A DNA stretch of 62,795 bases from a virus. Its lineage: Duplodnaviria > Caudoviricetes. The position numbers and the translations under genes are program-made. Under the pieces are notes generated by a model. It was not told the origin of the DNA, searched no databases, and worked only from the letters and a program-made list of their open reading frames with translations. Shown piece after piece: positions 1 through 62,795 of the stretch. Where the stretch lies: positions 1-62,795 of IMG/VR virus record IMGVR_UViG_3300027754_000090; one strand, given 5' to 3'. Every line of letters begins with the position of its first letter. Within the stretch, counting starts at the first letter, position 1.

Positions 1-1
1 C

Positions 2-2626
2 ACAGGCAATGCCAATGTGGGAAATATTGGTGCTACAAATGCTAATGTAACAGCAATTACTGTCACAGGCAACGCCAATGTGGGTAATATCGGTGCCGGC
101 AATGCAGTGATCACAGGCAATGCCAATGTGGGAAATATTGGTGCTACAGCCGCGGTGATCACAGCCAATGCTACATTTGGTAATATTAACAGTGTCAGTG
201 GTATTTTAAGTGTCAGTGGCAATGCCAACGTGGGTAATTTAGGCGCAGGCAATGCTGTGATATCAGCCAGCACAGTCAGTACTAATACCACCAGCGGAGC
301 ATTAAAGGTTGCAGGTGGGGTGGGTATTACTGGAAATCTCAATGCTGGTACCAGTACCGCCAGTCACATCATAACTGGTAATGTCACCATCACTGGTAAC
401 ATCACAGTGTCGGGTGATCAGACCATTATAGGAACAACCAACACATTTTTTACCGACAATGTTATTGAACTTCACGATCTGGCCAATGGCACTGGTGCAT
501 GGGTCACTGATGACGGGCGCGATATTGGTATTCGTGTACACTACTACAAAGGTAGTGACCAACAAGCGTTCTTTGGCTGGGAAAATGCCAGCCAAAGCTT
601 GGCTTACTACTATCAGGCCACTGAAACCAGTGGTGTCATTAGTGGAAGCTATGGCACATTCAAGGGCAATATATTCAACAGTACAGCCACTGCTGGCACG
701 GCACCCTTTATAGTCAACAGCACCACTCAGGTGGCCAATCTCAACGCAGCATTTTCAGGCACAGTTACCAGTAACTCACAGCCCAATATTACATCAGTTG
801 GTACATTGGGCTCACTGAATGTTACTGGCAATGCCAATGTGGGTAATATCGGTGCAACCAGTATTGTGGGTACATTAACCACAGCAAGTCAAACCAATAT
901 TACATCAGTTGGTACACTGGGCTCACTTAGTGTTACTGGCAATGCTGCTGTGGGTAATATCAGTGCAACCAGTATTGTGGGTACATTAACCACAGCAAGT
1001 CAAACCAATATTACATCAGTTGGTACACTGGGCGCACTCAGTGTTACTGGCAACATCACTGGTGGAAACTTGATTGGAACACACGCTAGTGGCACCAGCA
1101 ACATCACCATCACGTCCAGTGGAAATGTCAGTATTACATCAGCTGGTAACGCCAATGTGCTGGTAGTCACTGGTACTGGTGCTAATATTGCTGGTACATT
1201 AACTGCCACAGGCAATGCCAATGTGGGAAATATTGGTGCAACCAGTATTGTGGGTACATTAACCACAGCAAGTCAAACCAATATTACATCAGTTGGTACA
1301 TTGGGCTCACTCAGTGTCACTGGCAATGCTGCTGTGGGTAATATTAGTACTATCTCGGGTGTTTTTAGTGGAAATGTGGGCATCGGGACGGCAATCCCTA
1401 CTAATTTATTGACAGTCGTTGGAAGTGGTCCCGCGATTAGGGTCACTGGAGCAAATGACACTAGTGCTGCATACACCCAATTCAACACTTCTAACCTTGG
1501 CGGACTTGGATATGTTGGAGTCGAGGGAAGCACGCCTGGTGCCACACTGACGGGTACGTTAGCGTATGCCACCTTCTTATCTGCTGGTTCCAATGGTTCC
1601 GCTTTGCAATTAGGAACTCCGGGCGGAATTAGAGCGACAATTCTAGCCAGCGGCAACGTTGGCATCGGAAATACGTCGCCGGTCAATACACTGAGTGTTA
1701 CTGGTAGCATGTATGTAAGTGGCAACGCCAATGTGGGAAATATTGGTGCAACCAGTATTGTGGGTACATTAACCACAGCAAGTCAACCCAATATTACATC
1801 AGTTGGTACACTGGGCTCACTGAATGTTACTGGCAATGCCAATGTGGGAAATATCGGTGCAACCAGTATTGTGGGTACATTAACCACAGCAAGTCAACCC
1901 AATATTACATCAGTTGGTACACTGGGCTCACTCAGTGTCACTGGCAATGCCAATGTGGGTAATATCGGTGCAACCAGTATTGTGGGTACATTAACCACAG
2001 CAAGTCAAACCAATATTACATCGGTTGGTACACTGGGCTCACTCAGTGTCACTGGCAACGCCAATGTGGGAAATATTGGTGCCGCTGCCGCAGTATTTAC
2101 CAGCACAGCCAGGGTGGGTAATACGCTCACAGTAAACACCGCCAACATAGCCACAGCTATTGCCAATGGAGGCACAGCTGGCACTGGCAACATCGGAGCA
2201 GTAGGCCAAGGGTTTGATACACTGTATGCACGCCAAGCATCCGCTAACTACGCCGATTTGGCTGAGATTTATTCCAGCGATGATGTGTATGAATACGGCA
2301 CCGTGGTGGTATTTGGTGGTGATCAGGAAATCACCATCAGCACTGTGAGCCATGACAGCCGAGTGGCCGGCGTAATCAGCCAACAGCCAGCGTTCCTGAT
2401 GAATGACACAGCCAGTGGACTGCCAGTGGCACTGACTGGCCGCGTGCCCTGCCGTGTGCTGGGACCAGTTACCAAAGGCGCGCTGCTGACCAGCAGCAAT
2501 ATTGCTGGTGTGGCCATGGTGATGACTGCTGATCAGTATGTACCAGGCTGTGTGCTTGGCAAGAGCTTGGAAAACAATCACAACGGCGGTACACTGATTA
2601 TCGAAGCTGTGATCGGCCGTATGTAA
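2..2626 (+). CDS. Long tail fibre / virion adhesin, 5'-truncated, with C-terminal autocleavage-chaperone-like domain
   Basis: Open frame runs in from the window edge. Gly/Asn/Thr-rich repeats (TGNANVGNIG, GNVGIG) and a C-terminal ANYADLAE...G.VP.RV motif typical of phage fibre chaperone domains. Confidence 0.8.
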   Translation, partial: TGNANVGNIGATNANVTAITVTGNANVGNIGAGNAVITGNANVGNIGATAAVITANATFGNINSVSGILSVSGNANVGNLGAGNAVISASTVSTNTTSGALKVAGGVGITGNLNAGTSTASHIITGNVTITGNITVSGDQTIIGTTNTFFTDNVIELHDLANGTGAWVTDDGRDIGIRVHYYKGSDQQAFFGWENASQSLAYYYQATETSGVISGSYGTFKGNIFNSTATAGTAPFIVNSTTQVANLNAAFSGTVTSNSQPNITSVGTLGSLNVTGNANVGNIGATSIVGTLTTASQTNITSVGTLGSLSVTGNAAVGNISATSIVGTLTTASQTNITSVGTLGALSVTGNITGGNLIGTHASGTSNITITSSGNVSITSAGNANVLVVTGTGANIAGTLTATGNANVGNIGATSIVGTLTTASQTNITSVGTLGSLSVTGNAAVGNISTISGVFSGNVGIGTAIPTNLLTVVGSGPAIRVTGANDTSAAYTQFNTSNLGGLGYVGVEGSTPGATLTGTLAYATFLSAGSNGSALQLGTPGGIRATILASGNVGIGNTSPVNTLSVTGSMYVSGNANVGNIGATSIVGTLTTASQPNITSVGTLGSLNVTGNANVGNIGATSIVGTLTTASQPNITSVGTLGSLSVTGNANVGNIGATSIVGTLTTASQTNITSVGTLGSLSVTGNANVGNIGAAAAVFTSTARVGNTLTVNTANIATAIANGGTAGTGNIGAVGQGFDTLYARQASANYADLAEIYSSDDVYEYGTVVVFGGDQEITISTVSHDSRVAGVISQQPAFLMNDTASGLPVALTGRVPCRVLGPVTKGALLTSSNIAGVAMVMTADQYVPGCVLGKSLENNHNGGTLIIEAVIGRM
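780..2080 (+). repeat. Intragenic 111-bp (37-aa) repeats in the tail fibre gene
   Basis: Unit TGNANVGNIGATSIVGTLTTASQ(T/P)NITSVGTLGSL(S/N)V recurs, e.g. starting at 1721 and 1832 (111 bp apart). Confidence 0.9.
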
Positions 2627-2700
2627 ATAATACTCAGCAGTGTGTCTCCAGGCTAACTAGTAGTGGGCTGCAACGCCCACTACACAAGGAGACACACCAA

Positions 2701-2928
2701 ATGAGTAAGACCCCCTACGAAATCAGACTAGAATTGCTGAAGTTGGCCACAGAAATTCTTACCAACCCAGTATACCAGAAAAGAGACCAGTTGCGTGATC
2801 AGTATAATGTATCACTGGCACTGGATAAAGAAAATCCCCCGGATTACCCAGAGCTGCCGGAATTTCCCACAACAGAAGCCATAATTACTGAAGCTAATAA
2901 ACTCAATAGCTTTGTCAGTAACGGGTAA
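2701..2928 (+). CDS. Conserved phage hypothetical protein (MSKTPYEIRLELLK)
   Basis: 75-aa ORF with AAGGAG RBS, downstream of TAAATA and a hairpin. Confidence 0.7.
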   Translation: MSKTPYEIRLELLKLATEILTNPVYQKRDQLRDQYNVSLALDKENPPDYPELPEFPTTEAIITEANKLNSFVSNG

Positions 2929-2946
2929 TTATGCTATACTAGTGTT

Positions 2947-3906
2947 GTGCATAGCATAATCATCCAAACTTTGTTGGATAACCTGCCAGCTCACCGACCC
3001 AGTGTCAGTGGCTGGCAGAGCTTCAATGCCCCTTGCTGTGATCATCGTGGTCACAATCATGATCGTCGCAAGCGCGGCGGAGTTAAGCTGACTCCCACTG
3101 GAGTGGTATACAATTGTTTCAATTGCCACTACACCACGGGTTACACTGTGGGCAGTGGCTTTGGAATTAAGTTTAGACGGCTGCTGATCTGGTTGGGAGT
3201 ATCAGCAACTGAAGTCAATGCACTGAAGATCCATGCGCTTAGAGAGCGTGAATTGTATGCAGAACCTGACACTGAGCCAGCGCCCATACTGGAAATTGTT
3301 CCTCGTGACTTACCAGATCACAGTGTGTTGCTGGATCAACATCAGCATCCAGAATACTGGAAATATTTGCAGAATCGTGGGCTAGACCCAGCTGGTTACA
3401 GTTACTTTGTCAGCACTGAATTAGCTCGCAGAGTGATTGTGCCATTTACTTTTCAGGATAACCTGGTGGGATACACTGCTCGTGGTATTGGCGCACAACG
3501 ACCCAAGTATCTACAGAGTCTGGCCATGCCCTATATATTCGGAGCTGATCTGCAACATCGTGACTGGACCTGGTGCCCAGTGATGGAGGGAGTATTTGAT
3601 GCACTCAGTGTGGGTGGGTGTGCTACCCTGGGTAATGAAGTCAGTGAAGCACAGGCCGAACAACTGGATGCACTGGATCGCACTGTGGTGATAGTTCCAG
3701 ACCAGGATCGTGCTGGCGATGAATTAGTGCAAGCAGCTATTGATTACGGCTGGAGTGTCAGCTGGTGTGATTGGCCAGCTGGAATCAAAGATGTTAATGA
3801 TGCAGTGGTGCATTACGGCGCGCTGTTTGTTACTCGGCATATCTGGGCCAGCCGGGTCACAGGTACCACACAGATTAAACTACGGCGTAAACTGAGGAAA
3901 CACTAA
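2947..3906 (+). CDS. DNA primase (T4 gp61-like, Zn finger plus TOPRIM)
   Basis: CC...H...CFNC zinc motif, EGVFDA, PDQDRAG and KDVND TOPRIM motifs. Confidence 0.9.
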   Translation: MHSIIIQTLLDNLPAHRPSVSGWQSFNAPCCDHRGHNHDRRKRGGVKLTPTGVVYNCFNCHYTTGYTVGSGFGIKFRRLLIWLGVSATEVNALKIHALRERELYAEPDTEPAPILEIVPRDLPDHSVLLDQHQHPEYWKYLQNRGLDPAGYSYFVSTELARRVIVPFTFQDNLVGYTARGIGAQRPKYLQSLAMPYIFGADLQHRDWTWCPVMEGVFDALSVGGCATLGNEVSEAQAEQLDALDRTVVIVPDQDRAGDELVQAAIDYGWSVSWCDWPAGIKDVNDAVVHYGALFVTRHIWASRVTGTTQIKLRRKLRKH

Positions 3907-3909
3907 CTA

Positions 3910-5316
3910 ATGAGCATGGAATACACTGCTGACGTTCAGAAATTATTCCTGGAATTTATTCTACAGGATCCTGAGTTGTACACCAGAGTCAGCAACATCT
4001 ACAATGCTGAAAACTTTGATCGCAGTCTGAAAAAAGCCGCCAAGTTTATCAGTGAACATGCCGCTCAACACGGTACCCTGCCAGATCGTACACAGTTACA
4101 AGCTGTCAGCGGCACGGATCTCAAGTCCATTGACAGCATCAACTCTGGACATTGTGACTGGTTTCTACAAGAGTTCGAACAGTTTACTCGCAGACAGGAA
4201 CTGGAACGAGCTATTCTACAAGCCGCAGATCTGCTGGAAAAAGGTGACTATGATCCAGTGGAAAAGCTGATCAAGGATGCGGTGCAGATCAGCTTGACCA
4301 AGGACATGGGTACTGACTACTTTGCTGATCCCAGAGCTCGACTGCTGCGACTCAAGAACAATAACGGACAGATCAGCACTGGCTGGTTGAATCTGGATCG
4401 CAAACTGTATGGCGGATTTAATCGCGGTGAATTGCAGATTTTTTGCGGAGGTTCAGGCAGTGGGAAAAGTCTGTTCATGCAAAATCTGGGTTGTAACTGG
4501 TCTGCAATGCGGTTGCATGGTGTATATATTACGCTGGAACTCAGTGAAGATCTGTGTGCTATGCGTGTGGACAGTATGCTCACTGGCCGACCCACTAAAG
4601 AAATATATCACAATCTGGATGATGTGGAACTACAGGTGCGTGTGCTGGGTAAGAAAAGTGGCAGCTTCTTTATCAAATATCTACCAGCACAGAGCACAGT
4701 GAATGATATTCGCAGCTATGTGAAAGAATTACAGATTCGCTCAGGTGTACAGATTGATTTCCTGTGCGTGGATTATCTGGATTTGCTGATGCCAGTGAGT
4801 GCCAAGGTCAGTCCCAATGACTTGTTTGTCAAGGACAAATATGTCAGTGAAGAATTGAGAAATCTGGCCAAAGAACTCAATGTACTTTTCGTTACTGCTT
4901 CACAATTAAACAGGTCAGCAGTGGAAGAGGTCGAGTTTGACCACAGCCATATCAGTGGTGGTATCAGTAAGATAAATACAGCAGATAATGTATTTGGTAT
5001 TTTCACCAGCAGGGCCATGCGTGAACGCGGAAAGTATCAGTTGCAATTGATGAAGACTCGCAGCAGCAGCGGAGTGGGGCAGAAAGTGGATCTGGACTTT
5101 GATGTCAACAGTTTGAGAATTACTGACAGCGATGAACAGACCCCAGACGCACCTTATTCACCAGCTACCACAGGCATATTGAATCAGCTGAAGACCACCA
5201 GTACAGTGGTCTCCCGGGACTCAGTGGGTAATAACCTAAACTCAGTCAGGGCAGATGTACAGGGCAGCAAGATAAAAAGCATGTTGGCAGGGTTGAAAAG
5301 GAAAGCAGATGAGTAG
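3910..5316 (+). CDS. Replicative DNA helicase (DnaB / T4 gp41-like)
   Basis: Walker A GGSGSGKS, VDYLDL, TASQLNR; follows the primase. Confidence 0.93.
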   Translation: MSMEYTADVQKLFLEFILQDPELYTRVSNIYNAENFDRSLKKAAKFISEHAAQHGTLPDRTQLQAVSGTDLKSIDSINSGHCDWFLQEFEQFTRRQELERAILQAADLLEKGDYDPVEKLIKDAVQISLTKDMGTDYFADPRARLLRLKNNNGQISTGWLNLDRKLYGGFNRGELQIFCGGSGSGKSLFMQNLGCNWSAMRLHGVYITLELSEDLCAMRVDSMLTGRPTKEIYHNLDDVELQVRVLGKKSGSFFIKYLPAQSTVNDIRSYVKELQIRSGVQIDFLCVDYLDLLMPVSAKVSPNDLFVKDKYVSEELRNLAKELNVLFVTASQLNRSAVEEVEFDHSHISGGISKINTADNVFGIFTSRAMRERGKYQLQLMKTRSSSGVGQKVDLDFDVNSLRITDSDEQTPDAPYSPATTGILNQLKTTSTVVSRDSVGNNLNSVRADVQGSKIKSMLAGLKRKADE

Positions 5317-7048
5317 CATTGACGATCTGAAAACATTTATAATCACCCATGCATTAGACCCTGCTGGCGAGTGGGTACATCGTACCCATACTCAGTCGTG
5401 GTGGACTGAGCACGCTGCTGTGGATAAATTAGATCAGATATTCTTACTCACTGCATTTATTACTGGTAAAGCCATACGGCGCAGATGTTGGCATATACAG
5501 CATGAATGCTGGCAGGTCCCAGTGTGTGCTGAGTGCAGACTCAACTCAGTAAAGTGGCATTTATCCACTGGATCATACAGTGAATGCTGTAGCTCAGTGT
5601 GCGCCGCAAATCATTCATCACACAAACGACAGCAGACCTGCCAGGCACGCTATGGCGCAGATAACCCCAGCAAAGTGCAGCAGTTTGTTGACAAAATTGC
5701 TCATACCACACAACAACGTTATGGTGTGTCAAATTATTCCTTGACTGCAGAGTTTCAGCAAGGCCAACGAGACAAATGGGCTAACTATTCTCAGCAACAA
5801 CTTCAGGAAATCAGAGAAAAGACTCAGGACACCTGTGTATTGAAATACGGTGCAAATTCTCCGTTGGAATCTAGTGAGATTCGTCAGAAGATTCACCAGA
5901 CTATGCTGGATCGTCATGGAGTTAAATCACCATTGCAAAATCCAGATATTCTTCGCAAACAACAGGATACTATGCTGGCGAAATTTGGCCGAGTGAGTTT
6001 CCAGCAGCAACACCTCTCCCCAGAATTTATTACCAATCTGGCTGATCCTGCTTGGTTAGCTGAACAACTGCAATCACAAAGTCTCAGAGAAATAGCTGAT
6101 CATAACAATTTTTCATATTCCAACATTTGCAAAGTTGCGAAAAATCACGGGTTAACCGTTCCACAGGAGAGTGATTGGGAAAGGTCAGTGGTTAACTGGA
6201 TCAGAAGTTTGGGTATCGAGGTGGAAACCCACAAAAAAATCTCTGGGAAAAAAGAAGTTGACATATATTTGCCTCAGCATCAGATAGCGATTGAGTGTGA
6301 TGGAATATACTGGCACAGTGAGCATCGAGGCAGAAAAAACTCAGCCTATCATCTCAACAAAACTGTGGCCTGTGCTGATCAAGATATCAAACTGATACAC
6401 TTGTTTGATAGTGAGTGGTACAGCAAAAATCACATCGTGAAAAGTCGAATATCCACTATGGTGGGACAAGCATTGCACAGAGTTGCCGCAAGGAAAACTC
6501 GGGTAACTAGGTTAACTAGCCAGCAGTCCAGAGAATTTTTCGAAGCAAATCATATTCAAGGCAATGTGAATAGTAGCTATTGCTGGGGATTGGTTGACCA
6601 TACTGATAATGTGGTTGCAGCCATGTCCTGGGGCAAAGCCAGATATAATTCCAATTATCAATGGGAAATGTTGCGATTATGTAATTCACAGAATACCGTG
6701 GTGGTGGGTGGAGCCAGCCGCATGTTTGTGAGTTTCGTCAAAGAGATGAATCCAGTGTCAATAATCAGCTATGCAGATCGTCGCTGGAACAGTGGCAAAG
6801 TTTATGCCAAGCTGGGGTTTACCTTTGTGAAAAATACTCCGCCGGGCTACTTCTACACTCAGGATTATCAAACTTTGGAAAATCGTGTAAAATATCAGAA
6901 ACACAAATTAGTCACAGTGTTGGAACACTTTTCCGCAGATCGTACTGAATGGCAGAATATGCTGGCCGCTGGCTGGGATCGAATTTGGGATGTGGGACAA
7001 GCTGTTTGGGCTTGGAAAAGTATGCCAGTCCTAACCAAAACAGAATAA
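5309..7048 (+). CDS. Putative free-standing homing endonuclease (repeat N-terminus, PD-(D/E)xK-type IECDGIYWH domain)
   Basis: YG..NP repeats, EVDIYLP...IAIECDGIYWH, C-terminal ISYADRRW domain; sits directly after the helicase. Confidence 0.7.
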   Translation: MSSIDDLKTFIITHALDPAGEWVHRTHTQSWWTEHAAVDKLDQIFLLTAFITGKAIRRRCWHIQHECWQVPVCAECRLNSVKWHLSTGSYSECCSSVCAANHSSHKRQQTCQARYGADNPSKVQQFVDKIAHTTQQRYGVSNYSLTAEFQQGQRDKWANYSQQQLQEIREKTQDTCVLKYGANSPLESSEIRQKIHQTMLDRHGVKSPLQNPDILRKQQDTMLAKFGRVSFQQQHLSPEFITNLADPAWLAEQLQSQSLREIADHNNFSYSNICKVAKNHGLTVPQESDWERSVVNWIRSLGIEVETHKKISGKKEVDIYLPQHQIAIECDGIYWHSEHRGRKNSAYHLNKTVACADQDIKLIHLFDSEWYSKNHIVKSRISTMVGQALHRVAARKTRVTRLTSQQSREFFEANHIQGNVNSSYCWGLVDHTDNVVAAMSWGKARYNSNYQWEMLRLCNSQNTVVVGGASRMFVSFVKEMNPVSIISYADRRWNSGKVYAKLGFTFVKNTPPGYFYTQDYQTLENRVKYQKHKLVTVLEHFSADRTEWQNMLAAGWDRIWDVGQAVWAWKSMPVLTKTE

Positions 7049-7077
7049 TCATCGAGCGGCTGTGCTATAATAGCAGT

Positions 7078-7437
7078 ATGGATACCGCTGAGCCAGAAAC
7101 TGGACATCTGATGTTGATCATGTGGGATATGTATGGTGTAGAAGCAGTAATTGATGTCACAGCCCAACTGCAAAATCAGTTGTTTGACATGATTCGCGAA
7201 AGTGATCATTTTAATCAGTGGCTCAATCATACCATCAACTACCTGACACTCAGAGCTCGCGCCAACAGCCAGCGTAACTATGAAGTATTCAGCATCTGGG
7301 TTGATGAGAGTATTGATGCTGATACACTGCGGGCTGAGTTCACCTCCAGTCCACAGCTCATGGCTGATCTAGTGAGGAGTCGCGGTAATCGTATATTTGG
7401 ATCAGCCAATCCATCCCACCGTCAGGTCATCTCCTAG
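7078..7437 (+). CDS. Hypothetical protein (leaderless; start revised from 6949)
   Basis: TATAAT at 7066-7071 lies 6 nt before an in-frame ATG at 7078. Confidence 0.65.
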   Translation: MDTAEPETGHLMLIMWDMYGVEAVIDVTAQLQNQLFDMIRESDHFNQWLNHTINYLTLRARANSQRNYEVFSIWVDESIDADTLRAEFTSSPQLMADLVRSRGNRIFGSANPSHRQVIS

Positions 7438-7490
7438 ACCAGTTTCTGATATTTCGGCAGCGCGGCCATAAATATCAGAAAGGTGAACAC

Positions 7491-7730
7491 TTGAAATCTG
7501 TTACCAGAACCATACTTGACGAGCTAACCAACGGGTTACCTGAGCATAACCGCAATCTGTTGGTGGAAAGTCGCGGTAATCATATCATCACAGGTGCTAT
7601 AAATCTGCTGGCCAGCATCAAAGAAAACTATGGTGATGCTGTGGCTGATGAAATGGAACGCAGATTGATCAACAGCATTCGTGGTCGTGACACTCAGAAA
7701 TTTGCTCGTGCTGCTAGGAGATTATCATGA
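7491..7730 (+). CDS. Conserved phage hypothetical protein
   Basis: AAGGTG RBS, TAAATA upstream, overlaps the next start. Confidence 0.65.
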   Translation: MKSVTRTILDELTNGLPEHNRNLLVESRGNHIITGAINLLASIKENYGDAVADEMERRLINSIRGRDTQKFARAARRLS

Positions 7731-8698
7731 GAAGTAGTGAATTTATAAATGAAGGATTTGTGGATGCGGTCAAAGGTGTAGTTAGGGCAGCCAAAGCCCC
7801 AGTGGGAATCGGAAGTAGACTAACGCAATGGGCTGGATCTAAATTACCCGGTGGCGCTGGGGCCAACGCCACCGGCCAGCGTGAAACATCTCAGTCAGTG
7901 AATAATGCTAAAAAAGCCGTGATGCAATTCGCTGGTAGAATAGGCAAGAAAATCACTGAACTTACTCCTGATGATGTTCGTAACAGCCAGTTGGTGGGTA
8001 CCAATAGTGACAAGACCTGGGACGAAGCAGTGAAAGCATTGAAGTTAGATCCCGCAATGCCTTTTGGATCACCACTAACAACAGCACCACCACCAGCACC
8101 ACCAGCACCACCAGCACCACCACTTCCTCCAGGAGACACGCCGGCCGATCCAGTGGAGTTGGCTGAAGACGATGCACCAGCACCACCAGCACCACCAGCA
8201 CCACCACCAAATCCTGGCAATGCAGACAAGCAGTTGAATGCCTTGTTGCTGAAGTACACTCAGTTGGTTCAGAAATATGCGGGCACTGATCACAATCAGA
8301 AAACTCCGGTTGATTTGCAGCATTTTGTAATTACTAGTACTAAAGAACAGGCTAAAGCACTAGTGGACTCCCTGACAAATAACACTGCACTGACCGATAA
8401 GGTCATGGCTGCGTATCTGCTGGAACTTAAAAAAATGCAACTGGTCAACGCGACGCAATATGAAACATATATCGCGGCGTTAAGAAAACAAGCAGGTTTA
8501 CCACTGGCCCGGCCGCCGGTTGCCCCTCGCAAACCCGACCCCACCCCGCCCGCCAATCGCCAGGGCCGTCGTGGCCGTCGTGGCCGTCGTGGCCGCACCG
8601 CCGCCGCCGCCCTCGCCGAATCCCGTTGGGGCGCCGCCCGCCGCCCAGTCGAAGAAAATCTCAGAGCAAAGTACACTGAATTTCTGCGTGAATCCTGA
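7727..8698 (+). CDS. Pro/Arg-rich protein, candidate internal head protein
   Basis: N-terminus MRSSEFINE resembles T4 capsid-targeting sequences; PPAPPAPP and GRRGRRGRR tracts. Confidence 0.55.
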   Translation: MRSSEFINEGFVDAVKGVVRAAKAPVGIGSRLTQWAGSKLPGGAGANATGQRETSQSVNNAKKAVMQFAGRIGKKITELTPDDVRNSQLVGTNSDKTWDEAVKALKLDPAMPFGSPLTTAPPPAPPAPPAPPLPPGDTPADPVELAEDDAPAPPAPPAPPPNPGNADKQLNALLLKYTQLVQKYAGTDHNQKTPVDLQHFVITSTKEQAKALVDSLTNNTALTDKVMAAYLLELKKMQLVNATQYETYIAALRKQAGLPLARPPVAPRKPDPTPPANRQGRRGRRGRRGRTAAAALAESRWGAARRPVEENLRAKYTEFLRES

Positions 8699-8803
8699 CC
8701 AAAGAAAAAACGTTCTGCGGTGCGCAGAAAGAAAAAGTAACTATGGTATTTTGACGTCAAATGCTAAATAACAGTAAGCGTTAAGCTAAAGGAGATTAAT
8801 ATT

Positions 8804-9163
8804 ATGCCCGGATTTACAAGAGTAAACGGAAGCGCACAGCCAGGATCAGTATACGGACTGAGTCCTCGGTACCTCAAAATCGATACTGGTAATGTCGCAG
8901 TTGCCACTGGATATACCGCAACAAACAGCAACTTTGAAAAGGCAGTATTTGCTGTCGCTTCAGAAGCCAGCATTGTTACCCTGGGAACCCCCAGCGCCAA
9001 TATTTTTGTTGTGCAGATTGACAACAGCTATGGCGCAGCCGTAGGTACAAGTGGCGGTACCAGCGCCATGGCACTGAGCATCAAGACTGGCCTCAATGCA
9101 AATGTAGTGACCATCACTGAAAGCACTGGATTTGTTGGTGGTGCGATCAACACATTTGCGTAA
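8804..9163 (+). CDS. Small putative virion protein
   Basis: GCTAAATA late promoter, AAGGAG RBS, terminator downstream. Confidence 0.65.
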   Translation: MPGFTRVNGSAQPGSVYGLSPRYLKIDTGNVAVATGYTATNSNFEKAVFAVASEASIVTLGTPSANIFVVQIDNSYGAAVGTSGGTSAMALSIKTGLNANVVTITESTGFVGGAINTFA

Positions 9164-9187
9164 ACAATCAGCAGTGAATTAAAAACA

Positions 9188-9217
9188 GGGCCCATCTTAA
9201 TGATGGGTCCTTTTTTT
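9188..9217 (+). terminator. Intrinsic terminator
   Basis: GGGCCCATC-ttaat-GATGGGTCC followed by T7. Confidence 0.85.
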
Positions 9218-9233
9218 GCAGCTAAATATCTCA

Positions 9234-9788
9234 GTGAAACAACAAGTGATAACCCTGAACCAACACAGTATGTTGGCTGAGTCAGAAGTGATCACAGTGT
9301 ATACACTGTTTGATATCACCCACACTGGAGTATTAAAGATGTATGACTCCAGAGTAACGGAATTTGTGGATCAAGCGGGTCAGATTGTGCGTGACCGTAT
9401 CCAATGGTGTCGCAGTAGAAATCAGCAGAGAAACTGGGAGATTTTGGTGCAGCTAATCAGTTTACGAACTCAACCCACCATGTTAGCCAATCCTGAACTT
9501 CTGATCAATGCTGATTTGTCCAGTCTGGGATTGGGCGCTGGCTTTGCCTCCCCTCAAACAGTATGGTGTGCCAGTTTTTCCACTGAACATGCCCAGGTAT
9601 ACAGTACCAGTGACGACTATCTGGGCCAACTACGCGCCGAATGTCGCTTGGTACCCATGATCACTGGATTAACTGAAACTGCACAGATGTCCGATAGTTA
9701 TATTGAAACCCAGGGCGAATTTATCAATACTAGTTTTATTGTGTCTCAACCAATAACCGCTCAGCCGGCAACACCAAGGAGACAGTGA
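9234..9788 (+). CDS. Hypothetical protein (RNQQRNWE family)
   Basis: TAAATA-N5-GTG start; long ORF in the late operon. Confidence 0.6.
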   Translation: MKQQVITLNQHSMLAESEVITVYTLFDITHTGVLKMYDSRVTEFVDQAGQIVRDRIQWCRSRNQQRNWEILVQLISLRTQPTMLANPELLINADLSSLGLGAGFASPQTVWCASFSTEHAQVYSTSDDYLGQLRAECRLVPMITGLTETAQMSDSYIETQGEFINTSFIVSQPITAQPATPRRQ

Positions 9789-10060
9789 TGGTAACCACGG
9801 AAATTGAAAAAAACAATCTAGAAGCTCATACTGAATTATGTGCTGAGCGATATGATAATCTCCAGATCCAGTTATCCGCGATAGACAATCGCATGGACAG
9901 TATGGAGATTGCCATTGGTGATCTCAAGCAGATATTATGGGATATCAAGGACGCTAATCACAATCAACTAGTAGGCTGGGGCATGGGGCTAATAGTCACA
10001 CTGCTGGGCGCAATAGGAGTGTTGGCATTCTACATCATAACCAACGGTAAAACCGGATAA
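9785..10060 (+). CDS. Coiled-coil protein with C-terminal TM helix (holin/XhlA-like)
   Basis: LEAHTELCAERY coiled coil plus hydrophobic C-terminal helix. Confidence 0.55.
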   Translation: MMVTTEIEKNNLEAHTELCAERYDNLQIQLSAIDNRMDSMEIAIGDLKQILWDIKDANHNQLVGWGMGLIVTLLGAIGVLAFYIITNGKTG

Positions 10061-10103
10061 ATTTGTCACCAAAAGCTAAATACCAACAACAGGACCCATA
10101 CAA

Positions 10104-10991
10104 ATGAAACTTGATGATCTACAGTCACCCATGAATTCAGTTCAGCTGGCACAACTCTTAAAGAAGCATCACGGAATTCAGTTGCCAGTTGCTCAGCTAA
10201 CACCAGCCCGGGCACAGGGTATGCTGGAATCAGTGCAAACTCAACTGAATCAGTATCGCAACAGCAAATCTGCTCACCTTGCTGAGCAGGACAGCAACTA
10301 CACTGCCATGATGTTGGTGGAGCAGACACTGCGTGCTCGTGTTACTGAATACACTGAACCTTTGACTAGAAAAATTTCCAGATGGGGTCAGTCCGTAGCC
10401 AGTGCCATCAGCCCCGGAACTGGTGAAGCTTGGAGAAATTACACTGATAGCGACAGCTCTGCGGCCAGCTTAGCAAAGCGGATGCTTAGCGGAGCTAACA
10501 CAGGTGTGGAAGCAGCAAATTGGGCAGCAAGAAAACTCAAGAAAAGACCTAAACCCACCAAGGTCATGGAAAGCGCCATGGGCGAAGCCGAAGTGATACT
10601 GGCAGCCAAGGACCTGGCTGATCGTGTGCAGGATATGGTGGAAACACTGGGCAAGATGATCAATGAAGAGCTGCCCGCACTGACTGAAACTATCCGTGAC
10701 ACCATGGAAGCAACTCAGGCTGACACCTACAACACCAGCGCACTGGAAAGCCTCAATGCCACACTGGAAGCAGTGCGTGGCAGCAAAGAGTCACTGGATG
10801 TGGCAGCACGTTCACTGGCTGGCGAAGAACCCGCAGCGCCGGTTGATGCTGGCACCGATGAGTTTAGTGGTGATGTTACTGAACCAGAGCTGGGTGCAGA
10901 AGACACTGGTGAAGTTGCTGACGAACTCATGAATACTCCCGCAGTGGCCAGTGGTGGTAAAAAACAACCCCTGGGCCGTGGCAAGAGATAG
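10104..10991 (+). CDS. Acidic helical protein, possible prohead core/scaffold
   Basis: Late promoter GCTAAATA; acidic, coiled-coil rich; GRGKR C-terminus. Confidence 0.5.
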   Translation: MKLDDLQSPMNSVQLAQLLKKHHGIQLPVAQLTPARAQGMLESVQTQLNQYRNSKSAHLAEQDSNYTAMMLVEQTLRARVTEYTEPLTRKISRWGQSVASAISPGTGEAWRNYTDSDSSAASLAKRMLSGANTGVEAANWAARKLKKRPKPTKVMESAMGEAEVILAAKDLADRVQDMVETLGKMINEELPALTETIRDTMEATQADTYNTSALESLNATLEAVRGSKESLDVAARSLAGEEPAAPVDAGTDEFSGDVTEPELGAEDTGEVADELMNTPAVASGGKKQPLGRGKR

Positions 10992-10998
10992 GTAACCA

Positions 10999-11562
10999 AT
11001 GCCGTCATTTAAACCTGATCCCAGAATTCAAAATCAAATTCTCACCCTACTGAGTCTGTGGGTTGACAAAGTGGAATCATCGGCTAATCTGGATGAAGAT
11101 CGCAGCAGATTACTCCAGCCCACCATGCCCACTAAAACATTTCTGCAAATGTTGAATAACGTGAGTGGAAACAGACTGAGTTATGAAACACTGGCTCAGT
11201 ATATACAGAATATACCGGCTATCAGTGCATTGGTGGATCCTGCCAACACCAATAAAAACACTATTGCTGTGCTGGATCCTAATGCAGAGCCCATGGCTGA
11301 CATGGGAACAGATCAACCAGCAGATGAACTAGCTGCTGAGCAGCCAGCACCTGATCTAGTTGCTGAACCACCAGCTGATGACATGGGCACCGAGCCCATG
11401 CCTGCGCCACCAGCAATGCCAGCACCTGCTGAGCCAGTCATGCCTGCACCTGCTGAGCCAGTCATGCCTGCACCTGCTGAGCCAGTCATGACTGCTGGGC
11501 CAGATCGTGCGAGTATTGTGGCACAGATGGCCAAGCGAGCACGTGACCGCGCACGCCGGTAG
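10999..11562 (+). CDS. Hypothetical protein with PAPAEPVM repeats
   Basis: ORF with 24-bp tandem repeats near 11420-11495. Confidence 0.6.
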   Translation: MPSFKPDPRIQNQILTLLSLWVDKVESSANLDEDRSRLLQPTMPTKTFLQMLNNVSGNRLSYETLAQYIQNIPAISALVDPANTNKNTIAVLDPNAEPMADMGTDQPADELAAEQPAPDLVAEPPADDMGTEPMPAPPAMPAPAEPVMPAPAEPVMPAPAEPVMTAGPDRASIVAQMAKRARDRARR

Positions 11563-11604
11563 TAGTAAAATGTGCTATACTATATGTATAGTTAATATAT
11601 ATAC

Positions 11605-12282
11605 ATGATTACTCCCAGATTTCCCTATCAGAAACTCAGCCGCGAAACCTTGGAAGGCAGCAGAAAGTACGCTCTGCCTGATGGTCAGCGAGTCTCCAGT
11701 GTAACCACTATTCTGGAAGCCACCAAGAGTGCAGAAAGCAAACAAGCACTGGATAATTGGAGAAAAAGAGTGGGTGCTCAGCAAGCTCAGCAAATCACCA
11801 CAGAAGCAGCCAGTCGTGGAACCAGAATGCACAAGTGGCTGGAAAATTATATGTGTGATGACGCCATGGGCGAACCTGGCAGCAATCCCTATAGCCAGCA
11901 AAGCTATAAAATGGCATCAGGCATCGTTGAGAACTTTCTAACTCCCAATGTCACTGAAATCTACGGTACAGAAGTCAGCTTGTATTATCCAGGACTATAT
12001 GCTGGTACCACGGACTGTGTAGCTAACTGGCAAGGTGAAGTCAGCATACTGGATTTCAAGCAAACCAACAAGCCCAAAAAAACCGAGTGGGTTCAGGATT
12101 ACTTTCTGCAATTGTGTGCCTATGCACTAGCCCATAATGAGGTTTATGACACAAATATCAGTCAGGGAGTAATTCTAATGTGCAGTCAGGAGTATGAACT
12201 ACAGCACTGGGTGATTGCTGGGGCAGAATTTGAGGCACATACTCAAAAATGGATCCAGCGAGTCGACGATTTTTATCGCTAA
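11605..12282 (+). CDS. PD-(D/E)xK exonuclease (Cas4/lambda-exo-like phage exonuclease)
   Basis: SVTTIL, RGTRMH, YAGTTDC...ILDFK, YFLQLCAYA motifs. Confidence 0.85.
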   Translation: MITPRFPYQKLSRETLEGSRKYALPDGQRVSSVTTILEATKSAESKQALDNWRKRVGAQQAQQITTEAASRGTRMHKWLENYMCDDAMGEPGSNPYSQQSYKMASGIVENFLTPNVTEIYGTEVSLYYPGLYAGTTDCVANWQGEVSILDFKQTNKPKKTEWVQDYFLQLCAYALAHNEVYDTNISQGVILMCSQEYELQHWVIAGAEFEAHTQKWIQRVDDFYR

Positions 12283-12305
12283 ATACCTGACAACAGGAAC
12301 TCATC

Positions 12306-12803
12306 ATGGCTATAACACAAATCAGTAAGATCACGGTACGCAAAGGGCGCAAAGAAAATTTACCACAACTAGCTGCTGGTGAGCTGGGCTGGGCGGTGGA
12401 CACTCAGCAATTGTATATCGGCAATGGCTCACTGAGTGATGGAGCACCAGCCGCAGGCAATACCGAAGTGCTCACTGAGCACAGTGCCACGCCATTGAAC
12501 AATGGCTATTCCAGTGCCACACTCGCAGCTAGTGTGTCAGTAGCCACACCTTTTTATCAGTTTGCCTGGGCTGACCACCCAGTGGGAGTACTGAAGTTCA
12601 GTGTGCGACGTGGTAGTGACTATCAGTTGAATGAGGTTATATTTGCTTATAATGGTGGCACGGTCAACATTACCACACGGCAAGTGGGACTCACCAGCAA
12701 CGTCACTGTTACCGCAGTAGTGAGCACAAATTTTATTGTGTTTAAATATGTTAACAGCGGCGCAGCAGCCACGATAAATTTCAAGAGAGAAGATTACCTC
12801 TAA
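12306..12803 (+). CDS. Virion structural protein (Mtd/hyaluronidase N-terminal-like motif)
   Basis: LAAGELGWAVDTQQLYIGNG motif. Confidence 0.65.
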   Translation: MAITQISKITVRKGRKENLPQLAAGELGWAVDTQQLYIGNGSLSDGAPAAGNTEVLTEHSATPLNNGYSSATLAASVSVATPFYQFAWADHPVGVLKFSVRRGSDYQLNEVIFAYNGGTVNITTRQVGLTSNVTVTAVVSTNFIVFKYVNSGAAATINFKREDYL

Positions 12804-12807
12804 CCTC

Positions 12808-13251
12808 ATGAATTGGTATCAACCACTGGACAAACGCATTCTGGAGTGGCGTCGCTGGAGATTACAATTACCTGAAGACATCCCAGCAGCCATGCTGGAA
12901 ATACAGGAGTTCTGGCACACCGCTCCTATCAAGAAAGTCACCAATCTCACAGACGATCAGGCCATGTGGCCCTCGCCCTGGGCGTTGTTTGACACCCATA
13001 GTTACTGTGGTCATCTCAGAGCACTGGGCATGTTTTACACCCTGTGCATGGTGCCCAGATTTCGTCAGTTAAATCCTGAAATCTGGATCTTATACAACAC
13101 TGTGGGCGAACGCATGGTTATAGCTGTGGCGGATCAGGGAAAATATGTGCTTAATTTCCATCCGCATCAGGTGGTAAATATCCAGTCAGTTACTGCTGAG
13201 CCTCAGCAGATCATCAAGTTTTACCCAGAAGATTTTAAAAAATTGGAATAA
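12808..13251 (+). CDS. Hypothetical protein
   Basis: 147-aa ORF tightly packed between neighbours. Confidence 0.6.
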   Translation: MNWYQPLDKRILEWRRWRLQLPEDIPAAMLEIQEFWHTAPIKKVTNLTDDQAMWPSPWALFDTHSYCGHLRALGMFYTLCMVPRFRQLNPEIWILYNTVGERMVIAVADQGKYVLNFHPHQVVNIQSVTAEPQQIIKFYPEDFKKLE

Positions 13252-13254
13252 CAT

Positions 13255-14337
13255 ATGAGTCAAGTTACCGTTATCAAACGCAAGGGCGCAAAAGCGCCGT
13301 TGGATCTAGAGAAGTTGCATCGTGTGGTATTTTGGGCATGTGAAGGTATCACTGGCGTGAGCCCTAGTGAAGTGGAAATCCGCAGCAGCTTGCAATTTTA
13401 CGATGGCATCAAGACCACCAATATCCAGGAGACACTGATCAAAAGTGCTGCGGATTTAATCAGTGAAGATTCGCCCAACTATCAGTATGTGGCCGGCAGG
13501 TTGATCAGCTATCACCTCAGAAAAGAAGTCTATGGTGACTATAAACCCTGGCACATCAAGCGGTTGGTGGATCAGAATGTGGAACTGGGCCTGTATGATA
13601 CTGAAATTTCCACAGCCTACACTGATGCCGAATGGGATAAGATCAACAGCATGATCCGCCATGATCGTGACAGTGAACTGACTTATGTGGGCATGGAGCA
13701 GATGCGTGGCAAGTACCTGGTACAGAATCGTGTCACTGGCAGCATTTATGAGACACCACAAGTATGTTATATTCTCATAGCAGCCACCTTGTTTCAGAAG
13801 TATCCAGCTGAGACTCGCCTACACTGGGTCAAAGAATACTACGAAGCCATTAGCACTCACCTGATCAGCCTGCCCACGCCAGTGATGGCTGGAGTCAGAA
13901 CACCACAGCGACAGTTCAGCAGTTGCGTGTTGATCGAGACTGGTGACAGCCTGGACAGCATCAATGCCACCAGCAGTGCCATTGTGAAATACGTAAGTCA
14001 AAAAGCTGGCATTGGCATCGGTGGTGGTAGGATTCGTGCGTTGAACTCGCCTATTCGCCGTGGTGATGCGTATCATACTGGTGTGATTCCGTTCTACAAA
14101 TTGTTTCAGAGTGCGGTTAAAAGTTGTAGCCAAGGGGGAGTAAGATCTGGTTGTGTGCATATTGATTCATACGTGAACAAGTTAACAGGATTTGAATTTT
14201 GTGGTGAAGAATATCATAGCGGGGAAATTATAGAAAAAGATGGCAAGGAGATAAATATTGATGAAGTATTAGCTATACTAGCCTATCTAATAGATGACGA
14301 TGAACGAGAAACATACTTGCAAACTTTGCTCAAGTGA
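13255..14337 (+). CDS. nrdA: Ribonucleotide reductase class Ia alpha, N-terminal part plus N-intein
   Basis: ATP-cone start (VIKRKG), PTPVMAG, QFSSCVL, SCSQGGVRSG, then intein block A CVHIDSYV from 14152. Confidence 0.93.
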   Translation: MSQVTVIKRKGAKAPLDLEKLHRVVFWACEGITGVSPSEVEIRSSLQFYDGIKTTNIQETLIKSAADLISEDSPNYQYVAGRLISYHLRKEVYGDYKPWHIKRLVDQNVELGLYDTEISTAYTDAEWDKINSMIRHDRDSELTYVGMEQMRGKYLVQNRVTGSIYETPQVCYILIAATLFQKYPAETRLHWVKEYYEAISTHLISLPTPVMAGVRTPQRQFSSCVLIETGDSLDSINATSSAIVKYVSQKAGIGIGGGRIRALNSPIRRGDAYHTGVIPFYKLFQSAVKSCSQGGVRSGCVHIDSYVNKLTGFEFCGEEYHSGEIIEKDGKEINIDEVLAILAYLIDDDERETYLQTLLK

Positions 14338-15204
14338 AATATCACAATTGCAAAGACATTTGACTATTAAACACCACGGCATACTGTTGGTGGAATATTT
14401 AGAAAAATTCAATTGCGGTGCAGAGTAGTCATAAAAATGGAAAGATTGTTCGTGAATTCAGTTATGACGATTTTAAATCGTATAGTTCTGCTGTGTTCAC
14501 TGCTACTAAGTTGGCAATATCATTGTATGGTGATGAAATTGATAGCCCGAATAGAGAAATTTTAGGAAAAGTACATGCTAGTCAGGGTTTCGCACTAAAT
14601 CATAAATATTCTAAATATGGCGGATTCGTGAACAAGGTGCATCCACTATTATTGGGATCAAAGCAGAACTTACAACTGATTTCCAAAGCAGACAACCAAA
14701 GAAAAGGTCAATATTGTTACATAACACTTGACGAATTAAGAACATACGGTACTATTCTCCATGATCAAAGCATATCAAAACAATTTAAGGACAGAGTAAG
14801 TGAAATTTTTATCGAAAAACGTTAAGATAAGTGAAGTAGACATCGGTGATTTCGTACTAGCATGTAACATCAAAACGCAAACTGACGTATATAGAAGTGT
14901 CCTAAACACCATGCGTCCTGTTGTGGAATCCCATGATCAAGTGGAAATTATTGCCGAAAACGGAGCTACGCTGGTTACGAGTACCACACATCCTACTGCG
15001 ATTAATGATGGTTCTGAAATCAAGTATGTTAAGGGTGGCGACATAACAACAGACGATTATGTAGTTTCTATCCAAAACAAAAAAATAAAAGTAAGGACTG
15101 TCAACAAACCAAATGTTAACACCCAGTATGCGGATTTTAGTATAGACGAACATGAAAATTACTATGCCGGTAGAGATCCAAACAACTTATTATTAGCACA
15201 TAAT
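14152..15204 (+). mobile_element. Split intein locus: IntN 14152-14337, decayed endonuclease, IntC 14800-15204
   Basis: Cys1 follows VRSG. IntC has TSTTHP (block B), DFSIDEHENYYA (block F) and AHN/S (block G). The region is AT-rich relative to its flanks. Confidence 0.9.
14294..14825 (+). pseudogene. Frameshifted Zn-finger/HNH-type homing endonuclease
   Basis: 14294-14428 encodes CKLC...RHLTIKH then stops. The +1 frame to 14825 encodes LNHKYS...GF...NLQLI...N.RK (HNH-like, DH changed to NH). Confidence 0.65.
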
Positions 15205-16581
15205 AGTGCTACACTGTATTACCCCATCTGGCACCTGGAAGTGGAAGACCTGCTGGTGCTGAAGAACAACAAGGGCACTGAAGATAATCGCATTCGTCAC
15301 ATGGATTATGGTGTGCAATTCAACAAACTGATGTATGAGCGGTTACTGGGTGGTGGCAATATCACATTGTTCAGTCCCAGTGATGTGCCAGGGCTGTATG
15401 ATGCTTTCTTTGCTGATACTGACCAGTTCACTAAATTGTATGAAGCTGCTGAGGCCAATCCAGCAATTCGCAAGAAGACCATCAAAGCCGCAGATCTGTT
15501 CAGCCAGTTTGCGCAGGAACGCAAGGATACTGGCCGCATCTATCTACAGAATGTGGATCATGCCAATAGCCATAGCCCGTTTAAGTCTGACATTGCTCCT
15601 ATTCGCCAAAGTAATTTGTGCGCCGAGATAGACCTCCCCACCAAACCACTGAACGAAGTCAATGATCCTGATGGTGAAATCGCACTGTGTACCCTGTCAG
15701 CCATCAACTGGGGCATGATACTGGACCCTGCTGACTTTGCCAAACCCTGTGAACTGGCAGTGCGTGGTCTGGATGCCCTGCTGACATACCAGCATTATCC
15801 AGTACCAGCGGCCAAAAACAGCACTGATTTATACCGCCCACTGGGTATTGGCATCATCAATTTCGCCTACTGGCTAGCCAAGAACGGGTATACTTATACC
15901 AACAGTACCTGTTTACCAGCCGTGGATGAATACATGGAAGCCATGAGTTATTATCTGATCAAAACCAGCATAACACTGGCCCAGGAATTTGGGCCCTGCG
16001 CTGGCTGGCAAAATCTTAAATATGCTGATGGTGTGTTGCCAGTGGATACTCGCAAATCCGATGTGGATGATCTGGTACCCTATACCGAGAGAATGCCCTG
16101 GGACCTGCTGAGGAATCAGGTGGTTAAAACTGGCATTCGCAATGCCACGCTGATGGCACTGATGCCCAGTGAAACCAGTAGTCAGGTCAGCAACAGCACC
16201 AATGGTATCGAACCAGTGCGCAGTCTGATCACTACTAAGCAGAGCAAGCATGGTGTGCTGAAGCAGGTGGTTCCAGAGTTCCGCAAGCTCAAGAACAAAT
16301 ACGAGTTACTGTGGAATCAACGCAGTCCCGAAGGATATTTGCGCATCTGTGCGGTGTTACAGAAATGGGTAGACCAGGGTATCAGCGTAAACACCAGTTA
16401 TAACCCGCGTTTTTATGCTGAGGAAAAGATCCCCATGAGTGAGATGTTGAAGCATATCCTAATGTTTTACAAGCTGGGTGGCAAACAACTCTACTACAAT
16501 CAAACAAATGATAACCAGGGCGAGATCAATATGGACAAGATAACTGATCCGGTTGACGCCTGTGACAGTTGTGTTTTATAA
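14800..16581 (+). CDS. nrdA: C-intein plus ribonucleotide reductase alpha C-terminal part
   Basis: GTG start with AAGGA RBS. After HN comes SATLYYPIWHLEVEDLL, then SNLCAEI, PSETSSQ, LYY and C-terminal CDSC. Confidence 0.93.
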   Translation: MKFLSKNVKISEVDIGDFVLACNIKTQTDVYRSVLNTMRPVVESHDQVEIIAENGATLVTSTTHPTAINDGSEIKYVKGGDITTDDYVVSIQNKKIKVRTVNKPNVNTQYADFSIDEHENYYAGRDPNNLLLAHNSATLYYPIWHLEVEDLLVLKNNKGTEDNRIRHMDYGVQFNKLMYERLLGGGNITLFSPSDVPGLYDAFFADTDQFTKLYEAAEANPAIRKKTIKAADLFSQFAQERKDTGRIYLQNVDHANSHSPFKSDIAPIRQSNLCAEIDLPTKPLNEVNDPDGEIALCTLSAINWGMILDPADFAKPCELAVRGLDALLTYQHYPVPAAKNSTDLYRPLGIGIINFAYWLAKNGYTYTNSTCLPAVDEYMEAMSYYLIKTSITLAQEFGPCAGWQNLKYADGVLPVDTRKSDVDDLVPYTERMPWDLLRNQVVKTGIRNATLMALMPSETSSQVSNSTNGIEPVRSLITTKQSKHGVLKQVVPEFRKLKNKYELLWNQRSPEGYLRICAVLQKWVDQGISVNTSYNPRFYAEEKIPMSEMLKHILMFYKLGGKQLYYNQTNDNQGEINMDKITDPVDACDSCVL

Positions 16582-16598
16582 TAGTTAAGGGTAGGTAA

Positions 16599-17729
16599 AT
16601 GCAATCAGTTTTCAATCAACAGGTATCAGACCATCTGACCGCCAAGGCATTTCTAGATACATCTGGTAGTTTAGGTATGCAGCGTTATGACACGCTGAAA
16701 TACAAGCAATTTGATAAATTAACTGACAAACAGTTGGGATTTTTTTGGCGTCCCGACGAAGTAGATATTAACAAAGACAGCAAGGACTTTAAAGACCTTA
16801 CTGAACACGAGAAGCACATTTTCACCAGCAATCTCAAACGGCAGATACTGCTGGATAGTGTGCAAGGTCGCAGTCCCAGCTTGGCATTTCTACCCATCGT
16901 GACTCTGCCAGAGATCGAAGCTTGGATTCAGACCTGGAGCTTCAATGAGACCATTCATAGCCGCAGCTATACTCACATCATTCGCAATGTGTATCATGAC
17001 CCAAGTAAAGTATTTGATGAGATCATGAACATTGCTGAGATTGTGGATTGCGCCAATGAAATTACCAAGAACTACGATGATCTGCTGACACAGACTCAGT
17101 GGTATAATCTACTGGGTGCTGGGGTCCACACAGTCAATGGCAAGGAAATCACTGTGTCATTGTATGAGCTCAAGCGTCTGCTGTGGCTTAGTATGATGAG
17201 CGTGAATGTGCTGGAAGGGCTGCGATTCTATGTGAGCTTTGCTTGCAGCTGGGCGTTCGCCGAGGTCAAGAAGATGGAAGGCAACGCCAAGATCATCAAA
17301 CTGATCTGCCGTGATGAGAATGTGCATTTGGCTGGCACGCAGGCTCTGCTGAAACTATTGCCCAAAGACGACCCGGATTTTGAGACCATTCGCGCTGACA
17401 CGCAGGCTGAATGTATTCAGTTATTCAAAGACGCAGCAGCTCAGGAAAAGGCCTGGGCTCATTATCTGTTCAAAGATGGCAGCATGATTGGCCTCAACGA
17501 GTCTCTGCTGTGTGATTATGTAGATTATATCTGTGCCAAGCGTATGGCATCAGTAGGCTTGCAGTGTGATTGGCGCGTACCCAGCAGCAATCCCCTGCCC
17601 TGGACTAATAAATGGATTGCTGGCAGTGAAGTTCAGGTGGCTCCCCAGGAAACTGAAATTAGCTCCTACACTATTGGCGCAGTAAAGCAGGATTTAGACG
17701 ACAACTCATTTAAAGGATTTAGCTTATGA
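16599..17729 (+). CDS. nrdB: Ribonucleotide reductase class Ia beta subunit
   Basis: FFWRPDEV, ETIHSRSY, EGLRFYVSF, RDENVH, VAPQETE. Confidence 0.95.
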   Translation: MQSVFNQQVSDHLTAKAFLDTSGSLGMQRYDTLKYKQFDKLTDKQLGFFWRPDEVDINKDSKDFKDLTEHEKHIFTSNLKRQILLDSVQGRSPSLAFLPIVTLPEIEAWIQTWSFNETIHSRSYTHIIRNVYHDPSKVFDEIMNIAEIVDCANEITKNYDDLLTQTQWYNLLGAGVHTVNGKEITVSLYELKRLLWLSMMSVNVLEGLRFYVSFACSWAFAEVKKMEGNAKIIKLICRDENVHLAGTQALLKLLPKDDPDFETIRADTQAECIQLFKDAAAQEKAWAHYLFKDGSMIGLNESLLCDYVDYICAKRMASVGLQCDWRVPSSNPLPWTNKWIAGSEVQVAPQETEISSYTIGAVKQDLDDNSFKGFSL

Positions 17730-17983
17730 AAACATTAACAGTATATTCCACACCCAATTGTACACACTGCCAGCAGGCAAAGCAGTATCTAACTGAATTG
17801 TCTGTGCCTTTCAACGAAATAAATCTGCACGATGATGTTGCCAGCTTGGAGTTCATTAAACAGCAAGGACATCGCAGTGTGCCTCAGATCTATATGGGCA
17901 GCACACAGTTTGTTTCGGGATGGACTGAGTTGCAGAATATGTCACTGCCACGAATCCAGGAACGCATGAGAATCCAGGGATAA
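17726..17983 (+). CDS. Glutaredoxin
   Basis: CTHC active site and SVPQI; follows nrdB. Confidence 0.9.
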   Translation: MKTLTVYSTPNCTHCQQAKQYLTELSVPFNEINLHDDVASLEFIKQQGHRSVPQIYMGSTQFVSGWTELQNMSLPRIQERMRIQG

Positions 17984-17991
17984 ATATCAAT

Positions 17992-18294
17992 ATGCCTTAT
18001 CAATCAAATGACATTGTTACACTCAAGCTGGTCAGCGGCGAAGAAATTGTAACCCGATTTCTATCAGAAACCGCTGATGAATATGCAGTATACAAACCAC
18101 TGTCACTGATGCAAGGCCCTCAGGGCATGGCACTGATGCAGAGTTTAATGAGTGGTCGGCCAGATCGCGAAATCATTATTCGTAAATCCGCTGTGGCTAT
18201 GCACGCGGCGTCTCGTGAAGAGATAGTCAGTGCATGGATTGAAGGCACATCAGGACTGAAAACTCCGGGCAAAAGCTCATTGTTGATGGGATAA
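17992..18294 (+). CDS. Small Sm-like beta protein, conserved phage hypothetical
   Basis: IVTLKLVSGEEIV motif; TAAATA-N5-ATG. Confidence 0.65.
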   Translation: MPYQSNDIVTLKLVSGEEIVTRFLSETADEYAVYKPLSLMQGPQGMALMQSLMSGRPDREIIIRKSAVAMHAASREEIVSAWIEGTSGLKTPGKSSLLMG

Positions 18295-18315
18295 TTCAGC
18301 CCACAAGGCGAAAAT

Positions 18316-18846
18316 ATGAACTTTAAATATATAGTAAACGGTTGGATTTTCGCGGCACTGACACTGATATTGGCTCTGACCACAGTCAGTGACGCTCAAG
18401 GACTAATCCCGTACTGGGTACTTAAAGCAACGCCAACAGACAATCTGGCCAGTCAGGTTAACATGGTAGATTATCGGCAGATACAGTGCGTGAGCACTGC
18501 GATCTACTATGAGAGCCATGGCGAACCCCTGATGGGCCAGATTGCTGTGGCCAGAGTGATTCAGAATCGTGTGAGGCAACACTTCGCTGCCACAGCATGT
18601 GAAGTGGTTACTCAGCGAGCTAATGGTGTCTGCCAGTTCAGCTGGGCTTGTGGATCATATCATCAGGTTACTGCCAAAGAATGCCGCCAGTGCTGGCAGA
18701 TTGCAGTGCAGGTATTTGCACAGCATCAGTATCAGGCATTTATGCCCACTGCGGCTTATTTTCATTCGGTCACGGTTAATCCAGAATGGCACGGTCTGAG
18801 GCGGTCGCTCACTATTGGTCAGCAGCAATTCTACAGCCGCAGATAA
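18316..18846 (+). CDS. SleB/Hydrolase_2-family cell wall hydrolase
   Basis: AIYYESHGEP..GQIAVA.VI.NRV, CQFSW; N-terminal signal/TM segment. Confidence 0.88.
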   Translation: MNFKYIVNGWIFAALTLILALTTVSDAQGLIPYWVLKATPTDNLASQVNMVDYRQIQCVSTAIYYESHGEPLMGQIAVARVIQNRVRQHFAATACEVVTQRANGVCQFSWACGSYHQVTAKECRQCWQIAVQVFAQHQYQAFMPTAAYFHSVTVNPEWHGLRRSLTIGQQQFYSRR

Positions 18847-18873
18847 CAGTGTATAAATACCCAGAGGAACAAT

Positions 18874-19029
18874 ATGCCTGCTTACAGACAGTTTAGAGCC
18901 AATTTTACTATTCCAGGTCAGGTGCTACAACAGATTGTGGTCCAGGCTACTGATGTCAACGCAGCTCGTAAGATCGTGCAGAGTATGTTTCCTCGTGCTG
19001 TGGTTGGTTTGATCGAAGAAGTACGGTGA
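18874..19029 (+). CDS. 51-aa hypothetical protein (below ORF-track cutoff)
   Basis: TATAAATA at 18852, GAGGA RBS, MPAYRQFRANF...IEEVR. Confidence 0.6.
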   Translation: MPAYRQFRANFTIPGQVLQQIVVQATDVNAARKIVQSMFPRAVVGLIEEVR

Positions 19030-19038
19030 CACTGTAAG

Positions 19039-19124
19039 GCCAAGGTCCCATAGTGGTCGATTGGACCAGTTTTGTAAACTGGCAGCGAAAGCTCACGCGG
19101 GTTCGACTCCCGCCCTTGGCTCCA
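19039..19124 (+). tRNA. tRNA-Thr(TGT) with long variable arm
   Basis: GCCAAGG/CCTTGGC acceptor, CCAGT-tttgtaa-ACTGG anticodon arm, AGC-gaaa-GCT V-arm, TTCGA T loop, CCA. Confidence 0.8.
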
Positions 19125-19164
19125 TAACATCATAATGTCCTGACCATTAAGTATCATATGATGG

Positions 19165-19193
19165 TTGACACTGACAATCCTGTTTGCTATACT
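19165..19193 (+). promoter_or_regulatory. Sigma70-type early promoter
   Basis: TTGACA-N17-TATACT with TG extension. Confidence 0.85.
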
Positions 19194-19201
19194 CGTTAAG
19201 T

Positions 19202-19831
19202 ATGAAGATCGCCGCCCGCAAGTGCCCATTCACCGGAAAAATTTTCGAAACTGACCCGCAGTATACTCGGCATCTTGCTGGTGTCCGTGATCAGCAGCGC
19301 CAGCGTCGTGCATGGAAGCATATCGGTGCAGACGGTGACGCTGCTATACTGTGGGCCACACACCATGTCACCAGTGCTGATGAGTTTGATGCCTGGTTCC
19401 GTCAGAGCTGGCCCGCACTGGTTGGTCGTGGATACCGCACCAGATCCCGCGAGGATATTACTTGCAAACAGAAGCAGGATATTGTGGTGCCAAAATTGCT
19501 CAGCTCTGAGCTCAGTATTGGATCATACGGATTTCAGTCCAATAGCCACTGTTGTCCCAGCGGAGGTGTCACAAACTTCCGGGGTGATCCAGCCCTGCCC
19601 CGAGGGTACATGGGATGGGTTGGTCGTGTTAACTATAACTTTGATGACAGCACTGCTGACCACAGGGCCTGTGGCTATGGCATATTTAACAACAGTGCGA
19701 TTCACACTGGCAGTGGCGGCGGGGCCGGATGCAGATACGGATTCGACTTCAAACTCTGGGCTGACGAATGGCCAGCATGGAAGCTGGTTGCAGAGCAGCG
19801 CAGGGTGTGGGATATCATCAGCACGCCATAA
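19202..19831 (+). CDS. Hypothetical protein (leaderless; start revised from 19184)
   Basis: ATG 8 nt after the -10 box; CPFTGKIF, SNSHCCP motifs. Confidence 0.65.
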   Translation: MKIAARKCPFTGKIFETDPQYTRHLAGVRDQQRQRRAWKHIGADGDAAILWATHHVTSADEFDAWFRQSWPALVGRGYRTRSREDITCKQKQDIVVPKLLSSELSIGSYGFQSNSHCCPSGGVTNFRGDPALPRGYMGWVGRVNYNFDDSTADHRACGYGIFNNSAIHTGSGGGAGCRYGFDFKLWADEWPAWKLVAEQRRVWDIISTP

Positions 19832-19839
19832 GGAACCCA

Positions 19840-20139
19840 ATGAAAACAAGTATACAGTTACGGAGAGAAATCGCCGAGTTACAGAAACAACTGGCTCTGG
19901 CTGAGCAAGCCGAACAGCAGATAGATGCTGGTGATCCTGAAGCCATCGCCACCGCCCTTCACCAGATACAGTGTCGTCACAACCATATTGATCAGTGTGA
20001 CTGGGAGTCGGGCAGCTGGCAGAAACCCACCTATGCTCACACTGACTACCTGAAAAAGGCTCAGCGGTTGATAGACTCTGCCGCAGACGCAGGTATTCCG
20101 CCCAGTACCGCCCTGTTTTTTCTGATAACCCTGCGCTAA
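19840..20139 (+). CDS. Hypothetical protein
   Basis: AAGGA RBS before ATG 19840. Confidence 0.6.
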   Translation: MKTSIQLRREIAELQKQLALAEQAEQQIDAGDPEAIATALHQIQCRHNHIDQCDWESGSWQKPTYAHTDYLKKAQRLIDSAADAGIPPSTALFFLITLR

Positions 20140-20220
20140 GTTGTTGAAAACACTGGACAATCTTTTGGTTGACTCTGATCACACCGTTTGCTATAATAGT
20201 TGAGTAGGGGAAAACACACA
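20137..20220 (+). promoter_or_regulatory. Early promoter cassette (IHF-like box, TTGACT-N17-TATAAT, conserved leader)
   Basis: Near-copy of 41982-42066. Confidence 0.8.
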
Positions 20221-20454
20221 ATGTCAACTCAGCGTCCAGACTATCACACTCAGATCTCACGGGAGGCTCGCAAGGCTTATCGCGCACATGAAGCCGAGGC
20301 CTGTGTGTACTATGCAGAGTGCCTGGGCTATAGTGCCTGCGTCAGCTGGGAGACTTTTCGGGGCAGTTGGGCTTACGATGCATGGCGCTGTGATCACCAA
20401 ATTCAGATTGCTGCTCAGCAGGCTGAGTTTCAACGATTCAGTTTCATGGCTTGA
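20221..20454 (+). CDS. Small early hypothetical protein
   Basis: ATG after the AGGGG leader. Confidence 0.55.
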   Translation: MSTQRPDYHTQISREARKAYRAHEAEACVYYAECLGYSACVSWETFRGSWAYDAWRCDHQIQIAAQQAEFQRFSFMA

Positions 20455-20642
20455 CTCTGCTTCGTCAGTTTGCTATACTAATAATATGAAGCGATGCACA
20501 ATCATCACCGCGTTATTGTTATTGCTCACAGCATCTCAAGGCTATGAGCTATGAGCCAAGAGCTGGGATCAATTCTGACGGCAGTTGTGGTGGCGGGTGG
20601 GATCACATGGTGGCTGTCGACATTAACATTCAGGAAAAATAA

Positions 20643-20930
20643 ATGAACCGGTTTAAGTTTATCGGGTGGTGCAACTCTGATGGTCACGACAAAGTTTGGG
20701 CAGTGCTGGAATTACAACCCCACCACCGTTATGCAACCATATGGGGTCGACGCGGTAAGACTCTACAGAGCAAGATAATGGACACCAGTTGGCATGAGGT
20801 TCGGAAGCTGATTGGCGGTAAACTACGCAAGGATTATATGACCTACGACCTCACTAACCTAGCTCGGGTTTATCCCGAGTTTGAAGCAGATCTGGAAAAG
20901 ACAGCGTTTTGGGCGATACTCAAAGGATAA
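20643..20930 (+). CDS. WGR-domain-like protein
   Basis: HDKVWA...IWGRRG. Confidence 0.7.
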   Translation: MNRFKFIGWCNSDGHDKVWAVLELQPHHRYATIWGRRGKTLQSKIMDTSWHEVRKLIGGKLRKDYMTYDLTNLARVYPEFEADLEKTAFWAILKG

Positions 20931-20932
20931 CG

Positions 20933-22246
20933 ATGAAACCCTGGCAAATCATACAGCAACTGGAGAGCGATACCAGCCGGCTCTTCAAAGAAGACATAGT
21001 ACAGGTGCAAGCTGCGGCTGGCAATACTGAATTTTTCACCGGCGTCAGGTATGCCCTGGACAGCCTGGTGACATTTGGAGTTAAACAAGTGCCGGAACAC
21101 ACTGGCGCTGAAGGAGCAGGACTTGACTGGACATCGTTTCAAACTGTTGTTGATCAACTTGTGGCTCGCTGTGTTACGGGCAATGCCGCTCGTGAACAAA
21201 TATCTATTCTGATGGCCACAGCCACTGCTGAGCAGTGGAATGATTGGTATCGCAGAATCTTGATTCAAGACCTACGCTGTGGTGTTACTGAAAAAACCAT
21301 CAACACTGCGGTCAAGCGGGCTCAGAAGCCACAGTATGCCGTACCAGTGTTTACTTGCCAGCTGGCTCATGACAGTGCCAATCATCAGGGCAAGCTGGTT
21401 GGCCAGCGGCAGATGGAGAACAAACTGGATGGTATTAGGGTACTAACCATTGTGTACCCAGGTGGTCGTGTGGAACAGTTCAGCCGCAATGGCAAGACAC
21501 TGGAAAATTTTCCGCTGGTTCGCCAGCAGTTTGCTGCTGCGGCCACTGTATGGGAATTCAGTGAACCCTGGGTATTTGATGGTGAAATCATGAGTGCCAG
21601 TTTCCAGGATCTCATGCGCCAGGTTCATCGCAAGAGCAATGTACAGAGTTCAGATGCAGTGTTGTATGTGTTTGATTGCTTAACGCTGAGTGAATTCAGA
21701 TCTGGCCGCAGTGCTACGCCACAGCATCAGCGCACTCAGCTGGTAAATAAATTTTACTCTGCTATTGAGTCTATTTCTCCCAATATTCGCACACTGCAAT
21801 ATGAGACGGTGGATCTGGATACTGATGATGGTCAGCAGAGGTTCCGTGAACTCAATGTGGCGGCTATTGCTGGCGGCTATGAAGGCCTGATGCTGAAGGA
21901 TGTTGATGCGGCATATGAATGCAAACGCAGCACTGCATGGCTCAAGATTAAGCCATATATTGAAGTTAGCCTCACCGTGGTACGGACTGAAGAAGGCACT
22001 GGTAAGAATGCTGGTCGTATGGGTGCTCTGGTATGTGAAGGCATTGACGATGGCAAGCTGATTCAGGTCAATGTGGGCTCTGGGTTCACTGATCAACAGC
22101 GCATGGATTTTTGGACCTGCCAGGTGGATGGGCACATTGTGGAAGTGCGTGCTGATGCGGTCACACAGAACCAGGATGGCAGCTATAGCCTGAGGTTCCC
22201 CAGATTTGAACGGTTTCGTGGATTCGAAGTTACGGAGAAGCTATGA
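20933..22246 (+). CDS. ATP-dependent DNA ligase
   Basis: KLDGIR adenylation motif, FDGEI, EGLMLK, WLKIK, SLRFPRF. Confidence 0.93.
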   Translation: MKPWQIIQQLESDTSRLFKEDIVQVQAAAGNTEFFTGVRYALDSLVTFGVKQVPEHTGAEGAGLDWTSFQTVVDQLVARCVTGNAAREQISILMATATAEQWNDWYRRILIQDLRCGVTEKTINTAVKRAQKPQYAVPVFTCQLAHDSANHQGKLVGQRQMENKLDGIRVLTIVYPGGRVEQFSRNGKTLENFPLVRQQFAAAATVWEFSEPWVFDGEIMSASFQDLMRQVHRKSNVQSSDAVLYVFDCLTLSEFRSGRSATPQHQRTQLVNKFYSAIESISPNIRTLQYETVDLDTDDGQQRFRELNVAAIAGGYEGLMLKDVDAAYECKRSTAWLKIKPYIEVSLTVVRTEEGTGKNAGRMGALVCEGIDDGKLIQVNVGSGFTDQQRMDFWTCQVDGHIVEVRADAVTQNQDGSYSLRFPRFERFRGFEVTEKL

Positions 22247-22404
22247 AACAGGAAGATTTGATCAAAGTGCTGGCTGCACTGAGTGAAAGCATCGTTGATG
22301 TAGAAAATCGCGGATGGGGACCTGCATACTCACTCGCACATGAACGTCGTGCCACTGCAATACAGATTTTGAGAACAGAAATTAAGCGACTACAGGGACT
22401 ATGA
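22243..22404 (+). CDS. 53-aa hypothetical protein
   Basis: ATGA overlap with the ligase stop. Confidence 0.5.
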   Translation: MKQEDLIKVLAALSESIVDVENRGWGPAYSLAHERRATAIQILRTEIKRLQGL

Positions 22405-22460
22405 TGCATCAGTTAGGTCAACCTCTGATACTGGGAGTTTTTTTCGGAAAGGAGAATTAC

Positions 22461-22589
22461 ATGGGAGACACACTAATCGTATTGGGTTTTGGCTTGCTGG
22501 CCGTATTATGTGGTTGGGCAGCTTATTATCTGATTTCTCGGAACACCAACCAAGACTCATCTTCAAATAACAGCATCCTCAGGGACTAA
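22461..22589 (+). CDS. Small single-TM protein
   Basis: AAGGAG RBS; hydrophobic LIVLGFGLLAVLCGWAAYYL. Confidence 0.55.
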   Translation: MGDTLIVLGFGLLAVLCGWAAYYLISRNTNQDSSSNNSILRD

Positions 22590-22597
22590 ATACCAAC

Positions 22598-22798
22598 ATG
22601 GAACACACAAATCGGCTGCCATCAGAAGTCAGAGCAGCAATAGACAATTATGGTACAAGCGTTCGACTGGATCGGTTCTTGGACGAGTGGCGGGCTGATC
22701 TTGAAGGTCGCAACTTTCTCAATACCTGGACTCTGAGCACGCAGGATCAGGCATTCGTGGAATTTCACAATAACTATCGCCGCCAACGCGAAATCTAA
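22598..22798 (+). CDS. Hypothetical protein
   Basis: TAAATA-N5-ATG. Confidence 0.55.
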   Translation: MEHTNRLPSEVRAAIDNYGTSVRLDRFLDEWRADLEGRNFLNTWTLSTQDQAFVEFHNNYRRQREI

Positions 22799-22855
22799 CC
22801 AAATCAAGTATAAGTCATCTACTACTTTAGGCTAAATAATGATAAGAGGAATCAG

Positions 22856-23791
22856 ATGGCTTACAATATTAATCGAACCAATGGCAACACTCTCGTCTCC
22901 ATCAACGATGGCGAGGTAAACAGCCAAACCTGTAGTGTAGCATTGATTGGGCGCAATGTCAGCACCTATGGCGAGCTCATCAATGAAAACTTTGTCAGGT
23001 TGCTGGAGAATGCGGCAAATACCACAGCTCCCACGACACCAATAGTTGGTCAGCTGTGGTATGATACCACCACCAAACAAATGAAGTACCGGAACACCAC
23101 CAACAATTGGGTGGGGGTAGCTTCATACACCAAGGACACCACAGCGCCATCTGGTATCAGTGATGGTGATACCTGGTATGATACCACCAATAAAAAATTA
23201 AAAATTTACATTGATGGCACTAACTCAGTGGTTGGTCCACTGGGCAACGTCACCTTGAGCGGTGACCTCAGTGGCACCGCAGCATATTCTGGATCAGCCA
23301 ACATCACGATAGCCGCCAGCTTGGTTGTGGATCGTGTGAAAAAAACTGGCGATACACTCACTGGTCAGCTCAACGCTGCCGCTGGATTCACTGCTGGATC
23401 TGGCAGCACAGCCAACCTGATATTTGCCACTGGCACTGCTGTGGGTATTCGCAACAACGATCCCCAAGTGGCATTGGATGTGGTGGGTGCTATTCGTATG
23501 GTGCCAGTAACTGACACCTACAGCGGCAATATTACTATTGATGCTACTCATGGTAATCATCAAATCACACTCACTGGCAATACCACATTTACCATCAGCA
23601 ACTTTAGCAATGCTGGGCAGACCCTGAGACTAGTGATCACGGGCTCCAACCACACCATGACCTGGCCAGGTAGCATTAACTGGCCCAACGGCGCCGCGCC
23701 AAATTTAGCAAATGGTCCAGCGAAGATCGCGGTGGTTACCCTGATTAAACCTGCCAGTGGCAATTTGCTGGCCACATATGTGAGCTACTAA
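22856..23791 (+). CDS. Baseplate/tail-associated structural protein
   Basis: MAYNINRTNG, LIGRN..YGE..NENFVRLLEN, GQLWYD motifs; late promoter. Confidence 0.75.
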   Translation: MAYNINRTNGNTLVSINDGEVNSQTCSVALIGRNVSTYGELINENFVRLLENAANTTAPTTPIVGQLWYDTTTKQMKYRNTTNNWVGVASYTKDTTAPSGISDGDTWYDTTNKKLKIYIDGTNSVVGPLGNVTLSGDLSGTAAYSGSANITIAASLVVDRVKKTGDTLTGQLNAAAGFTAGSGSTANLIFATGTAVGIRNNDPQVALDVVGAIRMVPVTDTYSGNITIDATHGNHQITLTGNTTFTISNFSNAGQTLRLVITGSNHTMTWPGSINWPNGAAPNLANGPAKIAVVTLIKPASGNLLATYVSY

Positions 23792-23792
23792 T

Positions 23793-26759
23793 ATGGCTCT
23801 GCAACTAAGTATCTCTGGTAATCCTAACTTTTATGTTGGTTCATTTGGTACTGTGACCATCTCTAACGGACCAGCTAACGCCACTGTTTATGTGACTTTA
23901 TATAGTCAGAAGGGTACTTCCACTCAATCTTATCCCCTCAACAGCAACGGCTATTTACAGTTCAGTGGCCCAGCCTGGACTGACTCCGATGCTGGTACTT
24001 ATACAGTACAGGCTTGCGTTGGGACTGATTGTGCTAGTTATACCTTTACAGTTAGTTCTAGACCCGTGGTAACGGCAACGCCGACGATAACGACATCTGG
24101 CGTAACATCACCTTCGCTAAATACAACACCAATTACGGTGACAACAGCTCTGTACACTACCAGCGTGAGTTTAAGTGCTCCCGGCGGCAACTATCTGGGC
24201 AGTTCCTTTACTGTGACGGTGCGTGGAAAACCCAATGCCCGCGTCACCGCTGGTATCACCAGTAGTCCTAGAAATGCATACAATGGAGCTGCCATATTTC
24301 AAGGTACAACCAACAATTCCGGTGTATTGTATGTGACTGGCAGTTGGCCGAATGATCCCGGATGGGTGGGGTCATGGAGTGAACCCTGGTATGTAGAAGG
24401 TTCAACGCAGGCTACATTAACATTTAGTATAGAGTATCCGCCACAGCCAACTCCAACTCCGCCTCCACCTCCGAGCTACACCACCAGAGTGCGTTTTTTA
24501 ACCAGTGACTTTTATGTAGGCAGCTCATATACAGTGGAGGTTACTGGCCGACCGAATTCAGACGTCACTGCTGTCATCGCCAGTAGTCCTAACAACGCAT
24601 TCAATGCGGCTGCTGTAAAGATGGGTACAACCAACAATCAGGGTGTATTTAATATTTCTGGCTCTTGGCCGAATGATAACACCTGGCTAGGATATTGGAG
24701 TGAAAACTGGTCTGTAGCGGGGTCAACGACTGCACAATTAAACTTCACTTTAACTACTAAGCCCGTGATACTGGAGCCCACATACAACACCAATGTGGGA
24801 TTTTCACCCACCCCAGACTTTTATGTAGGCAGCTCATATACTGTGCGGGTTACTGGCAAACCTAATTCCGCCGTCACTGCTAACATCGCCAGTAGTCCTA
24901 ACAGCGCATTCAATGCGGGTGCTTTACTGATGGGTACAACCGACAATCGGGGGGTATTTACTAAACCTGGCTCTTGGCCGAATGCTAACACCTGGATAGG
25001 GAATTGGAGTGAATACTGGTCTGTAACAGGGTCAACGACTGCACAATTAAACTTCACTTTAGCTGCTAAGCCCATCGTGCTTCCGCCCGATCCGCCCATA
25101 CCAGCACCAGTGTCTGGTAACATTCAGCTTACCCTGAATCAGAATCAGCAGGCTGTGGCGTTTACATATCCTGGCACCGTGGTCAGTCCAGGAACTATAA
25201 CTGGAGTGCAACGAAATAACGGACCATCGCATGGTAATATTGCTCAGGTCAGTGGAATAAATTATACTTATACTCCCTTCACTGATTATTCTGGAACTGA
25301 TCAGATAGCATTCAGGTTGGTTGGTGCTGGTGGCGTAAGTGATAAAACGGGCTATGTGAACATCCAGGTGGATGCACTGCCTATAGTAGTCAGACCCAAC
25401 TCTTTTACGTTCAGTAATTATTCCAATCAGATCAGCAATACCGCAGTCACTGGTAGCTCAGTGACGCTGAGCTCAGCTTTTCCAAATACCTACACTTTGG
25501 AATTAAATTGTGTTGCTGACTCGGACGGTAGCAGCAGCACCACAGCGTTGAATGCCAGTTATGTCACAGGCTGGACACGCAATCGTGGTGGCAACATCCA
25601 GAATTTAAGCAACAGCATCACGGTACTAGCTGGTGATATTGTGACGCCAGTGGTGCGGTCAGCACCAGGATCGCCGATAGCTGTGCGAACACTGACATTC
25701 ACAGTAAAACTCACTGGCAGCAATGTTGATGCAGGTTATATTTACAGCACCAACTTCACAGTGAGTACAGAAGTGGTTGATTTGGTGCCTGATGTCTTGG
25801 TACTGTATGGTGCAACCAATCTGGAACTCAGTTCAGCCTTCACCACCAACACCGTGACTGTTGGTGGATTAACTTCTGGGTTTCCAGTGCCCATAGCAGT
25901 CAGTCCCACAGCCAACTTAATCATTGGGGGTATTGATGCTGGTGATTCCAGTACCATCAGCAATGGACAGACCCTGGCTGTTCGTGCTAATAGTTCGGCT
26001 GACTTCAGCACTGGTAAACAATACACGGTTACTGTGACCGGAACCAACAGCAGCAACAATGCCGTGCTGAATCGGAATTACTTCACACTAACCACCAGAA
26101 ATCCCCATGTGGGACCCAGTGCTCCGTGGTATTTTGGTAACCAAGTGGGATTGAATCCCAGCACAATGTACGACACTGGTTCCGTGACATTCAGTGGCAT
26201 GGAAGAGTCTGCGATTTTCAGTATCAACAACGGTGGGTTAGTGGTAGTCAATAACAACACTGGCGCCGCCGCTGCCAGTGCCACCATCAATAATGGTGAC
26301 ACAGTGTATTTCCGAGCCAGTTCGGCCAGCACGTTCAGCACACAGGCAATATACACCGTAACTCTCAGCGCACTGAATGTACTTAATCAGACCGACAGCT
26401 TCAGCTATACCACCAGAGACAGCGTCAATACACCCACATTTAGTGGTGTATTCGCCACATTAACTCAGGCTGAACTCAGCAGCGTGGTGGTCAGCAATAC
26501 CATCACTGCCACTCAATTTGACGGCACGCAAACCATCACATTGAGCAGCAATTTGGCCAATCCTCAGCTAGTGATCAATGGCGTACCAAGTGGTACTAGC
26601 GCCAGCATTTCTAGTGGAAAATTTTTGGCCATCAGTGGAACAACCCCAGCTGATTATTATCAGCAGGCCAGCGCCACAGTGACGGTGAGTGCTGCCACAC
26701 TAAACTGGGCAGTAGTAACCAAAAGCAACGATGATCTACAGATACTAAATGCGTATTAA
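23793..26759 (+). CDS. Large Ser/Thr-rich virion protein with tandem Ig-like domains
   Basis: Three ~100-aa repeats (Y.GSS.TV.V.G.PN...W.G.WSE.W.V.GS) and a Big_9-like YTYTP..DYSGTD segment. Confidence 0.7.
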   Translation: MALQLSISGNPNFYVGSFGTVTISNGPANATVYVTLYSQKGTSTQSYPLNSNGYLQFSGPAWTDSDAGTYTVQACVGTDCASYTFTVSSRPVVTATPTITTSGVTSPSLNTTPITVTTALYTTSVSLSAPGGNYLGSSFTVTVRGKPNARVTAGITSSPRNAYNGAAIFQGTTNNSGVLYVTGSWPNDPGWVGSWSEPWYVEGSTQATLTFSIEYPPQPTPTPPPPPSYTTRVRFLTSDFYVGSSYTVEVTGRPNSDVTAVIASSPNNAFNAAAVKMGTTNNQGVFNISGSWPNDNTWLGYWSENWSVAGSTTAQLNFTLTTKPVILEPTYNTNVGFSPTPDFYVGSSYTVRVTGKPNSAVTANIASSPNSAFNAGALLMGTTDNRGVFTKPGSWPNANTWIGNWSEYWSVTGSTTAQLNFTLAAKPIVLPPDPPIPAPVSGNIQLTLNQNQQAVAFTYPGTVVSPGTITGVQRNNGPSHGNIAQVSGINYTYTPFTDYSGTDQIAFRLVGAGGVSDKTGYVNIQVDALPIVVRPNSFTFSNYSNQISNTAVTGSSVTLSSAFPNTYTLELNCVADSDGSSSTTALNASYVTGWTRNRGGNIQNLSNSITVLAGDIVTPVVRSAPGSPIAVRTLTFTVKLTGSNVDAGYIYSTNFTVSTEVVDLVPDVLVLYGATNLELSSAFTTNTVTVGGLTSGFPVPIAVSPTANLIIGGIDAGDSSTISNGQTLAVRANSSADFSTGKQYTVTVTGTNSSNNAVLNRNYFTLTTRNPHVGPSAPWYFGNQVGLNPSTMYDTGSVTFSGMEESAIFSINNGGLVVVNNNTGAAAASATINNGDTVYFRASSASTFSTQAIYTVTLSALNVLNQTDSFSYTTRDSVNTPTFSGVFATLTQAELSSVVVSNTITATQFDGTQTITLSSNLANPQLVINGVPSGTSASISSGKFLAISGTTPADYYQQASATVTVSAATLNWAVVTKSNDDLQILNAY

Positions 26760-26771
26760 AGGAGATCCAAC

Positions 26772-27818
26772 ATGTTGGATTATGCGGCTTTACTGATCGC
26801 TCTGGTGATCAGCTCAGTTAGTGCTTTCTACAGCATATCAGGGCTAACTGCCATATTTGCAGCAGCTCGCTGGCCCATTATTATCATGGCTGGCAGCCTG
26901 GAAGCTGGTAAAGTAATTACCACATTATGGCTTCGTAAAAACTGGAGAATACTGGGCCTGGCTATGAAAGCATATCTGGCAGCCAGTGTGGTGGTGCTGA
27001 TGTTGTTGACCAGCATGGGTATTTTTGGGTATCTCAGCAAAGCTCACCTGGATCAGGGAGTTCCCATCGCGGATATACAAGCTGAAGTCAGCCTGATTGA
27101 TGATCGGATTCAGTCACAACGCGACAATATAGCTGCCAACAAAGCCGTGATAACACAGATGGACGCCAGTATAAATGAGGTACTGGCTCGCAGCAAGGAT
27201 CAAATGGGAGCTGAGCGGGCGATGCAGCTTCGCCGGTCACAATCATCTGAGCGCGCCAAATTACAGAAAGAAAACGAAGCAGCTCAGAAAATTATTCAGC
27301 AGATGCAAGTTCAGCGGTCACCCATAGCAGCCCAGGTGCGCAAAGTCAATGCCGAAGTGGGTCCCATCAAGTACATTGCCGCATTGATGTATGGTGACAA
27401 CCCCAGCACTGACCTGCTGGAGCGAGCTGTGCGCTGGGTGATTATTGTGCTGGTGGCAGTGTTTGACCCACTGGCATTGGTGTTGATGCTGGCAGTGAAT
27501 CACAAGCTGGAACTAACTGAAAACTCAGCAGTGCCCAACACACAACCAGTTACTGTACCAGAACTCAATCCAGGATCTGTACCAGAACTCAATCCAGGAT
27601 CTGTACCAGAACTCAATCCAGGATCTGTACCAGAACTTAATCCAGGCTCTGTACCAGAACTCAATCCAGGCTCTGTACCAGAATCTGTTGCAGTCATCTT
27701 GCCTGACCCCGACACATCAGACCCAGAACCACCTCAGGAGGCTACCCCAGCTGGGGATGCACACCCTACTCGGACCAGTTGGAACCAGGTATTGCAGAAG
27801 TTAATCAGACTGCTGTAA
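26772..27818 (+). CDS. Membrane-anchored coiled-coil protein
   Basis: Three N-terminal TM helices, GIFGYLSKAH, coiled coil, EVGPIKYIA, VFDPLA. Confidence 0.75.
   Translation: MLDYAALLIALVISSVSAFYSISGLTAIFAAARWPIIIMAGSLEAGKVITTLWLRKNWRILGLAMKAYLAASVVVLMLLTSMGIFGYLSKAHLDQGVPIADIQAEVSLIDDRIQSQRDNIAANKAVITQMDASINEVLARSKDQMGAERAMQLRRSQSSERAKLQKENEAAQKIIQQMQVQRSPIAAQVRKVNAEVGPIKYIAALMYGDNPSTDLLERAVRWVIIVLVAVFDPLALVLMLAVNHKLELTENSAVPNTQPVTVPELNPGSVPELNPGSVPELNPGSVPELNPGSVPELNPGSVPESVAVILPDPDTSDPEPPQEATPAGDAHPTRTSWNQVLQKLIRLL
27553..27683 (+). repeat. 24-bp tandem repeat x5.5 (VPELNPGS)
   Basis: CTGTACCAGAACTYAATCCAGGMT units. Confidence 0.95.
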
Positions 27819-28153
27819 CCAATTCCAGACTGGCGCGGGAACCGGCTGATGATCAGCCGCTGACTATTGGCATACAGGACGCAGAGATACCCAGCACTAC
27901 TCATGTGAACTTCGGATCCAGATTTCCCATGAGCCCGCATGTGGGTGAAATGTTTATGCGTACTGACAGCCATCCCAATGCAACTTACAGATACAATGGT
28001 GACAAATGGGTCAAAATACACATTGAGCCGCGTGACCCTAAATACCTAGTACCCAAACTCATGGACGGTGATTTAATCATGTCTGACCTCAGCACTGCTG
28101 AACAGTTAGCTGTGCGCGAATTGCTGGCAGACAGTGAGTATCTGGACCGATAA
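27779..28153 (+). CDS. Hypothetical protein, possibly the frameshifted C-terminus of the upstream gene
   Basis: FGSRFP..P..GEMF.R.D..P...Y.YNG.KW motif; overlaps the upstream ORF in the -1 frame with a weak TTG start. Confidence 0.5.
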   Translation: MEPGIAEVNQTAVTNSRLAREPADDQPLTIGIQDAEIPSTTHVNFGSRFPMSPHVGEMFMRTDSHPNATYRYNGDKWVKIHIEPRDPKYLVPKLMDGDLIMSDLSTAEQLAVRELLADSEYLDR

Positions 28154-28191
28154 ATATTTTATCTTTATTGAGAAATTTGTTAAATATAGGT

Positions 28192-29439
28192 ATGCGCAAA
28201 GAGCCACCATCAGTTCCCGACCACTGTAGTTTTTGCGACAAGAGTCGCGACGAAGCCATGAAACTAATCGTGAGTGGCAGTCATGCCATATGCGATGAAT
28301 GTGTGTTGTTGTGTGGTAACTTATTGACCGAACAACACAATGTGTCTGTGAAAAAAAACCGGCGAACTCAGCGGCACATCAATCCCATGAAGATTAAGCA
28401 GTTCCTGGATGAGCGAGTCATTGGCCAGGAACTGGCCAAGATGACACTGAGTGTGGGAGTAGCTAACCATTTCAAGAGATTGTTTTTCAAGAGTCAGGTC
28501 AGGGTGGAAAAAAGCAATGTGTTACTGCTGGGGCCCACTGGCAGTGGAAAAACGCTCTTGGCCAAGAGCATTGCAGAGTATCTCAATATACCCATTGTGA
28601 TTGCTGATGTCACTGGATTAACCGAAGCTGGCTATGTGGGGGATGACGTGGAAAGCATCATCTCACGGTTATTGTTTGAAGCTGACGGTGATGTGGAATT
28701 GGCACAGCAGGGTATTATTTTCCTGGACGAGATTGACAAGATTGGCAGAAAAAACGAAGGTAATTCCAATCGTGACATTGGTGGCGAAGGTGTGCAGCAG
28801 GGTCTGCTGAAACTGGTGGAAGGTACCATACTGAGCGTGCAAGCCGATGGCCCCAAGAAACATCCTGGAACCACCGTGGTAGACATTGATACCACCAATA
28901 TCCTATTTGTGGCCAGCGGTGCATTCACAGGTATGCAGGAGATTGTGGCACGCCGCCACAAGGCCAGCGCCATTGGATTTAGCTTAACCGACACCGTAAA
29001 CCGTGGACTAGGAGCAACGTCTGATGATTTGATCAAATTTGGCATGATATCAGAGTTTGTGGGTCGTTTTCCAGTCACGGTGACCACACTGGCACTGACT
29101 GAAGCTGAACTAGTGCAGGTGCTGACTCAACCACAGCACAATCTGATTCAGCAGTACCAATTCTACTTTGAAGTAGATGGCGTGGCAGTGGAGTTTACAC
29201 CTGACGCATTAACTGCCATTGCCCGCGGTGCCATAGCACTGAAAACCGGAGCTCGCGCACTGCGTGGTATACTGGAACAGAAACTTATGCCACACTTGTT
29301 TGCCTTGCCTAAATACAAGCAGGACAAAGTCAGCAAGATTCTGTTCACAGCTGATGTGTTCAGTGCTGATGCCGAGCCCGTTATCACTTACGGGCGAACC
29401 AGTAGTTCAAACTCAAAAAAGGTAATAAAATCAAAATGA
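28192..29439 (+). CDS. clpX: ATP-dependent Clp protease ATPase subunit ClpX
   Basis: CSFC...ICDECV zinc domain, GPTGSGKT, EAGYVGDDVE, DEIDK, GEGVQQ, IGF loop, GARALR. Confidence 0.93.
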   Translation: MRKEPPSVPDHCSFCDKSRDEAMKLIVSGSHAICDECVLLCGNLLTEQHNVSVKKNRRTQRHINPMKIKQFLDERVIGQELAKMTLSVGVANHFKRLFFKSQVRVEKSNVLLLGPTGSGKTLLAKSIAEYLNIPIVIADVTGLTEAGYVGDDVESIISRLLFEADGDVELAQQGIIFLDEIDKIGRKNEGNSNRDIGGEGVQQGLLKLVEGTILSVQADGPKKHPGTTVVDIDTTNILFVASGAFTGMQEIVARRHKASAIGFSLTDTVNRGLGATSDDLIKFGMISEFVGRFPVTVTTLALTEAELVQVLTQPQHNLIQQYQFYFEVDGVAVEFTPDALTAIARGAIALKTGARALRGILEQKLMPHLFALPKYKQDKVSKILFTADVFSADAEPVITYGRTSSSNSKKVIKSK

Positions 29440-29693
29440 GAGAAAAGACGCCCATGGGGCAAGGAATCGTTGTGGAAGTAATCAACGGAGACATCGAACG
29501 AGCATTGCGCAAATTTAAAAAGCGTGTGCAGAATTCTGGTATCTTCCAGGAGCTGAAGAATCGTGAATGTTTCGTGAAGCCCAGTGAACTGCGGCGTCGT
29601 GAGAAAGCTCAGGCACTGAGCCGTGCTCGCAAGCGTAGCTTTTTGGAAGAAAATACCAGCAAAGATTCCAAATTAGATCGCTACGAGAGTTGA
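29436..29693 (+). CDS. rpsU: Ribosomal protein bS21
   Basis: IERALRKFKK...ELK.RE.FVKPS..RR. Confidence 0.88.
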   Translation: MREKTPMGQGIVVEVINGDIERALRKFKKRVQNSGIFQELKNRECFVKPSELRRREKAQALSRARKRSFLEENTSKDSKLDRYES

Positions 29694-29789
29694 TTTTAGG
29701 CTCAGCGGTGTGTTATTATAAATAAAGTTGGTAGGTACTCAATGAGGCCTGCCAACTAAACCTAACTTACTTAAAAGGAGTTAATTGAA

Positions 29790-30245
29790 ATGAGTAATAT
29801 TACACTTACAAGTACTTTGAGCCCTGAGCTGGGCCGTTGGATGATCGGATTTGATCGTCTATTTGATACCCTGAACCATGTGGAAAGCTGGAACAACACC
29901 AACGCATCCCGTGGATCATACCCTCCCTACAACATCATTCTTCGCAGTGATGACCATTATGCAATTGAATTAGCAGTATCTGGATTTGGTGAGGAAGATC
30001 TGGAAGTCGCTGTGAGCAACGGTGTACTAACAGTCACAGGTGATATCAAACAGCAGCCTGAGCAGGAGGAAACCTACTTGCATCGAGGACTCAGCCGCCG
30101 TAAGTTCCAGCGTGAATGGAGGCTGGTTGAGTATGTAGAGGTGGTCAGCGCCACAGTAGTCAATGGCATCATGACCATTGAACTGGAACGCCAGCTGCCG
30201 GATTCGCTGAAACCCAGAGCAGTATCCATCAACTTTGCTCGCTAA
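29790..30245 (+). CDS. Small heat-shock protein (Hsp20/IbpA-like)
   Basis: IGFDRLF, SYPPYNI, IELAVSGF, YLHRGLS.R.F. Confidence 0.92.
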   Translation: MSNITLTSTLSPELGRWMIGFDRLFDTLNHVESWNNTNASRGSYPPYNIILRSDDHYAIELAVSGFGEEDLEVAVSNGVLTVTGDIKQQPEQEETYLHRGLSRRKFQREWRLVEYVEVVSATVVNGIMTIELERQLPDSLKPRAVSINFAR

Positions 30246-30287
30246 AACACCGGGGGCTGGGTAACCAGCCCCCACTAACGAAAAATT

Positions 30288-30599
30288 ATGCCACAGCCCA
30301 ACACAGTCGAACGCACTAGAATTGAAATCAAGACTGATTTAACTCAGCCCACCGAATACAGTGTGATCTATGTAAATGATGAGATGACCACTGTTGATTT
30401 TGTGATATCATCACTGATGGAGGTATTTAGTTACAGTATCACCGATGCTGTCGACATGACTCAGACTATTCACGACCAGGGTCACGCCAGGGTAGCAGTG
30501 CTACCATACGAACTGGCTGAACAGAAAACACTGGAGGTATTGACCCTAGCGAAGCTGTCAGGGTACCCCCTGGTGGTCAAAGTAGAACCCGTGATCTAA
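30288..30599 (+). CDS. clpS: Clp adaptor ClpS
   Basis: YSVIYVNDEMTTVDFV, IHDQG.A, ELAEQK, GYPL. Confidence 0.88.
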   Translation: MPQPNTVERTRIEIKTDLTQPTEYSVIYVNDEMTTVDFVISSLMEVFSYSITDAVDMTQTIHDQGHARVAVLPYELAEQKTLEVLTLAKLSGYPLVVKVEPVI

Positions 30600-31327
30600 A
30601 TTTCCACTCTCAGAGGAAAGTATTCAAACCCCAAGCTGTCTTTGGGGTTTCCTCTGGGATTACTGACATATTTACAGTGATCCATCTGATAGTTCACACA
30701 TCTGGGCCAATGACCAAAGCACCAGTGGCTGATCTTGTGTCTGGTGTCTTCCATTTCCACATAATCACTGGCATCCACTGCCAGGTGATCAGTGGACACT
30801 GATGCGTTGATTAGTTCGGAATTGGGCACCGTGTGGCTGATCACCACGATCTTAGCCACATCTGCTCTGCTCTGCAGCCGATGAGTGGCATGCCGCAGAA
30901 ACTCCAGATCAGCATGATGTAGTGACAACAAGCGCATATCAGTGGTCCACTGATCATCTGAAATAGCTCCAAATCCAGTGGGGGCTTGCCATAGATTGGC
31001 CGCCACAAAGGCAACATCGTTGATGATCACCACCTGCTCAAACATGTAATTGATATTGGTGTGTTGTAGCTTCTTAAGCAGATAATTACGAGTGCTGTCC
31101 ACCGTGCTGAGACTCTGATGTTCCAGGTCACCATCTATATACAGCACCTGGCGATAGTTTTCAGCAATGCGACGTAGTTCATACACCGTGCGATCCAGAT
31201 CTGCACTGAGATCACCCGCAACCACACCAATCAGACTGGTAGGCAAGCCAGTCCACTGAATGTGGTTAGGCCAGTGATCCAGATACAGGTCTGACATAAG
31301 ATCGAATGCAAAGTTATCTTTAAACAT
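30596..31327 (-). CDS. Calcineurin-like metallophosphoesterase, divergent
   Basis: SDLYLD, VAGDL, ISHTVP, WCFGH, SNPRG; GNH replaced by GDL. Confidence 0.7.
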   Translation of the reverse strand: MFKDNFAFDLMSDLYLDHWPNHIQWTGLPTSLIGVVAGDLSADLDRTVYELRRIAENYRQVLYIDGDLEHQSLSTVDSTRNYLLKKLQHTNINYMFEQVVIINDVAFVAANLWQAPTGFGAISDDQWTTDMRLLSLHHADLEFLRHATHRLQSRADVAKIVVISHTVPNSELINASVSTDHLAVDASDYVEMEDTRHKISHWCFGHWPRCVNYQMDHCKYVSNPRGNPKDSLGFEYFPLRVEI

Positions 31328-31370
31328 ATCAGTATTTACTCTTGATGCGTAAATATGTTACACTTAAAGT

Positions 31371-33356
31371 ATGAGAGTTCACAAGATATCCACTAGTAGT
31401 CTGCTGCAAGTATGGTATCGTATAAGATTTGCTGTGTTCGTCACATTGCTCAGCATGGTATTGATCTATTTGCGTTATGGCACCACTGACTTCACTCAGT
31501 ATCTGGCGCTGAGAGGCAACGATCTGATGCAGCTGATGGCTCCCACAGTGACTGCCAAGAATGTGGTGCTGATGGAAATCACTGATGCCGACACTGATGG
31601 GCAGGGACAGTGGCCCTGGCCCAGAAAAAATCTGGGCACACTGGTGCAGAGATTGAGAAATGCTGGCGCGGGAGTGATTGTGTTTGTGGATGTATTTTCT
31701 GAGCCGGATCTGGCTCGCACTGACGCTGATTTTGGTCGAGCCATTGCTGAAAACGGTGTGGTGCTGGCTCGCAGTGTGCAGGCTGGTCAGGTCAAAGATC
31801 CAGTGAGTGACCTCTCGGGCTCAGCGTCAGCAGTGGGCTTTGCTGATGTGGCTGTGGATTCAGATGGAGTGGTGCGCCGCATGGACCTGATCGCACTGAA
31901 AGATGACCGTGTATATTACAGTCTGGGCGTGGAATCATTGCGAGCTTTGACTGGCGACCTTCGTCCCAGTATGCATTCAGGCACTGACTCAGTCAGTGTG
32001 GGCTTGACTGGTGTGGAGCCCTGGGTCATCAATAACCAGAATCGTTGGCGGATCAAATACAATCGTGACATACCCACACTGAAATTCAGTGATGCTGACC
32101 TGAGTCTGGTTAAAAATCGTGTGGTGATTGTGGGTGTGGCCACCCATGCTGTCAACAACTGGGTCAGAACACCCGTGGGTGGCCGGCGTATACAGTGGGT
32201 GCAGGCTCAGTATTTACAGAGCTTGTTTGATCGCAACAATCTCATCACTCCGCCCTGGGCTGACCTGCTGGAAGTATTGATCAGCACACTGATCATCACC
32301 AGCATTCTCAAAGCGGCGAAAAACAACACGCCCTATGCCTGTATTCCAGTGTATCTCAGTGGCATTGTAGTAACCACACTGGGCAGCTGGATGTTGTTCA
32401 ACGCTGGCAGCATGGTAGTGGATTGGGCTTGGCCAGTGCTCAGCAGCACCAGTGTGTTTGCTCTGACCTTTTATTATCATCTGGCACGCAAACGCAGTGC
32501 GGAGCGCACTGTATTTAAACAGTTTGGTGGCAGTGTTAGCAACACAGTATTGAAGACCCTGCAACAGAACCCCAGCATGGTGAAAACCACAGGCGAACTC
32601 AAAGAACTCAGTGTGTTGTATGCTGATCTCAGAGGATTTGCTGGACTGGCACAGAGCTACAGTGGTAATGCTGAAGGCCTGGTGCAGCTGGTACATGGTT
32701 ATATGGATCAGATCTTGCCCACGATCACCAGCAACACTGGCACAGTGGACAAGCTGACCGGAGATGGCTTCATGGCATTCTGGAACGCTCCGTTGGACGT
32801 AACCAATCATGCGGCGCAGGCTGTAAAAACTGCTACAGAAATTTTAGCTCAGATTCACAATATCAATCAGCTGCTAACTCCAGAAGAGTCACCACTGTGC
32901 CTGGACATTGGCATCAATACTGGCGCAGCAGTGGTGGGCAACACTGGTAGTCAGAGAAAATTCAACTATACTTGTATGGGCGAATCTGCTCGCACGGCTG
33001 ACAATCTGGAACTGATGTGTAAGCAATATGGTGTCAACTTGCTGCTGGGCGAGCAAACCGCGGCTCAGGTCAGAGATCAATATGCAGTGGTGGAACTAGA
33101 TACAGTGTTCGCTGAGAGTGGGGCAGCCATGCGGGTGTTCACTGTGGTCATTGCTGGTCAGCTGGAGCAAATTCAGGATCAGCACGGTCGTATGTTGGAA
33201 AACTACTATGCCAGCCGATATGACGGTGCTCTGAAACAGTGCCGTGAGCTTAAGAATACCGGAGTGCTCACTGAATATTATACTCTAATGCTGGCCAAGG
33301 TGCGTGGTCTCAGGGCAGCACAGCGTGATGCTGAGTTGGTGGATTCCACCAACTAG
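31371..33356 (+). CDS. CHASE2-domain membrane class III nucleotidyl cyclase-like protein
   Basis: GQWPWPR CHASE2 motif, TM helices, ADLRGF, DKLTGDGFMAFWNAP, GINTG...GN.G. Confidence 0.88.
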   Translation: MRVHKISTSSLLQVWYRIRFAVFVTLLSMVLIYLRYGTTDFTQYLALRGNDLMQLMAPTVTAKNVVLMEITDADTDGQGQWPWPRKNLGTLVQRLRNAGAGVIVFVDVFSEPDLARTDADFGRAIAENGVVLARSVQAGQVKDPVSDLSGSASAVGFADVAVDSDGVVRRMDLIALKDDRVYYSLGVESLRALTGDLRPSMHSGTDSVSVGLTGVEPWVINNQNRWRIKYNRDIPTLKFSDADLSLVKNRVVIVGVATHAVNNWVRTPVGGRRIQWVQAQYLQSLFDRNNLITPPWADLLEVLISTLIITSILKAAKNNTPYACIPVYLSGIVVTTLGSWMLFNAGSMVVDWAWPVLSSTSVFALTFYYHLARKRSAERTVFKQFGGSVSNTVLKTLQQNPSMVKTTGELKELSVLYADLRGFAGLAQSYSGNAEGLVQLVHGYMDQILPTITSNTGTVDKLTGDGFMAFWNAPLDVTNHAAQAVKTATEILAQIHNINQLLTPEESPLCLDIGINTGAAVVGNTGSQRKFNYTCMGESARTADNLELMCKQYGVNLLLGEQTAAQVRDQYAVVELDTVFAESGAAMRVFTVVIAGQLEQIQDQHGRMLENYYASRYDGALKQCRELKNTGVLTEYYTLMLAKVRGLRAAQRDAELVDSTN

Positions 33357-33369
33357 CCATAAATATCTG

Positions 33370-34005
33370 GTGATGCAGAAACCTATTGCCAGCGCCGAGT
33401 ATTTCAGCAGGCTCCGGGCGAGTCTGGGGCACCATGTACTGACTGAACAATGCGTTCGTAGATATGAATGCGTGGTCAGCAACATTCAGGGAACAGATGT
33501 GGCCCAGACTCAGAGCTGCTGGTTGAGCTATCCTGTGCTGAATCTGAGTCAACGCTATCACACAGTATTGGCCACAGATGAATATTTCAGCTATGCTGGC
33601 AGTGTGGATGCTCAGCAGGCGCTGATTCAGCAGGTGGTGCGCACTGTGGAACATCGCTTAATCATCACTGTGCGAGATTTTAAAAACTCCAATCGCAGTG
33701 AGATGGATCGTACCTTTAGCCTGAATTCAGCCAGTGGTCGCAGCACACTTGCTGAATTCACCACACCAGTCAGCACTGATCGCCAGTGCTGGCAACATCA
33801 TACCTACATTATTAACCAACCAGCTGACGCTGCTGTGAGTTTGACCACTGTGGGCACAGTGCAACGCAGAGCTGTGTATTTCAAACAATTGGCCAAATTT
33901 TGTTTTGATGCTGGCTGCCGAAATTTTCAGGTGATGCCCAATGCGTTTTACCGTCCCATGTTTCAGCGTCACGCTGAGCACATCATCTTGGTAGACTTCG
34001 CCTAG
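33370..34005 (+). CDS. Hypothetical protein (possible degenerate methyltransferase fold)
   Basis: TAAATA upstream; VLATDEYFSY, RRAVYFKQLA. Confidence 0.5.
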   Translation: MMQKPIASAEYFSRLRASLGHHVLTEQCVRRYECVVSNIQGTDVAQTQSCWLSYPVLNLSQRYHTVLATDEYFSYAGSVDAQQALIQQVVRTVEHRLIITVRDFKNSNRSEMDRTFSLNSASGRSTLAEFTTPVSTDRQCWQHHTYIINQPADAAVSLTTVGTVQRRAVYFKQLAKFCFDAGCRNFQVMPNAFYRPMFQRHAEHIILVDFA

Positions 34006-34044
34006 TGTCTTGACAGCATCGCTGTCGTCTGCTACAATCAAGGT

Positions 34045-34284
34045 ATGACTGCGCGACTCATGGGCGTTGACTGGGAGGTTACTCAACATTCGCATGGTAT
34101 GATACTCACTCATCCACAGCCCATGGTCTCCACATTTATCACTGTGAAAAAACTAAGCCAGCATCTCAGGTTTAATAAACTGGGGAAACTACTGAGCTTT
34201 CGATCAGTAATGGTATACGGTGGGCTGGGTAACCTGGCATGGTTGCAGTTGACTCTGCCAGCAGAGGACTCTCTATGCACTTGA
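34045..34284 (+). CDS. Small early protein (leaderless)
   Basis: TTGACA-N17-TACAAT-N6-ATG. Confidence 0.6.
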   Translation: MTARLMGVDWEVTQHSHGMILTHPQPMVSTFITVKKLSQHLRFNKLGKLLSFRSVMVYGGLGNLAWLQLTLPAEDSLCT

Positions 34285-34505
34285 CTGGCGATGAGATTCG
34301 TGTGATAGACCCCGTGGTGAGCAGGATGTTCAAAGCATGGGATTATTGGCAACTGAATCGTGATGGAATACCAGATTACGGTTTTCAGGAGTGGATGCGC
34401 AACGAGTATGGATTCACATACACTGGCCATCAGCGGGGCCCGTATGCTCTCAGAGTCACAGTGACGGATCCCGCTAAGTTTGCATGGTTCCTACTGAAAT
34501 GGTAG
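34275..34505 (+). CDS. Small protein ending AWFLLKW
   Basis: GAGGA RBS before ATG 34275. Confidence 0.55.
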   Translation: MHLTGDEIRVIDPVVSRMFKAWDYWQLNRDGIPDYGFQEWMRNEYGFTYTGHQRGPYALRVTVTDPAKFAWFLLKW

Positions 34506-34762
34506 GACGAGATAAGGCCAGACCAGTACCACCACAACCTGAGTTGACTCGCGGAGCAGTGGTCAATATACCATGGCCGTCAGAAGCGGTGTCACGAGAA
34601 TATGTGCAGTGGTTGAATCTCACTGTGGGTGAGCAGTGGGCAACCTGGCAGTGGAGATATCTCGGCCGGTCCCAGGGTTGTATTTGGTTTTCTGACCCAG
34701 CCATGGCCAGCTGGTTTATACTTAGGTGGGGGATTGACAACGTCGCAGTGTGTTTGCTATAA
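34499..34762 (+). CDS. Small protein with ASWFILRWG motif
   Basis: Overlapping start; shares a C-terminal motif with the previous ORF. Confidence 0.5.
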   Translation: MVGRDKARPVPPQPELTRGAVVNIPWPSEAVSREYVQWLNLTVGEQWATWQWRYLGRSQGCIWFSDPAMASWFILRWGIDNVAVCLL

Positions 34763-34769
34763 TTACTGA

Positions 34770-35099
34770 GTGAAGATTCCCAGCTGGTACTGGTACCAAG
34801 AATTCTTGAGGTTAAGTAGACCTACACAGAACTGGGGTTGGGCCAAACGATGGAATATAATTGGGCTCGTGGCCATCCATCTGATGGTGATAAATATGTT
34901 GATATACTTCACGATGTTGGGTTTATTGGCGTGTGCCCCGCTACCGAACCGGTTGGTGATGGCCACGGCCGCGATCACGATGACGAGTACCATAATAGCC
35001 GTGACAGTGGGTATGTTCGCAACGCACCTGCGTAACCTCGCTGACAAGAAGCAAGATAAATTTATGCGTATTCTCACAGGCAATTATTATGACTTCTAA
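34770..35099 (+). CDS. Two-TM membrane protein (leaderless)
   Basis: TTGACA-N18-TATAAT-N6-GTG; two hydrophobic helices. Confidence 0.6.
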   Translation: MKIPSWYWYQEFLRLSRPTQNWGWAKRWNIIGLVAIHLMVINMLIYFTMLGLLACAPLPNRLVMATAAITMTSTIIAVTVGMFATHLRNLADKKQDKFMRILTGNYYDF

Positions 35100-36114
35100 A
35101 CTGGGGTTCTGCTGTAAATTCCTCTCCACTGAGCCAGCTGCCAACGGGCAGATGTTGGTAACCACTGACTCTGAGCTCAATGGTCGCAGCACCACAGTGG
35201 CCTGGCTGAATCGTCAGACCACTGCGGTGGCTGAGCGACGGCTCTGGGATATCATGCAGCACAATATCGATGCCATTAGCAATATGGTTGAAGCTGTGGC
35301 TCAGTTACCACCCGTGCAGCATATGGTGCGCATTGGTTCAGAAACACTGCCCATGTACACTCAACCAGATTGGAAATATTTCTGGGCACAGTCTGATGTG
35401 CGTACCTATTGTGCCCAACATTTTGCTATCGTGGGCGCTCGTGCTCGAGAACTGGGTATCAGACTCAGCTTTCATCCTGGTCAGTTCTGTTGCATTGCAT
35501 CTGAAAATCCTGAAGTGGTACGCCGCAGCCTGGAAGAGTTTGAGTATCATACTGACATAGCACGCTGGATGGGTTATGGCACTGATTGGCATGATCATGG
35601 CTTCAAGATCAATATACACATGAGTGGTCGTCGTGGTGCTGTGGGTTTCCGTGAAAGTCTAGGTCAGCTCAGCCCTGAAGCTCGCAACCTGATCACTGTG
35701 GAAAATGACGAGAATAGTCACGGACTGGAAGATGTACTACAGGTCAGTGATGTGTGTGCTGTGGTGATGGATGTCCATCATCATTGGATTCGTGCTGGTG
35801 AATATATTCAGCCTGACGATGCTCGTGTACGGCAGGTAATTGACAGCTGGCGCGGAGTGAATCCTGTGATGCATTTCAGTCAGAGTCGTGAAGATCTGCT
35901 AGTGGGGCATGATCCCAATGTGCTGCCTGATATGAGTTCACTACTAGCACAGGGCTATGGCAAACAGAAGCTCCGCGCACACAGTGATTTTCTCTGGAAC
36001 AACGCAGCAAATCAGTGGGCTCGGAGCTTTTTTGATACCTTTAGCATTCAAACTGAAGCCAAAGCCAAGAACTTGGCTAGTGCTCAGTTGGCTGCCGTTA
36101 TCGCTTCTTCTTAG
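35089..36114 (+). CDS. uvsE: UV-damage endonuclease (UvsE/UVDE)
   Basis: LGFCC, RLSFHPGQF, INIH, ITVENDE, DVHHH, RAHSD, EAKAK. Confidence 0.9.
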   Translation: MTSKLGFCCKFLSTEPAANGQMLVTTDSELNGRSTTVAWLNRQTTAVAERRLWDIMQHNIDAISNMVEAVAQLPPVQHMVRIGSETLPMYTQPDWKYFWAQSDVRTYCAQHFAIVGARARELGIRLSFHPGQFCCIASENPEVVRRSLEEFEYHTDIARWMGYGTDWHDHGFKINIHMSGRRGAVGFRESLGQLSPEARNLITVENDENSHGLEDVLQVSDVCAVVMDVHHHWIRAGEYIQPDDARVRQVIDSWRGVNPVMHFSQSREDLLVGHDPNVLPDMSSLLAQGYGKQKLRAHSDFLWNNAANQWARSFFDTFSIQTEAKAKNLASAQLAAVIASS

Positions 36115-36574
36115 GCTTACCGATAATAGTGATGGTGGGCTTGGTCTTGGGCTTAGTTTCTTTTTTTACCACAGCCTTGGGCTCTTTAGCAGCCTTGGCC
36201 TTGGGCTCTTTAGCAGCCTTGGCCTTGGGCTCTTTAGCAGCCTTGGTCTTTGTAGTTTTGGCAACTTGGGCCTTGACTGGTGCAGCCACCACCGTGGCGA
36301 TGACTTCAGCAATAACTTCAGCGATACCACACCCCGCTACCGTCTCAACCACAGGTTCTACTACTGCCACAGGTTCTACTACTGCCACAGGTTCTGCGAC
36401 TGCTTCAACCACAGGTTCTACTACTGCCACAGGTTCTGCGACTGCTTCAACCACAGGTTCTACTACTGCTGGCAGTTCACAAACGTTGGCAGGCAGCACG
36501 CAAACTGCTGGAGTTGGCTCGGGTTGGACGGCATCATCCTTGATGCCAAACAAATTTTTGATCCATGTAAACAT
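36098..36574 (-). CDS. Low-complexity protein (EPVAVV acidic repeats plus KAAKEP histone-like tail)
   Basis: AGGAG RBS, TAAATA upstream on the minus strand. Confidence 0.65.
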   Translation of the reverse strand: MFTWIKNLFGIKDDAVQPEPTPAVCVLPANVCELPAVVEPVVEAVAEPVAVVEPVVEAVAEPVAVVEPVAVVEPVVETVAGCGIAEVIAEVIATVVAAPVKAQVAKTTKTKAAKEPKAKAAKEPKAKAAKEPKAVVKKETKPKTKPTITIIGKPKKKR

Positions 36575-36670
36575 TTTATCTTCTCCTTTGAAGTATTATT
36601 ATTTAATCAGATCAGATGCTGCCCGGAAATATTTGACAACGATACCACCGTCTTGCTATAATAGCGATAT

Positions 36671-37249
36671 ATGCTTGTTCCAATTGTTGTAGAAAAAACA
36701 TCCAGCGGCGAACGAAGTTATGATATCTTCTCCAGGCTGCTCAAAGACCGTATCGTGTTGCTGAATGATGATGTTAACAATCACACTGCTGGCTTGATTG
36801 TGGCTCAGATGTTGTTCTTGGAAAGTGAAGACCGGACCCAGGACATTCTGTTTTACATCAACAGCCCAGGCGGGTCAGTAACTGATGGCTTGGCCATCTT
36901 GGATACTATTTCCTGTATCAAATGTGACGTCAGTACCATCGTAATGGGTCAGGCATGTAGTATGGGCAGTTTGCTGGCCAGTGCTGGTACTCGAGGTAAG
37001 CGGCTGATGTTGCCCAATAGTCGGCATTTGATTCACCAGCCTCTGGGCGGCGCCCAGGGGCAGGCATCGGATATTGAGATTCAGGCACGGGAAATTGTTC
37101 GCATGAAGCGACAGCTAACTGATATCTATGTGCGCAACACTGGCCAGACCTATGAAACACTAGAACGTGATATGGATCGTGACAACATCATGGATGCTGA
37201 ACAGAGTATTGCCTATGGCTTGGCAGATAAGATCATTCAGCCCAAGTAA
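36671..37249 (+). CDS. clpP: ATP-dependent Clp protease proteolytic subunit
   Basis: [18 protein letters not shown], catalytic CSMG, IHQP, RDN. Confidence 0.95.
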
Positions 37250-37266
37250 TATTATTTTCAGTCAAA

Positions 37267-37301
37267 GAAAAAGGACGGGAATTGATCCCCGTCCTTTTTT
37301 C
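37267..37301. terminator. Bidirectional intrinsic terminator
   Basis: AAAAAGGACGGG...CCCGTCCTTTTTT between convergent genes. Confidence 0.85.
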
Positions 37302-37317
37302 TGGCTGTACCGCTTCG

Positions 37318-37512
37318 TTACTTCTTTGCAGCAGGAGCAGCCGTGGCAGGCGTTGCCATAATCGGAGCAGCCACAGGCTCTGCGGTGATCACAACGGCGA
37401 CAGCCTTGGCCTTCTTGACCTTCTTGACCTTCTTGACCTTGACAGGAGCGGCCACAGGAGCCTGAGCGAACATCAACCCAGTTGCTACCATCAATGCGAT
37501 TGCGATTTTCAT
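37318..37512 (-). CDS. Small secreted Lys/Ala/Pro-rich protein
   Basis: GGAGG RBS; signal peptide ending MFA-Q; KVKKVKKVKK. Confidence 0.7.
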   Translation of the reverse strand: MKIAIALMVATGLMFAQAPVAAPVKVKKVKKVKKAKAVAVVITAEPVAAPIMATPATAAPAAKK

Positions 37513-37581
37513 AAACTTTTACTACCTCCAGATGTTATTTAATGCAGCTAACAGCCACGCGGAAATTTTCAATGCAGTGTA

Positions 37582-37821
37582 TTACTTCTTGGCTTTATTG
37601 GCTGGTTTCTTTTTCTTCGCAGCCTTCTGTGTCTGCCGTTCAGTATCAGCTTGGACCACAGCAGCTGGTGGTGGTGCTACTGCCTTGGCCTTGGGCATGG
37701 GCTTGGTGGCTTTCTTGGCAGTAGTTTTGGTCACAGGCTTGTTCGTAGTTTTGGTTACAACAGGTGCCTGAGCCCACAATGCAACGGTGGCGGTTAGTAG
37801 AATCAGAATCTTCATTGGCAA
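37582..37821 (-). CDS. Small secreted Lys/Ala/Pro-rich protein
   Basis: AGGAG RBS; signal peptide ending LWA-Q. Confidence 0.7.
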   Translation of the reverse strand: MPMKILILLTATVALWAQAPVVTKTTNKPVTKTTAKKATKPMPKAKAVAPPPAAVVQADTERQTQKAAKKKKPANKAKK

Positions 37822-37936
37822 ATCTCCTGTGTGTATTTATTTAATCATATAGTATTGACAAGACACGTCTTCTGCGCTATAATAATACTATAGCTGGTAT
37901 TACTACCGGCAAATTAAAACAAGGACATAATCAACA

Positions 37937-38164
37937 ATGGCATTTACTAACATTCAGACCTCACAGCGAGACTTCCTGATCGGATATTTGCAAGGCACTG
38001 GCCGTGAACTGAGCCAGGCTCAGGCAGGTAATCTTTTCAATATCAAGAATCTCCGTGCTCGTATGAGCGAAATTCGCAAGGATGGGTATCGTGTTCGCAC
38101 CAGCATCAACACCGCAGGCCGTACTGCTTACGCAGTTAGCCGTCGCATGGTTGGACAGAAGTAA
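37937..38164 (+). CDS. Small winged-helix-like DNA-binding protein
   Basis: ELSQAQA..LFNIKNLRARMSEIRKDG; own promoter (37855) and terminator (38184-38210). Confidence 0.65.
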   Translation: MAFTNIQTSQRDFLIGYLQGTGRELSQAQAGNLFNIKNLRARMSEIRKDGYRVRTSINTAGRTAYAVSRRMVGQK

Positions 38165-38235
38165 TTCTAGTTAGGTAACCGGGCTGGCGGGTGACCGCCA
38201 GCCTTTTTCTTTGGCTTCGTCTACTATCATTGTCA

Positions 38236-38574
38236 ATGACTATCAACACAGATACTTATCTCAGAGGTGCTGATCTCAGAGGTGCTCTCCTCATATGTGC
38301 AGACCTCAGTGGTGCAGACCTCAGTGGTGCAGACCTCAGATTTGCAGACCTCAGTGGCACTGACCTCACTGGTGCAGACCTCACTGGTGCAGACCTCACT
38401 GGTGCAGACCTCAGTGGTGCTGACCTCAGGGAAACCAAGTTCTCCGCAGATCAGGTGATGTGGATGACTTTATCTGGGCAGATCACACCCGATCAAGCTA
38501 GCCAGTGTAAAGTGCAGGAAACACAAGACAATCTCAGGGTTGACACTGCTCAGATCATTTGCTATACTAGCTGA
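38236..38574 (+). CDS. Pentapeptide-repeat protein 1
   Basis: (GADLx)n encoded by 15-bp repeats. Confidence 0.8.
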   Translation: MTINTDTYLRGADLRGALLICADLSGADLSGADLRFADLSGTDLTGADLTGADLTGADLSGADLRETKFSADQVMWMTLSGQITPDQASQCKVQETQDNLRVDTAQIICYTS

Positions 38575-38607
38575 GTAGCAGAAATACACACAGGAGAAAA
38601 AATCATT

Positions 38608-38859
38608 ATGAATTTTATTTTGGTGCCGTTCAAGAAACTTCGAAATGACTTTCGTCGCCAGATACGGTGGCGTCGGCTGAGTGAACGGGATCGCAACATC
38701 CTCGTGGCCGAATCAGAAATGATCAGGCTTCATGCCCGCTGGCAGAGTTTGTTGGCTGCTAAGAAAGCTGACGAAATATCTCGTGCTGAGTGCCGCGTTA
38801 TGGTGCAGAAAGAATATATACGGTTGAATTTTAACACCACTCTGGGCGGTAATGAATAA
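38608..38859 (+). CDS. Small basic early protein
   Basis: Promoter at 38540-38568, AGGAG RBS. Confidence 0.55.
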   Translation: MNFILVPFKKLRNDFRRQIRWRRLSERDRNILVAESEMIRLHARWQSLLAAKKADEISRAECRVMVQKEYIRLNFNTTLGGNE

Positions 38860-39087
38860 CTATCATTTGCACGAGAGGTCGCTCAGACAGCAGAAACATC
38901 CCGCGCAGGATGTCCGGTATCTGGAGCAGTATCGCACCAGTCTGCGATTACAACGCAGGCTGATCAAGCCAGTAACACTGATGGATCGTGTCCGGGTGTG
39001 GGTCAGTAAAGTGTTGCAAACAAAGATCAAATAAATGGTTTGACACTGACCAGATCATTTGCTATCATAGGTAAGTGGGGGGAATAC

Positions 39088-39630
39088 ATGAGCATGATAA
39101 CCGAGTTTGCGGATGTATTACAGTTTGCAGCGAAGCAACATCAGCGGGTGGGCCAGCAGTATCAGCACCACCCCTACAGTTTTCATCTACAACAGGTGGT
39201 CAATGTGTTGCAGGCGGCACAGAATTTAACTGGTTCAGAAATTTCCGAAGTGATTGTCCAGGCTGCCATCTGCCATGATGTGCTGGAAGATACTGGCTTG
39301 ACTTACAACGACCTCAGCAGAGTGGTGGGAGTTGTGGTGGCAGATGTGGTTTATGATGTCACCAACGAGCTGGGCAAGAACCGTGCTGACCGTGCTGAGC
39401 GAACCTATCCCAAGATCGCAGCCAACCCAGCAGCCATTGTGGTCAAGCTGGCTGACCGCATTGCCAACACTGAGTTCAGCCGTGACTCTGACAGCAGCAT
39501 GTGGCGGAAATATGTGGCTGAGTATCCCCGGTTTCGTCACTGTTTGTACCAGTTTTGGCAGTTTGAGTCTTATCCTGAAATGTCAGTGCTGTGGGCCAGA
39601 CTGGATCAGGCCAGCCAGGAGGCTGTGTGA
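39088..39630 (+). CDS. SpoT/Mesh1-like HD-domain hydrolase (small alarmone hydrolase-like)
   Basis: H..Q...PY..H...V, AAICHDVLEDT, VKLADRIAN. Confidence 0.85.
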   Translation: MSMITEFADVLQFAAKQHQRVGQQYQHHPYSFHLQQVVNVLQAAQNLTGSEISEVIVQAAICHDVLEDTGLTYNDLSRVVGVVVADVVYDVTNELGKNRADRAERTYPKIAANPAAIVVKLADRIANTEFSRDSDSSMWRKYVAEYPRFRHCLYQFWQFESYPEMSVLWARLDQASQEAV

Positions 39631-39860
39631 AAGATCTGTTGAACCAACCGCTGGATGTGGGTGATTCTGTGATCAACGTCATCCAACCCACGAGGTGGGA
39701 AGGTGTGAATATTGGCACTGTGCTCAAGTTCACTTTTGACCACAAAGTCCAAGTGGGCTGGCCATTGGGCTGGCCCAGTGATGGGCTCTGTCTGCCCAGC
39801 AGTTTGCTGAAGTTGATGCCCGAACAACTGACGTGGTACTTTATCACGAAAACACCATAA
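39627..39860 (+). CDS. Small SH3/KOW-like protein (paralog of 40786)
   Basis: KDLLNQPLDVGD...PEQLTW. Confidence 0.55.
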   Translation: MKDLLNQPLDVGDSVINVIQPTRWEGVNIGTVLKFTFDHKVQVGWPLGWPSDGLCLPSSLLKLMPEQLTWYFITKTP

Positions 39861-39864
39861 TTAT

Positions 39865-40272
39865 ATGATCATAAACGGGTACACTATCGCACCAGGTAAC
39901 GATCTCAGAGATGCTGACCTCAGAAATTCTAGCCTCAGGCGTGTTGACCTCAAGGGTGCAGACCTCAAGGGTGCAGACCTCAGGGGTGCAGACCTCAGGG
40001 GTGCAGACCTCAGGGGTGCAGACCTCAGGGGTGCAGACCTCAGTGGTACAAACCTCAGGGGTGCAGACCTCATGGGTGCAGACCTCATGGGTGCAGACCT
40101 CAGTGCTGCAGACCTCAGTGGTGCAGACCTCAGAATTGCTTGGTTCTGGGAAACCAAGGTCACAGCAGACCAGTTGATGTGGTTGACTTTATCTGGGCAG
40201 ATCACACCCGATCAAGCTAGCCGTTGTAAAGTGTTGAAAACCAAGGACAAACAAATGGTTGACGCGGCATAG
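39865..40272 (+). CDS. Pentapeptide-repeat protein 2
   Basis: (GADLx)n; C-terminus nearly identical to the 38236 gene. Confidence 0.85.
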   Translation: MIINGYTIAPGNDLRDADLRNSSLRRVDLKGADLKGADLRGADLRGADLRGADLRGADLSGTNLRGADLMGADLMGADLSAADLSGADLRIAWFWETKVTADQLMWLTLSGQITPDQASRCKVLKTKDKQMVDAA

Positions 40273-40310
40273 ACCGTTTGCTATCATAGTTGAGTAAGGA
40301 GAAAATACAC

Positions 40311-40664
40311 ATGATGATCAAAGTGATGACACCCGGACGCAAACGAGGTGGCGTGGAATATCCGCCCACATCCACTGAATACACTGTGGACATTGTGGTG
40401 GGCCGCAGCATTGAGATTTATTGCCAGCGCAAAGATCTCAGCATGGTAGCCGGTTCTGCGTTTGAGATTGGCGACACTGCGGAATACGACAGTTACAATC
40501 TCAGCTACACTGGCGAGATCACCAAGATCACTGACAAGGCTGTAACCATTAAGAAATATGGCACTTCACACCGCCTAAATTTGAATGAATTCTGTTGGCG
40601 TAATCACAACTTCAATGCAGCCGAAACCGCTGCCCGCAATGCCGAAACATCTATGTATATCTAA
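40311..40664 (+). CDS. Hypothetical early protein
   Basis: Promoter 40259-40287, AAGGAG RBS; GDTAEYDSYNLSYTG. Confidence 0.65.
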   Translation: MMIKVMTPGRKRGGVEYPPTSTEYTVDIVVGRSIEIYCQRKDLSMVAGSAFEIGDTAEYDSYNLSYTGEITKITDKAVTIKKYGTSHRLNLNEFCWRNHNFNAAETAARNAETSMYI

Positions 40665-40685
40665 ACACACGAGGACAACATACCA

Positions 40686-40784
40686 ATGGAAAACACAGAG
40701 ATCTTTAACGACTACCGTCACGAATATGACAGCTGGGATGACTTTCCAGAATGTACCGAGGTTGAGGAAGAGGAAGAGGAATAG
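40686..40784 (+). CDS. 32-aa highly acidic peptide
   Basis: GAGGA RBS; MENTEIFNDYRHEYDSWDDFPECTEVEEEEEE. Confidence 0.55.
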   Translation: MENTEIFNDYRHEYDSWDDFPECTEVEEEEEE

Positions 40785-40785
40785 C

Positions 40786-41001
40786 GTGCAGGACTTTCTC
40801 AGGCAGGAAGTGGTGATCGGAGACTATTTAGTATTTGGTCATGGTCCCAGGACCCTGTATCTTGGCGTTGTCAAGAATGTGGGCAAGAAAATGTTTTCAA
40901 TTCAGTTGCAGACTAGCTCAGGAAAAAGGATCAACAAGTACCCCGAGGGTGTGTTGAAAATAACCCCTGAGCAGGCATTTTGGCGTGTTCTCACTAGCTA
41001 G
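40786..41001 (+). CDS. Small SH3/KOW-like protein
   Basis: QDFLRQEVVIGD...KITPEQAFW. Confidence 0.55.
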   Translation: MQDFLRQEVVIGDYLVFGHGPRTLYLGVVKNVGKKMFSIQLQTSSGKRINKYPEGVLKITPEQAFWRVLTS

Positions 41002-41225
41002 ATACCAGCTCTGTGACAGCGTCAGAAACGCTCAGGAACGCATTCAGCGCCGAGTTGGGGTGTCAGACACCCATCCCGGGGTTTTCAACACGCGACAGAG
41101 CTGGTTTTCGCTAAGTTGTTGATTCCATTGATGTTGCTAACCTGTTGAAAACACAGGACTTAGTTGATCTAAACTTTTTCTGGAATTTGGTTGACTACGC
41201 GATAGCCGTTTGCTATACTTATGAT

Positions 41226-41435
41226 ATGGCACAGTACATAGTAAAGGATGAACACACTCTAGGGGTTATCGTGAGTGATATGTGTATGCAAATACTTGCT
41301 GGGAAGCCTCAGCTCGGTGGCCATTGCTGGAGGGATGGCACTGCTGCCTTTCTCCCGGACCAGAGTGACATTCGCCCGGCGACTATAGCAGACTTCGAGT
41401 ATTTTCGAGTGATGGTTCCTCCCAACTTTGCATAA
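41226..41435 (+). CDS. Small early protein (leaderless)
   Basis: TTGACT-N17-TATACT-N6-ATG. Confidence 0.6.
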   Translation: MAQYIVKDEHTLGVIVSDMCMQILAGKPQLGGHCWRDGTAAFLPDQSDIRPATIADFEYFRVMVPPNFA

Positions 41436-41475
41436 AGTTGTTGACAACTTCCCAACCAAATGTTATACTTATGAT

Positions 41476-41766
41476 ATGGACAACACAGTGACCCCAACCA
41501 AGACCGGAAACTTCCCGCACGATGTGCGGGCTGGATACTACACCGCAGTCCGTAACGCTCACTACAATATGAGAGATCAGCCATTGTTTAAGGCCCAGCT
41601 CCCAGTGAATACGTTCGATGCTGACTTCCAGCAGTATCTGCTGGACAATGGCGTTCCGTCCCAGTATGTCAGCAAGGTTGCTTATGCAGCCTATGAGCGT
41701 GGCCACAGTGGTGGAGATTCTGAGATTGTCAACTGTGCAGGTGATCTGATCGAGATCTTCAATTAG
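41476..41766 (+). CDS. Small early protein (leaderless)
   Basis: TTGACA-N17-TATACT-N6-ATG; AYERGHS motif. Confidence 0.65.
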   Translation: MDNTVTPTKTGNFPHDVRAGYYTAVRNAHYNMRDQPLFKAQLPVNTFDADFQQYLLDNGVPSQYVSKVAYAAYERGHSGGDSEIVNCAGDLIEIFN

Positions 41767-42071
41767 TTGTTGAAAACAAAGGACTTATCATGAACCCACA
41801 GTGTTTGAGTGTATGTGGCCCCTGCGCCACAGTGTGTAATGACTGTATCCAATCCCATAATCGTTCATTGCAGTGGCATACGGCCGAATGCTATCTGGAT
41901 GCTGTGCGGCTCGTGCGGCTGTTGACCCGGCTGGGATGGAAGTTAACGGCGCCAGAAAGTGTATCTGACGTCCGTCCTGGGTAACCTGTTGAAAACACTG
42001 GCAAAACATTTGGTTGACACTGACCAGACCATTTGCTATACTAGTTGAGTAGGGGAAAACACACAAACAAC

Positions 42072-42806
42072 ATGTATAAACGATACAGCAATCAATACAC
42101 TCCCAACCAGTTTACGCCCCAGCCCAGCTGGCAGGCCACCCGAGCACGTCGCGCCAATCCTGTGGCATTGAAGACCTGGACTGCTGATCAGGTATGGGCA
42201 GCCGCAGTGGTCGCACAGGATACCAACGACGCGTATGTAAAGTTCCCCACATACGGCGTCCTGGGCGAATTGTCCACCAAGCCCAATAAAAGCCTGATGC
42301 GAGAATTGCTGGACAAGGGTGTGTTTACTGCTGAGCAGATCACGGCCGGCAAATCAGTGCGTGAGCATTTTCATGGTCTGGTGTTTGAGCAGATGGCCGA
42401 CACCATTAACGATTTTTCCGCCAATGCATTGCGTATCTCTCATAAGACAGAATTCGTCAACACTGACTTCCTGGACTTGGCCATTGTGGCCAGCTTGCCC
42501 AGTTGTGCGCGGCGTGATATCCAGCGCAGGGTAGTGGCTGACCAGCGTACTGAAGCCGCTGCCACTAGCCAGCTGGTGGGGCAGATAGGCGAACGCATAA
42601 CCGGTGAGTTCACTGTGGTACAGTGCAGGTACAGCCAGAAATGGGGCCTGTACACTGCCAACGCCACCCAAGATGGCAACCTGTTCTTTATGTTCCTCAA
42701 ACAGGAACTGGCTGCTGGCAGCCAGGTAAAGTTGTCAGGCACAATCAAAGCTCACAGGGATGGCAACACCACTCAGCTGAATCGTGTCAAAGTGTTAGCA
42801 TCTTAG
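42072..42806 (+). CDS. Hypothetical protein with C-terminal OB-fold-like domain
   Basis: VGQIGER...LSGTIKAH....TQLNRVK; promoter cassette upstream. Confidence 0.65.
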   Translation: MYKRYSNQYTPNQFTPQPSWQATRARRANPVALKTWTADQVWAAAVVAQDTNDAYVKFPTYGVLGELSTKPNKSLMRELLDKGVFTAEQITAGKSVREHFHGLVFEQMADTINDFSANALRISHKTEFVNTDFLDLAIVASLPSCARRDIQRRVVADQRTEAAATSQLVGQIGERITGEFTVVQCRYSQKWGLYTANATQDGNLFFMFLKQELAAGSQVKLSGTIKAHRDGNTTQLNRVKVLAS

Positions 42807-42912
42807 TTAAAAGTGGTTGACACTGTTCATCAACCATGTTATACTTAATGAGTAACAGAAACACAAACTAGGGACACAGATCCCAAACACAAATAAAAGG
42901 ATAACTATTACA

Positions 42913-43539
42913 ATGTCAACGAAAAATCTCAAGAATCTTACCATGGCGTTTGCAGTTGCTACGGCGACTGAGCCGCCGCAGACCACGACTGCCAGTGCTA
43001 CCGCACCCAAAGTTAATAAGGCCCCCAAGCCGCTGGTTATGCACAATGCCACTTCGGCTAAGCCAACGCAGAGTGTGCCGCCCACGGTTGCTGCCGCAGG
43101 CAAGGTTACCAAGCCGCTGGTTACTCGCAATGCGACCAGCCCGCGACTGACGACCACGCCCAAGGCTCCCGCTACGGTCAAGTCCGTGACTACCCCAGCC
43201 AGCACTGGCCGTGATGCCAACAGCTTGCTCAGCAACAACTTCCGGTTGTTTGCTGTGGTGGGTACCACCACTTTCAAAGGCAGCACAAAGATCTGGTTTG
43301 CCAACGAGATTGCAACCAAGGTCAAGAACATGGAGAAGCAGGGTCATGTGGACATCGAGTTTATCTCGCTGCCCAACTCCATGACCAAGGCCGATGCCCT
43401 GAAGTATCTGGCCGCCAACCCTGGCCAGCTGAGTGTGGACAAGAGTTTGGCCACTGAGCTGGTGATTCAGAAGACCCAGAAGCTGACCAGTGCGTTTAAG
43501 CGCCAGGCTCATGCTGAGGTCGCTGACAGCGCCGTGTAG
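42913..43539 (+). CDS. Thr/Pro/Lys-rich protein with conserved C-terminal domain
   Basis: Promoter 42817, AAGGA RBS; WFANE...GHVDIEFISLPNSMTK. Confidence 0.65.
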   Translation: MSTKNLKNLTMAFAVATATEPPQTTTASATAPKVNKAPKPLVMHNATSAKPTQSVPPTVAAAGKVTKPLVTRNATSPRLTTTPKAPATVKSVTTPASTGRDANSLLSNNFRLFAVVGTTTFKGSTKIWFANEIATKVKNMEKQGHVDIEFISLPNSMTKADALKYLAANPGQLSVDKSLATELVIQKTQKLTSAFKRQAHAEVADSAV

Positions 43540-43610
43540 GCTGGGTTGGTAGCACACCGTGGCGGGGGACATGTCCCCCGCCAGATGACCGAGATTTAGG
43601 AGAATACTGT

Positions 43611-44627
43611 ATGCTGGAACTTAAAGGGCCTGCTGGTGACTTGGGAGTAATTGTGGGACGTTTTCAGACGCCCTATATCACCGACGGTCATCGTGAACTC
43701 ATTGACACTGTCAAAGCCCGTCATCCCAAGTTTGTGGTTGTGCTGGGTGTGGCTCGAGTGATTCCCACCAAAAGAAATCCGCTGGACTTCGCCACACGGC
43801 AACAGATGATCCAGGAAGCATATCCTGGTGCTGAGGTGCTGAGCAAGTGTGATGAGCGGCAGGACTCTGTATGGAGCCAGAACCTGGACCGCCTGCTGCG
43901 AGCCAATCATCCTTACGAAAAGATTGTACTGTATGGCAGCCGTGACAGCTTCATTGGTCGTTACTCTGGTCAGTTTGCCACAGTAGAACTGGATGAAGTT
44001 ATCAATCAGAATGGTTCTCAGGCCCGTCAGGCAGCATTTCACACCATTCGCAATACTGAAGACTTCCGTGCTGGTGTTTGTTATGCACAGGCCAACCAGT
44101 ATCCCAGAAAAAATCCCACTGTGGATGTAGCTGTGGAGCGTGGTGGCGAAGTATTGCTGGCTCGCAAAGCCGAAGACGGCGTCAATCAGTGGCGGTTCAT
44201 CGGCGGGTTCATTGATGCTGGTGAAACGGCAGTGCAGGCTGGACGCCGTGAGGTACTAGAGGAAACCGGTGCTGAGGTGTGGAAAATGGAATACATCATC
44301 AGCACACCCATTGATGATTGGCGCTATCAGGGAACCAACCAGAGCATTTTCACCACTATGTTCGCGGCTCCCTATGTGGGTGGGCCCTGTGTTGGTGCTG
44401 ACGATGTACAGGAAGTTCGGTGGTTTGATGTGCGCAACCTTGCCGAACGTATGATGGTTCCTGAACACCATGTGTTGCTGGATGCTTACCTGCGGTATCG
44501 CGGAATCCGTGGTGAAACACAAGTGCCAGGATCCAACTACTGTGTGGACACTGTGAAGTATACTCACATCAACGGCGAGAAAGTGGTGGTCACTCCAGTG
44601 GCTTATGATCGTGTGGTAACTGAATAA
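43611..44627 (+). CDS. Bifunctional NMN adenylyltransferase / Nudix hydrolase (NadM-Nudix)
   Basis: VGRFQ....GH, RNPL, Nudix box GGFIDAGET..QAGRREVLEETG. Confidence 0.9.
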   Translation: MLELKGPAGDLGVIVGRFQTPYITDGHRELIDTVKARHPKFVVVLGVARVIPTKRNPLDFATRQQMIQEAYPGAEVLSKCDERQDSVWSQNLDRLLRANHPYEKIVLYGSRDSFIGRYSGQFATVELDEVINQNGSQARQAAFHTIRNTEDFRAGVCYAQANQYPRKNPTVDVAVERGGEVLLARKAEDGVNQWRFIGGFIDAGETAVQAGRREVLEETGAEVWKMEYIISTPIDDWRYQGTNQSIFTTMFAAPYVGGPCVGADDVQEVRWFDVRNLAERMMVPEHHVLLDAYLRYRGIRGETQVPGSNYCVDTVKYTHINGEKVVVTPVAYDRVVTE

Positions 44628-44635
44628 GGAACTAT

Positions 44636-46066
44636 ATGGAACAGCCTAATCTTCGGACCTTTGACTTCAATGAGTTGCTGAATGATGTTATTGATTCTGA
44701 TTCCTACAAAGTATCACACCACAAACAGTACCCACCCGGTACTGAGTATGTATACAGCTATCTGGAAAGCCGTGGTGGAGAGTTTGACAGCCAGATAATG
44801 TTTGGCTTGCAATACATTCTGCAACGCTATCTCACTGGTGTGGTGGTGACCGATGAGGCCATTGACCTGGCCCGCACCATGATTGTGCCACACATGGGCG
44901 GCAATCCTGACCTGTTCAATGAAGCTGGTTGGCGTTATATTGTGCGTCAGCATGGTGGCCGATTGCCACTGAAAATCTGTGCTATCCCTGAAGGCACACC
45001 AATTTCACCGCACAATGCCCTGGTCACTGTGGTCAATACTGACCCTGAATGTTACTGGCTGGTGAACTACATGGAGACCGCGCTGATGCGGGTATGGTAC
45101 CCCATCACCGTGGCCAGCCTGAGCCACAACATTCGCAGCATCATCCAGAAGTATCTAATGCTCACTGGCACACCTGAAGCCATTGACTTCAAGTTGCAGG
45201 ACTTTGGCAGCCGTGGCAGCACCAGCCGTGAGAGTGCCGCAATTGGTGGCGCAGCCCACCTGGTAAACTTTCAGGGATCTGACACCATGGCTGCCATTCC
45301 GCTGCTGTATAAGTATTATGGTGCTACGGCCATGCCCAGTTACAGTGTGCCAGCATCCGAGCACAGCACCATCACCAGCTGGGGTCGAACCCGCGAGGCA
45401 GATGCTTACCGGAATCTGCTGACTCAATACCCCACTGGTATTGTCAGTATTGTAAGCGACAGCTATGATATCTTTGCCGCTTGTGACCAGATTTATGGTG
45501 TAGAGCTGAAACAGCTGATTGAAAATCGCAATGGTGTACTGGTGATCAGGCCCGACTCGGGTGACATCATTCCCACTGTGTTGCGAGTTCTGCAGATCCT
45601 GGAATCCCGTTTTGGTACCACAGTCAATAGCCTGGGCTATCGTGTGCTGCCTGAATATGTCAGAGTGTTGCAGGGCGATGGTATGAACATTAATACTATT
45701 GAACAGTTGTGTGCAGCACTGGCAGCTGATGGCTGGAGCATCGACAACGTTGCCTGCTTTGGTATGGGTGGCAAACTGTTGCAGGGCGTGGATCGTGACA
45801 CGCTGAAGTTTGCTTTCAAATGCAGCGCCATCAGAATTGCTGGTGAATGGCTTCCAGTGTACAAGGATCCGGTTACTGATCCCGGTAAGGCCAGCAAACA
45901 GGGCATCCTCACAGTGCAACAGGCCCAGACAGGGTTTGTGACCACTGGCTGTCTGGATCCCAGGGTGCAGCCAGGTGACCAACTAGTTACAGTGTTTGAG
46001 AATGGTGATATGGTGACTGAATATACGCTGGCGGAAATCCGCCAGCGTGCATTGGAGCAGAAATAA
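44636..46066 (+). CDS. nadV: Nicotinamide phosphoribosyltransferase (NAMPT)
   Basis: DSYKVSH..QYP, DFGSRG, PASEHS, VSDSYD, IRPDSGD, QGDG, KDPVTD.GK.SK.G. Confidence 0.93.
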   Translation: MEQPNLRTFDFNELLNDVIDSDSYKVSHHKQYPPGTEYVYSYLESRGGEFDSQIMFGLQYILQRYLTGVVVTDEAIDLARTMIVPHMGGNPDLFNEAGWRYIVRQHGGRLPLKICAIPEGTPISPHNALVTVVNTDPECYWLVNYMETALMRVWYPITVASLSHNIRSIIQKYLMLTGTPEAIDFKLQDFGSRGSTSRESAAIGGAAHLVNFQGSDTMAAIPLLYKYYGATAMPSYSVPASEHSTITSWGRTREADAYRNLLTQYPTGIVSIVSDSYDIFAACDQIYGVELKQLIENRNGVLVIRPDSGDIIPTVLRVLQILESRFGTTVNSLGYRVLPEYVRVLQGDGMNINTIEQLCAALAADGWSIDNVACFGMGGKLLQGVDRDTLKFAFKCSAIRIAGEWLPVYKDPVTDPGKASKQGILTVQQAQTGFVTTGCLDPRVQPGDQLVTVFENGDMVTEYTLAEIRQRALEQK

Positions 46067-46419
46067 TGAAAACTTGGAAACGATGGGTCGCAGTTAAGTT
46101 GTGGGTGTCAGTGGCGTTGTTGACCACCGCTTGTGGTGGAGCTGCGTTGGATGGTGTATGGTATGACAGCTTTGGTTTAGCAAATGACACTACCAAACAA
46201 AAGCCTGGTGTGGTGTATGAGATTAGTGCATCCAGTGTGGTGTGGGCAGTGTTGCTGGTTGAGACTGTAGTGGTGCCGGTTTATATTGTGGGTTGGGATC
46301 TGTATACCCCAATTCGGATACTCCACAGAAAACCTCAGCTATACCAACGAACTAGCATAAATAAAAGCATACAGCGGGTTCCCATAGTGGTATTGGAGCG
46401 GTTTGCTAAACCGTCGTAG
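46066..46419 (+). CDS. Putative lipoprotein/membrane protein
   Basis: Lipobox-like LTTAC and a hydrophobic segment. Confidence 0.55.
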   Translation: MKTWKRWVAVKLWVSVALLTTACGGAALDGVWYDSFGLANDTTKQKPGVVYEISASSVVWAVLLVETVVVPVYIVGWDLYTPIRILHRKPQLYQRTSINKSIQRVPIVVLERFAKPS

Positions 46420-46463
46420 GGCTAATACCCCTACCGTGAGTTCGAATCTCACACCCGCTGCCA
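46373..46463 (+). tRNA. tRNA-Ser(GCT)
   Basis: Cloverleaf with long V-arm, loop TTGCTAA, G73, CCA. Confidence 0.88.
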
Positions 46464-46474
46464 TAGTTTTCCCC

Positions 46475-46564
46475 CGAGGGGTGCCAGAGTCCGGTTTATT
46501 GGAACAGTCTTGAAAACTGTCGGCGTGAGAGCGTCCGTGGGTTCAAATCCCACTTCCTCGGCCA
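46475..46564 (+). tRNA. tRNA-Ser(TGA)
   Basis: ACAGT-cttgaaa-ACTGT, long V-arm, G73, CCA. Confidence 0.88.
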
Positions 46565-46638
46565 GTAACTTTTCGCCCAGCATGATTGTTTGTTGGGCGA
46601 AAATGTGTTATACTAAATATAGTAACAAAGTAATACAA

Positions 46639-46709
46639 GCGGGACTCGTATAATGGTAATACCTCAGTTTTCCAAACTGAAGACAGGAGTCCGATTCTCC
46701 TGTCCCGCT
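46639..46709 (+). tRNA. tRNA-Gly(TCC)
   Basis: GCGGGAC/GTCCCGC acceptor, U73; T loop TCCGATT variant; no encoded CCA. Confidence 0.8.
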
Positions 46710-46741
46710 CAACTCCCAGAGAGGTAGTAAGTTTTAACTCA

Positions 46742-46813
46742 GCGAACATAGCTCAACGGTAGAGCTTCTCGTTGCCAACGAGAAGGTTGTGGGTTCAAAT
46801 CCCATTGTTCGCT
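46742..46813 (+). tRNA. tRNA-Gly(GCC)
   Basis: TCTCG-ttgccaa-CGAGA, U73, no CCA. Confidence 0.88.
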
Positions 46814-46830
46814 CAACTGACGGTGAAAAC

Positions 46831-47046
46831 ATGGCAATCAACCGATCCGAGTGGCCGCAGTATCAGGGCCGATTGACTGAGTTCTACAAATGTCTAACCA
46901 AAGTGCCGTATCAGAGCCGGCTGGTTGCCACCAAGCAAGCGTATGCGCTGGAAACCATCCGACCAGGCAGAATCTACAGTGTGTACACCTGCCCACATTG
47001 CGGATATTATCATGTGGGACGCCGATCTCAGCGTAATCCAGAATGA
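46831..47046 (+). CDS. Small Zn-ribbon protein
   Basis: C..K..Y...YTCPHCGYYHVG. Confidence 0.6.
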   Translation: MAINRSEWPQYQGRLTEFYKCLTKVPYQSRLVATKQAYALETIRPGRIYSVYTCPHCGYYHVGRRSQRNPE

Positions 47047-47203
47047 CTTCCATGCCCATAAATCATTATCAGTGTACAGAGTGTAAAGCACTGGTGGCTG
47101 ATCTTAGGCACCAGGATCCTGACCCCAACAAATGTCCCAAATGTGGGTCAGCCAGAAGTTTAACCAAGAAAATCAAAGTTAATTCTAACCAGGGTAAATC
47201 ATC

Positions 47204-47626
47204 ATGAGCTGTGTAATCATTGGTGACAGTATTGGTGTGGGAGTTGCCCGGCACCGAACTGAATGTATTTCTCAGGCACATGTGAGTCAGAACACCGCTC
47301 ACACTGTTAACTTGTTGAGTCGGATGCCTGGCGATCCTGACCAAGTACTGATCAGTGTGGGCAGTAATGATGTGATGGGACATTCTGATGTGTCCCACTG
47401 GGTTGCTGAGTATCACAAATTACGATCTAGCATCAACTCAGGGTGTGTGGTGTGGTTGTTGCCCAACAACAAGGAGACAGCCAGAGCTGCCATCACTATC
47501 GTGGCGCATCAACACGGTGATGCCGTGCTGGATACCAGACCTGTCACAAGTGCCGATCTAGTGCATCCCACATCATCTGGATATCAGCGTCTGGCTCGGC
47601 TCAGCCGACTAAGTACCTGCAACTAA
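47204..47626 (+). CDS. SGNH/GDSL-family hydrolase
   Basis: IIGDSI, GSND, D.VHP...GY. Confidence 0.8.
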   Translation: MSCVIIGDSIGVGVARHRTECISQAHVSQNTAHTVNLLSRMPGDPDQVLISVGSNDVMGHSDVSHWVAEYHKLRSSINSGCVVWLLPNNKETARAAITIVAHQHGDAVLDTRPVTSADLVHPTSSGYQRLARLSRLSTCN

Positions 47627-47627
47627 T

Positions 47628-47942
47628 ATGCCCACTGTTAAACAAGCCCGTGAATTTCTCGAAGCACCGCTGAAGTTTGGTGATCCAAATCAGATCGCTG
47701 CCTTGGCCACGCTGCGTGCGATGTATGATCTACAAGACCTGGTAGCTGAGTATCCTGATACTACATGGAGATGTGAGCAGTGTCATGGCACTGGTGTTGA
47801 TAAATTTGCTGACATTAAATGTGCTGATTGCGATGGCAAGGGCTCATTTATTCCCAGATCAGACGCAGACTACGAGGTGTTGACTCGTGGAGACATGCTG
47901 ATTATCATCAACATAGCTCAACAGATTGTGGGCGGATACTGA
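47628..47942 (+). CDS. Protein with DnaJ-type Zn finger repeat
   Basis: CEQCHGTG...CADCDGKG. Confidence 0.65.
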   Translation: MPTVKQAREFLEAPLKFGDPNQIAALATLRAMYDLQDLVAEYPDTTWRCEQCHGTGVDKFADIKCADCDGKGSFIPRSDADYEVLTRGDMLIIINIAQQIVGGY

Positions 47943-48767
47943 TCAGCCATGAAACTGCATACTGGGCCACAGGTGAACTTCGCGATCTGGTTTTTGGTCA
48001 GTGTAATATTGACGTTGATGCTGATGCCAGTACATATGATCATCAGTATAGCACTGTTGTTTCCCATTGGGCCAACCGCAAAGATTTATTATTGGGGATG
48101 GAATCTGGAAACCCGGGCACGAGGAATCAGACGGCGGATCACTGGCCTGTGGTAGTTTTCTATGTAAATTGGAGTAAAAACGTATGCGTAAAATATTCTT
48201 AATGTTGTTCACCAGCGTGTCAATCTTGGCTTCCACGCCTCGTTTTATTAGTGATCGGTATACGATCATGGTACGGCCATCACCGCAATATTACAAATAT
48301 AGTTATGGCAGTGCAGTGGCAGTGGGTATACTGGGATATGAGCTGGGCCGAATTTCGCGACCACGACCTGTAATCATCCAGAGTGTGCAACCCTCACCAG
48401 ATAGTTGCCGAACTGTGCTTATCCATCATGACCAGCTTGTGATTTGCAGGAATGCAATTGGCAATTGGCTGATTGTTAAACCAGTGCAATAGTGGACCAG
48501 CCCACGCTTTTTGATATCATTTCAGATCGAATACGCTGGCAGTGTGATTATTGCAGCTGGTGTGACGGTGGGTTGTTGCTGGAACCAAAAGACGACGCTG
48601 ATGAAATCGTGATGCGGGTGTACAATGGTAGCCATGGAGATATCTGTATGATCGGCTACCACAAGAGTTGTTTGGTTAATCAAGAAACTATCTGGAATAA
48701 TGCATTTAAGGTTTGACATCAGACACTGAAGTTTGCTATAATAGTTGAGTAGGCAGTTTACACACAC

Positions 48768-48849
48768 AGGCGAGTAGGAAAACGGTAACCCCTTCGGACT
48801 TTGAATCCGACGCTGAAAAGCACTGAGCGTTCGAGTCGCTCCTCGTCTG
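48768..48849 (+). tRNA. tRNA-Gln(TTG) with long variable arm
   Basis: AGGCGAG/CTCGTCT acceptor, TCGGA-ctttgaa-TCCGA, GCT-gaaa-AGC V-arm, G73; own promoter at 48713. Confidence 0.78.
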
Positions 48850-48863
48850 CTAAACACACACAT

Positions 48864-49250
48864 ATGAATGATAACAAAAGATATCGTCTGTACGTTTTGA
48901 CCAACTACTACCTCAGCAGCTTGCAGAAAGGTCTTCAGACTGCTCATGTGGTAAGCGAGCTGAGCCTGACTCGCAAGAAAGTTTATACTGATTGGGCTGA
49001 GCAAGATCGGACCATCATCATTCTCAACGGCGGTAACTGTGCTAACTTAACTGAATTCAGCACCTGGCTTGCTGACAACGTCAGCAAATGGCCCTGGGCG
49101 GCGTTTCATGAAGATGAGGACAGTCTCAATGGTGCTATCACCGCAGTGGGCATCATCTTGCCAGCATCAGTATATACTGGACCAGCAGGTGCTAACAGTA
49201 CTGATTATGCCTTGTTCACCAAGTTACGGCAACTGGCATTGGCCGTATGA
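48864..49250 (+). CDS. Peptidyl-tRNA hydrolase type 2 (PTH2)-like protein
   Basis: LYV....LS..QKG.Q.AH, W....TIIIL, F.E..LNGAITAVG pattern. Confidence 0.65.
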   Translation: MNDNKRYRLYVLTNYYLSSLQKGLQTAHVVSELSLTRKKVYTDWAEQDRTIIILNGGNCANLTEFSTWLADNVSKWPWAAFHEDEDSLNGAITAVGIILPASVYTGPAGANSTDYALFTKLRQLALAV

Positions 49251-49463
49251 TACGCCCAGCACAGGTGATTGTGGATCTGGATACCTGGAATCAGGAATGG
49301 AAATCTGCGTTGGGTGTAATTCGGCTTGCGCTCACTGACCAGCTCAGTGACCTTGGCAAGGATATCATTATACAGAGAATGGCACGGTTGCAGGGACGAC
49401 TGGATGGTACATACAATGGACCACTCAGCAGCAATCGCTGGGATTATCCAGATAAATAGTCAC

Positions 49464-50090
49464 ATGCCCCACACCAGCCGAGCCGATTTCAATCAAACCT
49501 GGTTGACCGAGATGCCCGAAGGATTAGGCGACATTGAGGTATGGGATATGATGTTGTATAATATCCAGGATCAGATCCGTCATGGCGCCCAGATAATCAC
49601 AGTAAATGCTAACCTGAAAAAAATCACTGGGTCGCAGACTGTGTATTATTGGTGGGAAGTAGCTGGAGAAATAGTATTGGCTGCTGAGTTCTCAGTCCGG
49701 CCTCAGGCATATACTGTGAATGCTGTGGCTAAGTCGCCACAGTGGAGACGTAAGCCACCCTATATGACTGATCTGTATCAGGCAGTGTTGGCTGACACTG
49801 GCCAGAGTATCCGATTGTTCAGTGATACTCAGCTCAGTAATGGTGGCATGGCTGTATGGCGTAAACTACTGGCCGCTGGTTGCAAGATCAGTGTGTATGA
49901 CCGGCATAATCCTGGTGGTTCATTCGTCACCATCAGTGACGCTGATCAACTGGAACAATACTTCCAGGACGATGATACTGATTACCGCCGATATCAGTAT
50001 GTGCTGAGTGAAGCCCGGAGTCATTTAGACACTCTGAGCTACTTTGGCACACGCAGAATCAGAGAACTCAGCGGACAAAGTCTCGACTGA
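49464..50090 (+). CDS. Hypothetical protein (GNAT-like SD.QLS..G..VW motif)
   Basis: TAAATA-N5-ATG start. Confidence 0.55.
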   Translation: MPHTSRADFNQTWLTEMPEGLGDIEVWDMMLYNIQDQIRHGAQIITVNANLKKITGSQTVYYWWEVAGEIVLAAEFSVRPQAYTVNAVAKSPQWRRKPPYMTDLYQAVLADTGQSIRLFSDTQLSNGGMAVWRKLLAAGCKISVYDRHNPGGSFVTISDADQLEQYFQDDDTDYRRYQYVLSEARSHLDTLSYFGTRRIRELSGQSLD

Positions 50091-50115
50091 GTTAGAAAAC
50101 ACAAGGGTTAACGAT

Positions 50116-50661
50116 ATGGATATTATGATAGATATTGAATCACTTGCGACACAGCCAGATGCTGTGATTTTAAGTATTGCCGCAGTGAAGTTTGATCCAT
50201 TTGACGATTACACCGAGCGTGGCGTTGAAGTGGCAGAATTGCCACAACTGAATCTGTTGTTGGAAATCGACAGCCAGCCAGATCGTCATGTGGATCCCAA
50301 TACTGTGGATTGGTGGGGCAAGCAGGACCCGGTGGTACAGGACAGCATCTTTGGTGATCATGTTCGGGTGAGTTTTACCGAGGCACTGGACCAGTTACAC
50401 CGGTTCATCTGGAACTCAGGTGGCCGAGTATGGGCTCAGGGAACTCAGTTTGATATTGCTGTGCTGGAACATGCCTATCGCAGTGTGAATCGTGCTTATC
50501 CCTGGCAGTATTGGCAGGCACGAGACAGCCGCACTTTGCTGGACCTTGTGCGAGTGGAACTGCCAGTGGCTACTCATGACGCAGTGGCTGACTGCTTCCG
50601 GCAGATTGTGGGTGTGCAGAAGGCGCTGGGTGTGCTGGGTGTAACCAAGTTCGTTCGTTGA
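50116..50661 (+). CDS. DEDDh 3'-5' exonuclease
   Basis: IMIDIESL, WAQG..FDI, RDSRT, HDAVAD. Confidence 0.85.
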   Translation: MDIMIDIESLATQPDAVILSIAAVKFDPFDDYTERGVEVAELPQLNLLLEIDSQPDRHVDPNTVDWWGKQDPVVQDSIFGDHVRVSFTEALDQLHRFIWNSGGRVWAQGTQFDIAVLEHAYRSVNRAYPWQYWQARDSRTLLDLVRVELPVATHDAVADCFRQIVGVQKALGVLGVTKFVR

Positions 50662-50875
50662 CATTCAATTACTGAATACGTTATAATAAACATATGGCAG
50701 CAGAAAATCGTAAAATTCATGGTGTGTATATCTGTAGATTGTGCGGTCACGAGATCAACGATGCCGGAGCATGTAATTTTGGTTGTGTTCAGGATTTTGT
50801 GTATCCAAAAAATCGACCCAGTGGCACAGTGACACTGAAAACTTATGAACTGATTCTGCTTACCGAGGAAAATCT

Positions 50876-51340
50876 ATGATTCCCACCTGGGACAGGTATT
50901 TTTTAGACATGGTGCGTACCATCAGTACCCGCAGCAAAGACCCTGACACTCAGCTGGGCTGTGTGATTGTGGGACCAGACAGAGAAATCCGCAGCACTGG
51001 TTACAATAGTTTTGTGCGCGGATTAAATGATCAGGTGCCTGAACGCCAGCTGCGACCAGAAAAATATTGGTGGATTGAACACGCTGAACGCAATGCCATC
51101 TACAATGCGGCCAGAACCGGCACCAGTTTGCTGGGTTGTAGCCTGTATCTTCCCTGCCTGCCCTGTGTGGATTGCGCCAGAGCCATAGTCAGTGTGGGTA
51201 TCAAAGAAGTGGTGAACAGTGCTCAGCAAGTATCCGCATGGTCCAGCAAACAGCAGTGGCGTCCACACTTTGACCGTATTGTTCCCATGTTTGCTGAATG
51301 CGGAATAATCATGCGCAGCGTGGATTATGATGCTTTTTGA
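50876..51340 (+). CDS. dCMP deaminase
   Basis: RSKDP, GYN, HAERNA, PCVDC. Confidence 0.92.
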   Translation: MIPTWDRYFLDMVRTISTRSKDPDTQLGCVIVGPDREIRSTGYNSFVRGLNDQVPERQLRPEKYWWIEHAERNAIYNAARTGTSLLGCSLYLPCLPCVDCARAIVSVGIKEVVNSAQQVSAWSSKQQWRPHFDRIVPMFAECGIIMRSVDYDAF

Positions 51341-51635
51341 TACACTCGCACAGAATCGCAATTGGATGGTGCGACGGTGGCAGCAGGATCAGAACTTTTA
51401 CCTGGAGGTCTTCCCGATAGATAAAGCTAAGTATGCTTTTTCTGAAGACATGGCATTCATAACGCACAATGTGCGACGGTATTATCCCAGTAGCCAGCTG
51501 GTTCGGGAATATTGGTATCCTGAATATCAGCAGGGATCAGGAGATCTACCACGGTTGGTGTATGATCTGGGCACTGTGTTTGATCAGATTCGTGACGCGG
51601 CAGTTACGGCAGATCGAGAACGGGAAATCAGATGA
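51327..51635 (+). CDS. Hypothetical protein (DLGTVFDQIRD family)
   Basis: Paralog of the frameshifted gene at 51912. Confidence 0.6.
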   Translation: MMLFDTLAQNRNWMVRRWQQDQNFYLEVFPIDKAKYAFSEDMAFITHNVRRYYPSSQLVREYWYPEYQQGSGDLPRLVYDLGTVFDQIRDAAVTADREREIR

Positions 51636-51922
51636 TTGACCTGGTCTTTGCACTCAGCACCACACACGATGTGGTTCAGCCACGCGACTATGTACAGTGG
51701 CATCGTCAGCTGACCCAGCATAAGCACGCAGAGATGCAGGTCAGTCACCAGGGCAATGATCTGCTGGCTCTGAGGTTCAGCTTTGCGCCCAGTGGCAGAG
51801 ATCACGCAGGGTTAATGTTGGAATTCAGTGTGCTGCGATATTGTGCTAGTATCACCATATATGACCATCGTCACTGGGACTATGATCACACTCAATGGAG
51901 GGCCACAGCCGATGACATTTAA
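51632..51922 (+). CDS. Hypothetical protein
   Basis: DHAG...IYDHRHWDY; coupled by ATGA overlaps. Confidence 0.6.
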   Translation: MIDLVFALSTTHDVVQPRDYVQWHRQLTQHKHAEMQVSHQGNDLLALRFSFAPSGRDHAGLMLEFSVLRYCASITIYDHRHWDYDHTQWRATADDI

Positions 51923-52254
51923 TGAAGTCGCACTGAGACGAGGCTGGCTGACTCGGTATTGGCAGTCACATGATAATCAAGTCTGTGTGGATGTGGTCTG
52001 GAACAAAAAAATCTGGAAATGGTAACCCAGAAATAAGGGATCAGATAGATCTGATCACCATGGCCGAGTGGTATCACCCGGCTGTCCGGGTGATTGAAAT
52101 TGGTGATTGGCATGTGATTCTAGATCTGGGCACAGTGTTTGATCAGATTCGTGATGTGGCGCAACCACCCACTCCCAAACGATCTATCCGTGGCGGTTTG
52201 ATCCAGCCCCAGATCTCACAGTGCTGCACAGCGATGATGTTGATTCAGAAATAA
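51912..52254 (+). pseudogene. Paralog of 51327 interrupted by a +1 frameshift at an A7 run
   Basis: MTFNEVALRRGW..RYW in one frame, DLGTVFDQIRD in the +1 frame; A7 at 52005-52011. Confidence 0.6.
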
Positions 52255-52329
52255 GCAATCTGATCACAGCAGAAATAAATTCAGAAATAATACGAAAAAT
52301 TTCCAAATAGCCGCAGCATAAATAACCAC

Positions 52330-53448
52330 ATGCGCTATTACGAACTAATAACTGAAGACTACAAATCAGTCACTAAGAAATTCATTGATGCTGGAGCTGA
52401 CTCAGCCGAGGTCAAAAAGTATATTGACCAGTTTAAGGCATTGGGTACTAAATTAAACAATATTACAGACCCAGCTGATAAAAACATTGATGTCTGGGGT
52501 AAGCGATCATTTGCTGACTTCAAGAAATTTGTCACTGATATCGGCACTCAGGTTACCCCGAGCAGCCAGAAGAAAGATGCTGGCACCAGTATTGATATCA
52601 CAACACCAAAACAAAAAGCAGCTGGGTGGAATATAATTATTCCCACTGACGAGTCTGCCAGTTGTTATCACGGCACTGGTACCGATTGGTGTGTGAGTAA
52701 ACGCAATCAAGGCCATTTTGAGGACTATTTTCTAGACAACAACGTCACACTGGTATTCTGTCTGAATGATCAGCAAGAAAAATGGGCTATTGCCAGTCAT
52801 GTCGACCTAGGCGATAAATCTGAGTTCTTTACCGCCAAAGATAAATCACTAACCCAGGAGAAATTCGACTCTGCTACTGGATTAAATTCTGCAGAGATAA
52901 TTAAATCTGCTCTGAGTCATGCTGGCGTGGAGCCAGCTCGTGCTGAGGCCAAACTGGCCAGTATTCCACATCTGATCCGCAAAGCCCTGACCCCAGACCC
53001 AGCCCTGGAGAAAAAAATTCTAGCTACCAAGAATGCCAAGTGGATGTATCAGTATACCCTGAATGTGCTGAAAGCACCATGGCCAGCTGCTGAGCCAGTG
53101 ATTGCTCAGAACGCTGGGTGGGCATTCTGGTATGCCTGTTTTGTGCTGAAAGCGCCATTTCCAGCTGGTGAACCAGCGATTGCTCAGAACGCTGATTGGG
53201 CATACTCATATGCCAAGGCTGTGCTGAAAGCACCATGGCCAGCTGCTGAGCCAGTGATTGCTCAGAATGCAGAGCGGGCATATTATTATGCCCTGGATGT
53301 GCTGAAAGCGCCATTTCCAGCTGGTGAACCAGCGATTGCTCAGAACGCTCAGTTGGCATACAAATATGCCCAGTATATGCTGAAAGATCCCAAACCCAAC
53401 ACCTGGCGTAAACGGTACTTGGCTCAGCAGAAAAAAATTCAGAAATAA
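52330..53448 (+). CDS. Repeat-containing protein, candidate internal head protein
   Basis: MRYYELITE N-terminus; GTGTDWCVS domain; four VLKAP(W/F)PA.EP.IAQNA repeats; flanked by 46-bp direct repeats. Confidence 0.7.
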   Translation: MRYYELITEDYKSVTKKFIDAGADSAEVKKYIDQFKALGTKLNNITDPADKNIDVWGKRSFADFKKFVTDIGTQVTPSSQKKDAGTSIDITTPKQKAAGWNIIIPTDESASCYHGTGTDWCVSKRNQGHFEDYFLDNNVTLVFCLNDQQEKWAIASHVDLGDKSEFFTAKDKSLTQEKFDSATGLNSAEIIKSALSHAGVEPARAEAKLASIPHLIRKALTPDPALEKKILATKNAKWMYQYTLNVLKAPWPAAEPVIAQNAGWAFWYACFVLKAPFPAGEPAIAQNADWAYSYAKAVLKAPWPAAEPVIAQNAERAYYYALDVLKAPFPAGEPAIAQNAQLAYKYAQYMLKDPKPNTWRKRYLAQQKKIQK

Positions 53449-53637
53449 TACGAAAAATTTCCAAATAGCCATCACCACGGCATAAATAAATGCATACAAC
53501 GGAACTGAATACTATGTCATCAATCATTATCATCGCTGAACATAAAGCCAATCCCAACCAGGATCCGGCCAACTGGTATCCAGGTGCCACTGAATGACGC
53601 GGTAAGCAGGACCTGTCATCAGAATAGCAAGTACACA

Positions 53638-53661
53638 GCCTGCAGATAATGCAGGTTTTTT
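53638..53661 (+). terminator. Intrinsic terminator before the tRNA array promoter
   Basis: GCCTGCA-gataa-TGCAGGT followed by a T tract. Confidence 0.75.
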
Positions 53662-53674
53662 GTTGGCCAACTAG

Positions 53675-53703
53675 TTGACAGCAGCGGTACCCAGTGTTAT
53701 ACT
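53675..53703 (+). promoter_or_regulatory. Sigma70 promoter of the tRNA array
   Basis: TTGACA-N17-TATACT. Confidence 0.85.
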
Positions 53704-53728
53704 AGTTAAGTGGCAGGAAGTAGAAAAT

Positions 53729-53804
53729 GGGCTTGTAGCTCAATTGGGAGAGCGCCTGATTTGCATTCAGGAGGTAGCCGGATCGTAGCCGGCCAGGTCC
53801 ACCA
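53729..53804 (+). tRNA. tRNA-Ala(TGC)
   Basis: G3-U70 pair, loop TTTGCAT, CCA. Confidence 0.88.
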
Positions 53805-53813
53805 TGAAGTTTT

Positions 53814-53903
53814 GGTAGTGTGGGTGAGTGGTTAAAACCATCAGACTGTAAATCTGACGCTCCTCGTAGAGCTTCGTTGGTTCAAATCCAACCGCTACCA
53901 CCA
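53814..53903 (+). tRNA. tRNA-Tyr(GTA)
   Basis: TCAGA-ctgtaaa-TCTGA, long V-arm, CCA. Confidence 0.92.
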
Positions 53904-54066
53904 AGTTTTTAAAGGTTCGTGAGGTCGTTTAGTAATGGTAAGACCAGGGCATATATCAAATGCCAGTTTAAAGCTAACTGATGCGGATTCCGTCCTCACA
54001 ACGAAGCAACTTAACGGTGGTAATATGTTTAAACCGGCAGCGTGGTGCAAGGCCACAACAGTTTAT

Positions 54067-54142
54067 CGCGGTGTAGAGCAGTAGTAGCTCGCTTGGCTCA
54101 TAACCAAGAGGTCGATGTGTGCAAATCCATCCACCGCAACCA
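54067..54142 (+). tRNA. tRNA-fMet(CAT), initiator-like
   Basis: C1xA72 mismatch, loop CTCATAA, CCA. Confidence 0.82.
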
Positions 54143-54240
54143 ATTTTCAGCAATTGATTACTAACCTGGGTATGTGCCAGCCAGGGAAACCCACTAAATT
54201 AGGTGGATGAGTGCTGGTGCCAATTGCTGGATTAAGTTAT

Positions 54241-54315
54241 GAGGTGTTAGTGGAGTGGTTATCACGCTGCCCTTTCAAGGCGGAATCAGGGGTTCAAATC
54301 CCCTACACCTTACCA
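54241..54315 (+). tRNA. tRNA-Glu(TTC)
   Basis: CTGCC-ctttcaa-GGCGG, CCA. Confidence 0.88.
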
Positions 54316-54324
54316 AAGTTTTAT

Positions 54325-54401
54325 GTGGGCCTTACTCGAGTGGTTTCAGAGGACTGACTGTGACTCAGTTTACAGGGGTTCAAATCCCCTAGGTCCAACC
54401 A
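54325..54401 (+). tRNA. tRNA-His(GTG)
   Basis: ACTGA-ctgtgac-TCAGT; G-1 present, A73. Confidence 0.85.
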
Positions 54402-54413
54402 AAGATTAATTTT

Positions 54414-54485
54414 TCTTGAGTAGCTCAATGGCAGAGCGTTCGGCTGTTAACCGAAATGTTGTAGGTTCGAATCCTACCTCAGGAG
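54414..54485 (+). tRNA. tRNA-Asn(GTT)
   Basis: TTCGG-ctgttaa-CCGAA, G73, no CCA. Confidence 0.9.
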
Positions 54486-54570
54486 CAACGAGGGGCGAAG
54501 TACTTGGTATTCCAAACTTCGCCCTCTTATAAAGTTCATGTGGGTAATCGGTAAATGCATTAAAGTTTTT

Positions 54571-54646
54571 AGCCGGATAGCTCAATTGGCGGAGCGTCTG
54601 ACTCTGACTCAGAAGGTTCTTGGTTCGACTCCAAGTCCGGCTGCCA
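54571..54646 (+). tRNA. tRNA-Gln(CTG)
   Basis: TCTGA-ctctgac-TCAGA, CCA. Confidence 0.88.
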
Positions 54647-54653
54647 AAGTTTT

Positions 54654-54727
54654 ATCAGCGTAGTGTAACGGTAGCACGACAGTCTCCAAAACTGTTTGTC
54701 CGGGTTCAAATCCTGGCGCTGGTGCCA
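54654..54727 (+). tRNA. tRNA-Trp(CCA)
   Basis: ACAGT-ctccaaa-ACTGT, CCA. Confidence 0.9.
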
Positions 54728-54736
54728 AAGTTTTTC

Positions 54737-54812
54737 GGCCGGTTAGCTCAGCGGTTAGAGCATCTCGTTTACACCGAGAGGGTCCGGGGTTCAAATCCCT
54801 GACCGGTCACCA
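54737..54812 (+). tRNA. tRNA-Val(TAC)
   Basis: TCTCG-tttacac-CGAGA, CCA. Confidence 0.9.
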
Positions 54813-54821
54813 TAAGTTTAT

Positions 54822-54898
54822 CGGGATGTGGGCTAAAGGTTAGCCGCCTGTTTTGGGAACAGGACATCGAGTGAGTTCGATTCTCACCATCCCGACCA
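54822..54898 (+). tRNA. tRNA-Pro(TGG)
   Basis: CGG start, CCTGT-tttggga-ACAGG, CCA. Confidence 0.88.
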
Positions 54899-55025
54899 CA
54901 GTTCGGAGCAGATAGACAGAAGGTCGTAGCTTGGTGAAGCCCAGGATACGGACGCTGGAACACAGATGCCACGCCCAACGTATACAGGGACAGCAGTGAA
55001 ATCCTTAACTCCAAGGCCTTTTTTT

Positions 55026-55102
55026 AGGTGTGTAGCTTAGTTGGCCAAAGTGTCTGTTTCATACGCAGAAGATCGTGGGTTCGACTCCCATCACACCTAC
55101 CA
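55026..55102 (+). tRNA. tRNA-Met(CAT) elongator (or Ile2)
   Basis: TCTGT-ttcatac-GCAGA, CCA. Confidence 0.82.
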
Positions 55103-55111
55103 GTACATTTT

Positions 55112-55185
55112 GGTTCCGTAAGTTAATGGTAAACTAGCTCACTGTCTATGAGCATTCGAGGGTTCGATTCCCTTCGGGACCGCCA
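55112..55185 (+). tRNA. tRNA-Asp(GTC)
   Basis: GCTCA-ctgtcta-TGAGC, G73, CCA. Confidence 0.88.
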
Positions 55186-55193
55186 TATTTTTA

Positions 55194-55269
55194 GGCTGTT
55201 AAGCTAACCTGGTGGAAGCGCCTGTTTGAAGCACAGGAAGGCGGGGTTCGATTCCCCGAGCAGCCACCA
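55194..55269 (+). tRNA. tRNA-Phe(GAA)
   Basis: CCTGT-ttgaagc-ACAGG, CCA. Confidence 0.85.
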
Positions 55270-55270
55270 T

Positions 55271-55346
55271 GCCCTGATAGCTCATTTTGGTAGAGCGCTT
55301 GATTAGTAATCATGAGGTGATCGGTTCGAACCCGATTCGGGGCTCC
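55271..55346 (+). tRNA. tRNA-Thr(AGT), imperfect acceptor and anticodon stems
   Basis: Loop TTAGTAA; bulged U in the acceptor stem; T-T mismatch in the anticodon stem; CCA. Confidence 0.7.
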
Positions 55347-55354
55347 AAACTTAT

Positions 55355-55430
55355 TGACCTGTAACTCAGTTGGCAGAGTGCTGTGCTGATAACGCAGAAG
55401 TCGTTGGTTCAACTCCAACCAGGTCAACCA
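55355..55430 (+). tRNA. tRNA-Ile(GAT)
   Basis: CTGTG-ctgataa-CGCAG, CCA. Confidence 0.88.
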
Positions 55431-55472
55431 AGTATGCTGAAATAGTGAAGTTCTTGAAGGCACCACAAGTTT

Positions 55473-55547
55473 GATCTCGTAACTCAGCGGTAGAGTATCG
55501 ATCTTTTAAATCGAGAGCCGTGGGTTCAAATCCCGCCGGGGTCACCA
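55473..55547 (+). tRNA. tRNA-Lys(TTT)
   Basis: TCGAT-cttttaa-ATCGA, CCA. Confidence 0.88.
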
Positions 55548-55585
55548 AAGTTTCATACTGAGTACGGTCTGCGGTAAATATCCGT

Positions 55586-55981
55586 ATGACCCTACGCAGT
55601 TGTCCAGTATGTAACACGGTATTAACCAACAAACAAAAAAACAATGTAACCTGTGGCCATAGTTGTGCCAACACTTTTTTTCGCAGTGGGGTCAACAGCG
55701 GCCAATATCGCCAGGGCACTGACAACTATCGTACCATATGTTTCATTTATCATCCACGCGAATGTGTGGTTTGCGGTGAAACCAATGTATTAGATGTTCA
55801 TCACTGGGACCACATTCACAGCAATAATGAGCCGTCCAATCTGATACCACTGTGTCCTAATCACCACAGGTATATGCACACCCGACATCGTGCGCTGATA
55901 GCTGATCAAGTCAATAGTTATCGTGAACAGTTTTTAGAAAATCAGTGTCAGGACATCCTAGACCAACCAGATTATGACTGA
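55586..55981 (+). CDS. HNH endonuclease
   Basis: CVVCG...LDVHHWD...NN...NL.PLCPNHH; lies at the end of the tRNA array. Confidence 0.88.
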   Translation: MTLRSCPVCNTVLTNKQKNNVTCGHSCANTFFRSGVNSGQYRQGTDNYRTICFIYHPRECVVCGETNVLDVHHWDHIHSNNEPSNLIPLCPNHHRYMHTRHRALIADQVNSYREQFLENQCQDILDQPDYD

Positions 55982-56055
55982 ATATCACTGGTTAAGTGAA
56001 TCTAGTGACATCGTCAGCAACGTGGCCAGTATAACTGGTCTGATATCCACCAGCA

Positions 56056-56499
56056 TTACAGTACCCAGGGCCTGCCCAGTATTAGGCCACCAGTATTGGA
56101 GTTATCCACAATAGTGTTGCCTGAATATTGTGTGGGTAACTTTGTAATATCTAAAACATTCCGGGCGCGGTAATAGGGTGCAGCAGTGTTGCCACCAGCC
56201 TGGCGTCGAATCCGTGCCAGGGTAAGTTTGGCAGTCTGACGCTGTTGCCGAGTGGATAGACGAGCAATGCAGTTGTTGGTACGCAGCACTGACCCATTGA
56301 CCACAGCAGATGCAGTCAGTGTGTCAGTTCCCACTAGATGAGTTATGCCCAGGTTCAGTGTGAACCAGCTGGCATCAATACCCACAGCAGTGGCAATGTT
56401 ACTAGCCAGTGTGTTCACTGTGATGCCGTTGTCTACGGTATAACTGTTAAAAGTTGCTGAGTTTAGTATGCTCTGCACTGTGATGGTGATATTGGCCAT
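56056..56499 (-). CDS. Protein with ubiquitin-like (beta-grasp) N-terminal domain
   Basis: ITV.S.L....YTV....TV..L...I....GI.....L....L....TL....V..GS.L pattern; AAGGA RBS. Confidence 0.5.
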   Translation of the reverse strand: MANITITVQSILNSATFNSYTVDNGITVNTLASNIATAVGIDASWFTLNLGITHLVGTDTLTASAVVNGSVLRTNNCIARLSTRQQRQTAKLTLARIRRQAGGNTAAPYYRARNVLDITKLPTQYSGNTIVDNSNTGGLILGRPWVL

Positions 56500-56699
56500 G
56501 AATTATCCTTTGCCAGCTTCAAATTTTGATAACAAACTCATACTGTTGCCACGCAGGTCAGCTGGTGGGTTGATCCATCTGGTCTATGGTGTCCAGCAGA
56601 CCCCGTATAATATCAGTTGCTCGCATCAATGTATTTATGCCAGCATCTCAATATGGCCACGGCTAAATAATCAACAGATGTATTGAGGAGTGATCCAGT

Positions 56700-58064
56700 A
56701 TGAGTTATCCCAGAAATGTATTTTCCAATCGTGCAATGGATCGGCGAACTTTGCTGCGTGGAGTGGGAGCAGCCATGGCCATACCCTTACTGGATTCCAT
56801 GTCACCAGTGATAGCTGCTCAGCCAGCTGATACACGTCCAGTGAGACTGGCGTTCTGTTATGTGCCCAATGGTATCATCCCTGGCGACTGGCTGCCCAGC
56901 ACCACTGGTCAGAACTTTGACTTCCGCCCCACCATGCGCCCACTAAAAGCACATCGTGATGATATGTTGGTACTCAGCAACTTAGCTCAGCTAAATGGTC
57001 GCGCACTGGGTGACGGTGCTGGTGATCATGCGCGTGCGGGTGCCACATGGCTAACTGGAGTACATCCCAAGAAAACCGAAGGTGCAGATATTCTGGCTGG
57101 GATCTCAGCAGATCAGATTGCAGCCAGACATCACGAAAAACAAACTCAGTTCGGTTCACTGGAACTGGGCTTGGAAGAACCTTTTCTGGCTGGTGGTTGT
57201 GATTCTGGATACAGTTGTGCCTACACCAATACACTGTCCTGGCGTGGACCCACTATGCCCAATCCAGTACAGGTGAATCCTCGTGAAATCTTTGAACGGT
57301 TATTTGGTGACAGTGACACCACTGACCCCACTGCGAGACTGCATCGCATGGCACAGGACCGCAGTGTGCTGGACTTTGTTCGTGCTGATGCTTATAAATT
57401 GCGTACTGGTCTGGGAATACGTGATCAGCAAAAGCTGGAAGAATATCTGGCATCTGTGCGTGATATTGAGCGTCGTATTCAGAAAGCCGAACATCAAGCA
57501 GCCACCATAGCGATGCCCAGCATAGTTCGCCCAGTGGGCATTCCTGACAGCTTTGAAGATCACGCCAAAATCATGGCAGATCTCATGGTCATTGCCTTCC
57601 AGACCGACATGACCCGCGTCATCACTTTCATGATGGCTCGTGAAGGCAGCAACCGCAGCTACCGCGAAATAGGTATCAGCGATGGTCACCACTCAGTTAC
57701 TCACCACCAGAACGATCCTGAAAAGATTGCCAAGACCCAGAAGATCAACGAGCACCACGTCAAGAGCTTCGCTTATCTGGTGCAGCGCATGAAGGAAACG
57801 CAGGACGGCGATGCCAGCTTGCTGGACCGCACATTGTTGCTATATGGCAGCAGTATCCGCGAAGGCAACGTCCACGACCACCACGATCTTCCCCTGGTGC
57901 TGGTGGGCGGCAAGGCCACTGGCATACAGGGTGGACGACATATCCGATACAAGGATGAGACTCCCATGAACAACCTGCTGATCACTATGCTGGCTAAGTC
58001 AGGTGTTGCGGTGGAATCACTGGGTGACGCCAATGGTCATATTGATCAGCTGAGCGGAGTGTGA
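56700..58064 (+). CDS. DUF1552-family protein (host-derived)
   Basis: RRTLLRG.GAA.A.P.LDSM, RL...YVPNG, GYSCAY, LAFQTD.TRV, HH..HH, YGS...GN.H. Confidence 0.85.
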   Translation: MSYPRNVFSNRAMDRRTLLRGVGAAMAIPLLDSMSPVIAAQPADTRPVRLAFCYVPNGIIPGDWLPSTTGQNFDFRPTMRPLKAHRDDMLVLSNLAQLNGRALGDGAGDHARAGATWLTGVHPKKTEGADILAGISADQIAARHHEKQTQFGSLELGLEEPFLAGGCDSGYSCAYTNTLSWRGPTMPNPVQVNPREIFERLFGDSDTTDPTARLHRMAQDRSVLDFVRADAYKLRTGLGIRDQQKLEEYLASVRDIERRIQKAEHQAATIAMPSIVRPVGIPDSFEDHAKIMADLMVIAFQTDMTRVITFMMAREGSNRSYREIGISDGHHSVTHHQNDPEKIAKTQKINEHHVKSFAYLVQRMKETQDGDASLLDRTLLLYGSSIREGNVHDHHDLPLVLVGGKATGIQGGRHIRYKDETPMNNLLITMLAKSGVAVESLGDANGHIDQLSGV

Positions 58065-58068
58065 TCAC

Positions 58069-58422
58069 ATGAGCAAGCTGTCAGATCTGATTTATCGCAC
58101 AGAAACTCGTGAGCTGACCCAGTGGGTGGCTGATATTCACATGGACACCACCGACGGCGAACATTATGTGCTCACGGCTGGCCCCAGGCTCAATGCTGGT
58201 CTTGCCCAGGTGGTCAGCAGCTCAGACATTGCTGAAATTTATATTACACTCAGCACGGAGTACTTGGTCACCAATCAGGGTAAAATATTACCCAGATCCC
58301 AAATTACTCAGACACAAGTGTTGAACCGTGCTGCGTTGACCAGCTGGAGTCGGCGTGTTTGGTTTAATTGGTACCCCAGTCGCTGGCGCAGAAATATTGA
58401 CAAGCCCAGTGATGTTTGCTAG
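58069..58422 (+). CDS. Hypothetical protein
   Basis: 117-aa ORF with GGAG RBS. Confidence 0.5.
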   Translation: MSKLSDLIYRTETRELTQWVADIHMDTTDGEHYVLTAGPRLNAGLAQVVSSSDIAEIYITLSTEYLVTNQGKILPRSQITQTQVLNRAALTSWSRRVWFNWYPSRWRRNIDKPSDVC

Positions 58423-58425
58423 ACT
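58397..58425 (+). promoter_or_regulatory. Sigma70 promoter of the GAC-mimic ncRNA
   Basis: TTGACA-N17-TAGACT (TG extended); predicted +1 near 58432, the first base of the terminal stem. Confidence 0.8.
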
Positions 58426-58431
58426 AGTAAA

Positions 58432-58827
58432 GTGACAGGGTGGAGGTGGGCCTATAAGCAGCCATCCTTTAAAGAGTAGATGTTGGACTGTGATCAGCGT
58501 GTTGAGTAAGCTTGCCTTGTGGCTACAACGAAACCAGTGTTAATTCACTGGTGAATACAGCAGGGTCGGATAATGTTGTGTAACCCTTAATATTGGGCCC
58601 CCTGTAACCAATCAGACCCAAGAATAATCTGGGTTGACGCGGACATAATGAATTCGCGTTCCCCTGAGGGCACTGATAACAGATCATGGAGACGACCCGG
58701 CAGAAATACAGAATTAGCATCAAGACTGCGAACCGGAGAACCTAATTTTGATTTGATCTGACGACGAATCGTAGTTCATAGATAATTCTACCAGCATCTT
58801 TAAGCGTAACAGCACACACCCTGTCAC
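58432..58827 (+). ncRNA. Structured ncRNA containing a split copy of the 23S rRNA L11-binding domain (H43-H44)
   Basis: 11-bp terminal stem GTGACAGGGTG/CACCCTGTCAC; GGAGGTGGGCCTATAAGCAGCCATCCTTTAAAGAGT ... GCGTAACAGCACAC; insertion closed by AGATGTTGG/CCAGCATCT. Confidence 0.85.
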
Positions 58828-58834
58828 CTACAAA

Positions 58835-59380
58835 ATGAAACACTTTATTATATCGGATACTCACTTCAACCACACGAATATCATCAGATATTGTGATCGG
58901 CCGTTCAGCTCAGTATCTGCAATGAACGAGATGCTGATATACAACTGGAATGCCACAGTGGCACCAGATGACAATGTATGGCATCTGGGAGATATGGGAT
59001 TTGGTGATCTAACTGAATTTCGTCACCGGCTCAATGGCCACATACATTTGATCCAGGGCAATCATGACAACCATCGTACCTGGGGGACCTTTGAATTTGC
59101 CAGCAGACAGCCACATCAGTTACTGGACGCGGGCGGACTCAGAGTACTGTTGATTCATCATCCTATTCATCAGCCAGAGTATAAGTGTGTTGCACCCAAC
59201 CTGGATTATGATGTTTGTCTGTATGGTCATATTCATCAACGAGATCCAGGCTGGACCAGTGTGGGTGATCGTTGGTACCGTAATTGCAGTGTGGAGGTCA
59301 TGGATTATCGGCCACAACTGATCCAGGATGTACTGCAACCCAGACCCCTAAGTGACGACTCTGTCATTGTGATCAGCTGA
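58835..59380 (+). CDS. Calcineurin-like phosphoesterase
   Basis: SDTHFNH, HLGD, GNHD, YGHIH. Confidence 0.9.
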   Translation: MKHFIISDTHFNHTNIIRYCDRPFSSVSAMNEMLIYNWNATVAPDDNVWHLGDMGFGDLTEFRHRLNGHIHLIQGNHDNHRTWGTFEFASRQPHQLLDAGGLRVLLIHHPIHQPEYKCVAPNLDYDVCLYGHIHQRDPGWTSVGDRWYRNCSVEVMDYRPQLIQDVLQPRPLSDDSVIVIS

Positions 59381-59432
59381 ATAAGTTGACCATACAGTGA
59401 CGCCCAGCACAAATCCAGTGTATACTAGTGAA

Positions 59433-60014
59433 ATGAAGACAATTACCTTACGCAGGGCGGCACAGTTACAGGGCGAACTGTCCAGAGAGAACACCGAATC
59501 AGACTTGACCGCCGTCGCAGTGATCAAAGTTAATGCAGCAGCTAATCCTGAGTCTGTGCTGACTGGCGCAGTAAAGGACTTTGAAGTCAAGTTTCAGCAA
59601 GCTCTGAATCTCATCAAGATTCAGTATGCCGTTCGTGAATCGGTGGCCAATGCCAATACCGCCACAGGCGTAGCTGGACTGCTTTCGCGGGATGCTGGGA
59701 TCAAAGCACAGATGACACTGATTGCCAAGATTTTATCTCAGCGTGATGATTGTCCCAACACCGCAGAATGGGTCAGCACTTATGACATCACAGTGGAACG
59801 CATGAAGAAAGCCGACAGCTTGTATGGTCATACTGACCAGATCAATGTTAGTGTGCTTAGCACTGATGATCGTGAGCGATTGACCAAGACCATGGCTAAT
59901 TTACGCCGTGAACGAAATATCATCAGTGATCAGTTGTTGGCCATTAATACCAACACCTATATCGATATCAATGACACAGATTGGACTGTGCTCCAGAATC
60001 TGGGGCTGGTCTAA
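59433..60014 (+). CDS. Coiled-coil protein, DIP1984/DUF6847-like by recalled pattern (leaderless)
   Basis: TATACT-N6-ATG; ITLRRAAQLQ...L...R..ISDQLLAIN.NT.I. Confidence 0.65.
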   Translation: MKTITLRRAAQLQGELSRENTESDLTAVAVIKVNAAANPESVLTGAVKDFEVKFQQALNLIKIQYAVRESVANANTATGVAGLLSRDAGIKAQMTLIAKILSQRDDCPNTAEWVSTYDITVERMKKADSLYGHTDQINVSVLSTDDRERLTKTMANLRRERNIISDQLLAINTNTYIDINDTDWTVLQNLGLV

Positions 60015-60021
60015 TACATGC

Positions 60022-60199
60022 CACAGGGCAAACGCTGAGTGAAGATCTTTACTTACATGGTTAATAATAACCCAGGACTAAATGGCAGCAAAACTTTTTG
60101 CAGATTGGCTGGCCAGATCTCCCTGAGTTACTTATTGTTGCTGATTGTATATTGTTGGTTGTAGATTGTTTTGATCTTTCACACGGTGTTTGCCCTGTG
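60022..60199 (+). ncRNA. Stem-closed RNA with period-7 TTGY-NNN array
   Basis: ~25-bp interrupted stem with G-U pairs (60022-60047 / 60173-60199) enclosing five heptad units at 60138-60172. Confidence 0.6.
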
Positions 60200-60206
60200 C
60201 GTATGT

Positions 60207-60491
60207 TTATTCAGTATCTGAAAATTGATCAGGTTTAGATGATTTTCGGTTGTGTAGCTCTCGCATCATCAATACTGTCTTGAGTTTCATATTGAGCCGC
60301 AGCAGATCATTATCCAACATTCTGATACGGTCAATTAATCCAATGGTAACTTTGTTGGCCGCAGTGAGTGCAGGCTCAATGTCTTCAGTAGCCCAACGCC
60401 ATACATGGAAAATCATGTAGCCTACGCCCATGGCCGCAATGATAGGAAATCCATATTTGCCAACTAATTCCGAAATATCTTGAATATCCAT
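60207..60491 (-). CDS. Small membrane protein (holin-like), paralog of 60524
   Basis: GFPI.AA TM helix plus coiled coil. Confidence 0.65.
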   Translation of the reverse strand: MDIQDISELVGKYGFPIIAAMGVGYMIFHVWRWATEDIEPALTAANKVTIGLIDRIRMLDNDLLRLNMKLKTVLMMRELHNRKSSKPDQFSDTE

Positions 60492-60523
60492 AGTGTACCC
60501 CCGTCAATCTGATTCAGTAAAAT

Positions 60524-60805
60524 CTAGTCTTTCCTGGCATCGGATTTTCCGTCAGAACGGGCAATACGATCCAGATCAGGTGTTACCCCCAGAGCACTGC
60601 TCATTAGGGTGTCGATTTTTATTACGTCATGGTTGATGGTTTTTACACGATTGTCCAGCGCGGTGATTAATCCGCTGAGCCCTCGAACACTGCTTTTGAC
60701 TCCTGCTAGGATAAATTTTAGTGTGAGGAATACAAAATATCCAGCAGCCAAGGCGGCAGCGATGGGAAAACCCACTTCGCCGATCAGCTTGAATATTTCT
60801 TCCAT
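60524..60805 (-). CDS. Small membrane protein (holin-like)
   Basis: GFPIAAA TM helix plus LDNRVK coiled coil; GAGGA RBS. Confidence 0.65.
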   Translation of the reverse strand: MEEIFKLIGEVGFPIAAALAAGYFVFLTLKFILAGVKSSVRGLSGLITALDNRVKTINHDVIKIDTLMSSALGVTPDLDRIARSDGKSDARKD

Positions 60806-60887
60806 TTAGATATCCTCGGTAATATTTATCTTACGACCATACTAATAATAAGCACATGTTAACCCCAGCGATAAGTATGCGTACTGC

Positions 60888-62129
60888 ATGATCAACTTGA
60901 AATTCAGCATCATCACTCCCACCCACATTCGTAATAGTTTCTTATCTGAGCTGTATCTCAGTATACTGGCGCAGACTTATACCAATTGGCATTGGGTTAT
61001 CCTCCTCAACGGTGGTGCGGTCATTGACCAAGTACCTGCTGAAATCAGAGCTGATGCCAGAACAGAGATTCACATCACCACTGACACCAACAGCAATGTG
61101 GGACACATCAAGCGAGCAGCATTTCAGCTGGGCACTGGTGATGTACTGGTGGAAATGGATCACGATGATCTGCTGACACCAGATTGCTTGGCTGAGCTGA
61201 ATACGGCATTTCAGGATCCTGATGTAGGCTTTGTGTACAGTGATAATGCCAAGTATCACACTCAGGCTGAGTTTGAACCCTATGGAGCTTACTGGGGGTG
61301 GACACATCACAAACATCAGTGGCAGGACCATAGCCTGTATGTAATGGACAGCTTTGTGGCCAGCAGCCACAGTGTGGGGCAGATCTATTACGCACCAGAT
61401 CATGTCAGAGCCTGGAGAACCACAGTGTATCAGCAAGTGGGTGGGCATAATCCCGAGCTCAGCGTGTGTGATGATCAGGATCTGATAATCCGCACCTACT
61501 TACAAACCAGATTTGTTTATATTCCACAAGTACTGTACATCTATCGCATCACTGGCGACAACACCTGGCTGGCTCGCAATGAACAGATACAAACACTGAG
61601 TCAAGCAATATTTCGTCAGTATGCATGGCAACTGGCTGTGAGAGATGCTGAGCTGCGTGAGCTTATGATAGTGGATCTGGGTGGTGGCATTGACGCCAAG
61701 GCTGGCTGTGTGACTATTGACACCGCAGATGCTGATATCATTGCTGATCTCAATGCTGGTATTCCACTTCCGGATAACAGTGTGGGCGTGATCAATGCCA
61801 GTCATGTGCTGGAACATCTGCGAGATCCACTGTTTAGTATGCGAGAAATTCATCGTGTACTGGCTGATGGCGGCTGGGCTTTCATTGAAGTGCCCAGCAC
61901 TGATGGTCGTGGTGCGTGGCAGGATCCCACACATGTCAGCTACTGGAATCAGAACAGCTTTGGCTATTATACTCGCACAGACCGTGCCAGATATATTCGT
62001 AACACTGACATTCGTTTTCAAGAATTCAGACTGGAGACTCGGTGGTGGGAGGAAAATGTCGCGGTGGTGGATGCTTGGCTGGTGGCAGTGAAGTCGGATC
62101 AGCGTCGTCCTCACAAATTGACCATCTAG
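60888..62129 (+). CDS. GT2 glycosyltransferase fused to a class I methyltransferase-like domain
   Basis: FSIITPTH, DHDD, DDQDL; then VDLGGG, SHVLEH, EIHRVL..GG, QDPTH. Confidence 0.85.
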   Translation: MINLKFSIITPTHIRNSFLSELYLSILAQTYTNWHWVILLNGGAVIDQVPAEIRADARTEIHITTDTNSNVGHIKRAAFQLGTGDVLVEMDHDDLLTPDCLAELNTAFQDPDVGFVYSDNAKYHTQAEFEPYGAYWGWTHHKHQWQDHSLYVMDSFVASSHSVGQIYYAPDHVRAWRTTVYQQVGGHNPELSVCDDQDLIIRTYLQTRFVYIPQVLYIYRITGDNTWLARNEQIQTLSQAIFRQYAWQLAVRDAELRELMIVDLGGGIDAKAGCVTIDTADADIIADLNAGIPLPDNSVGVINASHVLEHLRDPLFSMREIHRVLADGGWAFIEVPSTDGRGAWQDPTHVSYWNQNSFGYYTRTDRARYIRNTDIRFQEFRLETRWWEENVAVVDAWLVAVKSDQRRPHKLTI

Positions 62130-62174
62130 CGAGGGTGGTTGACATTATGATATCAGCGTGTTATCATAAGTATT

Positions 62175-62324
62175 ATGATGAAGAAACCCATGTCTTTCAC
62201 GATCCCAGCCACAGATCACAGTAAAGTCCGCAGCGGAGTTCGTGCCACTCGTGTGATCGATCATCAGAAAACCCGTGAATCTCTGCCACGTAAAGCTAAA
62301 CACAAGAAACGTGAGGACTACTAG
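62175..62324 (+). CDS. 49-aa basic peptide resembling ArfA/BrfA ribosome-rescue factors
   Basis: TTGACA-N17-TATCAT-N7-ATG; RATRVIDHQK....RKAKHKK. Confidence 0.5.
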   Translation: MMKKPMSFTIPATDHSKVRSGVRATRVIDHQKTRESLPRKAKHKKREDY

Positions 62325-62522
62325 TTTGGACAGTCTTACTGTTGAAGTGGTATATGATATGAACAGAGTCATGCACAGCATGATTCGCAAGAATTGTGAT
62401 CAAATCGAAGTCATGCGCCAGCAGATACTGGCACTGGAAAAACAAGTGGCGCAGTTGAATTCACAACTGACAGACACTGATTAGACCATTTGCTATACTG
62501 ATCAAGTGAGGTATTTAATAAG

Positions 62523-62795
62523 ATGATCGTCCGCGGATACACTATCGCAGCAGGTGCTCTCCTCATATGTGCAGACCTCAGGGGTGCAGACCTCAGGGGT
62601 GCAGACCTCAGGGGTGCAGACCTCAGGGGTGCAGACCTCAGTGGCACTGACCTCACTGGTGCAGAACTCACTGGTGCAGACCTCAGGGGTGCAGACCTCA
62701 GTGGCACTGACCTCACTGGTGCAGACCTCACTGGTGCAGAACTCAGGGGTGCAGAACTCGGTGTTGCAGACCTCAGGGGTGCAGACCTCAGGGGT
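62523..62795 (+). CDS. Pentapeptide-repeat protein 3 (3'-truncated by window end)
   Basis: MIVRGYTIAAG then (GADLx)n; promoter TGCTATACT upstream. Confidence 0.85.
   Translation, partial: MIVRGYTIAAGALLICADLRGADLRGADLRGADLRGADLSGTDLTGAELTGADLRGADLSGTDLTGADLTGAELRGAELGVADLRGADLRG

What the first reader, a model, noticed from the sequence alone, without database searches (positions are those of the whole stretch)
58397..58827. Phage-encoded ncRNA that mimics the 23S rRNA GTPase-associated centre (L11-binding domain), with a ~326-nt structured insertion
Seen: an intergenic ~396-nt unit whose sigma70 promoter predicts +1 at the first base of a perfect 11-bp terminal stem (58432-58442/58817-58827). 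Just inside the stem, 58442-58477 and 58804-58817 read GGAGGUGGGCCUAUAAGCAGCCAUCCUUUAAAGAGU and GCGUAACAGCACAC. The halves are separated by an insertion (58478-58803) closed by a 9-bp stem and containing further helices (CCAGTG/CACTGG, GGGTCG/CGACCC, GACGCGGA/TTCGCGTT, GACTGCGA/TCGTAGTT). I recognise no other rRNA sequence nearby. Established (recalled): joined, the halves match E. coli 23S nt ~1055-1104 (H43-H44) at about 41 of 50 positions. The A1067 and A1095 equivalents are kept, and G1058-C1080 is a compensatory pair. This domain binds uL11 and thiostrepton, contacts translational GTPases and is needed for RelA activation. Inference: a dedicated rRNA-mimic RNA that could titrate uL11, damp the stringent response, decoy a GAC-targeting defence toxin or modifier, or scaffold translation factors. 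It fits the bS21, SpoT-like HD, PTH2-like and ArfA-like genes in the same window. I know of no described family like this.
Basis: partly seen in the sequence, partly recalled or inferred. Interest (0 to 1): 0.96.

Follow-up and report, generated by a model that had tools for sequence, protein, structure and literature searches.

The report
Phage RNA mimicking ribosomal GTPase centre
A lake phage encodes a 396-base RNA whose two ends rebuild the piece of 23S ribosomal RNA that binds protein uL11 and meets the translation GTPases, split by a large extra domain; it belongs to a large phage RNA family that I could not find described and that probably acts off the ribosome as an imitation of that site.

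Summary
Window 58432-58827 (+) is intergenic. It has an 11-bp closing stem and two segments that match E. coli 23S nt 1055-1104 at 41 of 50 positions. A 326-nt insert separates them between positions 1090 and 1091.

It is not an rRNA scrap. Exact-pattern scans found the same split architecture in well over 100 phage contigs. Each copy has its own covarying closing stem and a variable insert (41-338 nt) at the same site. A covariance model built without the window finds it end to end (71.8 bits).

Pairs 1057:1081, 1058:1080 and 1082:1086, the closing stem and the insert-base stem all covary. The bases I recall as holding the tertiary fold are nearly invariant, and A1067 and A1095 are mostly kept.

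Family members usually lie in phage tRNA arrays on the tRNA strand. Contigs from four lake RNA libraries cover the element unspliced.

Rfam and eight paper searches gave no description.

Function is inferred, not shown. Most likely this is a stable off-ribosome decoy that captures host uL11. Rival readings are a decoy for toxins aimed at this rRNA site, or a scaffold for the insert.

The parts
58397..58402 (+). -35-like hexamer TTGACA
   Evidence: Promoter scan: 10 of 12 matches with a 17-nt spacer. Consensus match only; the region holds 2 such sites against 2.0 expected by chance.
58420..58425 (+). -10-like hexamer TAGACT preceded by TG; it overlaps the stop codon of the upstream ORF (58069-58422)
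   Evidence: It would place +1 near 58432, the first base of the closing stem (inference).
58432..58441 (+). 5' strand of the closing stem (extends H42); pairs with 58818-58827
   Evidence: Read. Pair probabilities 0.96-1.0. The equivalent stem covaries at 8 of 8 pairs across the family.
58442..58477 (+). 5' half of the GTPase-associated-centre look-alike (E. coli 23S nt 1055-1090): H43 with the A1067 equivalent at 58454, the 1082-1086 mini-hairpin, and the 5' strand of H44
   Evidence: LSU rRNA model match; position-by-position comparison with E. coli rrlH; model R1; family profile.
58478..58803 (+). 326-nt structured insert between the equivalents of nt 1090 and 1091. Base stem 58478-58486 with 58791-58799, then linker UUAA 58800-58803.
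   Evidence: Every family member examined has an insert at this site. The base stem covaries at 4 of 4 pairs. No relative of this particular insert was found.
58804..58817 (+). 3' half of the look-alike (nt 1091-1104): H44 hairpin with the A1095 equivalent at 58808, then C1102, A1103 and C1104
58818..58827 (+). 3' strand of the closing stem
   Evidence: An RNA-library contig ends at 58826.

Best explanation
Window 58432-58827 is a gene for a stable non-coding RNA. It belongs to a large phage family that I will call split-GAC RNA.

Shown:
- Its two ends fold, under selection, into the four-way junction of 23S rRNA that forms the uL11-binding and thiostrepton domain (H42 tip, H43, the 1082-1086 hairpin, H44).
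- It is closed by a private stem.
- A variable structured domain always branches from the 5' strand of H44 between nt 1090 and 1091. Here it is an unusually large 326 nt.

Inferred:
- The RNA is made from its own sigma70-like promoter. In most relatives it would instead be cut out of tRNA-array transcripts.
- It stays unspliced, adopts the native tertiary fold, and works away from the ribosome as an imitation of the GTPase-associated centre.

The most likely partner is host uL11, which I recall binds the isolated 58-nt rRNA domain tightly. Capturing free or exchanging uL11 would leave host ribosomes poor in uL11. That would blunt uL11-dependent events such as RelA activation, and would build a uL11-RNA particle that shows the A1067/A1095 cleft to factors. 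The insert would be a tolerated or auxiliary branch.
For: Recurrence:
- All 34 viral contigs holding a 20-nt core word have the split architecture with private closing stems.
Model R1 hits 90 of the 99 such loci that I searched.
- The window, which was not in the seed alignment, scores 71.8 bits over the whole model.

Selection on the fold (81 distinct rows):
- 93.6% of cells are paired against 67.2% in shuffles, and 31-57% when the partners are slid.
- 17 of 22 pairs show double changes.
- 1057:1081 is AU 66, CG 10, GC 1. 1058:1080 is UA 34, GC 22, AU 14, CG 6. 1082:1086 is UA 38, CG 22, AU 7.

Conservation:
- Bases I recall as holding the tertiary fold are kept: U1060 80/80, A1088 79/80, A1084 and A1085 78/78, G1091, C1092, G1099 and C1100 at 78-79 of 79.
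- Exposed ligand-facing bases are mostly kept: A1067 29/32, A1095 30/32 and 74/79. Position 1097 varies.

Compatibility with uL11:
- The L11 C-terminal domain contact set given in PMC1802607 is 1058-1060, 1062-1065, 1075-1083 and 1088 (passage read). It does not include the obligate insert site 1090/1091.

A host partner is implied:
- 0 of 46 carrier phage records, 24 of them at least 90% complete, encode uL11, and neither does the window.
- No protein family recurs among 150 neighbouring ORFs.

Stable-RNA context:
- 45 of 112 unique elements have a tRNA gene within 50 nt and 71 within 1 kb. All 71 of those tRNAs are on the same strand.

Presence in RNA libraries:
- Contigs from four lake metatranscriptome studies cover 58446-58826 and bridge both insert junctions without change.

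This window also carries an HD_4 SpoT-type domain gene.
Against: - No binding or abundance data exist, so the partner is inferred from likeness alone.
- At least 11 loci carry a second hairpin between A1077 and U1078. That lies inside the L11 C-terminal domain contact set 1075-1083 and may not be compatible with uL11.
- Keeping A1067 and A1095 is, as I recall, not needed for L11 C-terminal domain binding. It points to some other or additional reader of the cleft.
- This copy has C1065 and U1068, each seen in 1 of 80 family rows whose search word fixed those positions, and in 4 of 32 and 1 of 32 rows of an unbiased set. Both lie in or next to listed contact nucleotides.
- A plain sponge does not explain why an insert is obligatory.
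- Stringent-response genes are not a regular companion: HD_4 in 12 of 46 carrier records and MazG in 10 of 46, with no control set.
- The RNA-library contigs could include carried-over DNA, and the tool warns that such contigs cannot show ends, strand or level.
Confidence: 0.45

Rival explanations
1. Decoy for an enzyme aimed at the GTPase-associated centre. The free copy soaks up, or is preferentially modified or cut by, a host defence effector or competitor toxin that recognises H43/H44. This spares the ribosomes that the phage needs. It would parallel phage tRNA genes that replace or outcompete tRNAs hit by anticodon nucleases.
For: - A toxin with this target exists. Tre23, a type VI secretion Rhs ADP-ribosyltransferase, modifies 23S H44 over nt 1095-1098 and blocks the EF-G GTPase (PMC8661411, abstract and passages read).
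- The exposed bases A1067, A1095 and A1096 and the whole H44 loop are kept like the real thing. A decoy for a base-reading enzyme would require that.
- The elements sit in tRNA arrays. The reading of such arrays as counter-defence cargo is recalled.
- In XacN1 the element follows a 2'-5' RNA ligase gene.
Against: - No defence system that targets this site is known to me.
- No ADP-ribose-removing or RNA-repair gene recurs next to the elements; 150 neighbouring ORFs were scanned.
- A decoy must outnumber tens of thousands of ribosomes.
- The obligatory insert is not explained.
Confidence: 0.2
2. Scaffold. The rRNA-like junction, with or without uL11, is a very stable clamp that closes, protects and presents the variable insert. 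The insert is the working part and differs between phage lineages. The design would resemble tmRNA, where a tRNA-like domain built from the two ends carries a large functional insert.
For: - An insert is always present: 78 of 78 aligned members carry 41-326 nt, and the first set ranges 66-338 nt.
- Inserts fall into recurring classes. A CCCC...GGUAAGG module occurs in 16 of 112 elements, and GGTAAGG in 32 of 112 against 2.25 in shuffles.
- This window's insert is large and predicted to be well structured.
Against: - A mere clamp would not need the ligand-facing bases A1067 and A1095 conserved.
- Insert sequences are unrelated between classes, and this window's insert has no relative in any set searched, so no common cargo function is visible.
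- Four unique contiguous copies without any insert exist in phage contigs.
Confidence: 0.15
3. Precursor. The insert is an intron or processed spacer that is removed, leaving a mini-GAC of about 70 nt in one or two pieces, like the contiguous copies seen in a few phages.
For: - Contiguous 69-nt copies with their own closing stems exist (L043, L045/L051/L054, L053).
- The 5' flank ends in U in most members, and most inserts end in G. As I recall, this fits the group I splice-site rule.
- In one RNA library a contig starts at 58475 directly behind adapter sequence and ends at 58789, so it spans little more than the insert.
Against: - No intron or ribozyme family matches this element, XacN1's, or three others, even at E <= 10 or E <= 1.
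- The insert ends pair with each other and covary at 4 of 4 pairs. As I recall, group I ends do not do this.
- Inserts as short as 41-66 nt are too small to self-splice.
- This window's insert ends in A, not G.
- RNA-library contigs of three studies bridge the junctions unspliced.
- The contiguous copies keep the rRNA-type U1101 and lack the family's A1101, so they look like a separate lineage.
Confidence: 0.1
4. Cis-acting leader. The structure regulates the metallophosphoesterase gene that starts 8 nt after the stem (58835), for example by sensing uL11 or ribosome status.
For: - There is no terminator-like site between the element and the next ORF.
- The ATG lies 8 nt after the stem.
- Ribosomal-protein leaders that imitate rRNA are a known kind (recalled).
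Against: - In the family the downstream neighbour is usually a tRNA gene (44 of 112 within 300 nt) or an unrelated ORF, and no gene family recurs.
- No RNA-library contig was seen to run from the element into the ORF. That is weak evidence, because contigs cannot show ends.
Confidence: 0.04
5. Captured rRNA scrap, pseudogene or assembly chimera without function.
For: The halves are 82% identical to E. coli 23S.
Against: - No other rRNA is nearby, and no SRL or peptidyl-transferase marker words occur in any locus.
- The architecture recurs with compensatory changes in more than 100 contigs.
- The family has its own signature, absent from E. coli: U1090 with A1101 in 77-78 of 80 rows.
- Fourteen DNA runs hold at least 0.75 of the sampled words, and RNA-library contigs of independent studies span both junctions with 0 differences.
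Confidence: 0.01

Closest known systems
GTPase-associated centre of bacterial 23S rRNA (H42 tip, H43, H44; E. coli nt 1051-1108; the 58-nt uL11/thiostrepton-binding domain)
   Same: - Same secondary structure and 41 of 50 identical positions.
- The bases I recall as holding the tertiary fold are kept.
- A1067 and A1095 are kept.
- Model R1 also finds the real E. coli site (51.8 bits).
   Different: - It is not part of a 23S gene and is closed by a private stem of variable sequence.
- It always carries an insert between 1090 and 1091.
- It has a family-specific U1090/A1101.
- It is encoded by phages, usually among tRNA genes.
Autoregulatory ribosomal-protein leaders that imitate rRNA binding sites (e.g. 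the L10(L12)4 leader of rplJL; the L1 site in the rplKA leader)
   Same: An RNA outside the ribosome copies an r-protein binding site of rRNA. The L10 leader imitates a neighbouring part of the same stalk base (abstract of PMC4538822 seen in the listing; the rest recalled).
   Different: - Those are cis-acting parts of the host's own r-protein mRNAs and copy only a small motif.
- This one is a near-complete domain copy.
- It lies next to no r-protein gene and is phage-encoded.
- No Rfam leader family matches.
tmRNA and bacterial Y RNA (YrlA): stable RNAs whose ends rebuild a tRNA-like domain around a large insert
   Same: - The modular design is the same: the two ends rebuild a copy of a translation-machinery RNA fold, with a large variable domain in between.
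- All are stable RNA genes. Y RNA mimicry of tRNA: title and abstract of PMC4201824 seen in the listing.
   Different: - The fold copied here is an rRNA domain, not a tRNA.
- There is no coding tag.
- ARAGORN and Rfam find no tmRNA here.
Phage RNA decoys such as pseudo-ToxI (phage PhiTE)
   Same: A phage-encoded RNA imitates a host RNA to neutralise a host protein (PMC3475682, title and abstract seen in the listing).
   Different: That one copies an antitoxin repeat, with a shown partner and phenotype. Here the object copied is a ribosomal functional centre and the partner is not shown.
GOLLD, ROOL and other large ornate phage-associated RNAs
   Same: Large structured non-coding RNAs of unknown function, often in phages near tRNA genes (PMC12286853, abstract seen in the listing; the rest recalled).
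   Different: No match to the Rfam models of these families. Those have no rRNA-like domain that I know of.

Membership tests
Phage split-GAC RNA family (defined operationally here; not in Rfam) | Private closing stem directly flanking the equivalents of G1055 and C1104 | tested here: met
   11 perfect pairs, 58432-58442 with 58817-58827. The family stem covaries at 8 of 8 pairs.
Phage split-GAC RNA family (defined operationally here; not in Rfam) | H43, the 1082-1086 hairpin and H44 with the conserved core bases | tested here: met
   Full-length R1 match, 71.8 bits, with the window absent from the seed. Position-by-position profile. The window deviates only at C1065 and U1068.
Phage split-GAC RNA family (defined operationally here; not in Rfam) | Structured insert between nt 1090 and 1091, closed by its own stem and followed by a short U-rich linker | tested here: met
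   326-nt insert with a 9-bp base stem. The linker is UUAA, where most members have UUUG or UUUA.
Phage split-GAC RNA family (defined operationally here; not in Rfam) | U1090 and A1101 signature | tested here: met
   The window has U and A. The family has 77/80 and 78/80. E. coli has A and U.
Phage split-GAC RNA family (defined operationally here; not in Rfam) | Location in or beside a phage tRNA array, on the same strand | tested here: inconclusive
   The nearest tRNA gene (tRNA-Lys, same strand) is 2886 nt upstream, at the end of a tRNA-rich stretch. Most relatives lie within 50-1000 nt of one. This copy has its own promoter-like site.
Genuine 23S rRNA gene or fragment of one | Continuity with the rest of domain II and other 23S domains | tested here: not met
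   No further rRNA match in the window. The flanks are protein-coding ORFs.
Group I intron (Rfam RF00028) as the nature of the insert | Conserved catalytic core detectable by the covariance model | tested here: not met
   No match at E <= 10 in 58380-58880, at E <= 1 in four related loci, or at E <= 10 in the XacN1 element.
Group I intron (Rfam RF00028) as the nature of the insert | U before the 5' splice site and G as the last intron base (rule recalled) | tested here: not met
   The 5' flank ends in U (58477), but the insert ends in A (58803). Many relatives do end in G.
Group I intron (Rfam RF00028) as the nature of the insert | Spliced product in RNA | tested here: inconclusive
   No joint was seen, and unspliced junctions are bridged in RNA-library contigs. 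However, contigs drop rare and very short forms.
Ribosomal-protein autoregulatory leader | Lies in the 5' UTR of the r-protein operon whose product it binds | tested here: not met
   The downstream gene is a calcineurin-like phosphoesterase (PF12850, E 2.7e-11). There is no uL11 gene in the window or in 46 carrier records.
uL11-binding RNA (functional class) | Binds uL11 and thiostrepton | not testable with these tools
   Only likeness to the binding site can be shown. The obligate insert site lies outside the listed contact nucleotides.

The most novel reading that the evidence does not exclude
Large phages carry a trans-acting copy of a ribosomal functional centre. With host uL11 it forms an off-ribosome particle that reprograms translation control. 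It would strip uL11 from ribosomes, making them blind to RelA and altering RF1-dependent termination, or it would decoy enzymes and factors that read the A1067/A1095 cleft. The obligatory, lineage-specific insert would add a second activity to that particle. This would be the first rRNA-domain mimic used as a weapon by a virus, and a modular RNA platform comparable to tmRNA.
Probability: 0.3. Interest if true: 0.95.

Novelty: categorically new. Interest (0 to 1): 0.88.

Why it matters
Known RNA mimics in bacteria and phages copy tRNA, promoter DNA, antitoxin repeats or small r-protein sites inside host mRNAs. A free-standing, virus-encoded copy of a whole rRNA functional domain would be a new class of host-takeover RNA. 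It is under clear selection for the native fold and is spread over more than 100 phage contigs, including cultured Pseudomonas, Xanthomonas and Rak2-like jumbo phages.

It would give a direct experimental handle on three questions:
- What uL11 and the GTPase-associated centre do during infection, including stringent response, termination and factor recruitment.
- Whether defence systems or toxins aim at this site.
- Why phage tRNA arrays hold non-tRNA genes.

The domain is also a ready-made natural example of a stable RNA fold that tolerates inserts of 41-338 nt at one defined position, which is useful for RNA engineering.

This window adds three things: a copy with its own promoter-like site, the largest insert among the 78 aligned members of alignment A2, and coverage in lake RNA libraries.

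Tried and rejected
- Rfam, gathering thresholds, whole window: only 21 tRNA matches.
- Rfam, E <= 10, on the element: only the LSU rRNA match and a chance snoRNA match.
- Group I intron idea for the XacN1-type inserts. By eye they resembled core segments of such introns, but Rfam gives nothing at E <= 1 or E <= 10, so I dropped it as the main reading.
- Sarcin-ricin-loop look-alike inside the inserts: 3 of 112 at 3 or fewer mismatches against 0.8 in shuffles, and 8 against 12 at 4 or fewer. No signal.
- GTTGAR loop motif that I thought recurrent: 15 of 112 against 13.7 in shuffles. Not enriched.
- Relatives of this window's insert:
  - blastn against all fetched loci gave only chance hits.
  - Related loci through the downstream phosphoesterase gave one distant locus without the element.
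  - A metagenome scan with the window's own H43 word gave 6 loci. Three look like real AT-rich LSU rRNAs and three like chance matches in other sequence.
  - So the inner helices of the insert cannot be tested by covariation.
- Recurrent protein partner: a Pfam scan of 150 neighbouring ORFs found only homing endonucleases, 2-3 members each.
- Link to stringent-response genes: HD_4 in 12 of 46 and MazG in 10 of 46 carrier records. There is no control set, so this is not interpretable.
- RNA libraries:
  - No spliced joint was listed, but contigs cannot show absence.
  - Stretches of the flanking genes without cover, and the higher contig depth over the insert (28.6 against 2-3.8 in run X15), are not usable as evidence by the tool's own warning.
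  - DNA carry-over is not excluded.
- PMC24907 (Munishkin and Wool 1997) is not held. I saw only its title in a reference list.
- Supplementary files of papers were not consulted.
Full report
**1. What is in the window**

The stretch 58423-58834 lies between two + strand ORFs, 58069-58422 and 58835-59380. A sigma70-type match lies just upstream: TTGACA at 58397-58402, a 17-nt spacer, then TAGACT at 58420-58425 with TG before it (10 of 12 matches). Such matches are no more frequent here than in shuffles, 2 against 2.0.

Bases 58432-58442 pair perfectly with 58817-58827. I fetched E. coli K-12 rrlH and compared it position by position. Window 58442-58477 corresponds to nt 1055-1090 and 58804-58817 to nt 1091-1104, with 41 of 50 identical. 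The nine differences are at 1058, 1061, 1065, 1068, 1080, 1089, 1090, 1097 and 1101. U1058-A1080 becomes G-C, and A1067 (58454) and A1095 (58808) are kept.

Rfam reports only the 5' half (LSU_rRNA_archaea 1182-1231, 13.4 bits, E 0.088), and no other family at E <= 10 apart from a chance snoRNA match. The whole window at gathering thresholds gives only tRNAs.

The 326-nt insert (58478-58803) is closed by nine pairs, 58478-58486 with 58791-58799, followed by UUAA. The 396-nt RNA folds at -121.8 kcal/mol, against -103.0 +/- 4.8 for shuffles (z -3.93). The fold reproduces the closing stem, both parts of H43, the H44 hairpin and the insert-base stem.

**2. It is a family, not a scrap**

A blastn search of phage records hit unannotated spots in Pseudomonas phages UNO-G1W1, pf16 and Astolliot and in Xanthomonas phage XacN1. 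Three of these spots lie between or beside tRNA genes. The fourth follows a 2'-5' RNA ligase gene and is followed by a terminator-like hairpin. Reading them showed the same design in each: a private closing stem, the 5' half ending ...AAAGAGU, an insert of 113-170 nt ending ...UUUG, the 3' half GCGUAAnAGC(A/G)CAC, and the other strand of the stem.

An exact 20-nt word from the core found 34 stretches in IMG/VR, on contigs of 10-437 kb. All 34 have an insert at the same place and none is a contiguous rRNA. The 3' half was found by a first regular expression in 28, and by reading and a looser expression in the other 6. Two of those 6 unique forms carry GUGUAAnAAC, in which C1092-G1099 has become U-A.

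I built covariance model R1 from 16 short-insert members, without the window. It finds the window over all 166 model positions at 71.8 bits. It hits 90 of the 99 loci from the third scan that I searched. None of the loci holds the sarcin-ricin or peptidyl-transferase marker words of a real 23S gene.

R1 also finds the genuine E. coli site (51.8 bits). Context and architecture, not the score, separate the family from rRNA.

**3. The fold is under selection**

On the 16-sequence MAFFT alignment, 97.7% of cells pair against 77.8% in shuffles and 39-61% with slid partners. All 8 closing-stem pairs and all 4 insert-base pairs show double changes.

On 81 distinct rows aligned to the model, which leans towards the model's structure:
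- 93.6% of cells pair, against 67.2% in shuffles and 31-57% when slid.
- 17 of 22 pairs have double changes.
- 1057:1081 is AU 66, CG 10, GC 1.
- 1058:1080 is UA 34, GC 22, AU 14, CG 6.
- 1082:1086 is UA 38, CG 22, AU 7.

Outside the positions fixed by the search word, several bases are nearly invariant: U1060 80/80, A1084 and A1085 78/78, G1087 77/80, A1088 79/80, and G1091, C1092, G1093, A1098, G1099 and C1100 at 78-79 of 79. I recall these as building the tertiary fold, through the U1060-A1088 pair and the triples of G1071 and C1072 with the two H44 pairs.

In the first set, which is unbiased for the H43 loop, A1067 is kept in 29 of 32 and A1095 in 30 of 32. Position 1097 varies freely.

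The family has its own mark, U1090 with A1101 (77/80 and 78/80), where E. coli has A and U. This window is unusual in having C1065 and U1068.

**4. The insert**

Among aligned members with both junction columns filled, 78 of 78 carry 41-326 nt between 1090 and 1091, with a median of 131.5. The first set ranges from 66 to 338 nt.

The inserts are unrelated between groups. One recurrent module, CCCC-N-GNRA-like loop-N-GG-UAA-GG, occurs in 16 of 112 unique elements, and GGTAAGG in 32 of 112 against 2.25 in shuffles. By eye this reads as a hairpin with a UAA bulge, but I did not test that formally. This window lacks the module.

At least 11 loci carry a second small hairpin between A1077 and U1078.

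Several results argue against an intron:
- No intron or ribozyme family matches.
- The two ends of the insert pair with each other and covary.
- The shortest inserts are far below self-splicing size.
- This window's insert ends in A.

Against that, four unique contiguous copies of 69 nt, each with its own closing stem, exist in other phage or prophage contigs (L043, L045/L054, L051, L053). They keep the rRNA-type U1101, so I read them as a sister lineage rather than spliced alleles. The other 17 stretches of that scan were chance matches by eye.

**5. Expression**

Fourteen DNA runs from freshwater and lake metagenomes hold at least 0.75 of the sampled words of 57400-59900. Six metatranscriptome runs hold 0.08-0.24.

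I laid four RNA runs from four studies. Their contigs cover 58475-58789, 58468-58826, 58451-58601 with 58670-58820, and 58446-58688. Three bridge the 5' junction, two bridge the 3' junction, and there are 0-2 differences.

This shows that the unspliced arrangement exists in independent samples and in RNA libraries. By the tool's own warning it does not prove transcription, ends, strand or level. Pieces of the flanking genes are present too.

In one run the contig begins at 58475 directly behind adapter sequence. That may mark an RNA end or a reverse-transcription stop at the folded junction. I leave it unexplained.

**6. Context**

Of 112 unique elements, 45 have a tRNA gene within 50 nt and 71 within 1 kb. 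All 71 of those tRNAs are on the same strand. No tRNA identity is preferred. Here the nearest tRNA gene, tRNA-Lys, lies 2886 nt upstream at the end of a tRNA-rich stretch.

A Pfam scan of 150 neighbouring ORFs finds no recurrent family apart from homing endonucleases at 2-3 members each. The window's own neighbours are a DUF1552 protein, an unassigned 117-aa ORF and a calcineurin-like phosphoesterase.

No uL11 gene is present in the window or in 46 carrier phage records, 24 of them at least 90% complete. HD_4 occurs in 12 of the 46 and MazG in 10, without a control set. The window has bS21 and an HD_4 domain gene.

Named carriers that I verified by reading or by R1 are pf16, UNO-G1W1, Astolliot, XacN1, Pectobacterium phage CBB (L071) and Cronobacter phage GAP32 (L107). 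I equate L071 and L107 with those two phages by identical record lengths. Further BLAST hits to the 5' half, in unannotated parts of Aeromonas, Erwinia, Serratia, Yersinia, Xanthomonas and Paenibacillus phages, were not read. About 20 of the 50 records in that search are short records or bacterial records where the match is, or looks like, real 23S rRNA.

A family-specific 3' word occurs in 57 stretches of 185,579 species genomes, mostly contigs of metagenome-assembled genomes. R1 confirms 35 of the 57. I did not check whether these lie in prophages.

**7. How it most likely works**

Shown: a discrete, recurrent, structurally constrained RNA gene that copies the uL11 domain of 23S rRNA down to its exposed bases.

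Inferred: it works off the ribosome as an imitation of that site.

The isolated 58-nt domain folds on its own and binds the L11 C-terminal domain (PMC1802607, abstract and passages). That paper lists the contact nucleotides as 1058-1060, 1062-1065, 1075-1083 and 1088. The obligate insert site lies outside this set, while the optional second site lies inside it.

I recall three further points, none verified here: uL11 is needed for RelA activation, it modulates RF1-dependent termination, and EF-G binds an oligonucleotide copy of this domain. For the last I saw only the title of Munishkin and Wool 1997.

My best reading is therefore capture of host uL11, possibly forming a particle that also engages factors (0.45).

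The main rival is a decoy for enzymes aimed at this site. Tre23, which ADP-ribosylates H44 at nt 1095-1098, shows that such weapons exist (PMC8661411). The other rivals are a scaffold for the insert, a precursor that is processed, and a cis-acting leader. Their weights and tests are in the Rival explanations section.

**8. Novelty**

Rfam 15 holds no such family. Eight full-text searches returned nothing that describes it. These cover open-access papers and bioRxiv only. Subscription journals and supplements were not searched.

Earlier notes of this same scan report the family in at least five other genomes with the same reading. They are unreviewed AI notes. I re-derived the family independently, and I did not test their claim of a copy inside a tRNA-Leu intron.

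**9. Limits**

- Most family members were gathered with exact words from the core, so conservation inside those words is not informative.
- The 81-row alignment is fitted to the model.
- No covariation test was possible for this window's insert.
- No experiment bears on function.

Noticed in passing
window 58475 (run X15): In one lake RNA library, the contig over the insert begins at 58475 directly behind Illumina adapter sequence and ends at 58789. It therefore spans little more than the insert and neither rRNA-like half. This could be an RNA 5' end (cleavage at G1087/A1088), a reverse-transcription stop at the folded junction, or an assembly accident.
   Followed up: no
L004:1160-1480 (Pseudomonas phage Astolliot): A second, much more divergent copy lies about 330 nt upstream of the first. 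It has U instead of C at 1072 and GUGUCAUAAC in H44, so U1092-A1099 replaces C-G. That is a possible three-way covariation of a base triple. Its insert is of the XacN1 type. L113 and L198 also hold two copies.
   Followed up: partly
L043, L045/L054, L051, L053: Contiguous 69-nt mini-copies of the same rRNA domain, without any insert, each with its own closing stem, in phage or prophage contigs of 15-159 kb. In L045/L051/L054 a ribosome-binding site and an ATG follow within 40 nt.
   Followed up: partly
L065, L077, L084, L109, L110, L112, L129, L131, L144, L146, L147: A subclass with an extra hairpin inserted between A1077 and U1078. That lies inside the stretch listed as the L11 C-terminal domain contact.
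   Followed up: partly
window 29472-29627 and 39118-39519: The phage encodes a bS21 homologue (59.1 bits) and a 206-aa protein with an HD_4 (SpoT/RelA-type hydrolase) domain just above the Pfam cut-off (28.9 bits).
   Followed up: partly
window 48768-48850 and 54067-54139: The two tRNA finders disagree. ARAGORN calls an 83-nt tRNA-Gln(ttg) at 48768-48850 that Rfam does not list. Rfam lists a tRNA at 54067-54139 (51.2 bits) that ARAGORN does not.
   Followed up: no
window 56700-58064: A 454-aa ORF two genes upstream is a strong DUF1552 (HXXSHH) match, E 3.7e-104. I recall this family from Planctomycetota and Verrucomicrobiota-type genomes, so it may hint at the host.
   Followed up: no
L169, L171, L173: Metagenome contigs that look like real AT-rich LSU rRNAs carry the same rare H43 loop word (C1065, U1068) as this window's element.
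   Followed up: no
L006/L023, L028/L035: HNH-type homing endonuclease ORFs lie directly beside the element. Among 150 neighbouring ORFs, HNH, GIY-YIG and PD-(D/E)XK nucleases are the only families seen more than once, apart from a glycosyltransferase and PspA.
   Followed up: partly
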